From Octopus vulgaris (Eukaryota): a stretch of DNA of 64,000 bases. How positions within the stretch are numbered: the stretch's first letter is position 1; each line of letters begins with the position of its first letter. Location of the stretch: positions 24,242,001 through 24,306,000 of the forward strand of contig OX597831.1 in assembly GCA_951406725.2 (NCBI GenBank). The letters are read 5' to 3'. The translations under genes were made by a program, and so were the position numbers. Of the stretch, positions 1 to 64,000 are shown piece by piece. The notes under the pieces were generated by a model. The model had not been told where the DNA came from, ran no database searches, and saw nothing but the letters and a program-made list of their open reading frames with translations.

Positions 1-254
1 TATTTCTATATACACTCATACATACATACACATACAAACACGTGTGGGTGTCCATATCTGTATTTGTACATGTACATGTGTGTGTGTGTGTTCATATCTG
101 TGTGTATATGTGCATGCATGTGTGTGTGTGTATCTGTGTCTGTTGTGTACAGCGCTTCCGTGCAAAGGAATCTTGCAGTTCACCAGCCAGGCTGCCAATG
201 TTGGAAATAAACTCTAAACAACATTATGACATAGCTGCACAAATCTTTTTTCTT

Positions 255-470
255 TCAGCTTGCATTAATACAGGCCCTGAAGCTAGAATCAACCATATTG
301 AGGAGAAGGGATATTAGTCTTGAGTGGTCAAATTTGGAAAGCCACAAAAATTTTACAAACACAAACGTTGATACTAGATTGCTTACTGAGTCAAGAAACG
401 GGTAGAAGTTTGTGGCGTTAGGTTTTCTCACACTGCTATTGCCGCAAATTCTTCTCTCTCCATTGTTCAA
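255..470 (-). pseudogene. Possible highly degenerate hAT transposase C-terminal (dimerisation-domain-like) remnant
   Basis: Minus ORF FYPFLDSVSNLVSTFV...SKFDHSRL...DSSFR loosely follows the hAT C-terminal pattern (FY/YPxL...STY...KSKxRSRL...LR). Weak. Confidence 0.3.
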
Positions 471-743
471 TGATGTACTTGTAGTTCATAAATTTAGAGT
501 TTCTGCAAAAGCAGATTAAATAAAAAAAAAATAATGAAAATTCATTGTTTGACTTTAAACCATTGTTTTCAACCAGGGTCAATATGATCCCTGAAGGTCT
601 ATATAAGATTTTGTGAGGTCCACACTAGTGAAATAGTAGATTGGAAATCCAGAGTATTATTTATAAGGGCCCACGAAACAATTTGATTTTAACTGTATGT
701 AATGCAAGAAACAACAAGGATTCTTTATCTAACACCTTATATA

Positions 744-957
744 TATTTCTTTACTACCCACAAGGGACTAAACACAGAGGGGACAAACAAGGACAGACAA
801 AGGGATTAAGTCGATTACATCGACCCCAGTGCATAACTGGTGCTTAATTTATCGACCCCGAAAGGATGAAAGGCAAAGTCAACCTCGGTGGAATTTGAAC
901 TCAGAACGCAACGGCAGTTCGCCCGGCGTGCTAACGTTTCTGCCAGCTCACCGCCTT
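744..957 (-). mobile_element. SINE family B (tRNA-like head, Meta-domain-like core)
   Basis: Core gcctttcatcctttcggggtcgataaa..agtaccag on minus; flanked by a direct repeat of about 20 nt, tctttatctaaca(c/t)cttatata (TSD). Confidence 0.9.
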
Positions 958-1040
958 TCTTTATCTAACATCTTATATAGTCCAAACTCTACAAGTGCAT
1001 GTGTGATTAACAAAGGAGGAATTTTCGAAATACTATTTAA

Positions 1041-1503
1041 CCCTTTCGTTACTGTATTTATTTTCAGATGCTCTGTGTTTCTTTCAATTACTTTAAATAT
1101 AACAAAGAATTTAGTAAAATAACTTAGTTATCGTTCAGCTAGTTTTAGGATCATAAATTGTGACTAAGGATTGGTGGAAGATTTTAATTCAAAACTTATG
1201 AAAACAAGACATTTGTACTCAGAGCCAGAGCAGGTTTCAGCTGGGTTGGTATCGGAAGGGTTAAATTAATCATTTGTTAACCCTTTTGTTATGGTATTTA
1301 TTTTGAGATGCTCTGTGTTTCTTTCAATTGATTTTAAATATAACAAAGAATTTAGTAAAATAATTTAGTTATCACTCAGCAAGTGTTAGGAACACAGAAT
1401 TGTGACTAAGGTTTGATGGAAGATTTTAATTCGAAACTTATGAAAACTAGACTTTTGTACTACAGAGCCAGAGTCGGTTTCAGCCGGGTTGGTAACGAAA
1501 GGG
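1041..1503 (+). mobile_element. Tandem dimer of piggyBac-like MITE family P1 (1041-1260, 1281-1503)
   Basis: Each unit is TTAA|CCCTTT(C/T)GTTA...GTA(T/A)CG(G/A)AAGGG|TTAA; CCC termini with TTAA sites are piggyBac hallmarks. Confidence 0.85.
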
Positions 1504-1661
1504 TTAAATATTGAATGTCTGTGTGGGGTCCACCAGAATAAAATAGTAATTCAGGTGTAGGAGTGGCTATGTGTTAAGTAGCTTCCTTACGAACCACATT
1601 GTTCCGGGTTCTAGGAGAAGTCACAAATTCAACAACACTAGTGCTACAACACATTGATACT

Positions 1662-1895
1662 AAGGTGGTGAGCTGGCAGAAACGTTAGCATGCCGGGCGA
1701 AATGCTTAGCCGTATTTCGTCCGCCGTTATGTTCTGAGTTCAAATTCCGCCGAGGTCGACTTTGCCTTTCATCCTTTCGGGGTCGATAAATAAAGTACCA
1801 GTTACGCACAGGGGTCGATGTAATCGACTTAATCTCTTTGTCTGTCCTTGTTTGTCCCCTCTGTGTTTAGCCCCTTGTGGGTAGTAAAGAAATAG
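1662..1895 (+). mobile_element. SINE family B, full length
   Basis: Head aggtggtgagctggcagaa, B-box-like gagttcaaattcc, shared core and tail ccccttgtgggtagtaaagaaata. Confidence 0.92.
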
Positions 1896-2343
1896 ATACT
1901 GTCTATTTCTGAAATTCATTCCAAAATGGCAACCTAAGGAAAAGCAGAACTTCCATCCATTCAGGAAAACTATGAATAGTTGCAAATGATGATTTCGGTC
2001 AATCAAATTTAATTAATACTCTTGTAACTTCTCCTTTTGCTTCTGGTTAGTCAGAGTTTGGACATGTAAGTTACCTTGGTGCATCTTAACCTGGCACTCT
2101 CATTTATTCTTACCTCTTTTCCTCCTCTCTTTTTATTCTTTCTTGGGCTTTTCTTTGTATATCCAATGAAGGACCATATCTGAAAATTTATTCTACTTTT
2201 ATTCTATAACTGTTACTTCATAACTCTTATCCCGCTTTGTGCACTGATCTGATAACCTAAACAGTGAACATCTCTTGGACTTCTGTCGTTTTTGGATCTG
2301 TTTTTTTTTTTTTTTTATTATTATTTTGTTATACACTCTTTTT

Positions 2344-2564
2344 CTCTCTTTTACATGTTTCAGTCATTTGACTGCGGCCAGGCTGGAGCACCGCCTTTAG
2401 TCGCGCAAATCTACCTCAGGACTTATTCTTTGTAAGCGCAATGCTTACTCTATTGGTCTCTTTTGCCAAACCGCTAAGTTACGGGGATGTAAACATACCA
2501 GCATTGGTTGTTATGCGATGTTGGGGGGACAAACACAGACACGCAAACATAAACACACACGTAC

Positions 2565-2601
<37 letters not shown>

Positions 2602-2774
2602 AACATATCTACGACGGGCTTCTTTCTGTTTCCGTCTACCAAATCCACTCACAAGGCTTTGGTCGGCCTGAAGCTATATAGAAGACACTTGCCCAAGGTG
2701 CCACACAGTGGGACTGAACTCAGAAAAACGTGGTTGGTAAGCAAGCTACTTACCACACAGCCACTCCTACACCT
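2344..2774 (-). mobile_element. SINE family A (tRNA-like head, CORE-like motif, internal TA/CA microsatellite)
   Basis: Matches many other copies in the window; motif gtggcaccttgggcaagtgtctt and gtaaaaga-type tail. Confidence 0.92.
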
Positions 2775-3534
2775 CTATTATATATATTATATAATGTATG
2801 TATGTATTATGTATCTATATATGTATAAACAATTATGTTATAAACTTCATTAGCTTACTGAAGCTTTCAAATATTAATGCATTGCCCCTTTTAGCAGAAA
2901 CAGCTGTAAGCTAATGAAGTCCCTAATATAATTGTTTATTCCTTTGACATCTCAATTTTTCATAAACACACACACACACACACACATGTATTTGTGCAGA
3001 TGCATACATATAAAACAGAATGTACCTGATATAAGTATATTTATGAATCTAGGAAACCCTACTCTCCTATTCCAATTAATCAGACTTACACATTTACACA
3101 TTATTAGGTCTTAATATCAGTAACTCCATCATTAAATTTATACCCATTTTCTACCAGTAAAAAGGAAGGAAATATTAACGATGATAGAAAATTAATTAAA
3201 AATAAAGACGTACTAAATACAGCAATCTGGCTGAACAATACTTTTCTTATGACAATGCACTGAAGAGATGAATGCTGATTAAGATTTTTCAATGATGTCT
3301 CGCTCTCTCTCTCTCCGTATCTATCATTTTTCTTTTTTTTGTACATTGATATAAAAACAGTAACAATGATAATAATTTCTTTTGTCAACAATACTTAAAA
3401 TAAAACACAAAACCACACACACACACACATAAACACCCCAATGAATTTAACAACAGACATATTTCAATCACTCAAGTATTTGTTTTACACAATGTTAACG
3501 AAACTTTGCAATTTCCCTACTTACTTTTCTTTAT

Positions 3535-3536
<2 letters not shown>

Positions 3537-3574
<38 letters not shown>

Positions 3575-3630
3575 CATCATCATTATTATTACTACTACTA
3601 CTACTACTATTATTTTTGTTGTTGTTGTGG
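3537..3630. repeat. Compound (ATT)n/(ATC)n/(ACT)n/(GTT)n microsatellite
   Basis: Directly visible. Confidence 0.95.
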
Positions 3631-3849
3631 TAGTTGATTTATTCTTTGTTTTCTGCTGAATTCCTCCATTTTGTCTTACATATTTGTTGTTTTGTTTTTT
3701 TTTATTTTGTAGATCATTTTCTTTGGTATTCAAATTTACCAAACTCTAATTTCCAGTCTTTTAATGAAGTAAGACAAAACAACAGCTGAGATTTGATTGT
3801 CGAATCAACTGTTGTCTTGCTTCTTCTTTTTTTATTTCACAAAACAATT

Positions 3850-3885
<36 letters not shown>

Positions 3886-4344
3886 TGTTTGTTTGCTTCT
3901 TTTTGTCTTTTTTTTACAAACATTTGAATTGAAAATCTTTGATAGTTTCCTTCTATAATTAAACCCAGTCAATATTGTCTGAGATTGGCTCATAGGCAGC
4001 TACTCTGTAGTCAGGGTCATTTACATTGGGTAGAATAAATATCTAATGATACAATGCTTTCATTTTGTCTGAGAAGGAAACATTTTTTACCAATTTTCAC
4101 TTGAAAAGATTTTCTTCTACCTCATGATTGTAATTCCCAAAATATTAAATGCCCCTTCTTACTATATCATTCAAGCTTATTCACAGTGAGACCACCTCCA
4201 TTGAAAGACTACCCAAAGTTTCCTAAGGCTATTTTTTGACTACATCAGTCATTCAATTTACTCTGTGGACGAAGAATACAGCTATGATTAATCCCAAACT
4301 TCTTACTGCCTTTGACTGTTTAGTATTTAAAGTGGCCAAAGCAG

Positions 4345-4768
4345 CGTGCTCGCAGAAATGTTAGCACATGGGGCAATATGCTAAGCGATATTTCATCTGT
4401 CTTTACATTCTGAGTTCAAATTCCATCGAGGTCGACTTTACCTTTCATATTTTCGGGGTCGATAAATTAACTACCAGTAACGCACTGGGGTCGATGTAAT
4501 TGACTTAATCCTTTTGTCTGTCCTTGTTTGTCCCCTCTGTGTTTAGCTCCTTGTGGGCAATAAAGAAATAGGAAATGTTAGCACGTGGGGCAAAATGCTT
4601 AGCGGTATTTCATCTGTCTTTATATTCTGAGTTCAAATTCTGCCAAGGTTGACTTTGCCTTTCATCCTTTCGGGGTTGATAAATTAAATACCAGTTGCAT
4701 ACTGGGATCGATCTAATTGATTGGCGCCCCTCCCCAAAAAGTTTGGGCCTTGTGCCTAGAGTAAAAAA
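4345..4768 (+). mobile_element. Two tandem SINE B copies with different 3' tails, nested in a P2 MITE remnant (about 4318-4960)
   Basis: First ends tgtgggcaataaagaaata, second ends ggccttgtgcctagagtaaa; agtatttaaa(g/c)tggcca is duplicated on both sides. Confidence 0.85.
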
Positions 4769-5418
4769 CAGTATTTAAACTGGCCATATCTGACCCGAAA
4801 ATACCTCCAGTTTTATGTTCAAACTGGCCAAATCAACCCTGTCACACTTGCCCTGGAATGCATTCTAAAAATAAACAATCACAGCACTAAAATCTTGAAG
4901 CTACAATACAGTGTAATAACGCATGGTTGATTAAAAAACAATGCTAATAAATAAATATTACAAGCAGAATGCATTTAAGACTACACTGTCCAATGTATCC
5001 TTCCCTTAGAGAGTGATAATCAGAAGATTTAGCTGTTATGTCTAACAAATCAAATGACTACATAGTGGCATCTTGCTGGCCCATGCAAAACAATTGGTCA
5101 TATAATTAGTTGGGAAGCATGCCTAGAAAACTTTGTCATTTAGCATATTATCTTCATTAAATATATAATGATAATTTCTGAACACCCTGCCTCACTCCTC
5201 TCATGTAATTTGTATCCTGCCAAGGCAGTCTGGCCCCCTACACTGTTTTGTTTAAATTAACTGCTGGCAACATTTCCATTCCAAATGGAATCCTTCTTTT
5301 GCTTCTTTCTCAGCTTGATCATCAAAATTAGGTATGTTTCCATGAGTCTGTGTGTTCCTGTATATTCATTTATATATATACATAGATGAGATGAGTATAT
5401 ATTGTGCATACATATGCA

Positions 5419-5465
<47 letters not shown>

Positions 5466-5705
5466 ACACATATATATGTATATATATTTATTTATGTATG
5501 TAAGTATGTATATATTTATACATAAACATACATATACAGATAGATATAGATGTATATATATCTATATGTATCTTTTATATATGTATATGTGTATATTCAC
5601 ATGCACACACACACACAATTAAACATATATACACAGATAGATATAGATGTATATATCTATATGTATCATTTTATATGTGTATATTCACATGTCCATATAC
5701 ACACA

Positions 5706-6190
5706 GATGGCTGTGGGGACAAGAACTTTGCTTCCCAGCCTTGGGGTTTTAGGTTCAGACTGAGTTCATAGCACCACCTTGGTCAAGAATATTCTACAAT
5801 TGTCTCAAGCCAACTAAAGCCTTGTGAGTAAATTTCGTTGACAGAAACTTCAACAATCCTATCAGACATAAATATGTGTGTCTCTGTATTTACATTTGCT
5901 GCTTCCAAAATTTCTTTGACATTATTGGCAATGTTTCTGTCACTTCTGTCAACAAACTGTTCACTTGCTTTGTTGCATGAAGGACAATTCAAAACACAAA
6001 AGCATATACAGGCTTCCATCTCTTATTTTCTCTCAAAGATTCTCAGTGACAATAAAATAAGCACCAGGCTTATAGAAGATATGTACATGGGTCAATTCAT
6101 TTGACTGCAATTCTTCAAGAATTCTTCAAGACGTTGCTCCAGTATGGCTGTGGCCTAATGACTGAATCAAACAAAAGATATAAGACAAAC
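5706..6190 (+). mobile_element. Degenerate SINE A with an unrelated insert of about 190 bp
   Basis: Head and tail match family A; 5860-6050 does not. Confidence 0.6.
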
Positions 6191-6360
6191 GATAAAAGAT
6201 AGACAGGGGATAGAGAGAATGCTTTGCAGCTCTTATTTACAGCTCTTTAACCATTTAGCATTTAAATTGGCCAAACCGGATCCAAATATTCTTTATGTTT
6301 TTATATTCAAATTGGCCACATCTAACCTCTCACACCTAGCCTACACTAACATTATAAAAA

Positions 6361-6515
6361 TGTGGTTGTGTGGTAAGTAGCTTGCTTACCAACCACATGG
6401 TTCCGGGTTCAGTCCCACTGTGTAGCACCTTGGGAAGTGTCTTCTATTATAGCCTCAGGCTAACCAAAGCCTTGTGAGTGGATTTGGTAGACGGAAACTG
6501 AAAGAAGCCCATCGC

Positions 6516-6599
<84 letters not shown>

Positions 6600-6887
6600 C
6601 GGGAAGCTTTATGAGAATAGACAAAAGACGAAGGCAGGTTTACAGAAATAAACAATATATATATATATATATATATATATCGCCATGTTGATTCGCTAGT
6701 CTTTGCACGCATTTTTTTTCTCTCCTTCTTTCTGTGTTTTTTTCTCTGTGTATCTTTCTGTTGAAGAGCATAGGCTCGAAACGTTAAAGACTTGTTTTAT
6801 TTATATTTCCTGAGCGCCATACTAATACAATTGTTTGTTTGTATTCCACCTGCCTTCGTCTTTTGTCTAATTTCATAAAGCTTCCCG

Positions 6888-6890
<3 letters not shown>
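6361..6890 (+). mobile_element. SINE A 5' half with a PLE-like hammerhead element (family E1, 6682-6890) and its inverted tail copy (6597-6655) in the (TA)n tract
   Basis: 6597-6649 is the reverse complement of 6848-6890; hammerhead-like tctttCTGTTGAagagcataggctcGAAACGTTaaaga. Confidence 0.75.
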
Positions 6891-6983
<93 letters not shown>

Positions 6984-7587
6984 GAGAAAGTGAAAAGTGG
7001 TAGCCTTTAAATATATAGATAGATGATAAGCAGCTTTATTTATTATAGTATTGATGTGACTAATTCAGAGAATCATTGCTTTCATTATTCACACACCATA
7101 TTATTCACACCATATTATTCACACCTGTAATTTTGGTTCAAATTAAAAGTGTAAAATTTTTTCACTCCAATGGAACCTGGTCGTTGTAGAGCAGTGTATT
7201 TCAAATAACTATAGCTGGTTGTTGAGATAACATAAAAAAATAGGTGAAAGAAAATAAAGTTTATTTGGTAGCAAAGGATCACTGAATCCATTGATAGCCA
7301 TGCAACAAAATTAGCAGCTTAGTTTTCAAATGCATAAGGAACATACGCGCATGCACACACACACATACAAACTCTCTTTTATATACATAGATATATAGGT
7401 ATGTATAGATATATATATATGTATTTGTAGATATATATATACATATATTTATATATACATTTATATACATATAGACATATATATATGTGTGTATATAAAT
7501 ATAAATATATATATATATGTGTGTGTATATCTATCTATATGTGCTTGTGTGTATCCATCCATCCATCCATCTATATATATATATATA

Positions 7588-8035
7588 AAATGGAACTAAA
7601 CCGCAATAGAGGACAATAAAACATTCGGACTGATAGGTGATACAAGGGTGGACAGGAGAAACAACAATTAGATGGACAGGCCAAAAAAGACGGGTCATTT
7701 GTGCTTCTTTCCTCAGTCAAGTTACCAGAAGTCCTTACTGTTTTGGGTAGTTACACTTGAGACAGTTCAATCTGGTTGCCCCCCAAAACGTCTAGGCTAA
7801 AAGCATTAGATTTTTTTTGTAAGAAAGCTAGTGAATTTGTACAGCAACAAAGACAAAAAACAGAGAGCAGGGTACATAATTGCAAATACATACAACAAGA
7901 AAATAACAAAGAGTGTCTTTCAACTGAGAATGAATCAAATTGAGCTGTCATGTATGAAGTGAATGCCTATAGGCAGGAACATAGGAGATGGGCATAAGAG
8001 GTGTTGGCGGTTGGCAATCAGGCTAAGATAGAAAG

Positions 8036-8080
<45 letters not shown>

Positions 8081-8137
8081 TAGAAGTATGAGGTAATTTC
8101 TTCTAATATATAATACCTGTACATCATCTCCAAACCT

Positions 8138-8185
<48 letters not shown>

Positions 8186-8458
8186 CAAAATGGGACAAGA
8201 ACGCAAAACATCCAGACAACTAGGTGATACAAGGAATCTAATGCTCTTAGCTTAGTTTTTCCTTGAGGCTGGCCAGATTGGAGCAATCTCAAGATTAATC
8301 AGCCAAAAGTGCAAGGATGATCCGGTTCTTGACTGAGGACAAACGGCTTCGAATGACCTGTCCTTGTTTCTTGTATCGTCTGTCTGGATGTTTTGTTGTC
8401 CCCTTTTGTATCACCTAGTTGTCCGGATATTTTACATTCTTGTCCCATTTTGTATTTT
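7588..8458. mobile_element. Cluster of (TA)n-inserted PLE-like fragments, one with inverted ends (8181-8232 / 8406-8458)
   Basis: aaatacaaaatgggacaagaa...actaggtgatacaa versus ttgtatcacctagt...ttcttgtcccattttgtatttt; related opposite-strand copy at 7588-7810. Confidence 0.6.
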
Positions 8459-8494
8459 ATATATATATATAGCAGCATATGTACACTTTGTTCT

Positions 8495-8533
<39 letters not shown>

Positions 8534-8587
8534 ATGGATAGACAGATGGATGGATGGATGAATATGCTATATGAGTATATTACATGT

Positions 8588-8955
8588 AGAGGCGCAATGG
8601 CCCAGTGGTTAGGGCAGCGGACTCGCGGTCATAGCATCGCGGTTTCGATTCCCAGACCGGGCGTTGTGAGTGTTTATTGAGCGAAAACACCTAAAAGCTC
8701 CACGAGGCTCCGGCAGGGAATGGTGGTGATCTCTGCTGTACCCTTTCACCACAACTTTCTCTCACTCTTACTTCCTGTTTCTGTTGTACCTGTATTTCAA
8801 GGGGCCGGCCTTGTAACTATATCCCCGAGAACTACGTTAAGGGTGCACATGTCTGTGGAGTGCTCAGCCACTTACACGTTAATTTCACGAGCAGGCTGTT
8901 CCATTGATTTGGATCACCTGGAACCCTCATCGTCGTAACCGACGGAGTGCTTCCC
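8588..8955 (+). mobile_element. SINE family D, tRNA-derived head
   Basis: A box tggcccagtgg, B box gtttcgattcc, then a non-tRNA body; TSD attacatgt on both sides. Confidence 0.85.
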
Positions 8956-9289
8956 ACATTACATGTGAGTTAAGCTGCAACTTTTTAAACCAACTTCTTC
9001 TTCTTTCTTACAAATATTTATTTTTGGGTTCTGTATTAAAATTATTTATATAATTTCTGAAAACTGTATTCCTTATTCTTGGCTAATCAGTCGAGATATG
9101 ACAATAATAGTAGAGCAACAAGATTTAAGATAGCTTCCTATTGTCGTGTCCACTTCAAGAGAATTAGTTTGAAGACAAATGAGAATGTTCTATTAGAAAT
9201 TTGTATTAATAATTATGTTTTAATAACACAGATGGTTGAATTGAAATTACTTGAATTTCATCGGCCAGCATCATTGGTCGGTTAACGAT

Positions 9290-9905
9290 AGAGGCGGGGG
9301 AAGATCTGATTATGATGAAGAAATGCAAGAGGGAGAGGTGAAGGTAAAGGAGAATAAAGAGGAGGAGGAGGAGGAACAGGAGGAGGAACAGGAGGAACAG
9401 GAGGAGGAGAGAGGGGAGGAGGAAAATGACATGGTGATCATGAGGAAATAAGAAAGAGAACAATTTCAGAAAATTAAAGAAAACAACAAAAAAAATTACC
9501 AAAAATAGTGAATGAGTGGTGGGGGTGGGGGGTGGAATAAGAAGAAAAAGAAGAGGATTTTTTTTAAAAATTGAAGAACAAGAAGAAGGATTCAGAAATT
9601 TGAAGAAGATGAAGGAGAATGCAAAAGATTAGCAAAAAGGAAGAATTTGAAAAACTAGAGAGGAGGAAGAGAAAGAAGCAGGAGGAGGAGGAGGAAAAGA
9701 AGAAGAAGAAGAAGAAGAAGAAAAAGAAAAAAAGAACAACAACAAAAACAACAAGTCGTAGTAATAGTGGAAAGTTTAAGAAGATGAGATAAATTTTAAA
9801 AAGTTGAAGAACTGGATCTCTTTAAACAAGAAGGAACAAAATTAGAAATATTGAAGGAGAAATCAGCAGATCGATGTGACACAATCTCAAAAAGAAAAAG
9901 AAGAA
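9290..9905. repeat. Purine-rich low-complexity tract (GAG/GAA/AAC)
   Basis: Directly visible; source of the poly-E ORF. Confidence 0.85.
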
Positions 9906-10199
9906 AAATCCTGTTCACGGTGTAATATGTATGATATTTTCTGTTATATTTTGTCTCATTGTTTAAAAGTAAAAATGAAAAACAACAGCATAAACTAATT
10001 GAAAAAACATAATTTCTCTCTCCTTTCCTTCCTTCCTTCCTGTCCGTCTGTCTGTTCCTCTCACTTGATCTTTCTCAGACTCTCCTTCCTTCTTTCTTTC
10101 TTTCTTTCTTCTTGATGATGACACTTCTCCCCCACAACCCTCAAATTTTGTACAATCTTAGAAGAAAATACCATGATTTAACTTTATCCATATGGTCTT

Positions 10200-10505
<306 letters not shown>

Positions 10506-11247
10506 TACTATGTATTACATTATATTATATCGTATTTGTTTTTATGTTCACTCTACTTGTTTGCTTATTTGATATTATTTGTATTCTTTGTTGTTTTCCC
10601 CTGCTACTACTACCACCACCATCATCACCACTACTACCACCACTGTCATATCCCCTCCCACTGTCAATATCCTTCCCTTCCCCTCTCCGTTCTATCCTCT
10701 CCACTTCTATCATATTTCCTGACAGCATTTTTCCAACAGAATGTCACCTAAGCAATTTCCTTACTTATATAGCTTGAAGTATTGCAAGAAAATTGATTCT
10801 GAAATGAAAATTTACATTGACATATCAATTACAGAGAATATGAGAGAGAGAGAGGGGGGAGGGAGAGAGAGAGGGAGAAAGAGAGAGAGAGAGGAAGATG
10901 TATAAAGGTAGAGAGAGAGAGAGAGGGAGTGATTAGAAAGATGATGTGTAGAGGCAATCGTTTCTTCCTCTCAATTTTTCTCTTACATGAATAAGTAAAA
11001 ATCAATCAATGGTTGAATAGATGCAGTATAGGAAGCGTGGTCAAGCAGTTCAGATCCCCCCTCATCAGCATTGGACTGCACATGGAAACGTTCTCTGCTG
11101 GACACACATACATGCCATGCACTCACATAAAAATACAAATAAATAAGAGGTGATGGACGGGCAGAGGTAATATATCCAGTAATAACCCCTTCTGTATCAA
11201 AAAAAAAGCAAAAACAGAAAAAGAAGAGAAATATTTTTTTTTTACTT

Positions 11248-11993
11248 TAGATCGACCCCACTACGCAACTGGTACTTAATTTGTCAACCCTGAAAGGATG
11301 AAAAGCAAAGTCGACCGTGGCAGAATTTGAACTCAGAACGTAAAGACAGATGAAATACCTATTTCTTTACTACCCACAAGAGGCTAAACACAGAGAGAAC
11401 AAACAAGGACTAAGTCGATTATATCGATCCCAGTGCGTAACTGGTACTTAATTTATCGATCCCGAAAGGATGAAAAGCAAAGCCAACCTTGGTGGAATTT
11501 GAACTCAGAACATAAAGGCAGGTGAAATACCGCTAAGCATTTTGCCCAGCATGCTAACGTTTCTGCCAGTTTGCCCCCTTTAATAATAAGCTTTTCTTCT
11601 CTAGGCACAAGGCCTGAAATTTTGAGGGAGAGGGATCCAGTCGATTAGATTGCCCCCACTATGCAACTGGTACTTAATTTATTGACCCTGAAAGGAGGAA
11701 AAGCAAAGTCGACCTTGGTGGAATTTGAACTCAGAACGTAAAGACTGTTGAAATACTGCTAAGCATTTCACCCAGTGTGCTAACATTTCTGCTTGCTCAC
11801 TGCCTTTAATAATTTTTTCGTCTCTAGGCACAAGGCCTGAAATTGGGGTCGGGGCGGGGGGAAACCAGTCGATTAGATCGACCCCAGTACACAACTGGTA
11901 CTTAATTTGTCAACCTCGAAAAGATGAAAGGCAAAATCGACCTTGGTAGAGTTTGAACTCAGAACATAAAGACAGACGAAATACCGCTAAGCA
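11248..11993 (-). mobile_element. Head-to-tail array of 4-5 SINE B units with mixed tails
   Basis: The core gaaaggatgaaa(a/g)gcaaag...gaatttgaactcagaac recurs near 11292, 11464, 11690 and 11918. Confidence 0.9.
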
Positions 11994-12057
11994 TATATAT
12001 AATATATATGTGTGTGTGTAATATATATTATATGGCTATCATATAATGTAATATATA

Positions 12058-12092
<35 letters not shown>

Positions 12093-12344
12093 ATGATATA
12101 TGAAAAATACATATAATACTTAACAATAAATGTATGCCAGTATGCCTTAACCCTGAATGTAAGTGTTTGGAAAATTTAAGAATAAAAGCATTCACACACA
12201 AATACCCACTCAACATAAAACACTCTATACATAAATATTTTGTGCAAAGGTTAGTGACATTCTGTAAATGAAAGGAAATTTTTTAAGCAGATAACTTTTA
12301 AAAACTCTTTTCCTGTTTATTGTAACTGTATCAAATACAAAAGG

Positions 12345-12382
<38 letters not shown>

Positions 12383-12387
<5 letters not shown>

Positions 12388-12598
12388 ATCCAAACATGAA
12401 AACACAAAGAGAAAACACAACAACGCAAGGACGTGGAATAAATATAGTATTATTGGCCGCTGAGGAAGGAAGGGAAGAAGAAGGGTATAACGTTTCGAGC
12501 GGAGCTCTTCGTCGGAAACATAGGAGAAGGAAAGATCCAGAGAAGGGAAGACAGAGGGAAAAAAATCGCCAACGGTACACACGAGGTCACATTTTGAA
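12383..12598 (-). mobile_element. PLE-like hammerhead element family E2 in (TA)n
   Basis: Reverse-complement homologue of 45580-45785; core CCGACGAagagctccgctcGAAACGTT. Confidence 0.7.
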
Positions 12599-12626
12599 TA
12601 TATATATATACATATATATATATATA

Positions 12627-13187
12627 TCATCATCATCATCATCATCGTTTAGCGTCCGTTTTCCATGCTAGCATGTGTTGGACGGGTCAACTGGGGTCTG
12701 TGAAGCTGGAAGGCTTCGTCAGGCCCAGTCAGATCTGGCAGTGTTTCTACGGCTGGATGCCCTTCCTAACGCCAACCACTCCGCGAGTGTAGTGGGTGTT
12801 TTTTACGTGCCACCTGCACAGGTGCCAGACAGAGCTGGCGAACGGCCACGAACGGATGGTGCTTTTACGTGTCACCGGCACGGGGCCAGGTGATGCTGGC
12901 AACGGACACGAACGGATGGTGCTTTACGTGCCACCGACACGGGGCCAGACAGAGCTGGCAACCGGCCACGAACGGACGGTGCTTTTACGTGTCACCGGCA
13001 CGGGGCCAGCCGAGGCTGGCAACGGACACGGACGGAGATGGTGCTTTTACGTGCCACCGACACGGGGCCAGACAGAGCTGGCAAACGGCCACGAACGGAT
13101 GGTGCTTTTACGTGTCACCGGCACGGGGGCCAGCCGAGGCTGGCAACGGACGCGAACAGATGGTGCTTTTACGTGCCACCGACACGG
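12627..13187 (-). mobile_element. RTE-type LINE 3' end (family C) with expanded GC-rich minisatellite of about 59 bp
   Basis: (GAT)n tail on minus, shared ggttggcgttaggaagggcatccagc block, about 7 tandem units. Confidence 0.8.
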
Positions 13188-13217
13188 TTATACATATATA
13201 TACATATACATATATGC

Positions 13218-13248
<31 letters not shown>

Positions 13249-13389
13249 CATATACACACATATATATATAAATATACATATATATACATATACACATATA
13301 TACATATGTATATATATATATATACACACATATATACATATGTATATATACATATATACATATGTACATATATATACACACATATATAC

Positions 13390-13425
<36 letters not shown>

Positions 13426-13624
13426 CCTCGTTATGGCTTAACAGCCCTCACCGTTTGTTCGTACTGTCCTGTTTTTGTTACTACTGTAACCCTCTGCAAA
13501 AGATTCCATTGTTACTGATGTGCTTGTTTCTCATTTTGTTCACATATTTTTGACGTCCTGTACCCTTATATGCATGTATATATATACATATATATGTAGG
13601 CATGTACATGTATATGTGTATATA

Positions 13625-13671
<47 letters not shown>

Positions 13672-13789
13672 ATATATATAAATATATATATTATTTATAT
13701 TATATTATATATACATATATATATATATAAGGCAGCAAACTGGCAGAAACATTAGCACGCCAGGTGAAAAGCTTAGTGGTATTTCGCCA

Positions 13790-14523
13790 GTCTACCTCTT
13801 CTAGCTTGATCCCCTGACAGTTGATGGAGTTTATTTTCCGCACATGTTCAGTATGTGTCCCTTCCACATAAAAAGATAGTTTCTCTGTTAACCTTCCTTT
13901 GATGTTGCTGCACCTTTTGTGTGTCCAAAGCTTAAACTCGGTGCATCTTATGGAGTTTATCATTTCTTTACTGCCAACAAGGGGCTACACACAGAGGGGA
14001 CAAATAAGGACAGACAAATGGATTAAGTCGGTTATATGAACCCCAGTGCATAACTGGTACTTATTTAATTGACCCCGAAAGGATGAAAGGTAAAGTTGAC
14101 CTCGGCAGAATTTGAACTCAGAACATAGCGGCAGACGAAATACTGCTAAGCATTTCGCCCGGCATGCTAACGTTTCTGCCAGCTCGCCAACTTTTGGAGT
14201 TTCTCCATCTTATGAAATTTCTACCTACACCTTTTCTACAGCTTGAGCAGGGCTATGTACCTGAAAGTATTTGTGATTTGGTTGCCTTCCTACTTACTAA
14301 GACTTTAGTTTTTGCTAAGTTAACTCTAAGGCCCTTTGAATCTAGACATTGTTTCCATACCTGGAACTTCTTCTCTAGCTCAGGTAGTGATTCAGCTATA
14401 AGCGCAAATTCATCAACATAGAGGAGTTCCCAGAGGCAGCCTGTCTTAAATACCTCTGTTATTGCCTTGAGGACTGTGATGAACAGGAGGGGGCTGAGCA
14501 CTGATCCCTGGTGAACCCCTACT
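13790..14523 (-). pseudogene. RTE-clade LINE reverse transcriptase fragment with downstream Cys/His motif, split by a SINE B (13962-14190)
   Basis: VGVHQGSVLSPLLF...ELLYVDE (YADD-like)...GLRVNLAKTKV...*PCSSCRKGVGRN / NSIRCTEFKLWTHKRCSNIKGRL; catcttatg(g/a)a duplicated across the SINE. Confidence 0.9.
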
Positions 14524-15188
14524 TGTGTTTTGTTAGTTCATGGGCTGGCTGCACTTATACTGATAGTGTCCCTTTACAAGTGCACTTAGCATTAAAACAC
14601 TAGAATGTCATAGACAAGAGAGGTAACTCATACTGAATCCCATTCAAGAGCAATAGACATCAATGTTTCCTCATTTTTGTGATTTATCAATATTGCATAC
14701 ATGAAACAAGGCCCAAAGCAAACTAAATCGCTGTCTATGATTGTGTAAAAATTCTAATATGTATGTAAATGTTGAACAATGGGACTGAATGCTCAACACC
14801 ACATTGGTGGATAAAATTTCTATATTTGTGTATTAAAGCTACCACTGATTTCATGTTGAGCAAATTATCTTGATATCCTAACGATTCTTCAAATCGATCA
14901 CATGGATAAATGGTGTTCGTCTCCACATATATAAAATATCGAACACACATACACATGGTATGTGTTTTGTTAGTTCATGGGCTGGCTGCACTTATAGGGG
15001 TAAGAGAATATATTCTCATTAGTGCACTTAGCATTAAAACACTAGAAAGTCATAGACAAGAGAGGTAACTCATACTGAATCCCATTCAAGAGCAATAGAC
15101 ATCAATGTTTCCTCATTTTTGTGATTTATCAATATTGCATACATGAAACAAGGCCCAAAGCAAACTAAATCGCTGTCTATGATTGTGT
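14524..15188. repeat. Direct repeat pair of about 225 bp (14524-14746, 14961-15188)
   Basis: Identical except one substitution and a replaced 19/24-nt internal segment. Confidence 0.95.
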
Positions 15189-15736
15189 GTGTGTGTGTGT
15201 GTGTGTGTGGGGGAGGTGATGGTGTTTGTTTTTGTCATCGTATTTGTGTCTGTTCCCCCATCCTATGTTGGTTTGCTTACATCCCCATAACTTCACACTA
15301 CAATAAAGGGCTTGATAAAATATGTACCAATTTTTTAAAAAACAATTACTGGGTTTGGTTTGTGTGAGTAAACCCTTCAAGATGGTGCCCCAGCATGGCC
15401 ACAGTTGAATAACTGAAACAAGTAGAGATGGGAAGATAAAAGATAAGCATTTGATCAATGTTTTGTTGGTATTTCCTCAGTAACATTTGATATAAGTGAC
15501 AATATGGAAGCCAAACATAATGCATATCCTTGTGATGAGGCTGAGAAAGTCTAGAAGCAATTGATGATGGATCTAAGAACTTTATTGTTCCATATAAATT
15601 GCCAAGAGCTTATAAAGAAATACAAAGAAAAAATATTTAATAAAAAATAACAGAGGGATATAGTTATGTTTTCCATAACACACACACACATATATATGTA
15701 TGATATTCACAAACACATTTATGTATGTATACACAT

Positions 15737-15773
<37 letters not shown>

Positions 15774-15811
15774 GTTAGATAGATGTATAGGTAGATAGAT
15801 AGATACATGTG

Positions 15812-15880
<69 letters not shown>

Positions 15881-17331
15881 ATAGAGAGAGAAAGTGAAAG
15901 AAAGAGATATACACACCCACATACATGCCTATATATGTGGGTATAAATATTGTATATGAATATATGTACATACATGCATATATATATGTGTGTGTGTGTA
16001 AGTGTGCATATATGTATGTGTGCATATAAGCGTATATACACACACACAGAAACATTATATTTGCATTGTGTATTGCTTTCATATTTCAATCTTTTTGTCT
16101 CCAAAGACATAAGAGGCAAAAAAACACAAAAAAATAAAAACCTCTTAATTTTCTAAAAGGTAGCAACAAAATGCAAAATGCAAAAAGAAAAAAAAAAATA
16201 AGAAAGAACAATAAAAAACATTAAATAAGATTAATAAGCGTTGAAAGAATCTAAAAATAAAGACTCTCGGATGAAAAGAAAACAACAAAATAACAGAAAC
16301 AAGTATCTAGATCATTCTTTGAGAACCGAATTTTAAAGGCGCCATCACTTTATGTATGTAGTTACTCATTTTTGTAATATACATTTTATTTTTGCTTTAT
16401 AGTATTTTCATTATATAATGTTGGTAAATAGAGACATCTAGTGGTAGGAACAGAGAAAAATATAAGCGCGTGTCCTTTGTTGCTATTGTTTTTTTGGTTT
16501 TTTTTTTTGCTGATGTAGTAGATATTATTCATTTTTTGTTGTTTTTATTTTTGTTTTTTTTTTTCTACAGGGGTAGTGGTTTTTGTCTCCTTGTATTAAG
16601 TTTTTCTTTCGTCTGCTTCCTCTCCTGGCTATGACAGTTTTAGAAGTCATGCTTAGTATTTGGGTGGGGTGGGGGGTATTTTTTTCATTTCTTTTCTTTT
16701 TGTGAATTTTCATTTTACACTTATTGTTTTGTTTTTTTTGTTATTGTCAGGAATTTTTGCAGAAGCTGGCAAGCGATTTGTTTTGTTTCAAAATTCTTTT
16801 GTTGTTATTATATATAATAACAAACACTTCATGTTTATTACTATAAGCAGAGATGCACAGATATATAGCTTCCCACACACCATCAGAGACATGCTGTAAC
16901 TTCAGTAAATTTCATCATGGCCACACCTTTTGCACAGAACATGTCACATGTCACCTGTCATATGACATATCTACTTCCAGATTCAGACATGTCTTCACCC
17001 TGTATTACTTAAAGTGAACAGAAAGCTTTAGGAATGTAAAAGAAAGCTTTGGGCATACCACATTATCAGAAAACAAAATCACATTATACCTCCAAACTGT
17101 TTTCTCATTAAGATTAATCATACTTTTGCAAGCAAAAAAAAAAAGAAGAAAAGAGAAATCCATAAATAGCTGTGAGCCCATTGTGCTTCATTTATTGAAG
17201 TGTTTGCAAAAACTTAACGAGCTTTTGTCAGTTACTGCCAGGTGCCGCCTTTCAGCTAACGAGACAACTTTCAGTCAACAATATCCAAGAATTGGGAGAA
17301 ATTTTTGTACACTACATTATGGTATTCCATT

Positions 17332-17738
17332 TCACTTGATTCAGTCATTTGACTGTGGCCATGCTGGAGCACCGCCTTTAGTCGACCAAATCGACCCCAG
17401 GACTTATTCTTTGTAAGCCTAGTATTTATTCTATCGGTCTCTTTTGCCAAATTGCTAAGTTATGGGGACGTAAACACACTAGCATTGGTTGTCAAGTGAT
17501 GTTGGGGGGACAAACACAGACACACAAACATATACACACACATACATACATATATATATATATATACATTCATACAACAGGCTTCTTTCAGTTTCCATCT
17601 ACCAAATCCACTTACAAGGCTTTGGTCGAACCAAGGCTAGAGTAGAAGACACTTGCCCAAGGTGTCACACAGTAGGACTGAATCTGGAACCATCTGGTTC
17701 GTTAGCAAGCTACTTACCACACAGCCACACCTACGCCC
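17332..17738 (-). mobile_element. SINE family A
   Basis: Full match to family A. Confidence 0.92.
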
Positions 17739-17799
17739 ATAGAATTTTATAGCAACCTAAAGAAATGTATCCTAATAATATGTTCTTTTTCATTCAAAT

Positions 17800-18138
17800 A
17801 AGGCAGTGAGCTGGCAGAATTGTTAGCATGCGAGGCAAAATGTTTAGCAGCATTTCCTCCTTCAATATGTTCTGAGTTCAAATTCTGCTGGGGTTGACTT
17901 TGTCTTTCCTCCCATTTGGGGGTCAGTAAAATAAGTACTATTTGAAAGATCCTGAACTGGCAGAATGCTTAGCAGCATTTTGTCCATCTTCAAGTTCTGA
18001 GATCAAACACCAACAGGGGTTAACTTTGTCGTTCAGCCTTCCGAAGTCAATAATATAAGTACCAGTTGAACACTAGGGTTGATGGAATCAACTTAACACC
18101 ACCCCTGAAAATGCTGGCCTTGTGCCAAAATTTGAAAT
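17800..18138 (+). mobile_element. Two degenerate SINE B units
   Basis: gagctggcagaat head and ttctgag(t/a)tcaaa repeated. Confidence 0.75.
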
Positions 18139-18182
18139 CAAAAATAAATTTTTTCTCATTCAAATAAAAAATTTGTGATTAT

Positions 18183-19050
<868 letters not shown>

Positions 19051-19094
19051 TATTTTTTGTTCATTCTGTCCATACTGTTCATTCTGTTCATACT

Positions 19095-19495
19095 GTACAT
19101 GGCTGTTTCCTGCACCAGCTTCACATAGAAGCCCCAGCCCATCCAAAGTGCCTTGGATCGTTGATGGCCTGCTGTGCTTACCTTAGAGTGTAGGGCGACC
19201 TGCTGTGCTTGAGGAGACCTATTAAGTCAAGTACATCAACATCAAAATAATCAAATGGAAATTGTAGTTGTGATACAGGTGCCAGGGGAAGCTGGCACTG
19301 TGCCAGTGGCATGTAAAAAGCACCCACTACACTCACGGAGTGGTTGACATTAGGAAGGGCATCCAGCTGTAGAAACACTGCCAGATCAGACTGGAGCTTG
19401 GTGTGCAGCCTCCTGGCTTCCCAGACCTTGGTCGAACCGTCCAATCCATGCTAGCATGGAAAACGGCCTTTAAACAATGATGATGATGATGATGT
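19095..19495 (+). mobile_element. RTE-type LINE 3' end (family C)
   Basis: Shared block and (GAT)n tail. Confidence 0.8.
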
Positions 19496-19592
19496 CCCTT
19501 GATGCCAAAAAAAAACAAAAAAAACGTGTGTATTACTTTATTTTTAAATACCCAGAGTGACGATTCTATAAACACAAAGATTTCCAGCAATT

Positions 19593-19927
19593 TCATCATC
19601 ATCATCATCATTGTTTAACGTCTGTTCTCCATGCTAGCATGGGTTGGACAGTTCGACCGGGGATCTGGGAAGCCAGAAGGCTGCACCAGGCTCCGGTCTG
19701 ATCTGGCAATGTTTCTACAGCTGGATGCCCTTCCAAACGCCAACCACTCCGTGAGTGTAGTGGGTGCATTTTACGTGCCACCTGCACGGAAGCCAGTCGA
19801 GGCAGCACTGGCTTCGGCCACGGTCGGATTGGTGCATTTTACGTGCCACCTGCACGGAAGCCAGTCGAGGCGGCACTGGCTTCAGCCATGATTCGGATGG
19901 TGCTTTTTACGTGCCACCAACACGGCA
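19593..19927 (-). mobile_element. RTE-type LINE 3' end (family C), inverted relative to its neighbour
   Basis: (CAT)n start, shared block, about 3 minisatellite units. Confidence 0.8.
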
Positions 19928-20331
19928 TTTAATTACTTAAATTAGATCGTTATTTTTGTTGGAAAGATTTCTCTGTCATGTCGTACCCTTGTGTCATTTA
20001 ATATATTTTTATGTAACATTATCTAAACTTGCTATGAAATGACCACTGTCTCCATTTCAAATCAGCCATGTGTTGCTCCATTAACCTTTTCGTTTTCATC
20101 CCCCTTAAATCTCAACAACAGTTTTATACTTCATACCTATTTCAGCAACAACAGCTGGTACAACCACTTATCGCCATCTTATGATATTAGAATTATTTTA
20201 TGGTTTCATTTTATGTTTATACTAACATTCATTTCTTTCTCTTTGTTTCGTTTTTTTTCTTTAAATGGTGACTTTGTTTTTCATTTCTGTAGAGAGGGAG
20301 AACATTTAGTCACAAACACCACACACACATA

Positions 20332-20388
<57 letters not shown>

Positions 20389-20900
20389 CTGTATGTAGAT
20401 ACGTCCATAGATGCATGCATGCATGCATATGTATTCAATCATCTGCTTTATGTCCATTTTTTTAATGTCAGCATGGGTCGGATGAATACTTATTCTTCAG
20501 GCTTCATTTTATAACGGGATGTCCTTCCTGCCACTAATCCAAAACCTGTGTTTCAAGTTAAGGATTTTATATTTCCTGTGTCTTTGAAAGTGCAGAGTAA
20601 CAGGACAGTTTCTTAACTGGGAGCGCCAACATAATATTGCCATTATTTTTGTTCTGACAGTTTCTTACAAAGATTCATAATGCAAATGTTCACACAAACA
20701 CATACACACACACTCACTCACACACACACATGCACACACAAGCACAGACACACACATAGAGATACACTATATATACATATGTATATATATATATATATTT
20801 ATATGTAAATATATATATAAACTATATATTTATATGTGAAGATACACACACACACACATAGACACACACATACAGATATACTACATATACATATGTATAT

Positions 20901-20953
<53 letters not shown>

Positions 20954-21000
20954 ACATATTTATAGGTAAATATATATATACTACATATTTATATGTAAAG

Positions 21001-21038
<38 letters not shown>

Positions 21039-21774
21039 ACACACACAGACACACACACATATATATATATATAGAGAGAGAGAAACAGAGAGAGAGAGAC
21101 AGAGAGAGAGAAAGAAAGTGGAAGATAAAGATAGGGAGAGAGAAAAAAATTGTCCATGTTGCAATCCATACATAAAAGCTCAGCCCAAAATAATGATATC
21201 CTAGAGATTGCTTTGAGGACGGATATTATTGTTATTTCAAAGGTCTTTCTTCACTCTCGGTAAAAGAAGAAAGAATATTATCACTTAGTAAGCAATACAA
21301 GAATGATATTTCATGGACGCCTATCATTAGATCATATCTCCATATCTGTGTGTGTGTGTGTGTGTGTACATGTGTGTATTTATATATGCATGCACATGTA
21401 GCATATACATATATGCCTGTGAGTATGTGCACACACATACACACATACACACACGTGCACACACACTTTTTATTACACAGATACACACAAAAATATATCT
21501 TTTATCTTTAATTTTCCTTCTAACTGTTTTGGTCATTAGACAGTAACCATTCCGGGGCAGCGCCGCCTTCAAGGACCTTTTAGTCAAATGAATTGACTCC
21601 ACTGCTTGTCTTTTCTTAAGCCTGATCCTTATTTCTATCAGTCTCTTTTTGCCAAACCACTAAGTTACAAGGACATTAGCAAACCAACACCGAATGTCAA
21701 GTGGTGGTGAACAAACACAGAAACAAAGACACATACACACACAATACTTGCACACACACACACACACACACATC

Positions 21775-21955
21775 CATGCTTGTAAGACATACATTAGTTT
21801 GTATATCTGCCTGAACACATGCATATATATGCATATATATATATACACATGCACATATACATGCATACACACACACATGCATAGACAAACAGAAACATGT
21901 GTATAATATTCATGTATTAGTTTGTGCAGCTGCCTGTACACACACACACGTGTGC

Positions 21956-21986
<31 letters not shown>

Positions 21987-22548
21987 CATGCATACATATG
22001 CACAGCCACACACACAGAGACACATACATACATGTATATAATATTAATATATTCGTTTGTGTATCTCTCTGTGCACGTGCGTACACACACATGCATATAT
22101 ACATAAATATATATACATCCATGCTTGCACACATATACATAACCGCACACATACAAACACACACACACACACATGCATGTATATAATATTAAGATATTAG
22201 TCTGTGTATCTCCCTGCACACACACACACATCCATATATCCATAAATATATATACATGCATACATATACATAATTACACATACACATATACATAATGCAT
22301 ATATATATATATATATATATGCATAAATATATATACATACACACACATATGCATAACCACACCAGATACATGCATGTATATAATATTAAGATATTAGTCA
22401 GTGTATCTCCCAGCACACACACACATGCATATATGCATAAATATATATATACACGCATACATACACACACATACACACACACACATATACACATAAATAT
22501 ATATATACATGCATATATGCACACATATACATAACCACACACACACAG

Positions 22549-22560
<12 letters not shown>
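21775..22560. repeat. Degenerate minisatellite built from microsatellite sequence (about 5 units of 120-200 bp)
   Basis: Anchor gtatataatattaagatattagtc(t/a)gtgtatctccc recurs near 21900, 22034, 22179 and 22376, with a remnant near 21790. Confidence 0.8.
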
Positions 22561-22600
<40 letters not shown>

Positions 22601-22919
22601 TATATATATATAATAAATATATATATATATACATGCACACACACACACACATACAGGCTATCACTACATACTTTTACAGACACTATCAATGAGATCCAGT
22701 TTGATTAAAGCAGTTTTTATCACTTCATGAGTTTTATTTAGCTGCCATAATTAAGACTATCCTCAAGTGCTATGATTCTTAATCTAAACATTGCCTATAC
22801 GATATCATATAATAGTTACTGATAAACATATCTGTGTTAACGCATCTGTGCTTTCGTGTTTGTATATGCTATAGTTTTTTGTTAATTGCAATTAATACTT
22901 AATCTGATTACTTATCAGA

Positions 22920-23252
22920 CACATGAATCCAGGTTCAGTTCTACTGTGTTGCACCTTGGACAAGTGTCTTTCACTGTACACTCGGGCTGACCAAAGCCTT
23001 GTGAGTAGATTTGGTGGATGGAAACAGAAAGAAGCCCATCATATATATATATATGTGTGATAGATTGTTAGCCACTACACATTTTTTTCTCTCCTTGTTT
23101 CTCTCCTTCTTTCTTTTGTGTTCGTTTCTGTGGAGGAGCATAGGCTCGAAACATAAAAGACTTTTTCAACTCCCGAGCGTTATACTAATACATCTGTTTG
23201 TTTTCTACACCACCTGTCTTCGTCTTTTTTTTTTTTGTGAATTCTTCCCCTA
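22920..23252 (+). mobile_element. SINE A 5' half followed by PLE-like element E1 (23058-23252)
   Basis: tttCTGTGGAggagcataggctcGAAACAT; homologous to 6682-6890. Confidence 0.75.
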
Positions 23253-23477
23253 TATATATATATATAATTACGAGTATAATTATAATTAGGGTTCAGCAAA
23301 GTTTGTTTCACCGCATACCAAAATTTAGAAATAGCAGTTAAACTACTATTTCACTACCATAAAAAAATGGTTCTTTTAACATACTGAACTACATGGTAAA
23401 ATTATTAATTATTAATTAATTAATTAATTAATTAATTTTACCCTTTATTATTATTATTATATATATGTGTGTGTGTG

Positions 23478-23669
23478 TGATGTGTTGTGAATTTATGGAA
23501 AGATATCCCATAAAACTCAACAATTTTGTTAAAAATGGAGAAGAGAAGACATTAAAATATATAAGAGAATTTTAAAATTCTCTTATATGTTTTAACATTT
23601 TCCCTTCTCCATTTTAAACAAAATTGTTGAGTTTTATGGGATTTCTTACCATAAATTCACAACACATCA
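23478..23669. repeat. Spacerless imperfect palindrome, 96-bp arms
   Basis: Centre gagaatttt|aaaattctc; arms pair out to tgatgtgttgtg / cacaacacatca. Confidence 0.92.
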
Positions 23670-23792
23670 TATACAAGTATTATTTTTATAGTCATAAACT
23701 TATGCCTGTAAACTCCCTGCAAAATATGAGGAATCAATATCAGAAATCTTTTTTGGAAACCTCCAAATTAGTGAACGAATCTAATTCAACCT

Positions 23793-24096
23793 TCACCTGC
23801 ACAGGAGCGAGGCCATTGCCAGTGCTGCTGGAATAGCTCCTGTGCAGGTGGCACGTAAAAAACACCATTTGAGCGTGGCTGTTGCCAGTACCGCCTGACT
23901 GATCCTCATGCCGGTGGCACATAAAGGCACCCACTACACCCTCAGAGTGGTTGGCATTAGGAAGGGCATCCAGCTGTAGAAACTCTGCCAGATCAAGATT
24001 GGAGCCTGGTGCAGCTATCTGGTTTGCCAGTCCTCAGTCAAATCATTCAACCCATACTAGCATGGAAAGTAGATGTTAAACGATGATGATGATGAT
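23793..24096 (+). mobile_element. RTE-type LINE 3' end (family C)
   Basis: Shared block, (GAT)n tail. Confidence 0.8.
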
Positions 24097-24137
24097 AATA
24101 TATACGATATATATATATGTATATATATATATATGTA

Positions 24138-24185
<48 letters not shown>

Positions 24186-24840
24186 TGGAGAAGCGAAACG
24201 AATATATATATATATATACACATAGATACATACACATATATGTGTGTGTGTGTCTGTGTGTCTTTGTGTTTGCTGTGTTTGTTCCCCCGTCCACCATTTG
24301 AGAACTGGTGTTGGTACATTTACATCATGTAACTGAGAAGTTAGGCAAAAGTGACCAGTAGAACAAGTACCAGGCTTAAAACAAAAAAATTCTGGGACCG
24401 ATTAATTTGGCCAAAAGTTCTTCAAAGTGGTGCCCCAGCATGGCCACAGTCTTATGACCAAAACAAGAAAAAGATTTAAGATACTTTTTAATTTAGTTGT
24501 GTATCTTTTTTTTTAACACACCCAGATCACTAAAATCTGAAACTTTGGATATGTATAATGAACATTTGGTACTCAATAATAAGTTTTAAGTTCTCAAATT
24601 TGATGCCACAGTGTAAACTCAAATTCTATTTTTATGTTTTATTCTTATTTATATATTTTATGTGGGGCTAGAATCAGTGAAGAAATTGTTTGTAAAATAG
24701 TGTCAAATATCTGAACAAACTATTTTTATCAGAGTAAGAATAAGAAAATATTACCTGAAATTGCATTTAGTTGAACATTTTCTCATCTTATGACAAGTAT
24801 AAAAATCAACTGGAGTTAAAAAATATCTCTGCTGTTTTAA

Positions 24841-25043
24841 CCCTTTCGTTACTGTATTTATTTTGATATGCTCTGTGTTTCTTTCAATTGAATTTAGTAA
24901 AATAACTTAGTTATCATTCAGCTAGCGTTAGGAACATAAATTGTGATTAAGGTTTGGTGGAAGATTTTAATTCAAAACTTATGTAAACAAGACATTTGTA
25001 CTCAGAGCCAGAGCTGGTTTCAACTGGGTTGGTAACAAAAGGG
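24841..25043 (+). mobile_element. piggyBac-like MITE P1 monomer
   Basis: TTAA|CCCTTTCGTTAC...GTAACAAAAGGG|TTAA. Confidence 0.88.
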
Positions 25044-25456
25044 TTAAGTGTAATATTTAAGTGTTGTTGCTTCAGTTTAGTTTTGAAGTATAAAGTAGAT
25101 GAGAGATAGATTTTCTTCTGAATAGGTGCTGGTGCCCCTGTGAAAAGCACCAAGGCCACTCTGTAAAGTGGTTGGCATTAGGAAGGGCATCCAGCTGTAA
25201 GAAGCACAGCAAAACACGGAGTGAAACATGGTGTGGTCTTCTGACTTGCCAGCTCCTGTCAAACCATCCGAGCCATGGCAGTACACAAAACAGTCATTAA
25301 ATGACGATGATGATCATGATAATGTTAAGGGTCTATCTTGTACCTCATAATGCAAAGAGCTTAGGGAGCTGAGGAACAACTAGGAAACAAAATGCTTTCA
25401 TCTAATACACAATTAAATGCCGGCAGTGAACTAGAAACTCTGGCCTAGCAGTGAGG

Positions 25457-25685
25457 TCAGTGAGCTGGCCGAAACGTTAGCACGCTGGGCAAAATGCTAA
25501 GCGGTATTTCATCTGCCATTATATTCTGAGTTCAAATTCAAAGGTCGACTTTGCCTTTCATCCTTTCAGAATCAATAAATTAAGTACCAGTTATGCACTG
25601 GAGTCAATGCAATTGACTTAATTCCTGTGTCTGTCCTTGTTTGTCCCCTCTATGTTTAGCCCCTTGTGGGCAATAAAGAAATAAG
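25457..25685 (+). mobile_element. SINE family B
   Basis: Family match; agaaactctg(g/a)cctag duplicated upstream and downstream. Confidence 0.88.
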
Positions 25686-26424
25686 AAACTCTGACCTAGA
25701 ATCTCACAGACCAATATTAAACCCACTTCCTTTTTTTAATGTCTGCTACAGAATATCTAAAATAGATTGTGGTTTTCAGTAAACCAAGGAATCCATTCTC
25801 AAGTGTGTATGTGTATTTTGGACATTGTTCGGTAAAAAACAGCCAAAATAGGACATTTCTGATGCTGTATCTGGTTCATCAAAAAAATTACCTGGGGTTA
25901 AACAAAGAAGTAAAAAGCAGAAAAGCTATCATCACTGCTGCTAACATAGTTTTACTTCCCACTAGAAATAATAGTCAAACTTTCCTCAAATCACACACAT
26001 CCTACAATATTAAAAAAACATATGTAAACACTGGAAGATATTGTCCCAGAATGATAGCACAGTCACAGATCTGTTCAAAACGGGACTGACCTCGGGCTAC
26101 ACAACAACAACAGCAACAACAACAAATCTCTCCATACTTTCATTCATTTATTAAACACCATATAAAAGGGACTTGTTTTTATATACTTTTATTTTTCATT
26201 ATTTTTTATTATTTTAAATATCTATTTTTAATTTTCCTTGTTATTTACTACCAACTACATTTAACAATATCAAAGTCGTCTTTCATTGTACATTTACAAC
26301 GTCTACACGAAGACTATATCGAAGTATATTAGCGAATGTATCATAGTTGTTTGACAAAGGACTTTAATACTGTTAACAGTAGGAAATAAAGAATTTACAC
26401 ATACAGATATATATATATATACAT

Positions 26425-26457
<33 letters not shown>

Positions 26458-26519
26458 CACACATACAAACATAAATAATATGTATGTGTGTACATACATA
26501 TACATACATACACAAATAC

Positions 26520-26639
26520 ACACACACATATATATATTATATTATATTACATATATACATATATAGATATATTTGTGTGTGTATACTTATACATATAGAT
26601 ATATATGTTATATTATATTATATACATACATACACACAT

Positions 26640-26675
<36 letters not shown>

Positions 26676-26955
26676 TATATTATATTATATTATATTACTT
26701 ATATTACATATACACATACATAGATATATTTATGTGTGTGTAAACTCATACATATATATATATGTTATATTATATTATATTACATATATACATACATAGA
26801 TATATTTATGTGTGTGTAAACTTATACATATATATATGTTATATTATATTATATTACATTATATTACTTATATACATACATAGATATATTTATGTGTGTG
26901 TAAACTAATACATATATATATATGTTATATTATATTATATCATATACATACATAC
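26520..26955. repeat. AT-rich minisatellite, unit about 65-75 bp, about 4 copies
   Basis: catagatatatttatgtgtgtgtaaact...tgttatattatattata repeated. Confidence 0.85.
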
Positions 26956-27024
26956 GTACATGAATGTATATACATACACACACACATACACACGCATATA
27001 TAAGCATAGACCCATAGACATACG

Positions 27025-27082
<58 letters not shown>

Positions 27083-27358
27083 AATGCAATAAAGCATTGA
27101 ATGCAATGCAGTGTGCAGTGGTGCCTGTAATATTTTACCTTTTATTAGATTTGAGATATCAGTCTTTTGCTGGTTATAGACTCTCTGCTGAATAAAAGGA
27201 GGGGAAAAAAACAGGAAAAAAAAAAACAGCTACTAAATAATGACTAAACCAAAAAAACAAAAAAAAAAATGAGAGAGAGAGAGAGAGAGAGAAATAGAGA
27301 GGAAGACAGACAGACAGAAAGAGATATTAAAAAAGTGGAAGAGAAAGACAAAGAAAGG

Positions 27359-27392
<34 letters not shown>

Positions 27393-27783
27393 GTGTGTGA
27401 ATATGAAGAAAATAGCATGTTTTAAGATTGGATCTAAATAGTGATTTTCTTTCAGGTTTTTTTTTGTTTTTTTGTTTCTGGAGGAACAGTTTTTTTTATG
27501 ATTTTGTATTGTTCTGGCGTTGTTGAATGAATTATTCCTTTTTGAAGTTGTACATCCTGACTATATCATTGCAGGATTGGTGAAATTCTCTTTGACATTT
27601 GGTGCATTCTCTCACTGACTTCCATTCTCAGTGTCTTCTGTTATTTGTTTCATGCCCTCAAAAGTACATATATATATATCTATATATATATATATATACA
27701 CATATACATATATACATACATCATACATACATACAACATCAGTATGTGTATGCATATATATGTAAATGTATATATGTATGTAC

Positions 27784-27831
<48 letters not shown>

Positions 27832-28842
27832 ATTTATATATATGTATGTATGCATACATGTATGTATATGTACATTTTTTATTTTTTTATTTTGATGATT
27901 GGTCATGCTGGTCATATAGAAGAAGGTGTAGTGATGTGAACTTATATGATTTTTCTTTTTTTTTTTCGTCATTTAAAAAAAAAAAAATTTTTCTCAGATT
28001 CTTGCATCTCACTGACTTTCATCACATCCCATCTCATCTCATCTAATCTCGGTGTTAACTCTACTATGTCTTATTGCTATGTTGTTAGTACCGCAAATAG
28101 TTGAATCATGTATAATCTTATTTCCATTTTGATATGCATGTTCATCCACATAATCACTTTCCCATTCTGAATAGAAAAATTAATTTATAACAAACAGCAA
28201 AATTTTATTAGTTTTAAAAAAATAATAATAGCTCATTTTATTTATTTTTTTTTTTCAAAAGGAATGGGAATTTTTGTTTTAGAAGTTTCAGATTTTCTGT
28301 TAAGAAAAAAGTAAATAAATTTAGACAAAGTGACACAAATATTAAAAAAAATTTTCTCTGTACTGGTTGGATATCTTCACTCTGGTATTTTATGGTCCAG
28401 CAACTTTTAAAGTTGAGCCAGTTTTGAAACTGATGTTTAGCTGGATTCTAGCTCTTCAGGATGTCGTCTGAGAGTCTAAGAGATGTGAATAATGGCATAA
28501 GCATAAATAATAAGTTTAAGCATAAATCATTATTTATGGTTAAAAACATGAATTTGAAGAAATCCAATAAAGGAATCTCTGTAAAATTTATGTGCGAGTA
28601 TTATGAGATTAGATCATCAACTGAGTATTATTACAGAAACAAAAGAAGGAGATTTTAAATTTTATTCTATTATTTCTGAAAAGGAAAGTCAGAAAAGTAC
28701 AAAATAGTTTAAGGAAATATTGAAAGTGCTTGGGTATCAAACCAAACTACGGCCGAGCTTCATAGAACTCACCATCCTGAAGGGCAATTTGAACTCAACA
28801 CAGCAAAGTAACAGATATTTTACTCTACTTGTCCTATCAATA

Positions 28843-29288
28843 TTATTTTCTACTCTAGGCACAAGGCCTGAAATTTTGCGGGAGGGGGCCAGTCGATTAG
28901 ATCGACCCCAGTATGCAACTGGTACTTAATTTATCGACCCTGAAAGGATGAAAGGCAAATTCGAACTTGGTGGAATTTGAACTCAGAACGTAAAGACAGA
29001 CAAAATACTGCTAAGCATTTTACCCGGTGTGCTAACATTTCTGCCAGCTCGTCGCCTTCTCATCCTATCAATATTCTTTTCTACTCTAGGCACAAGGCCT
29101 GAAATTTCAGGGAGGGAACAAGTCAATTACATCGACTCCAGTATGCAACTGGTACTTAATTTATCGACCCCGAAAGGATGAAAGGCAAAGTTAACCTCAG
29201 CGGAATTTGAACTCAGAACGTAAAGACAGATGAAATACTGCCAAGCATTTCACCTAGCGAACTAACATTTCTGCCTGCTCACCACCTT
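28843..29288 (-). mobile_element. Two tandem SINE B copies separated by a repeat of the target sequence
   Basis: tcctatcaatatt precedes each copy. Confidence 0.9.
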
Positions 29289-30316
29289 AAATCAACAGCA
29301 ATAACAAAAATACTAATCACCACTTTGTAAATAAACATCCAGTGTTTCCATTTGAATGTGGTTGATAACTAATATTTGACAGAATGGTTGGGAGATTGGT
29401 TCTTGTTAGTTATGTGTAAATATGTTGTGCGTGTGAAAGAGATTGGTTCTTTATAGTTATGTATATGTGCATATGTGCATATAGCATATGTATATGTGCG
29501 TGGATGTTTGCACATGAATATGAGGTTGTAATTATTTATATGCATTCATCTGTGTGCATGCATGTTTTTAAGATTGTGTCTACCAGAATTTATTTTGTTC
29601 TTGTGTACATGTTGCCTATGACTGCGTGAATGTGTTTATCTGGGCTTGTATATCTGTTTGAGTATGTGTATATGCATGTATGCGTATGTATAGGTGTGTA
29701 TAAATTTACATGCTTCAGTTTTGTATCTGTGTGTGTTTGTATATGTATGCTTCACTCCTTTTCTTCAAGACCATAATATTTGCCAACATATTAATATTCC
29801 AACCATTTCTTAGTCTCCCAGAAAATTTATTTCTTCAGTAAATTTAGAAATTTCTTTTTAATTAAAATAGAAAATAATTCAAGTAACTTAGTTTACCAGG
29901 AATTTTGGCAAATCTGGATTTGTCTGCTTTTAAAATTTTTGAAAATTTTACCCATGGCCTTTGCAGGCCATCCAAGATCATTCAGATCGATGTGGTTACC
30001 ATTCTTCTGGAACAGTTGCTAGGTGATAGCTGCTGGAAAAATATGTGCTGTGAGAGATTTCAAAGAGAGCCAACATATTGGAGCAGAAAGTATAGATGCT
30101 AGTATGAGGTCAGTGGGCAGTGAAAGAAAAAAGATATGAATTGGTCGGAATCACCTGGATGGAGGTAGCAGGTCATGTGACCAGTGAGCTCCAAGGAAGT
30201 AAAGACCCAGGCAGTAGCAGTAGAACAGACAGAGCTTAGAGTTTGTTTGTTAATTATTTCACTTTAATTAGTTGGGTGGCATTTTTGTTTTCTTGTTTTT
30301 TTTTTTGTATATCTAC

Positions 30317-30717
30317 AGGTGCAGCCAGGGTTGTGTGGTATGAAGTTTGTTTTTTAACCACATGGTTTCAGGTTCAGTCCCACTGCATGGCATGTTGGCC
30401 AAATGTCTTCTATTATAACCTTGGGCTAACCAAAGCCATGTGAATAGATTTGGTAGCCTGAAACTAAAAAGAAGTCCTCCATATGTGTGTGTGTGTGTGT
30501 GTTAGTCCCATAGCACCACTTGGCAACTGGTGTTCGTATTTTACCATCCACATAATTTAGCTTAGCAATTCAGCCATAGTGACTGATAGAATAAGTACCA
30601 GGCTTGAAAAATGAAATAAATCCCTGGGTCGATTCGTTCAACTAAGATTTCTCAGAGTGGTGCTCCAGCATGGCCTCAGTCTAATGACTGAGCAAGTGAA
30701 AGGTAAAAGGTCAAAAG
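30317..30717 (+). mobile_element. SINE family A, older copy
   Basis: Diverged match to family A. Confidence 0.8.
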
Positions 30718-30730
30718 ACCTTGCATTTAA

Positions 30731-31019
30731 CCATTTAGCATTCAGATTTATTTACTTTGTTTTGAATTAATCATATATTCTCTCATAGCTTTGAGATCTT
30801 AATGATGTCATTCGGTAGTTTTAGAACGACATTGTAGGGTAGGTGTGAGAGCCTGAGTCTGGTCAGTTTGAACAAAAAACTTGTAAAATATCTTCTGAAT
30901 TGCTGAGCTAAATTATATGGATGTAAACACACTAGCACCGGTTATCAAGTGGTAGTGTGGTTCAAACACGGACACAGAGACACATGCACATATATATATC
31001 CAGCTTAAATGCTAAAGAG
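30731..31019 (-). mobile_element. piggyBac-like MITE family P2 with an internal SINE A fragment
   Basis: TTAA|CCATTTAGCATT...AATGCTAAAGAG|TTAA; homologous to 47931-48149. Confidence 0.7.
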
Positions 31020-31055
31020 TTAAGCCAGATATACAGTAACAGAGAACAAGCTCTA

Positions 31056-31620
31056 TCATCATCATCATCATCATCGTTTGACTTCATGTTTTTCATGCTA
31101 GCATGGGTTGGACGGTTCGACCGGGGTCTGGGAAGCGAGGAGGCTGCACCAGGCTCCAGTCTGATCTGGCAGTGTTTCTGCAGCTGGACGCCCTTCCTAA
31201 CACCAACCATTCCATGAGTGTAGTGAGTGCTTTTCACGTGCCACCAGCACAGGTGCCAGGGTAGGCTGACAGTGGCCATGATTGGTTGGTGCTTTTTATG
31301 TGCCACCGGCATGGAAGCCAGTCAAGGTGGTGCTGGCATCGGCCACGTTCGGATGGTGCTTTTCACGTGCCACCGGCACAGGTATCACATCTAAAATTTC
31401 CGTTTGATTTTTATTTTGATGTTGATGTACTTGACTTAACAGGTCTCCTTAAGCACAGCAGGTCACCCTACGATCCAAGGTAAGCACAGCAGGCCGTTCT
31501 GTGATCCAAGGTATTTTGGATGGGCTGGGGCTGCTATTTGAAACTGGTGCACGAAACAGCCATGAATTCATGTTAATTGTCGGGTCTTCACAGTCACAGC
31601 ATATCTCCAGAGATCTCTAT
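31056..31620 (-). mobile_element. Longest family C copy: RTE LINE 3' UTR plus the last ORF codons
   Basis: Minus strand ends ...RDLWRYAVTVKTRQLT*, resembling the DRxxWR C-terminus of RTE ORFs, followed by UTR and (GAT)n. Confidence 0.75.
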
Positions 31621-31870
31621 CATAATACAAATCCACCAAATGTCTGATCTTGGATTTACTATACCATTTATTAATTTTTCGCAATTCAAGTTTTTCTTTA
31701 ATTCGTTGTTTTGCAGTTGGTTTTTCCACTTTTTCAGAGCTAAAATCTAAAAACATCATTACAAGAGAAATGTATCATCTATATCCTCTGACCCAAAATA
31801 TGTTAAATAAGTTAATAAAGTTAATTAAATATATGCATATATTCTCATACAGTGTTGATTATATTAGAAA

Positions 31871-31944
31871 ATTATTAATCCCTTTCTCTCTTTTTCTTTT
31901 TTGTAGGTAAGTGAATCAAATATTTGCTGTTAATAGCGGTAAGG
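31871..31944 (+). promoter_or_regulatory. Candidate recursive splice site (AG 31905-31906 | GTAAGT 31907-31912) with downstream donor GTAAGG at 31939
   Basis: attattaat ccctttctctctttttcttttttgTAG|GTAAGT, in unique non-TE sequence. Confidence 0.6.
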
Positions 31945-32247
31945 ATTCGTTTTTTCATCTTAATCATCATTATTTTTGTTTTAGATTGAATTTAAAGCAT
32001 ATTGTTTTTGATCTGTTTTTAAAGTTATATTAAAACTGAAATTACATGTGACCAAGTGACTTCTAGCTACAAGATGTTACAAATGTTGTAGGTGTATGTG
32101 TGTGAGAGAGTGTGTGTGCATGCATGTGTGTGTGTGTATATATACACATATATATATATATATATTAAATAAAATGAGATAACAAAACCAAGGGTGTTTG
32201 GAATTTTCAGGACATAGCTGTTTCTGGGATATTAGTGATATATATAT

Positions 32248-32301
<54 letters not shown>

Positions 32302-32414
32302 GTATATGTATGTGTATATATATATATATATATAGTGGTATAAATATCAACACAATTATTTCTCCTTCCGCTTTTTTTTCTCTTCTCCTTTCTTCCCTTC
32401 TCCAAACTCACAGA

Positions 32415-32464
<50 letters not shown>

Positions 32465-32589
32465 CACATACACACACACACACACATGATCTCTCTCTGT
32501 CTCACTTTCTCCTCATCCATCACCCTCTTGTACTGTCTTATATTCCTCCCCACCACTACCAACCTAATACCACTATAAAATGGTCAAAA

Positions 32590-33290
32590 CTTTTCACACA
32601 GGAACTTAGTTTGATTTGAAAACCCCACTAGAATAGGAGAAAGCACTAATACATGATCTAAGTTATATGATGTATAAAAAATGTAATATACAAACAAATA
32701 TCTATAAATATAAACCATCTGATTTTCTGAGTACCTCATTTCTTCTAATATAAAATACCTGTACATCATCTCCAACCCTTCCAATATATATATATATATA
32801 TGTATATAAGGAAATCTACCTTTCTGCCCATTTCCTTACTAAAGTCAACATGTGCTTATATCCGTCTCCTCTCATAAGCTCATCTTCCTAGTGTTCATAA
32901 TAATTTTCCTATCGTCTTGGCATAACAACCCTCATCGTTTCTTTTTACTGTCTTGTTCCCACTGTCCTATTCTTGTTACCACTTTCACCCTCTGCAAAAA
33001 ATTCCAAATTTTATTTAATTTGCCTTGCAGGAAGGACTGTTTCAACGAAGTTGCGTATTGTTCTTGCCTTCAAAACGTGGAGTAGATAAAACAGGGGACA
33101 ACTGATGAAGGGGAATATTCTTTATGTTGCATGTCTCGTTTCTCTGTTTGTTTTTTTTTCATTGTTCAAAAAGTTTGTTTTCTATGTTTTTGTTTTCATG
33201 TTTTCGTCTCTCATTGTGTTCAACGTTTTTTTGATGTCCTGTACACATATATGCATGTATATATACATATATATGTAGGCATGTACATAT
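32590..33290. mobile_element. (TA)n-associated PLE-like fragments
   Basis: 32738-32785 matches 8097-8145; 32905-33290 matches 13424-13610; contains ctgatgaagggg. Confidence 0.55.
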
Positions 33291-33327
33291 ATGTATGTAT
33301 ATATAAAATAATAAATAAATGTGTCCT

Positions 33328-33570
33328 ATTAAAGCCTAGCCAGGCTCATGGACCCAGTTTCCTGGTTTCTATGGTGTATGTGTTCCCCAGCTGGACGGGA
33401 TGCCAGTTCATCGCAGCATTACTCATCTTTGCCAGCTGAGTGGACCAGAGCAACATGAAATGAAGTGTCTTGCTCAAGAACACAACGCGTCGCCCAGTCA
33501 AAACCACAATCAAAACCACAATCTTACGATCATGGTGCTGACACCTTAACCACTGATCCACGCGCCTCCA
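33328..33570 (-). mobile_element. SINE D-related element with CORE-like block
   Basis: ggaggcgcgtggatcagtggttaagg...gttgtgttcttgagcaagacact; second copy at 43425-43650. Confidence 0.8.
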
Positions 33571-34735
33571 CGTATGTATATATGCATATATTTATATATT
33601 ATTTATACATACATATACATACACACTCACACATGCATATAGTGATAATGAGCAAAGATAAGTAATTAAGAGTTACCAGAGGCAAATATTTGTACAACAA
33701 AGCAAATAAGGCTACATTAAATAGTGTACAAAATAGTTTCTTGGTCTATGAAAATTATCTTCACCCCTGGAATGTGCAGTCCAATTGCCTTGTATCAATA
33801 TATACTTATGAGTGTGAGTATGTGTATATCAGTTCCTACTATAGGTATCAAAATTCATACCTTTCCTTTAATGGATAGATTACATCACCGTTAACACCGA
33901 GTGGATTCTGAACAAATTTGATAATCTAAATAAGAAATATAAATGGTCCTTTACAGGATCATCTAAGCAAACAGGTTACCTCAAGTCCTGTGGTAGAAAA
34001 AGGGTGTAAGAGAAAGGAAAGAGGTCGATGAAATGTTTGTAGCTGTAAAATATAAATGTAAAATAGCTCAAGCGAGCACCTGGAGCCTGATTTATGTATT
34101 GCCTTTATTAGAAGTTTCTATCTATTCTCAGCCTTTCGACACTTAACTAAATATGTTAACTGAGATCAGTTGGAATGCCACGAGAAGGTAAATCTAATAT
34201 CTGTGTCATTAAGTGCCTCAAACACTGGACTTATACATTAGATTTTCCCCTCGTTCTTATAGTACACCAAACAAATCCTAATATGAAATATTTTACCTAA
34301 ATGAATTTGTTCTGACATATGTAGCTATAGTGTCTGTAAAGACCACCATTCATCACTCCAAATTCCACTTTATTAGCTTCGATGCTTTTTTTCTTTCTCT
34401 CTTTCTTTCCTCTTATGTTTGTGTCATTCCAGTCAAAATAATTCAACTAAATAGATTAACTCACACGCACGCACACATGTAAGGTATATGTACATATATA
34501 CACATATATATATATGTGTATATATATATATGTGTGTGTGTGTGTGTATTTATACACGCATACATATAAACAAACCAAACACATGCAAACATATATATAT
34601 ATATACTTAAATACATAAAATATGTATTAATATATTTTTGTATACATATATGTGTAGGCATATTTTCTTATGCCTACATACGTTCTAGATGTGTATGTAT
34701 GTATGTATGTATGTATGTATATATGTCTGTGTATG

Positions 34736-34816
<81 letters not shown>

Positions 34817-34835
34817 ATATATATGTGTATATATA

Positions 34836-34888
<53 letters not shown>

Positions 34889-35084
34889 CGAAAGAAAGCA
34901 AGAAAGAAAGGGAGAGAGATTCTAACTATTGTATTTCTGTATGACTTAGGCTATAAGACAAGCCAAACTGTAATATAAAATTGAACAAGGGGAAAATATA
35001 TCTGCACTGGGAATAAACAGACGAAGTAATGGAATAATGTGAAAGCGAAAGTGGATGTGTAATTTTAGTTTTCCAATAAGATTC

Positions 35085-35200
35085 TGGCGATTCTGTGTAT
35101 AACCCCCTTCTTTCTGCTATTGTTAGCAGAATCAATATTGCTTCCACATCAATCGAACTCAGAAGTCTCTGCAGATGATTCCAAAATTCTTGCTGAAGAG
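35085..35200 (+). pseudogene. Very degenerate CR1/L2-type RT remnant
   Basis: GDSVYNPLLSAI then, after a frameshift, LPHQSNSEVSADDSKIL; compare QGSVLGPLLF...LP...FADDSKI. Confidence 0.45.
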
Positions 35201-35620
35201 GTTACAGTTTAAATACGATAAAAAAGTTTTTTGCTAAAATACAATGGAAATCAATAAAAGACATTTTAAAATTATGTTTCTGGTACTTTTCATTGAAATA
35301 TTACAATATATTAAAAAAAAAATATAACGGTAAGAATAATGGAATGGGGAAAAAAAAACATTCCAATTTGCCAATTGCTATTATATTTCTCCCAAGTGTA
35401 AATGTTGAATTGATCTTGATTGCAAACAGTATTAAAAGTATATTTATCACAAAGTATATTATAAGCAGTATTCACCTGTGGAACCCAATTTTGACTGAGA
35501 TAGCTAAATTTTTGCCCAAACTATCTCCAATAAAAATTCAGTCAAGGTTGGAACTTATATATTAACAACTTTCTCTAAACCTAAAATATACATCACAAAA
35601 CAACTTCTAATCCTGTAAAT

Positions 35621-35837
35621 CAGCAGTTTTCAATCAGGGTCCATGTGACCCTGGGGTGGAGGTCTATATTAAATTTATGTGCAATAAATTTAGTTTACAA
35701 TGCACAAAATATTCTAATTTTTTTCTACAAATTCCTGATAATATTTAATTAATAAGATATATTAACAGGACCTTTTAAACTTTGAATAGGAACCAAGAGG
35801 TCCATAGGTAAAAATAAAAAATAGTTGAGAATCACTG
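35621..35837. mobile_element. hAT/Charlie-type MITE
   Basis: TIRs cagcagttttcaa / ttgagaatcactg; imperfect 8-bp TSD ctgtaaat / ttctaaat. Confidence 0.75.
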
Positions 35838-36133
35838 TTCTAAATAGTTGTTAAACAAGTTAGAAATAGAAACCAAATTTTGCTTAAATCACACCCAGAA
35901 AGACAATTAGTGCAAGGCAACCCTAGCAAAGTTTCCACTCACAAGGCTTTGGTTGGCCTGAGGCTCTAGTAAAAGACACTTGCCCAAGGTGCCACACAGT
36001 GGGCTGAACCCAGAACAATGTGGTTGGGAAGCAAGCTTCTTACCACACAGCCATGCCTGCACCAATGTTTACAGAGTGAAAGAGCATTATGAACAACAGT
36101 TTTGATCATTTATCCTGAGGGAAAAAACGACAT

Positions 36134-36175
<42 letters not shown>

Positions 36176-37145
36176 GTAAGATACAAGGATCAAGAATCAA
36201 GGAAGCTAGTAAGTTTTGAGCCATCTGTAGAAGATATAAAAAAACATCTTTCAGCAACAATAGTGGTTTATTGACATAGAATGTTGTAAATGTTTCCCAT
36301 ATCGAAGTTCGATAAGCAGTAAAATGTTATTTTATAGTTCATGGCTTGCAGATTGGGTTGATGTGTACGTGAATAAAAATCCTAAATGTAACCTTCTTTT
36401 GACTGAGGTATCTTTGGCCCGACATACAGCTACTGGATTACCTCTTGTTTGGCTAATTTCCTACTTCTGAGGTTTTGCTGTCTATTAAATCATAGCCTGG
36501 ATTTTATCAACTTCATTCCATAATTTTGTGTGTGTGTGTGTATATATATAATAATAATAGTAGGGAATATAATTCCAAACTTACAGGAAAAATTCAATTT
36601 GGCAATTCTAAATCAAAGTTTACAATATATAATATATGCATATAATTAAGAGAAATAACCTCTATTAAGTAATTCAATAATGAAAGACATTATCCATATA
36701 AAATATAGAAAATTTAAATATACTATAATAATTATTATTCATTATATATATATATCTGATATAATGCCATTAAGCTAAGTGCTTTATGAATGTGAAACCC
36801 AGAGTAATCCCATAAACCAGCCTTTTCTCACTTTATATAAAATTTTGAGGACTGTCTATGTGACATAAATGCATATCAATAGACATAATGTGTAGACTTC
36901 AACCTTTTCTGTCCAAAAGGGATTTTCAACCCATTATTTAAATTCTCTTATTTATAGCTATAAGTGGGTGAGTAGGGGATTAGGTAGTAGGTAGGTTGGT
37001 GTAATAGTATTTATGTAATATATATTACATATATATTTATATTTAACCGATATATATATATATATATATATATATTTAAATTATTATATGATATATAATT
37101 ATATATACATATCTACACAAGAGCTAAGGAATGGAATAGATAAGA

Positions 37146-37239
37146 TCCGGGCTACATATGTTTCATATCAAGCAGAACCTCAGAAGTGGTAAATATCCAA
37201 GTGAGGTGAATACCGTAGGCTACTCTTCAGGCCAAGGAC
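37146..37239 (-). ncRNA. Type I hammerhead ribozyme with intact core and long stem II
   Basis: gtcc-tt-ggc CTGAAGA [stem II incl. acctca/tgaggt] GAAAC ATAT GTA gcc-c-ggat. Confidence 0.7.
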
Positions 37240-37487
37240 ATCTTGATTAAAATTTACATTGCAGCAAGATAGTACATGTTAACACATGGAAGGTTCAATC
37301 AGGATCCATTCCTTAACTTTTGTATTCTTATTCACACACCCAGCAACCCTGGCCACCTACTGTTAAATATAAAAAGAACTTTTTTCTGTTCATCATTCTT
37401 CGATATCAAAAAACTCCCCAACCTTCTGTCTAAACCACTGTTGTGCTGAAAGCTGTTTTTTTAAAAATATTTACTACGAATTGCCTG

Positions 37488-37693
37488 AACATGCCGGGCG
37501 AAATGCTTAGCAGTATTTCGTCTGCCACTACGTTCTGAGTTCAAATTCCGCCAAGGTCGACTTTTCCTTTCATCCTTTTGGGGTCGATAAATTAAGTACC
37601 AGTTACGCACTGGGGTCGATGTAATCGACTTAATCCGTTTGTCTGTCTTTGTTTGTCCCCTCTATGTTTAGCCCCTTGTGGGCAATAAAAAGA
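37488..37693 (+). mobile_element. SINE family B
   Basis: Family match. Confidence 0.9.
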
Positions 37694-38298
37694 TAGTTTA
37701 CTTTGTGGTGAGTTAGGCCTAACAATATCAACAGTTCCCTCATGCTGTGTCCCAACTGCTGAGGTCACTAATGATTTCTAGCTATCTTATCAAATACCCT
37801 CGTGTGTGCTTGTAGATGCCTACACATAACCATGCAAGTGGCAAATATCAGAGCCTGTAATGTATGGAAGCACGAGTCTCAATGAGCATCTTTAAAGAAT
37901 TAGTGACACTGCTAAAAAGCTATAATCTAAATCTAGTGGTGGAGAAGAATTATCTTCAATAGAAATGTATAGTATAAGAATGGAACTATTTTATGTTAGT
38001 CAGTGATTTAATTCGGCTTTTGTTGGTTTGATTTTTGCTGTTTTTTGAAAAATATTGTTGAAACTATAATCTGAATAGGATACAATTTTCAGTAAAACTC
38101 GGAAACTCATATATTCACATACACACCCACAGGCCTAAAATGTACATTAGCACAAATGCACTCGTGAACACATATATACATGCATCCACATAGACATACA
38201 AAGTTATCTATGTGTCTGTATGCATATACATATGTGTGTGTGTGTCTGTCTGTCTGTATACATAGACATATAAACATATATATATTTATATATATATG

Positions 38299-38331
<33 letters not shown>

Positions 38332-38472
38332 AAAACATATATATATAAGGATATGTACATATATGAAAATATATACAAAGATACTTACATGCATGTATAT
38401 GCACTCATACACATATGTACACATTCATTGACATACATGCATATATACCAGATACATGTGTGTGTGTGTGCA

Positions 38473-38518
<46 letters not shown>

Positions 38519-41264
38519 CATACACATATATTTATACAGACATACACACATTATATATGCACCATTCTTTTTTTCTGATATTAACCTGTAATGTCTTTTA
38601 TTTGAGCAGTTTTTGTTTCATTTTGCTTTACGATTTTATTCTTTTAAAGAACTTTTCGAATAAAATAAAAGATAAAATTTAGATATATTATTTTCCTGAA
38701 ATAAGTAGATTATTTCCAATGAATAAAAGAATACTTTTATCATTTATGTATGTTAAACATAGTTGGATACAACTCTGACTAAAAATTTCAAGAAAAAAAT
38801 AAATTAGCATTTTTTGTGGTTATATTTTCATATTCTAAATATCTTTTCAAATTTCTGTTTAAAAAATTTTTTCATTCATATTATGGCTTTAGTCATTGGA
38901 CTATGGATATGCAGAGTTCTTAATTTGTAGTTGTTTGTATCAATCCCATTCCCCAATACCCAATCTGTTACCATTTTATAGAATTTGTATCGAGTCGTAG
39001 AGACCAAATGTAAACAGACTATGGAACCTGTTACAGCCCCTGACCCTACCATTTCCTAGCAAGGTATCCAACCTATACCAGCATGGAGAATGAACACTAA
39101 ATGATGAGAATGATGAGAATGGTGGTGGTGGTGGTGATGATGACGATGATGATGATGATGATGAGAATTACAAAGCTGATCTGGGTGTGAAGAGATATAA
39201 TTTTGTATGGGGTTAATAGAAGCTATTTTCTGCTTGCCACACTCATTCTGCCTGCCACTTGTAACATCTCAGATGTAGGTGGCAGTCCACATCGTCAGAA
39301 GATAACTAATACACAGGCAGGCAGAAGTATTATAGCCAATCAGCAAATATAAAATGCGAACCAATGAATGGACACATGCATGAGACCACAATCCCACTAG
39401 CAAATATAAATATCCCACTAAAACTGAGTTGTAGCAGTTCTCACCTGAAGATTGCAGTGGCATGAAATTAGAATTGTGAAATTTAAAAAAAATAACTTTC
39501 AGTAAGCTAGATGTGAATGTGTGTGTATGTGAGTGTGTTTCATTTTTATATTGTTTTTCTCATGCTTGCTTTGGTGGCTAGGAATCATACTTATACATTT
39601 TGTTGTGGTCTCTAACAAGAAGCAGCCAAGGACATCAACCCAAGACATTTCTCTGTCTTCTAATGGCATGATGTCCTTCCTGTCATCAACACCTTTGAAA
39701 CATGAACTGGTTGTATATTTTCTCATGCCACTGACAGTAGAAAGGTTACATGTAGCAAAACTAAAGACTTCCCTCAGCCAGCAGAGTGAGTTTCCACATG
39801 TTTGTGTGAGTGAATATCACCCATGAATGGAAATGTGCATGCGTATAGGTTTCCAAATACCTGTGTGTATCTCTGGATGAATGCACATGTATGGGTTACT
39901 ATGTATTTGTACCTTTGTATGTGCATGTATCAACATGTATCTGTAAGTCTAATATATATATATATAAGTGTTGCATTTGTATAAGAGTTCTGAGGTGTGT
40001 GTTTGTGTGTGTGCGCATGAATATGTGTATGTATTTAGATGCAAGTGTGTATGTGTGTAGATATATTTGAATGTGAGTCTTGTGCATGTGTATAAGTCTG
40101 CATTATTCATCAGTCAATGTCTACTGTACTCTTATGTACTATATTGTAACTGCTTCGATAATTAGTATAAAAATTGCATAAAAGAAAAAGAACAAAAGCA
40201 TAAAACACCAATTAATTACATAAATGAAATATAATAAAAGCAAAACAAGGCAAAAATGAAAAACAAACAGAAAAAAAAAGAAGACCCAGCAAAACTCAAG
40301 ATAGCTACAAATTATATATACAACCTAAAAGAAGAAATTAAAAATAACTACAAACAATTAAAATCACAAAAATAAATCTTCCAAGAAGTAACAAGCAACA
40401 ATTAAAAATAAAAAATTAAAAAAAAGAACAGAAAAAAACACAAAAAATTCCCTGAACTACAAAAACCAAAATAAAAAGAATATAAAAGTTTAAAAATACA
40501 CCAAACAACAAAAACAACCTTTAAAATTAAAAGGTAGATAAGAACAAAAAAGCTATAAAAAAAAAACACGTAAAAAGCCCCCCAGTCTAAGAAACTCTGG
40601 TTGTTTGGTTTGATCTAAGTAAAGACATCCAACCAAAAATGTTACAAACCAATCAGTCACTTTCATTTACTTAGTCACTCAGATGTTCTTTCATTTGTTT
40701 TTTCTGTGTGTTTTCTGTGTGTTTTTTTGGGGTTTTTCTACATTCCTGGCACTGATCACTGTTTAGCTGCAAGGAACAAACTTCGTGGAGTTTTTTTTGA
40801 TTTTGCTTTTTTTGTTTTATTTATATAATTTTTCTGCGTGGGGAGGAGTAGGAGCTATTTTTATTTATCTTTGTATTTTTTTTTAATATTTCCTTTTTCT
40901 TTTTTTGGTTGTCTTTTTGTTCTTACAGACATTTTCAACACAAACTAATTTCATCTATGAAACGTAGTATTATATTTGTTTATTGCGTTCTAACAACCCG
41001 TCCATGCATTTATGTATGCGTATGAGAAATAGATGGACTATGTGACGGATATAGATGCCCATATATGTGTGTACACTTAAACGGACACACACATACATGT
41101 AGGGGTACAAATGAAGGATAAAAGAACATAGCACACACATTTATCTATCTGTCTAATAATCTAGCTGCACACACATATACATACATATATACACCCACAT
41201 ACATACAAACGTATTCATACACACACATACATATACATGCATACATACATTCATTCATTCATTC

Positions 41265-41486
41265 AAGGCGGCGAGCTGGCAGAAACCTTAGCACACCGGA
41301 CAAAATGCTTAGTGCTATTTCATCCGCTGTTACGCTCTGAGTTCAAATTCTGCTGAGGTCGACTTTGCCTTTCATCCTTTCGGGGTTGATTAAATAGGTA
41401 CCATTTACACACTGGGGTTGATGTAATCGACTTAATCCCTTATTTGTCCCCTCTATGTTTAGCTCCTTGTGTGCAATAATGAAATA
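41265..41486 (+). mobile_element. SINE family B
   Basis: Family match, followed by (TACA)n. Confidence 0.9.
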
Positions 41487-42265
41487 TACATACATACATA
41501 CATACATACATACATACACATACCTGAAAAGGAGAAATGAAGAAATAAAGAGAGGTAGTGAAAAATAGAAAGAAGGGTGATAAGTATATGGAGAGAGATA
41601 CAATATGTGTAGTACCAGTCAGAAACTAAGGTCAGATATAGGACAGCTATCATTCCAACACTTATCACACACTGTACTTTGCATCTGTCACATATTCATG
41701 CCATATCAGCTGTCAGTCCTGTTCATACTGCATAACCATACTAGAATGGACAGCCAATCAGTCACGCATCATAAAATCCACTTCAGAACAACTCCCATTT
41801 ATACACACCTCATCATCATCATCATCATCCTTTAACATCTATTTTCTATACTGGCATAGTTTGGATGTTTTGATCAGAACCTGAAGAGCTGCACTAGGTT
41901 TCTATAGCTGATATGGCTTGGTTTCTATGGCTGGATGCCCTTCCTTATGCCAACCACTTTACAGTATGTGCTGGGTGCTTTTAATCTGGCACTACATGAG
42001 CACTTTTACAAGGCACTAGCATGAGTGCTTTTTACATGTCACTAGTAAACAACTCTTGCAGATCAATCCCCTTCACCAGGGCTAGTGGCCTTATCACTTC
42101 TACTGGGGAAGACAGATCTCATGTCCATAAATAACATCTATCAATCGTGCATGCATCACATCCATCCATGACCACCACTGATTCTATATAGATCACATAT
42201 GCATAACAGGACAGCCACTGGTCCTGTCCCCATCATATATCCATCCTGGAAAAACTCCAACTCCT

Positions 42266-42672
42266 TCTTTTACTCTTTTACTTGTTTCAGTCATTTGACT
42301 GTAGCCATGCTGGAGCACCGCCTTTAGCCGAGCAAATCGATTCCAGAACTTATTCTCTGTAAGCCTAGTACTTATTCTATCGGTCTCTTTTGCCAAACTG
42401 CTAAGTTAGGGGGACGTAAACACACCAGCATCGGTTGTCAAGCGATGATGGGAGGACAAACACAGACACACAAACATATATACACACACACACATATGTA
42501 CATGTATATGACAGGCTTCTTTCAGTTTCCGTCTACCAAATCAACTCACAAGGCTTTGGTCGGCCCGAGGCTATAGTAGAAGACATTTGCCCAACGTGCC
42601 ACATAGTGGGACTCAACCCGGAACCATGTGGTTTGTAAGCAAGCTACTTACCACACGGCTACTCCTACGCCT
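42266..42672 (-). mobile_element. SINE family A
   Basis: Full match. Confidence 0.92.
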
Positions 42673-43699
42673 TCACACATTATTTCATAATTCTCTAAAT
42701 TGATCTTTGTCTCATGTCATTGATGTTTTTCCTTTCAATTAAGTTACTATAACACGCAAAAAATATTTAGAAAATATAGTATTTCAAGGCAGATTCACTA
42801 AATATATAAACCAAATATATAGTTAAATAATACTCAGGTAAAAATCTTGTAGAATGCTTATGTAAGGCTCATCCACAATTATTGGTTAGCTGATGTCATC
42901 ATACAGTGGAATTGCTACTGCTAATGGATATACATCAGGAATTCCATTGTAGCAATAGAGTTTATATAAAAATCTACATGATAGAAAATGGAATATATGT
43001 CAGTCTTTTTCTTAAATCACTACAATTGTTTCGACACATTTTTATACTTGTAGTACATTGGTAAGATGTTATGTAATCATTATTGTCCCTAAAATGCACT
43101 TCCTTGGGTGATTAGACATCTCTTTGATTTTGACTCCATACATATACACCATAGATTAAAGGAGAACCTCTCTATGATCCCAATGAGCCAATATATGAGG
43201 ATTTAAGCGTCAAAAACCAAATTATTAAGCTTATATAAGTTACATATCTATAAATTCATAAAATTGAAGATTTATTTTTCTCGGTAGAGATGCTTTGCAT
43301 AGGTTGTTACATGCATGTTATGCAACCTTGGTACTAAAATAGTCCACTACTCCTATTCTTTATAAATGGTTAGTCATTTAAAAGTAAAATTTAAAAAAAG
43401 CTTCCTTGTTGAATCATTCCAAGTCATAAGGGCTGGTTTCCTGGTTTCCATGGCATTTGTCTTCTCCACTGGGATGGAGTGCTGGTCCATCACTGATAAG
43501 GGTTACTCATTTTTGCCAGCTGAGTTAGCAGAAGCAATGTAAAATGAAGCATTTTGCTCAAGAACACAACGTGTCATCCAGTCCAGGAATTGAAACCCCA
43601 ATCTTACGGTCATCAGTCCAATACCCTAACCACTAAGCCAAGTGCTTTCATCATCTTTTAAAAGTAGCAACTAAAAGCTCTTAAACCATATACTAATAC

Positions 43700-44359
43700 T
43701 TATTTCTTTACTACCCACAAGGGGCTAAACACAGAGGGGACAAACAAGGACAGACGAACAGATTAAGTCGATTACATCGACCCCAGAGCATAACTGGGAC
43801 TTAATTTATCGACCCCGAAAGAATGAAAGGCAAAGTCAACCTCGGCAGAATTTGAACTCACAACGTAACGGCAGACGAAATACCGCTAAGCACTTCACCC
43901 GGCGTGTTAACGTTTCTGCCAGCTCACCGCCTTAAATATACTAATACCTTGAACATGAAGAGCAGGTTGGATGAAGTGAAATTACATTCAGTGTGTCTGT
44001 GGAGAGAAAAAAATTAGAATAAATTTCCTGGACTGAGCTTAAGCACAGAGGGGACAAACAAGGACAGACGAATGAATTAAGTCGATTACATGGACCCCAG
44101 AGCATAACTGGTACTTAATTTATCGACCCCGAAAGGATGAAAGGCAAAGTCGACCTCGGCAGAATTTGAACTCAGAATGTAACATCAGACGAAATACCGC
44201 TAAGCATTTCACCCGGCGTGCTAACGTTTCTGCCAGCCCATTGCCTTAAATATACTAATACCCTGAACATGAAGAGCAGGTTGGATGAAGTGAAATTACA
44301 TTCAGTGTGTCTGTGGAAAGAAAAAAATGAGAATAAATTTCCTGGACTGAGCTTAAGCA
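43700..44359 (-). repeat. Tandem duplication of about 315 bp: SINE B plus about 110 bp of unique flank
   Basis: aaatatactaatacc..gaacatgaagagcagg...ggactgagcttaagca occurs twice, each after a SINE B. Confidence 0.92.
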
Positions 44360-44878
44360 TAACTCTACTTAATCAGGGCTAACATGGTGTTATAATACAA
44401 CAACCCCAGAGAAATTCTCTGCCCAGACACAACTCGTTATCCCATCGTTCATTAGCTACAAATATAAACACAATTATACAGACATTGTGTGCACACGCAT
44501 ACATAAACAATTCTAACGTTGCTAAGAAATTTTCAATTGAATTGAAAACTCAAATATCAAATGTTGCCATCAGATATTTTTGTCTTCGAGTAGTTAAATA
44601 GACACAATATAGAGAGTTTTGATCTACCGACATTATTGTCTCTGGTACTAACACACTCGACATACTTTTATCACCATAAGACTGTATCAGATTCACTTCA
44701 GATTTCATCAGATAAAACAAGAGCAAGTATTTTATAGAAAATAATCTTTACATTACAACATATGTGGATGTGTATATATATATATATATAAATGAAAAAT
44801 TCAAATAACAAATGTTGCCAGAAGATATTTTTCCATTTTCAAGGAGTTCACTACATACATTTATATATATACACATAC

Positions 44879-44953
<75 letters not shown>

Positions 44954-45409
44954 AAGAGGGAGAGAGAGAGAGAAATAGAGAGATATAGAAAATAATCATA
45001 TCAGACAAGAATGACAAAATATGAAGACAAACAATGCAAACAAATTAAGATACAGCAGATATACATCACATACCAATTGTAAAAGATGTGTAGACGTGTA
45101 TAAGACTAATTGGTTGTTGGTCAGAAGTGACTAAAATGTGTGGACGACATTTTCAGAGTCTTTTTTTTTTTTTGGTGTCTCTTGGCAAATTCTTTAATTC
45201 CATTCAAACCAATTGATTCAAATTGTCTGCATGAATATGACAAAGTAGCTTCGATGATAAATACAGGAATACATTTAAACTTGTATTGTGTTCTAGGAGG
45301 TTCTCTATGCTACACAGCAAATTTGAACTGAGACTAATTTCATAAATATTAGTAGAAAAAAACGTGTGTGCCACTGAAGCTTCCATCATGCTCTTGGTGC
45401 CAGTGCCCA

Positions 45410-45783
45410 TATATGATTGATCGCTAGCCACCAAACCTTTTTTTATTTTCTCTCTCTGCTTATTTCTGTGTTCTTTTCTGATGAAGATCATAGGCTCAAA
45501 ACACACCTATCATAGTCTTTTTTTTTTTTTGTAAGCTCCAACTATATATATATAGTGTTAAAACAATTGTAGTGATTTCAATATGTGACCGTGTGTGTAT
45601 GGTTGGCAATTTTCTTTCTCCGTCTTCTCTTCTTTGAACTTTTTCTATATTCCTGATGAAGAGCTCCGCTCGAAACGTGAAATCCTCTTTCTTTTCTTTC
45701 CTTTCCTGAGTGTCCAATAACACTGTACTTATTCCACGTCCTCACGTCGTGGTTTTTCTTGCTTGTTCATGTTTGGATTGAGT

Positions 45784-45822
<39 letters not shown>

Positions 45823-46135
45823 GTAGGTGGCTTTTAGCAGTTAAAACCTAAAGGCAAATTTTTCAACATCAGTAAAGGGACAAGGGTACAAAGTAAAACC
45901 AGCATCGCTAGAAATAAGTGTCAAAATTGCTTAATTAGCCACAAAAAGCACTATCTTAATAATTTCATGAAGGTGAGGAAGGACAGGAAGCTCTGTACAG
46001 TAGTGAGGCTAGCTCCCTACTAAAGTAGCAGATGTACCGATATCACATGATTTCGAATTCTGATGCATTGCATCTCAATTCTCATCAGTGGATCTTACTA
46101 AACCTAGGGTTAAGGTTAACACACCTCATCAACTC
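45410..46135. mobile_element. Stack of PLE-like elements: E1 fragment, E2 copy (45580-45785, +) and a third family (45820-46135, -)
   Basis: CTGATGAagagctccgctcGAAACGT at about 45653; minus-strand hammerhead at 46031-46095; (TA)n junctions. Confidence 0.7.
46031..46095 (-). ncRNA. Type I hammerhead ribozyme motif
   Basis: CTGATGA gaatt-ga-gatgc-aat-gcatc-ag-aattc GAAA tca-tg-tga TA; AUA triplet; stem I is weak. Confidence 0.6.
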
Positions 46136-46142
46136 ATATATA

Positions 46143-46587
46143 CAGAAGTTGGACAAAATAATGGAAACACCTGGCATTATATCACCATAATTTTGAAATA
46201 TCTAAAAGCCGTCAAAAGCTTATTTATTTTTGTTTTTTGCTTAACTTGTTTTGCTAAAATTGCTGTTCCTTTTCAGATATTATTCTAGTGAAGTTGAGCA
46301 TCTTATCTGGCTGCCACAGTCCCCAGATCTCAATATTATTGAACATTTATGGTGCTTTTTATAAAAACAAGTAAGGAGTCGATATCTTCCACCATCATTA
46401 CTGCAAGAACTGGAGACTGTTTTAGCTGAAGAATGGACAAAAATTCCTTTGGAAATAATTCAAGCTTTGTACAAGTCCATACCTAATAGAATTCAAGCTG
46501 TAATCACTGCCAAGGGTGGTCCTACCCTATATTATAATTAATTTGTTTGAAATTTTAAGGTATTTCCATTATTTTGTCCAACCCCTG
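46143..46587 (+). mobile_element. Internally deleted Tc1 element with transposase C-terminal remnant (about 46290-46541)
   Basis: TA-flanked TIRs cagaagttggacaaaataatggaaacacct / aggtatttccattattttgtccaacccctg; WLPQSPDLNIIEHLW..*..EEWTKIP...RIQAVITAKGGPTLY. Confidence 0.95.
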
Positions 46588-46812
46588 TATATATATATAT
46601 ATACATATATATATATGTATATATATATATATACATATATATAAACATATATGCATATTATATAATATACAAACATATATATGTACATATATATATAAAT
46701 ATGTATGTATATATAATATACAAACATATATATAGATATATATATAAGGATGTATATACATATGCATGTGCATAAATGTGTATGCATATACAGACACGTG
46801 TATATAAATATG

Positions 46813-46875
<63 letters not shown>

Positions 46876-47930
46876 TCAGATACACCTGACATACATTATG
46901 CATTGTTATAAATCTGTCTAATAAAGGCCCGAAACATATGTACCGCTGAATCCTTGGCATCATGTTTTTATTTTGATCAATTTATTTTATATATATATAT
47001 ATACACATAGATATACATATATATGCATATTTGTATTTACTAAATATGCATATATACATATACATATGCGTATTTATGTACATGTTATGCACATATGCAT
47101 ATATGCATTTATACATCTGTACATGTAGATGTTTATCTGTGAATAGTAAAAAGTAGTGTTTTTACATACAGAAAACCTTTAAATAGTGAATGCATAAATG
47201 TGTACAAGTGTTGTATGTAATATTCATTATCATTTCATTGGCAGCGAATGAAATGATAATCAAATATTTATGTGTGTCTCTATGTATATTTATATACATG
47301 CATGCACGCGTATACTCACACATCATCATCACCATCATCATCATCATCAACATAACATTATGTCCACATACCTCGCTAGCACAAATAATACACATAATGC
47401 CTATACATACAAATACACACACACACATGCACACATTCATATGTGTATGTATATGTGTGTATGTGTATCCATACATTCACATATGTATAAACTTAATTAT
47501 AGTTAACTCTTGTCCTTATAAGAATCCAAATGAAGATTTTGTTTGTATTAATAAAACTTCCAGTCAAGCTCTCATCATCATCATTAATAATTTTGTGAAT
47601 AACATTATGCATTGCATTTCTAACATCTAAATATGTTAGAAATGTGATACTTCATGTTATACATAAATTATTCATGACTATGAGATCTTAGATTTCACCT
47701 TACAACATCAATATTTTAGGAAAGGGTGGCTTTCATTATTAAATGCATATGGCATAACACACTGTGAAGCACAAAAAGTTACATAAGTTTAGCATCATTT
47801 GGTTTAATCCTCCTCACACTCAGAATGTAACATTCAATGTAAGAAAAAACATTTTAAGCCTCATCGAGGGCTATTTTTCAGTTAGTCACTGATGTATCCA
47901 ACCCATGCCAGCTTGGAAAATGGACATTAA

Positions 47931-48149
47931 CCCTTTAGTATTTAAACTGGCCATATCCGGCCAAAATATTTAATCTGTTTTATGTTCAAACTGACCAGAT
48001 CCAGGCCCTCACACCTACCCTACAATGTTATTCTACATTAGGTAATTACACCATCAAGATCTTGAAGATATGAGATAATGCATGATTAATTCAAATCAAT
48101 GGGAATCAATAAGCATTATGTTTGATAGAATAATCTGAACACTAAAGGG
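47931..48149 (+). mobile_element. piggyBac-like MITE P2 inserted at the TTAA before a family C (GAT)n tail
   Basis: TTAA|CCCTTTAGT...ACTAAAGGG|TTAA. Confidence 0.88.
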
Positions 48150-48729
48150 TTAAATGATGATAATGATGATGATGATCACAAACTTTTCTACAAGAACTCA
48201 CTGAAAATTAGCTACAACTGTTGTAGCAGCCTCAGTAATCCAATTTCTGATATCATCAGAAGAAATTATATCATGAGGCCTCTATGATCTAACCACCCCC
48301 AATTCTTTTGTGCCACCATAAACTCAAGCCAATTTAATGGAAAATGTGACAGAATGGAGTTAATATTTTGCACAGGAACAAAATTGGCAGATAATTCTAA
48401 ATAAACTTCTAAATGACGAGCAGTGTGTTTCTTTAAGTATAGTTACACACAGCATACATATACTTTTAAGAATGCAAAGAAAGAAAGATTGCTTCTCTTT
48501 CACGGTACTTAATGAAGGTACTGCAAGCATTACATTACTGAGTTACAGTGAATGAAATTACCAAACCATCTTTTGGAAGATCTAGATATTCTGTTTACAT
48601 AGTTGTGAAGAGTTTTTCATATTTTCTCTTACCCTCAAATTGTGAAATTCTTGGAATTAAAGCATATCAAGATGTTGTTACCAAAATTAGTCTGTAGAAT
48701 TTTAGTGTACCTACCTGCTAAATATATTG

Positions 48730-48935
48730 TAGGGAGAGTTCACGAAAAAAAAACAAAAGACGAAGACAGGTGGTGTATAAAACAAACAGATATATTAGTA
48801 TAAAGCTCAGGAATAGAAAAAGTCTTTTATGTTTTGAGCCTACACTCTTCTACAGAAAGGGACACAGAAAAAAACAAGGAGAGAAACAAGGAGAGAAAAA
48901 AATGTGTGTAGTGGCTACTGATCTATCATGGCGAC
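48730..48935 (-). mobile_element. PLE-like hammerhead element E1
   Basis: Homologous to 23058-23252; core CTGTAGA. Confidence 0.75.
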
Positions 48936-49217
48936 TATAAGTTTTATAGGCAGAACTATTTTGAAATTCTTTGATCATTTTTCAAATTTCCTTGTCACCC
49001 TTTAAATATCCTATAAATATTTAGAGTTCTTACTTCCAGCTTACATTTTTGTGTCAAAATCTTTTGGCTATCCAAGTTTTGTTTAAATATATTTTGCTGG
49101 AGAAATGAAAATGACTGGTAAACTTCCTCTTTCCCCATAATTAGAAATACAATTCGATTCTACTTTTGTTTGCTATATCTTGAACATCATCTTATTTTTA
49201 TTTATTTAAGTACTTAT

Positions 49218-49660
49218 AGGCGTAGGGGTGGCTGTGTGGTAAGTAGCTTGCTTATGAACTACATGGTTCCGGGTTCAGTCCCACTACGTGGCACCTTGGG
49301 CAAGTGTCTTCTACTATAGCCTCAGGCCAACCAAAGCATTGTGAGTGGATTTGGTAGACGGAAACTGAACGAAGCCCATCGTATATATGTATATATATAT
49401 AAATATATGTATGTGTGTGTGTGTATGTTTGTGTGTATATGTTTGTGTGTCTGTGTTTGTCCACCAACATCACTTGAGAACCAATACTGGTATGTTCTCG
49501 TCCCCTGTAACTTAGCGGTTCGGCAAAAAGAGACCGATAGAATAAGTACTAGGCTTACAAAGAATAAGTCCTGGGGTCGATTTGCTCGACTATAAGGCGG
49601 TGCTCCAGCATGGCCACAGTCAAATGACTGAAACAAGTAAAAAGAGTTAAAAGAATAAAA
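49218..49660 (+). mobile_element. SINE family A, full length, young
   Basis: ggcgtaggggtggctgtgtggtaag...gggttcagtccc...gtaaaaagag tail. Confidence 0.93.
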
Positions 49661-50373
49661 GTGTATAGCGATTCTTTCTGTCTTCTTTCCTTTCTCCAAT
49701 TCTTGCTTAAGATTTAATTTATTCCTTAACATCCTTGTATCTTTCTCACAAGCCATTACTTATATATTCATACAACTTAAGCATTCTTATTTACTTCAAT
49801 ACATTTTCATAAATATGTGCACTTTTTATTGTGCTCCCGTAACTTTACTCAATAAATGGTCTACTTTTTATTTCTACCTCTTCAGAGTCTTTTCTTCTTT
49901 TTCAATGCTCTTCTACCGTGTTCCATGAAGCTGTTTTTATTATCTCATTTCCAATCTACTGTCTTTCTTTCTTTGTTTTCTTTATTTTGCTTTTATTTTC
50001 ATTTAAAACTCATTAAATTTATATTTCCCTCTATCAACTTCGAAAATAAACCTTGTCTCAATGTTGCCTTTGTCTATTACTTGTTTCATCCTTATACTTA
50101 AATAACTTAGCATCAACAACCTTTTCAATAATTTAAATGTGATATTTTCATTAAACTGTTCCAAAATGAGAATATCAGTATTTATGAAACTAGTTTTCAC
50201 AAAATATGTAACACCTGCATAAAGATGGTATTCATAAACCAACATCAAAGTCATACTAATAAACGTCAATGACTAACTCAGTCTAACAACAGTGAAACAT
50301 TTCAGTATTGACTGCTGCAATGTTCTATATACTCATATATATATGCGTATGTTTGTACACACACATATATATC

Positions 50374-50660
50374 TCTTTTACTCTTTTACTTGTTTCAGTC
50401 ATTTGACTGTGGCCATGCTGGAGCACCGCCTTTAGGCGAGCAAATCGACCCCAGGACTTATTCTTTGTAAGCCTAGTACTTATTCTATCGGTCTCTTTTG
50501 CCGAACCGCTAAGTTACGGGGATGTAAACACACCAGCATTGGTTGTCAAGCGATGTTGGGGAGACAAACACAGACGCACAAACATATACACACACACATA
50601 CATACATATATACTTATATATAAATAAGTATACATGTACATACATATATCTATATCTAAA

Positions 50661-50698
<38 letters not shown>

Positions 50699-50880
50699 CA
50701 CACATACATACATATATACGACGGGCTTCTTTCAGTTTCCATCTACTAAATCCACTCACAAGGCTTTGGTTGGCCCAAGGCTATAGTAGAAGACACTTGC
50801 CCAAGGTGCCACGCAGTGGGAATGAACCCAGAACCATGTGGTTGGTAAGCATGCTACTTACCACACAGCCACTCCTACAC
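50374..50880 (-). mobile_element. SINE family A, full length
   Basis: Full match. Confidence 0.93.
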
Positions 50881-52436
50881 TATATATATATATACATACA
50901 TGTTAAATAGACGATATATTAACTTCATAAAGGGATGATTACATCCAAGAAACCACTGGTTCTGTACCAAATATATTTTGGGGAAATATCTTATCCATAC
51001 AGTCCATATTCTCTTAAAAGCAGAAAAGAAAATGTAGAGCTGAAAGTTAATTATTAATAAAACGATACTTCATAATTCCTACACCTGTTTCAATTGTGCT
51101 CATGAAATAAATTACAAATTAATGGTTTAAATTTGCATTTATAAGGTAAAAACACAACACACACACATATATATACATGTATACATGTTTATACATACAT
51201 AGGAATACATGCATGCACACACAGACACATATATACACACACACATACATATATCTTTGACAGTGCTAAATTTAGCTAAATTTGCAATTGTAAATTGCAA
51301 GACTTTATTTCACAAATGTGCAAGGAAACATATAAAAGTACATACACACATGCATACAAATGCACATATGTATATATATACACACATACATATACTCATG
51401 CTCAGGAAGACTTATATATGCCATACCACCACTGTTACAACCAAAATAACTATTGCCTATTTTTTTTTATATGTCAACCCTTCTGCTAAGTCTATCACAC
51501 ATTTACTTCCTCTTAGAAAGCCTCCCTCATTTAAACAGAAAAGAAAGCAGAAGCAATGTTGTTGTCATTGCTTTGCTGTTGTTGTTGTGGAGGTGGTGGT
51601 GGTGGTGGTGGTGGTTGTGGCTGCGGTGCTGGTGACGGTGCTATTACAGTTGTTAATATAGTAGTTTTGTTGTTTGTCTTCCTATAGATTTCGTTTTATT
51701 TGTTTTAGCTTTTATTGTTGTTATTGATGATGATGATGATGGTAATGTGACAGTGATAGTAGCAGCGTTGAGTGGGTGGGGATTTCAAAAGGCACCAGAA
51801 TAATTAAATTTGTTTCTTGTTATATTGGCTCGTAAAAAAAGCAATGTCTACCTCAAAATAAAAGCTCAACTTTTCTCCCATCATCGTCATCATCAACTCT
51901 TCCTCACCCCTCACACCTCCTACCCACACATACACATTTACCACTGTGTATATGCATGTGTGTTTGTATGTGGGTTATTTATTTTTTATTTTTTATTTTT
52001 TTATTTTTTTATTTTTTTATTTTTTATTTTTGCTTCTGATCAGAGAATAGCTGTCCAACCAATCGCCATCCACAAACATTTTAATGTTTATTCAAGCTTC
52101 GGAAATTTGCTTCTTTCAACTCTGATATAGAAATGCTTATTTTTCAGTAGTTAAATGGGTAGGCAAGAAATCTTTGCAAGAAATAATTTATACCCCAAGT
52201 ATTAAAATCTTTTTAAGAACAGCAGTATTTATAACAACAACAAAAAAAAAAAAACAAAGAAAAGAAAAGAAAAACAAAGGACAACTCAAAGCAGTCATTT
52301 AACTTACTAGAAATGGGAACCAAATTTCCATCACCATATTCTACAGTTTTTTTATTAAGTAAGCAAGCAGTGTTGCAAAATGTAGTTTTATGATTTATTT
52401 AAAAGTGATGACCATATATGTATGTATGCAAGTATG

Positions 52437-52504
<68 letters not shown>

Positions 52505-52681
52505 GTGTGTGTGCATGTATATATATATGTGTGTGTGCATGTATATATATATATATGTATATATATGTGTGTGCATGTATATATATGTATATATATATAT
52601 GTGTGTGTGTGTGTGTAAATACATACATATGTATATAAATAATAAATAATATAATTTAATATATATATGTGCATATATATA

Positions 52682-52729
<48 letters not shown>

Positions 52730-52739
52730 CATGCATGTT

Positions 52740-53043
52740 GTTATGGGGATGTAAACACAACAACACTAGTTGTCAAGCAATACCAGTTATCAAGTGTTGG
52801 TAGGGGGCAAACACAAACACAAAGATACGCACACAATGCACACACACACACACACACACACATGTATATATCTATATAGGATAGGATTCTTTCAGTTTCT
52901 GTCAATAAAATCTATTCACAAGGCTTTGGTAAGCCTTAGACTATAGTAGAAGACACTTGCCCAAGTTGCTATCCTGTAGGATTGAACCCAGAACCATGTC
53001 TTTGGGAAGTAAGCTTCTTACTACTCAGCCACATTTGCACCTA
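52740..53043 (-). mobile_element. SINE family A, partial
   Basis: Diverged match. Confidence 0.8.
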
Positions 53044-53764
53044 AATGAATTTATACAGGACATAGTAAACTAATCTTGCACCTTAAAGACACTAACAAAC
53101 CTTTTCTTTAGACTGGAAAACTTTATCTAGATCATTCCCCTATGATAAAGGGAAATCTTTTTGTCCACTCTGTACGAAAGAGCAATTTTCAATCCTCTTT
53201 TTTGAACATAAACTAGTGAACACATTTACAGTGTTAGTTTACAGGTGTTCACATTGGAAAAGACATTTTTTCGCTTTTTCTAAATAGTATCTACCCGTAC
53301 CTAATAATTATTTCTGAAAATCATCTTTTCTTTATTCTTTATTCTTACTTCCCATAACCTTTATTCCTCCCTTCACCTCTTCTCATCTTTTATCTATCCA
53401 GTTTTGCCCGTTCCTTTACCCTCTCTCTCTCTCTCTATTTTAACTTTGTGTTCTCCTTTTCCCCTCTCTATTAATGTAAACTGTCTCTTCTCTCATCCTA
53501 TGAAGTACATTTCCTTAGCATTTTCAAATTTTAGTGTTCCCTTCACTACTTAGCTTCCTATAGGCGAAGACTTCACCTAGCAAATTATTTTATTTGCTAA
53601 AATAAGTCAGAAACCATGGTCCAGGAAATAGATGATTTTTCATTCCCTTCGAGAATTTATACCTAATTAGTAGTTTGGACTTCAGATGTTCTTTCTAGTG
53701 TAACGGATTCCTATGATGGAAACCCCTTGATGTGTTTAAATGTACATTCTATTTTATAGCTTCC

Positions 53765-53823
<59 letters not shown>

Positions 53824-54751
53824 CTATATTTGTTCTTGTATGTATGTATACCATGTATGTGTACAGATGTGTGTATGTGTTTATGTAAGTGTGTGTTTGT
53901 GTATGTTAGTATGTATTTTGGTGTATCTATGCTTTGGGCATGTGTGTGATCTTGCGCATACACGTGTATATGTACGTGTGTTTACGTGTGTAAATACGTG
54001 GTCATACACATCTATAGACGTATGCATATGCATATATGTGAGTGTTGTGAGTATATGTATGAGTGTATGTGTATGTATGAATGTATATATATGTATATTT
54101 ATGTATGTATGTGTATATATGTAGATGGGTATATGTTTACATGTATGTATGTGTGTATATGTATATATGTATATATATATATATATATGTGTATATATAT
54201 CTGTATATATATATGTACACATATATGCATATATGTGCGTGCGTGCATGCGTGCATATGCATATTTATATACGTCACATTTCCTGAGGTTTCTTATATCT
54301 GTAAAAATGTCTGTTTGATGAGCACTGTTGTATATATCTCCTCCCTGGTGAGATTGATGCATTGCTGATCATTATTCATTCTGTCGGATGTATTTTGAAT
54401 GCATCCATCGAAACATATGTCGATGAAATGGAGATATAAATGATTTAATAACATCTTGAGCGATTGTCTCCATTTAAAATTTTTCCGAATATATTTATAT
54501 ATGTATATATATATAATGTGCAAGTGTGAGTCTCTTTCTTTGGCTTGGTAATGATGGTGATGGTGATTGTGTTGGTGTGGACACTTCTTTCTCTATTTCT
54601 CTTTCTCCATCAACCCACACACACACCTCCTTCGCATGGCAGTTTGGAAAGTAACTTCATCTCTATACCCAACATCCACAAGTACATCATTAACATTCTA
54701 TTCAAAATGTAAATGACCGCCCCCCATCTCTTGACAAAAGAAACGTTGAGA

Positions 54752-55009
54752 ACCATCCGAACGTGGCTGTTGCCAGCGCCGCCCCAACTTGCCTCGTGCC
54801 GGTGGCACGTAAAAAGCACCATCCGTACATGGCCGTTGCCAGCCTCGCCTAGCCCCCATGCTGGTGGCACGTAAAATGCACCATCCGATCGTGGTCGTTT
54901 GCCAGCCTCGTCTGGCACCTGTGCCGGTGGCACATAAAAAGCACCCACTACACTCACGGAGTGGTTGGCGTTAGGAAGGGCATCCAGCCATAGAAACATT
55001 GCCAGATCA
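54752..55009 (+). mobile_element. Family C fragment with 3 minisatellite units, truncated by a PLE insertion
   Basis: Shared block ends at gccagatcag. Confidence 0.8.
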
Positions 55010-55258
55010 GATCAAACAAAAAATAGTTTGCGTAAAAGAATGGCCCTGCACAGATCCCAGATAAAAATTCCCCAAAACAGAAAAATAGCTTTCAGCCAAC
55101 ACATAGATACTTGCGCCAACAAGAAAACACCAGGCTTCAGGATTTTCCCCCTCTACCAATTTAGGGACGATACAACCACGAGACAACGAATAAGTAAAGA
55201 AACTATCTTTATTACAAAATACAGGCCACTTCTTAACGGGTCTACGACAAACGATTAA
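55010..55258 (+). pseudogene. C-terminal half of a Penelope-like GIY-YIG endonuclease (5'-truncated PLE; element extends to about 55980)
   Basis: QTKNSLRKRMALHRSQI...SQHIDTC...FRIFPL...RISKETIFITKYRPLLN follows the (G)QTxxxLxxRxxxH...H...RxxxExxFI...PxLN pattern. Confidence 0.88.
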
Positions 55259-55419
55259 TTCACATCAGCTTTAGAATAACAGAAATACACACGCAAATAT
55301 TACATTCCAAAGAATCCATTACAAATCAGCCCCAATCACAGCTATAATCCATAACGTGCCAACTTCAAGTCATACAACACCTCACTACTTTCACCCATTC
55401 ATATTCTCCCTTCTCTTTT

Positions 55420-55522
55420 TCTTCTTCTTCTTCTTCTTCTTCTTCTTCTTCTTCTTCTTCTTCTTCTTCTTCTTCTTCTTCTTCTTCTTCTTCTTCTTCT
55501 TCTTCTTCTTCTCCTTCTTCTT
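55420..55522. repeat. (TTC)n microsatellite within the PLE 3' region
   Basis: Directly visible. Confidence 0.97.
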
Positions 55523-55850
55523 CTCCACCTTCTACCTCTTAACTTTATCACTAATGCTTTTTAGTATAACACCTACGCAAATTCCATAAACAAACCTTTC
55601 AATAGAAATATTCTCCTGAATTGAACTGCAACTGCTAGCCGCCACTGACCATTCAAAATACGACCATCAAGGCACTCCCAAATTTGTCCACCCCCTCTCC
55701 TCATCAACCTTCTTCTTCTACCCTACCAAGAACACACAAGTGCAAACAAGGGAGACAGAGAAAGGCAGAATGCCACTTATATTTGAACACTATACAAATA
55801 TTCCTTTAAAAAAACTTTTCTTTTAATTTTTCTAAATTTAATTATTTAAT

Positions 55851-55898
55851 CATTACAGTTGAAAAGGTCTCAAAATGACCGAAACCGGTACTGAAATG
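55851..55898 (+). ncRNA. Minimal type I hammerhead ribozyme, U3-A8 variant, in PLE terminal region
   Basis: cattacag TTGAAAA ggtc-tcaaaat-gacc GAAAC CG GTA ctgaaatg; stem I 7 of 8 bp, palindromic stem III ACCGGT. Confidence 0.8.
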
Positions 55899-55979
55899 TT
55901 CTTCATAAAATTATTTTAGCATTTTCTATTTTGACTTGTTTTTTCATATATATCAACTCGTGTGTTCCTTTTTACCCTT

Positions 55980-56040
<61 letters not shown>

Positions 56041-56045
<5 letters not shown>

Positions 56046-56220
56046 AGAGTTTACGAAAAAAACAAAAGATGAAGACAGCTGGTGTACAAAACAAACAGAT
56101 GTATTAGTATAATGCTCAGGAATAGGAAAAGTCTTTTACGTTTCGAGCCTACGCTCTTCTACAGAAAGGGACACAGAAAAAACAAGGAGAGAAAAAATGT
56201 GTGTAGTGGCTAACGATCTA
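56041..56220 (-). mobile_element. PLE-like hammerhead element E1 in (TA)n
   Basis: ctttCTGTAGAagagcgtaggctcGAAACGTAaaag on minus. Confidence 0.78.
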
Positions 56221-56888
56221 TATATGTATACACATATACATACAAACATACATATATATATATATCTTGCTTGGAAAGAAGGGTTGATGACAGGAAGAGC
56301 ATCAAGGAAAAGAAAATCTGGCTCAGCAAATTCAGTCTGACCCATGCAAACATGAAGAAGTGGACGTTAGTTTACATGATGATGTGACATTATGTATTAC
56401 TATTTCATAGTTGTAGACACTTGCTCCCTCACATTCACATACACACTGATATCTACACCCACGCATATCAGTATGTTGTCATGTATATTTCCTTCTCTCA
56501 ACTACGAAAGTTGATGCATACTTAAAAAATACTTGTAGTTAAGTTTCCATTGAAAATAAATACGGTGTTAGGTTTCCTCTTCAGCTAGTCTTTGATTCTG
56601 AATGCAAATAATGTATTTGATATGCTATTTCACATGAATATAGTAGTATCCTGTTTCATATCTGAATTATATTAAGCAGGTTCTGTAAAAATTAGAAATA
56701 TCAATACAGAGAAGATATTTAAAATGCTATGTATAAATGTGATTTGGCATGTGTTGTCGTTGTATATTTATGTGATGTGTATGGTTATATGTGTAAGTAT
56801 GTATGTATGAATATGTGCACGCTTGTGTGTGTGTATTCTATGAGTACATCTTTGTACAGGTATTCATATACCTGCATGCCTGTATGTA

Positions 56889-56934
<46 letters not shown>

Positions 56935-56967
56935 CACACACATACACATACAGCATATATATATATA

Positions 56968-57353
56968 TTCTTTTATTCATTTCAGCCATTTGACAGCAGT
57001 AATGCTGGAACACCACTTTTAGTCAAACAAATTGACCCCAGGATTTATTCTTTGTAAGCCTAGTACTTATCCTAGCGGTTCGTTTGTCGAACTGCTAAGT
57101 TACAGGGGCGTAAACACTGACACACAAACGCAGACACACACACACACACACACAGATATATATATATAAATATATATATATATATTTATACAACCGGCTT
57201 CTTTCAGATTCTGTCTACCAAATCCACTCACAAGGCTTTGGTCAGCCCGAAGTTATTGTAGTAGACACTTATTCAAAGTGCTACACAGTGGGATTGAACC
57301 CAGAATGATGTGGTTGGTAAGCAAGCTACCTTCCACACAGCCATGCCTACACC
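56968..57353 (-). mobile_element. SINE family A
   Basis: Family match. Confidence 0.88.
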
Positions 57354-58028
57354 TGTACAACCACTCATGCACCTATATATATATATATATATATAATCAT
57401 ATCAAAGGGAAATGGAATTTAATTAAATTTAAAATATTCAATCAAATTTTACATTTCCAGTGGTCTAACATGCAAAATAGTTAGTCAAGAAGACTATCTA
57501 TTAGTTATACGATATAGTGCATATTTATACACATAAGGAATCCACTTAGTATGAGATTCAGCATATTAGAGAGAACATCTAGGTTCCATAAACCACAAAA
57601 ATAACAGATAAAATTCAACAGGAATAAATTTGGAAATGAAAAACATTTACCATCTAGTACCCCGAAAGCAAACATAAAAACAAGGGCTGTGAGCAATGAC
57701 AGGGAGCAATATATACATTATATACACCACTACCACCACCACTACTACTACTACTGCTGCTGCTGCAATGATCTTCTCTTCCTACTCCTCTGCAAGATGT
57801 GCTTCTAGCTAACACTCTTTATAGAATATTGAAATGTACATAGGTTTTAGAGACGAACCCTATTTGTTCCATCCCAAGATAAACAAGATGGACACAAAAA
57901 TATTCCGAAGTCTTCTTATCTGTAAAATATCCAAAAAAAAGATACTTCTTTCATTCCAAAACAAACACAGAATATCCAAAAGTACTCGCAGAGCAAAATA
58001 AACATGTCTACTCAGGTCAAAAAGCAAA

Positions 58029-58049
58029 TATAATGATAATGATGATGAC

Positions 58050-58104
<55 letters not shown>

Positions 58105-58134
58105 GTAATAGCAATAATAAATATAATAATAATG

Positions 58135-58173
<39 letters not shown>

Positions 58174-58202
58174 GCAATAATAATGATAATAATAATAGTA
58201 GC

Positions 58203-58244
<42 letters not shown>

Positions 58245-58273
58245 TAATAATAATAATGATGATGATGATAATA

Positions 58274-58343
<70 letters not shown>

Positions 58344-58393
58344 TAATAATAATAATAATGATGATAATAATAATAATGATGATGATGATGATG

Positions 58394-58433
<40 letters not shown>

Positions 58434-58468
58434 TAATAATAATAATAATAATGATAATAATAATAATC
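58029..58468. repeat. Long imperfect (AAT)n/(GAT)n microsatellite, about 440 bp
   Basis: Directly visible. Confidence 0.97.
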
Positions 58469-59709
58469 GTAATATCACCAACAAAGTAATAATTTCTGTA
58501 ATCTTGTCAAAGTTGTTGAAATTTCAATATTTAACTTAATATACATATGTTGCTATAGATTTGCAGAAAATCATAGATTACTTAAAAGAAAATATAAGTT
58601 TTAACATATCTCTTGAAATTGTGCTTTGAATTTATTCTCAGTGAATTTATTTTTAAAGCAAACAAAACTTGAAATAAAACCATACTTATGAAAACTGCCA
58701 GGAAATTGCTGAATAGCATTTATATCTTGCTTTTTATATTTTATATTTATATTTTGCATTATATTTCAGTTCACATTTTTTTTTTTTTTTACTTTTTTTA
58801 GTTTTTTAGTTTTTTTACTAAGGGAATCCTTAGGATTTATTGAATGAATGCAAAAAAAAAAAACAAAAATGAAAAAAAAAATGTACAAAAAACAACGACC
58901 AACTAAAAAAAAAAACAAAACAAAATCTTATGGAAATTATTTGCAAAGATTATTTAATTTTTCTATAGATCATTTATCTATATAAAACATTTTAAGTTTA
59001 GCTTCTATTTTAATGTTAAAGTAAATGAGTGTTAACATAAAATGAAAATATAAATAAAAAATATATCAAAAATACTGTTGAACCACTGATTCACAAAATT
59101 TTTAAGATATTTTGCTTCAGAATCCAATTAACAACAGCAGCAAGAACAAGAAGAAGAATATCACTACTTAATGTTTAACCTCTTCTGAAAGTAATTCATA
59201 AATACCGTTCAGAAAATTTGTTGTATCATCAAGTTATTGCTGTCTATTTTTTCCCCCTATTCAGAACTAGAATATCAATATGGCAATCAGCCTGATGCAC
59301 ACCATTGATAGCCAACAATGTCTTGTTACTTATGCCACAGCCTGTCACTGATATTAAGTGATAGAAATCAGTGTATGTACAACCACACAACCTGTCAAAT
59401 ATAGCAGCCAAATCTCCTTGAAAACACTCCCTTTTATCTTAAAACTGGAAGAATACATTACATAAATGAGTCCCTGTTGTATGGAATGCCTTCCATCGTA
59501 GGTCTTCTGAATCAGGACCAATTTGGGCCTCAAAGGCAAACATAAAAATGAGGGCTATGACAGGGAGCAATATATACATACTGAGTTCAAATTCGTCCTG
59601 AACTGTAATTAAGAGGAGTAATCAGATGGATTTTACATACACGCATACACACACATATATCTGTATATATATGAATGTGTAAGCATTTATAAACATACAC
59701 ACACACACA

Positions 59710-60170
59710 CTCTTTTACTCTTTTAATTGTTTCAGTCATTTGACTGTGGCCATGCTGGACCACTGCCTTTTAGTCAAGCAAATCAACCCCTGGACTTATT
59801 CTTTGTAAGCCTAGTGCTTATTCTATTGTTCTCTTTTGCCGAATTGCTAACTTACAGGGATGTAAACACACCAGCATCGGTTGTCAAGCGATGTTGGTGG
59901 GACAAACACAGACACACAAACATACACACACACACACATATATATATATACACACACACACACGTATATATATATGTAGGTCCCAGGTTGAGTTGGGGTT
60001 AACCACAGTAAATAAGGTACTCAATACATAGCAGAGTAAAAGTAATTTATTTTATAGAAGGAGCTTCAACAGGACTAGAACTGTTTCATTCAGATGAAAT
60101 TTTCAGGGAGCTCCCTGAAAATTTCATCTGAATGAAACAGTTCTAGTCCTGTAGAAGCTCCTTCTATAAA

Positions 60171-60205
<35 letters not shown>

Positions 60206-60369
60206 CATATATACAGCGGACTTCTTTCAGGTTCTGTCTACCAAATCCACTCACAAGGCTTTGGTCGGCCTGAGGCTATACTAGAAGACACTTGCCCAAG
60301 GTGCCACGCAATGGGACCGAACCTGAAACCATGTGGTTGGTAAGCAAGCTACTTACCACACAACCACTC
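59710..60369 (-). mobile_element. SINE A interrupted in its microsatellite by an insert (about 59977-60176) carrying a 132-bp palindrome
   Basis: Both SINE halves present; palindrome 60045-60176. Confidence 0.88.
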
Positions 60370-60373
60370 ATAT

Positions 60374-60890
60374 ATAACCCCCGCATAACTATTTTACTTT
60401 TTAAACTTTTTTCCAGATTTGTGTTCTACACATTATAATTCATTCAATTTTCTAAAAAAATTTATCTTGTAAACCCCACCCTCTTTCCCCTATAAATCCT
60501 AAAATTTTTACTCTTTTTCAAAATTTTTTCAAAAATCAATGTTTAACATTCAGACAGTCCAAATATTTTGCTTAAATCCCAGCAGGGGATCACCGTTGAG
60601 TGCATCATCATTCCATTAAATGTGTTTATGGGGAAGAAGATATTGAAAAACATCAATACATGTTAGAGTGACAATGAAACGAGGATGGTGTCAGGTGTTT
60701 GTGGGATGCGCTAAAAACAACAGCTAAATCACCCTTAAATCATACCTATACAATTTTTTTTTTTTTTTGCCTTATTGTATAAATTCCAGTGTGTGGAACA
60801 CAAATTTTCAAAAATTTTCTGAAAAATTCCAAAAACACAAAATAGTTACGAGGAGTATATGGTGTGCTTAAACCAAAAATTCTGCCAAAA
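60374..60890. mobile_element. Old TIR-bearing DNA element; second diverged copy at about 61612-62092
   Basis: Ends cccgcataactatttt / aaaatagttacgaggag; both copies share cattaaatgtgtttatggg...aaaacatcaa...gaggatggt...aacagctaaat. Confidence 0.6.
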
Positions 60891-61038
60891 ATTCATGCAA
60901 GCTCATTTAGATTGATGACTATAGTTTGACATGTTCACGCATCTGAACACAAATACACACCAAATGAAACAGGATTACATATATAGAATGACGTCATCAC
61001 CTCTATTGTTGATGAAATCTTACAAGAAACAGCTTTAA

Positions 61039-61501
61039 CCCTTTTGATACCAGCCTGGCTGAAACTGCCTCTGACTCTGTAGTACAAATATCTTGTTTTC
61101 ATAAGCTTTGAATTAAAATCTTTCATTAAACCTTACTCACAATTTATGTTCCTAACACCAGCTTAATGATAACTAGGTTATTTTATTAAATTCTTTGTTA
61201 TATTTAAAATTAATTGAAAGAAACACAGAGCATCTCAAAAGAAATATGGTAACAAAAGGGTTAGCAAATGATTAATTTAGCCCTTTCAATACCAACCCGG
61301 CTGAAACCAGCTCGGGCTCTAAGTACAAATGTCTTGTTTCCATAAGCTTTGAATTAAAATCTTCCACCAAACCTTAGTCACAATTTATGTTGTTAACACC
61401 AGCTTAATGATAACTAAATTATTTTATTAAATTCTTTGTTATATTTAAAATTAATTGAAAGAAACACAGAGCATCTCAAAATAAATGCGGTAACGAAAGG
61501 G
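61039..61501 (-). mobile_element. Tandem dimer of MITE P1 (61039-61260, 61281-61501)
   Basis: Reverse-complement homologue of 1041-1503, including the spacer. Confidence 0.88.
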
Positions 61502-62682
61502 TTAACTTTCATTCTGCCAATATTGACAAAGTAATTTCCAATCATATTCCTAGGCACAGTTATAATTGTGTGAGTAAAAAGTTTAGGCTGAATTCTGTTT
61601 TATGCATTGCATAAACCCCTCATAAATTTCATATTTTATAGAATTTTCAGAAAACTCTTGTGAACTTGTGTTCTACACACAGGAATTGAAATGCCTATGA
61701 AAAATTTATTTTCACCTTTTCGAAATAATTATGAAATTTAAAAAAAAATTTATTTTTTAAAATCCCAGTTTAAAATATGAATAGTCCAAATTTTTGGCTA
61801 AAATCCTAGTAATAGATCATTAAATGTGTTTATGGGAATAACGATATTGGAAAACATCAACACATCACAGTGGCAAACAAATGAGGATGGTATGAGGTGG
61901 TTGTGAGGTGTCCTAAAAATAACAGCTAAATACCCCAAAAATTACACAAAAAACATCCTCATTTTGGTTTTTGTATAGTCGTATGATTTCCTGTATATAG
62001 AACACAAATTCACAAACATTTTGTAAAAATTCCAAACATTAGAACATTTATGAGTAGGTATATGCCATGCTTAAAGCAGAATTCTGCCAAAGTTTATTTT
62101 GCATCAGCATGATTCTAATACAATGGATGTATGGTAAGAAATACACAGGAAAGAATCACTGGACAGGTTTTGTGGGCAAAAAAACCAACTGGCAGGAGAT
62201 CCTGGGGTTGACCATGAGCAAGATTGTTGGATAACATCCATGAGCTTAGTTTTTCCCACTTGTGGATTCATTCAGATCAACTGGTGTTGGTTGCTTCTGA
62301 CAGGAACTGATGTAGGCCAATCTTGAGGACTCAGCCGCCATGGCCATCACCGGAATAAGTGGGTGAAGAAATTGAGATGAGGTGATACCAGGTTCAATCT
62401 CAGGACACGGCACCTTGAATATGTGTCTTCTAACATAGTCTTTGGTTGACAAATACATTGAGAGCAAGTTTGCTCTAAGCTGTGCAATTGCGTGGGCATA
62501 TAAACACACTTCACAATGAACACAAAGGAAAAACTGCGTGCTCTCAAGGTTTACAAGATTTCAAATGTTTTTATTTGAAGATGGATAGTCATGTTAGTGC
62601 ACACATATTTTGAAAGGAAAATCAAAATTTGCACTCAGGAAAATGTTCACACTCACAGGATCACTGAGAATAAAAACTACCA

Positions 62683-63106
62683 TCTTTTACTCTTTTACTT
62701 GTTTCAGTCATTTGACTGTGGCCATGCTGAAGCACCACCTTTAGTCGAGCAAATCGACCCCAGGACTTATCTTTGTAAGCCTAGTACTTATTCTATCAGT
62801 CTCTTTTGCTGAACCACTAAGTTACGGGGACATAAATACACCAGCATCAGTTGTCAAGCGATGTTGGGAGGACAAACACAGACACACAAACACACACACA
62901 CACACACATATGTATATATATATATATACATATACATATATACGATAGGCTTCTTTCAGTTTCCATCTACCAAATCCCCTCACAAGGCTTTGGTCGGCCC
63001 GAGGCTATAGTAGAAGACACTTACCCAAGGTGTCATGCAGTGGGACTGAACCCAGAACCATGTGATTGATAAGCAAGCTACTTACCACACAGCCACTCCT
63101 GCGCCT
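62683..63106 (-). mobile_element. SINE family A
   Basis: Full match. Confidence 0.92.
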
Positions 63107-64000
63107 ACCATTGATTTATTTTTCATCTTTTTTTTTATAAATATTGAACTGCGAAGCCAAGTAAGAATTGATAATTCATTTTTATCTTTATTCTTGTTTT
63201 ATTTTAAATCTGTATTTTATTATGGTCAGTCTAGTAATTAGAATTAATAGCTGTACATATGATAGGCTTCTGCACAGTTTTTCCTCTACCATATTCCACT
63301 CACACACTATGATAGAAGACCCCACACAGTGAGATCAAACCCTGAAATATGTAACGATGTGAGCCTCTCCACTATAGAACAAGGCATGCACACATACATA
63401 CATAACTGAGTGTATGCATGAATTAATTAATGGACATAATCACAACTAACTACATTGTCATGATAATATATATTATCCCTAATTACTAAATGTCCATGCT
63501 GTGTACACTTAGTTCTTCAATGGCTCTATCCAAATTCCTAGTTATAACTACTGCAGAATAGTACAGGTTATTGTTGTAAGGATATTAAATTGCTGTATAA
63601 TTTAGCCTTCCTCCCATGATAGGTTCCATAGTTCAATCACTGTTGTCATTATGTTAACAGTTGATCCCTCTCCTGCCCCCCTCAGCTGACTGTTTGACCA
63701 GCTTTCAAACTGACAGCCCTAATACTGCCCGCACTGTAAACTATTTAAGCATGCAACGACAAACTTTTATATGCATTCCATTTGTTCTGTTCTTTCCATT
63801 AACTGATATCTATAAAGAAAAATATATATATACAGTAATGCTTTCTACCCAGTAATAAAAATCTAACCAGAAAGAATACTGCAATAAATAAATAAACTAT
63901 CAATACTAGAAACATATTCAGATATTCAGAGATAGCTTCGGAGAAATAAATCGGAGTATTTTCCATTATGTATCTTCTCTCTCATGAACCTTTATATAAC

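Follow-up and report, generated by a model that had tools for sequence, protein, structure and literature searches.

A Probable Recursive-Splicing Ratchet Point With a Cryptic Exon in the Genome of Octopus vulgaris

Introduction

The octopus site described here probably acts as a ratchet point of recursive splicing, carrying a cryptic RS-exon and lying in a very long intron of a + strand gene. This reading was first put forward in an original prediction made on a window of 64,000 nt (the whole stretch of DNA analyzed; C18:24242001–24306000 of genome G000, which comprises 2.80 Gb in 227 contigs). Its support comes from sequence evidence of several kinds, namely the genome-wide enrichment of the motif, same-strand clustering, branch and TT features, second donors, and a sense orientation to neighboring genes. 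Both flies of the genus Drosophila and vertebrates are documented to splice recursively (PMC8605326).

Anatomy and Predicted Function of the Site

The candidate site occupies positions 31871–31944 of the window and consists of the following elements:

31875–31879, + strand: branch-point-like TTAAT, predicted from sequence, whose putative branch A, at 31878, precedes the junction by 29 nt
31879–31902, + strand: polypyrimidine tract, 24 nt uninterrupted, with TT at −6/−5, within a 37-nt AG-free zone
31903–31906, + strand: predicted 3′ splice acceptor gTAG (G at 31903, TAG at 31904–31906)
31907–31912, + strand: consensus 5′ donor GTAAGT, the predicted ratchet-point donor, directly abutting the acceptor
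31907–31938, + strand: predicted cryptic RS-exon of 32 nt, a length not divisible by three; every frame contains a stop
31939–31944, + strand: second, weaker donor GCG/GTAAGG, the predicted RS-exon donor

The TTAAT, the tract of more than 20 nt, the gTAG and the GTAAGT at 31907 all lie where the original prediction had placed them, as does the second donor CG/GTAAGG at 31939, which delimits an exon of 32 nt (31907–31938). Several features by which ratchet points are recognized are present in the sequence: an acceptor and a donor juxtaposed behind a strong pyrimidine tract, TT at −5/−6 together with an upstream branch motif, and a short cryptic exon that ends at a weaker donor downstream. The closest AG upstream of the acceptor is 37 nt distant. 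The claim that the site lies in unique DNA holds as well, positions 31618–32070 being single-copy in a genome search in which a dispersed repeat was matched by the first 58 nt of the query only; AGGTAAGT occurs once in the window when both strands are checked. Elsewhere in the window, a long composite trinucleotide microsatellite at 57860–58540 contains stop-free low-complexity frames of ~200 codons and is non-coding by appearance.

The 32-nt segment had also been described as closed in all three frames, and the stops are indeed there (TAA then TAG in frame 0, TAA in frame 1, TGA in frame 2). Their weight as an argument is slight because 19% of random unique 32-mers forced to start with GTAAGT are likewise closed in all three frames, and the stops are irrelevant if the intron lies in a 5′ UTR.

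By analogy with fly and vertebrate cases (PMC8605326), the 32-nt segment would first be recognized as an exon, bounded by its acceptor and by the donor at 31939. Splicing would then join the upstream exon to 31907, where the new junction would recreate a strong donor able to beat the weaker one at 31939, and the next step would remove the 32 nt together with the following intron segment. Since the regenerated donor is proposed to win, the mRNA would retain nothing of the 32-nt segment.

One contig from run X2 (organism B), about 95% identical, covers positions 31618–32075 with 21 differing letters (20 of them listed), and because it spans the stretch without an indel and carries the same motif, the motif is not an assembly artifact. 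None of the listed differences falls within 31851–31935, and one, at 31936, affects the −3 position of the second donor. About 16 of the 20 are packed into 134 nt upstream of the site (31661–31794), a block that can be read as a diverged haplotype or as relaxed constraint; the remaining four (31850, 31936, 32030 and 32036) are spread over the next 281 nt.

The Genome-Wide Class of Tract-YAG/GTAAGT Sites

Across the whole genome, the pattern Y16-N-YAG-GTAAGT has 97 matches, compared with 20 for the reversed pattern and 105 for the other seven GTRRRT hexamers between them. Sites of the form Y16-N-YAG-GT number 3147, and AAGT comes next in 97 of these (3.1%) as opposed to a local background of 0.47–0.65%, a rate which predicts 15–18 GTAAGT matches. 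With a pattern that demands a TAAY branch motif plus a tract of 10 nt, GTAAGT gives 71 rows (69 sites) vs. 9 in the control, the three hexamers GTAAGA, GTAAGC and GTAAGG together give 32 vs. 20, and bare GT gives 2567 vs. 3268. The strong excess is therefore limited to the full U1-complementary donor consensus, and about one fifth of the strict matches are expected by chance.

Further features were counted for the first 30 loci among the 97. Ten of these have a strict second donor at +20 to +100, compared with a background of 4–5% (p = 5e-7), and within 100 nt it is missing in the other 20. The branch-like motif YTRAY at −45 to −20 is present in 18 loci against a background of 20% (p = 2e-6), while TT at −5/−6 occurs in 26 of the 30 loci and in 12 of 27 control tract-YAG sites (p = 0.002).

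A dispersed repeat family, represented by the loci L008 and L010 and by similar matches on C5, C7, C14, C18, and C25, carries a branch-tract-TAG/GTAAGT arrangement of its own and could seed new splice sites. L008 and L010 are 82% identical over 190 nt (BLAST).

Same-Strand Series and Spacing

On C18, DNA was read contiguously over 914 kb (C18:23892001–24806000), and the region 24.816–24.96 Mb was sampled only. The candidate site has five + strand companions, which gives at least six same-strand copies across ~870 kb. The sites along this part of the contig are listed here together with weaker candidates:

C18:24096413, + strand: strong tract, GTAAGG
C18:24273907, + strand: the site of interest (window 31907)
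C18:24410907, + strand: 61-nt segment, then CCG/GTAAGT
C18:24646781, + strand: 30-nt segment, then TTG/GTAAGT
C18:24754944 and 24755467 (L100, ~8944 and ~9467), + strand: tract and CAG/GTAAGT twice, in a 523-bp tandem duplication
C18:24965126, + strand: in one of four sampled 10-kb stretches
C18:24690431 and 24791859, + strand: weaker candidates
C18:24523064, − strand: one weak GTAAG site

The gaps of the series measure 177, 137, 236, 108, and 210 kb, the last of which crosses unread DNA. Within the 914 kb, YAG/GT preceded by at least 17 pyrimidines in 20 nt continues with AAG in six of eight cases on the + strand (five of them independent, the candidate site included) vs. none of five on the − strand, the background being 1.5%. 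A search of the 150 kb preceding C18:24042000 gave no ratchet-like site.

Sites also cluster on the same strand genome-wide. Two motif listings were merged into 126 sites, of which eight were removed: seven resembling one repeat family (two alike by BLAST and five judged by shared wording) and one of two sites 33 kb apart whose matched sequences are identical. Among the remaining 118 sites, 20 same-strand and no opposite-strand pairs lie within 300 kb, where 1.5 pairs are expected in all, and within 500 kb the numbers are 22 and one, respectively. The median distance between consecutive sites on the same strand is 133 kb (n = 15); as strict patterns miss weaker sites, this spacing is overestimated and the true segments may be shorter. 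Further same-strand series, all on the + strand, comprise five sites over 337 kb at C13:4468652–4805422, three sites at C9:104955598–105622543, which precede an ion-channel locus on the + strand at 105.93 Mb, and three sites at C23:40186279–40454897.

Host and Neighboring Genes

ORF and exon screens over the 914 kb, which short or non-coding exons may escape, yielded no host exon, and none was seen in four sampled 10-kb stretches farther downstream that were read by eye. When 147 of the 168 exon-like candidates from the 914 kb were compared with Pfam, one reverse-transcriptase fragment alone scored above the cut-off. This fragment (Pfam RVT_1, E = 1.6e-8) is on the − strand in a GC- and CpG-rich patch (L107:2000–3300; C18:23.904–23.905 Mb). 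The original prediction had noted that supported coding exons were lacking for about 30 kb on either side of the site, a gap which now widens to ~380 kb upstream and 530 kb downstream within the reach of the screen. Its prediction of a + strand host agrees with the five further + sites and with the lack of a comparable − site nearby, but no host exon was found in the 914 kb.

Twelve domain families were searched for across the genome (I-set, homeodomain, Ig_3, RRM, fn3, V-set, 7tm_1, PDZ, ligand-gated channel, zf-C4, Ion_trans, and PK_Tyr). None of them matches C18:21.3–28.7 Mb among the matches listed, a result which does not imply absence, at most ~150 candidates having been scored per family. 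The simplest reading is that the series would mark a very long 5′ intronic region of a + strand gene, with coding exons beyond the DNA that was read. At L043:6316–6396 (C18:24118316–24118396), 22 kb downstream of the site that opens the series, the + strand carries an exon-like segment of 81 nt bounded by a strong acceptor and a CTG/GTGAGT donor; this segment has no Pfam match and is possibly an untranslated or cassette exon of the host.

The relation of the class to neighboring genes was evaluated on 548 loci, reduced by hand from eleven domain-family searches; three V-set matches lay within Ig loci that had been counted, and a kinase locus was dropped because it and an fn3 locus belong to one gene. 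A site lies within 500 kb of 16 of these genes (17 site-gene pairs), a measure of proximity and not of containment, and the candidate neighbors include Ig-domain, ion-channel, and kinase loci. Thirteen of the 16 share the strand of their site, the site being upstream of twelve and downstream of one, and three are on the opposite strand, which corresponds to a bias with p = 0.011 for strand (13 of 16) and p = 4e-5 for strand and upstream position combined. Since a uniform model gives 23 pairs as opposed to the 17 observed, there is no overall enrichment near genes, and the bias is one of orientation only.

Alternative Explanations

The segment might instead be a real 32-nt microexon, belonging to a 5′ UTR, a lncRNA or the class of poison exons, which is included in some transcripts via the donor at 31939, so that its GTAAGT start would be incidental or would permit occasional skipping by re-splicing. 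We regard this as unlikely, although a strong acceptor and a good second donor do delimit a clean exon, its stops, present in every frame, would turn it into a poison exon within coding sequence, and expressed RS-exons are known (PMC8605326). Ordinary exon starts need not favor GTAAGT, however, whereas the present class is enriched 5–6 fold for this hexamer, and the T at +6, found in 71 of the 103 GTAAGN rows, likewise speaks against a microexon. Furthermore, the internal donor outscores that of the exon (8.0 vs. 5.4 in an ad hoc matrix built on consensus frequencies), and a regular same-strand spacing of 100–240 kb is unexpected for cassette microexons.

It is slightly more doubtful still that the elements of the site were juxtaposed by chance in AT-rich, microsatellite-rich intronic or intergenic DNA and that the site is never used. 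Such an origin would fit the 15–20 of 97 strict matches that are expected by chance, the lack of a host exon in the 914 kb, and the comparison with the single X2 contig, in which the 74-nt core has one difference vs. 3.7 expected from the flank rate, a non-significant result (P = 0.12). The candidate site, however, combines the motif with a branch motif, a 37-nt AG-free zone, TT at −5/−6 and a strict second donor (3.6% background), and it is located in unique DNA as part of a + strand series.

Least probable by far is that the motif class was spread by a transposable element or by local duplication with splice-like signals, its clustering reflecting insertion history: L008 and L010 are indeed copies of one repeat, five more matches share its wording and the 523-bp tandem duplication repeats one local site, but this account is already weakened in that the candidate site is single-copy, the other class loci are alike over 23–58 nt only (the length of tract plus motif), and the exclusively same-strand clustering was counted after removal of the eight such matches.

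Discussion

A ratchet point in a very long intron thus remains the preferred reading of the site, and it may be placed in a wider frame. We find it reasonably likely, if with some reserve, that recursive splicing of the fly type operates genome-wide in cephalopods, with at least 100 ratchet points, located in the giant introns of genes of neural type, and steps of ~130 kb, the candidate site being one step of at least six over at least 870 kb.

The octopus sites resemble Drosophila ratchet points in the juxtaposition of acceptor and donor, the pyrimidine tract, the TT at −5/−6, the weaker downstream donor, and the arrangement in same-strand series. In the fly study, TT occupies −5/−6 in 196 of 197 fly ratchet points, and recursive segments range from 2.6 to 63.6 kb with a mean of 18 kb (10.1101/006163). 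In contrast, the octopus gaps are ~7 times longer, with a median of 133 kb genome-wide and 108–236 kb locally, values which the strict patterns overestimate. Drosophila ratchet points with cryptic RS-exons include those of Ubx, kuz, Bx, and luna (PMC8605326). The cryptic exon measures ~50 nt in the fly, and the corresponding segment measures 30–61 nt at three local octopus sites. Proof of the fly sites comes from conservation and from reads that show junctions, lariats, and a saw-tooth pattern, whereas the octopus sites are sequence-based candidates.

There may be likenesses to vertebrates as well. Human recursive sites with a saw-tooth pattern have host introns with a median of ~550 kb (PMC10156609, summarizing Sibley 2015 and Duff 2015), and PMC10156609 and PMC8605326 describe vertebrate introns of several hundred kb and an RS-exon that is needed for recognition. 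In number, the ~100 strict octopus candidates are nearer to the fly than to mammals, for which only about nine fully suppressed sites are reported (PMC8605326).

The original prediction knew of no characterization of such sites in molluscs, and in the literature searched here, mainly open-access main texts, no paper on recursive splicing in octopus or other cephalopods was found, and among the titles listed none concerned splicing in molluscs. While the mechanism itself is already known, the candidate site and the class of ~100 sites would likely be new for cephalopods.

If the reading is correct, a lophotrochozoan would join flies and vertebrates, pointing to a mechanism shared across bilaterians, with a step size that scales with that of the genome. 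The finding bears on the bilaterian ancestry of recursive splicing as well as on how introns of several hundred kb are spliced in repeat-inflated genomes. It would also provide a rule by which unannotated giant genes can be found and oriented, in that same-strand series would show on which strand, and how far, those giant genes run that are invisible to a coding-exon screen. With coordinates at hand for ~100 sites, these proposals are directly testable in total RNA from cephalopod brain.
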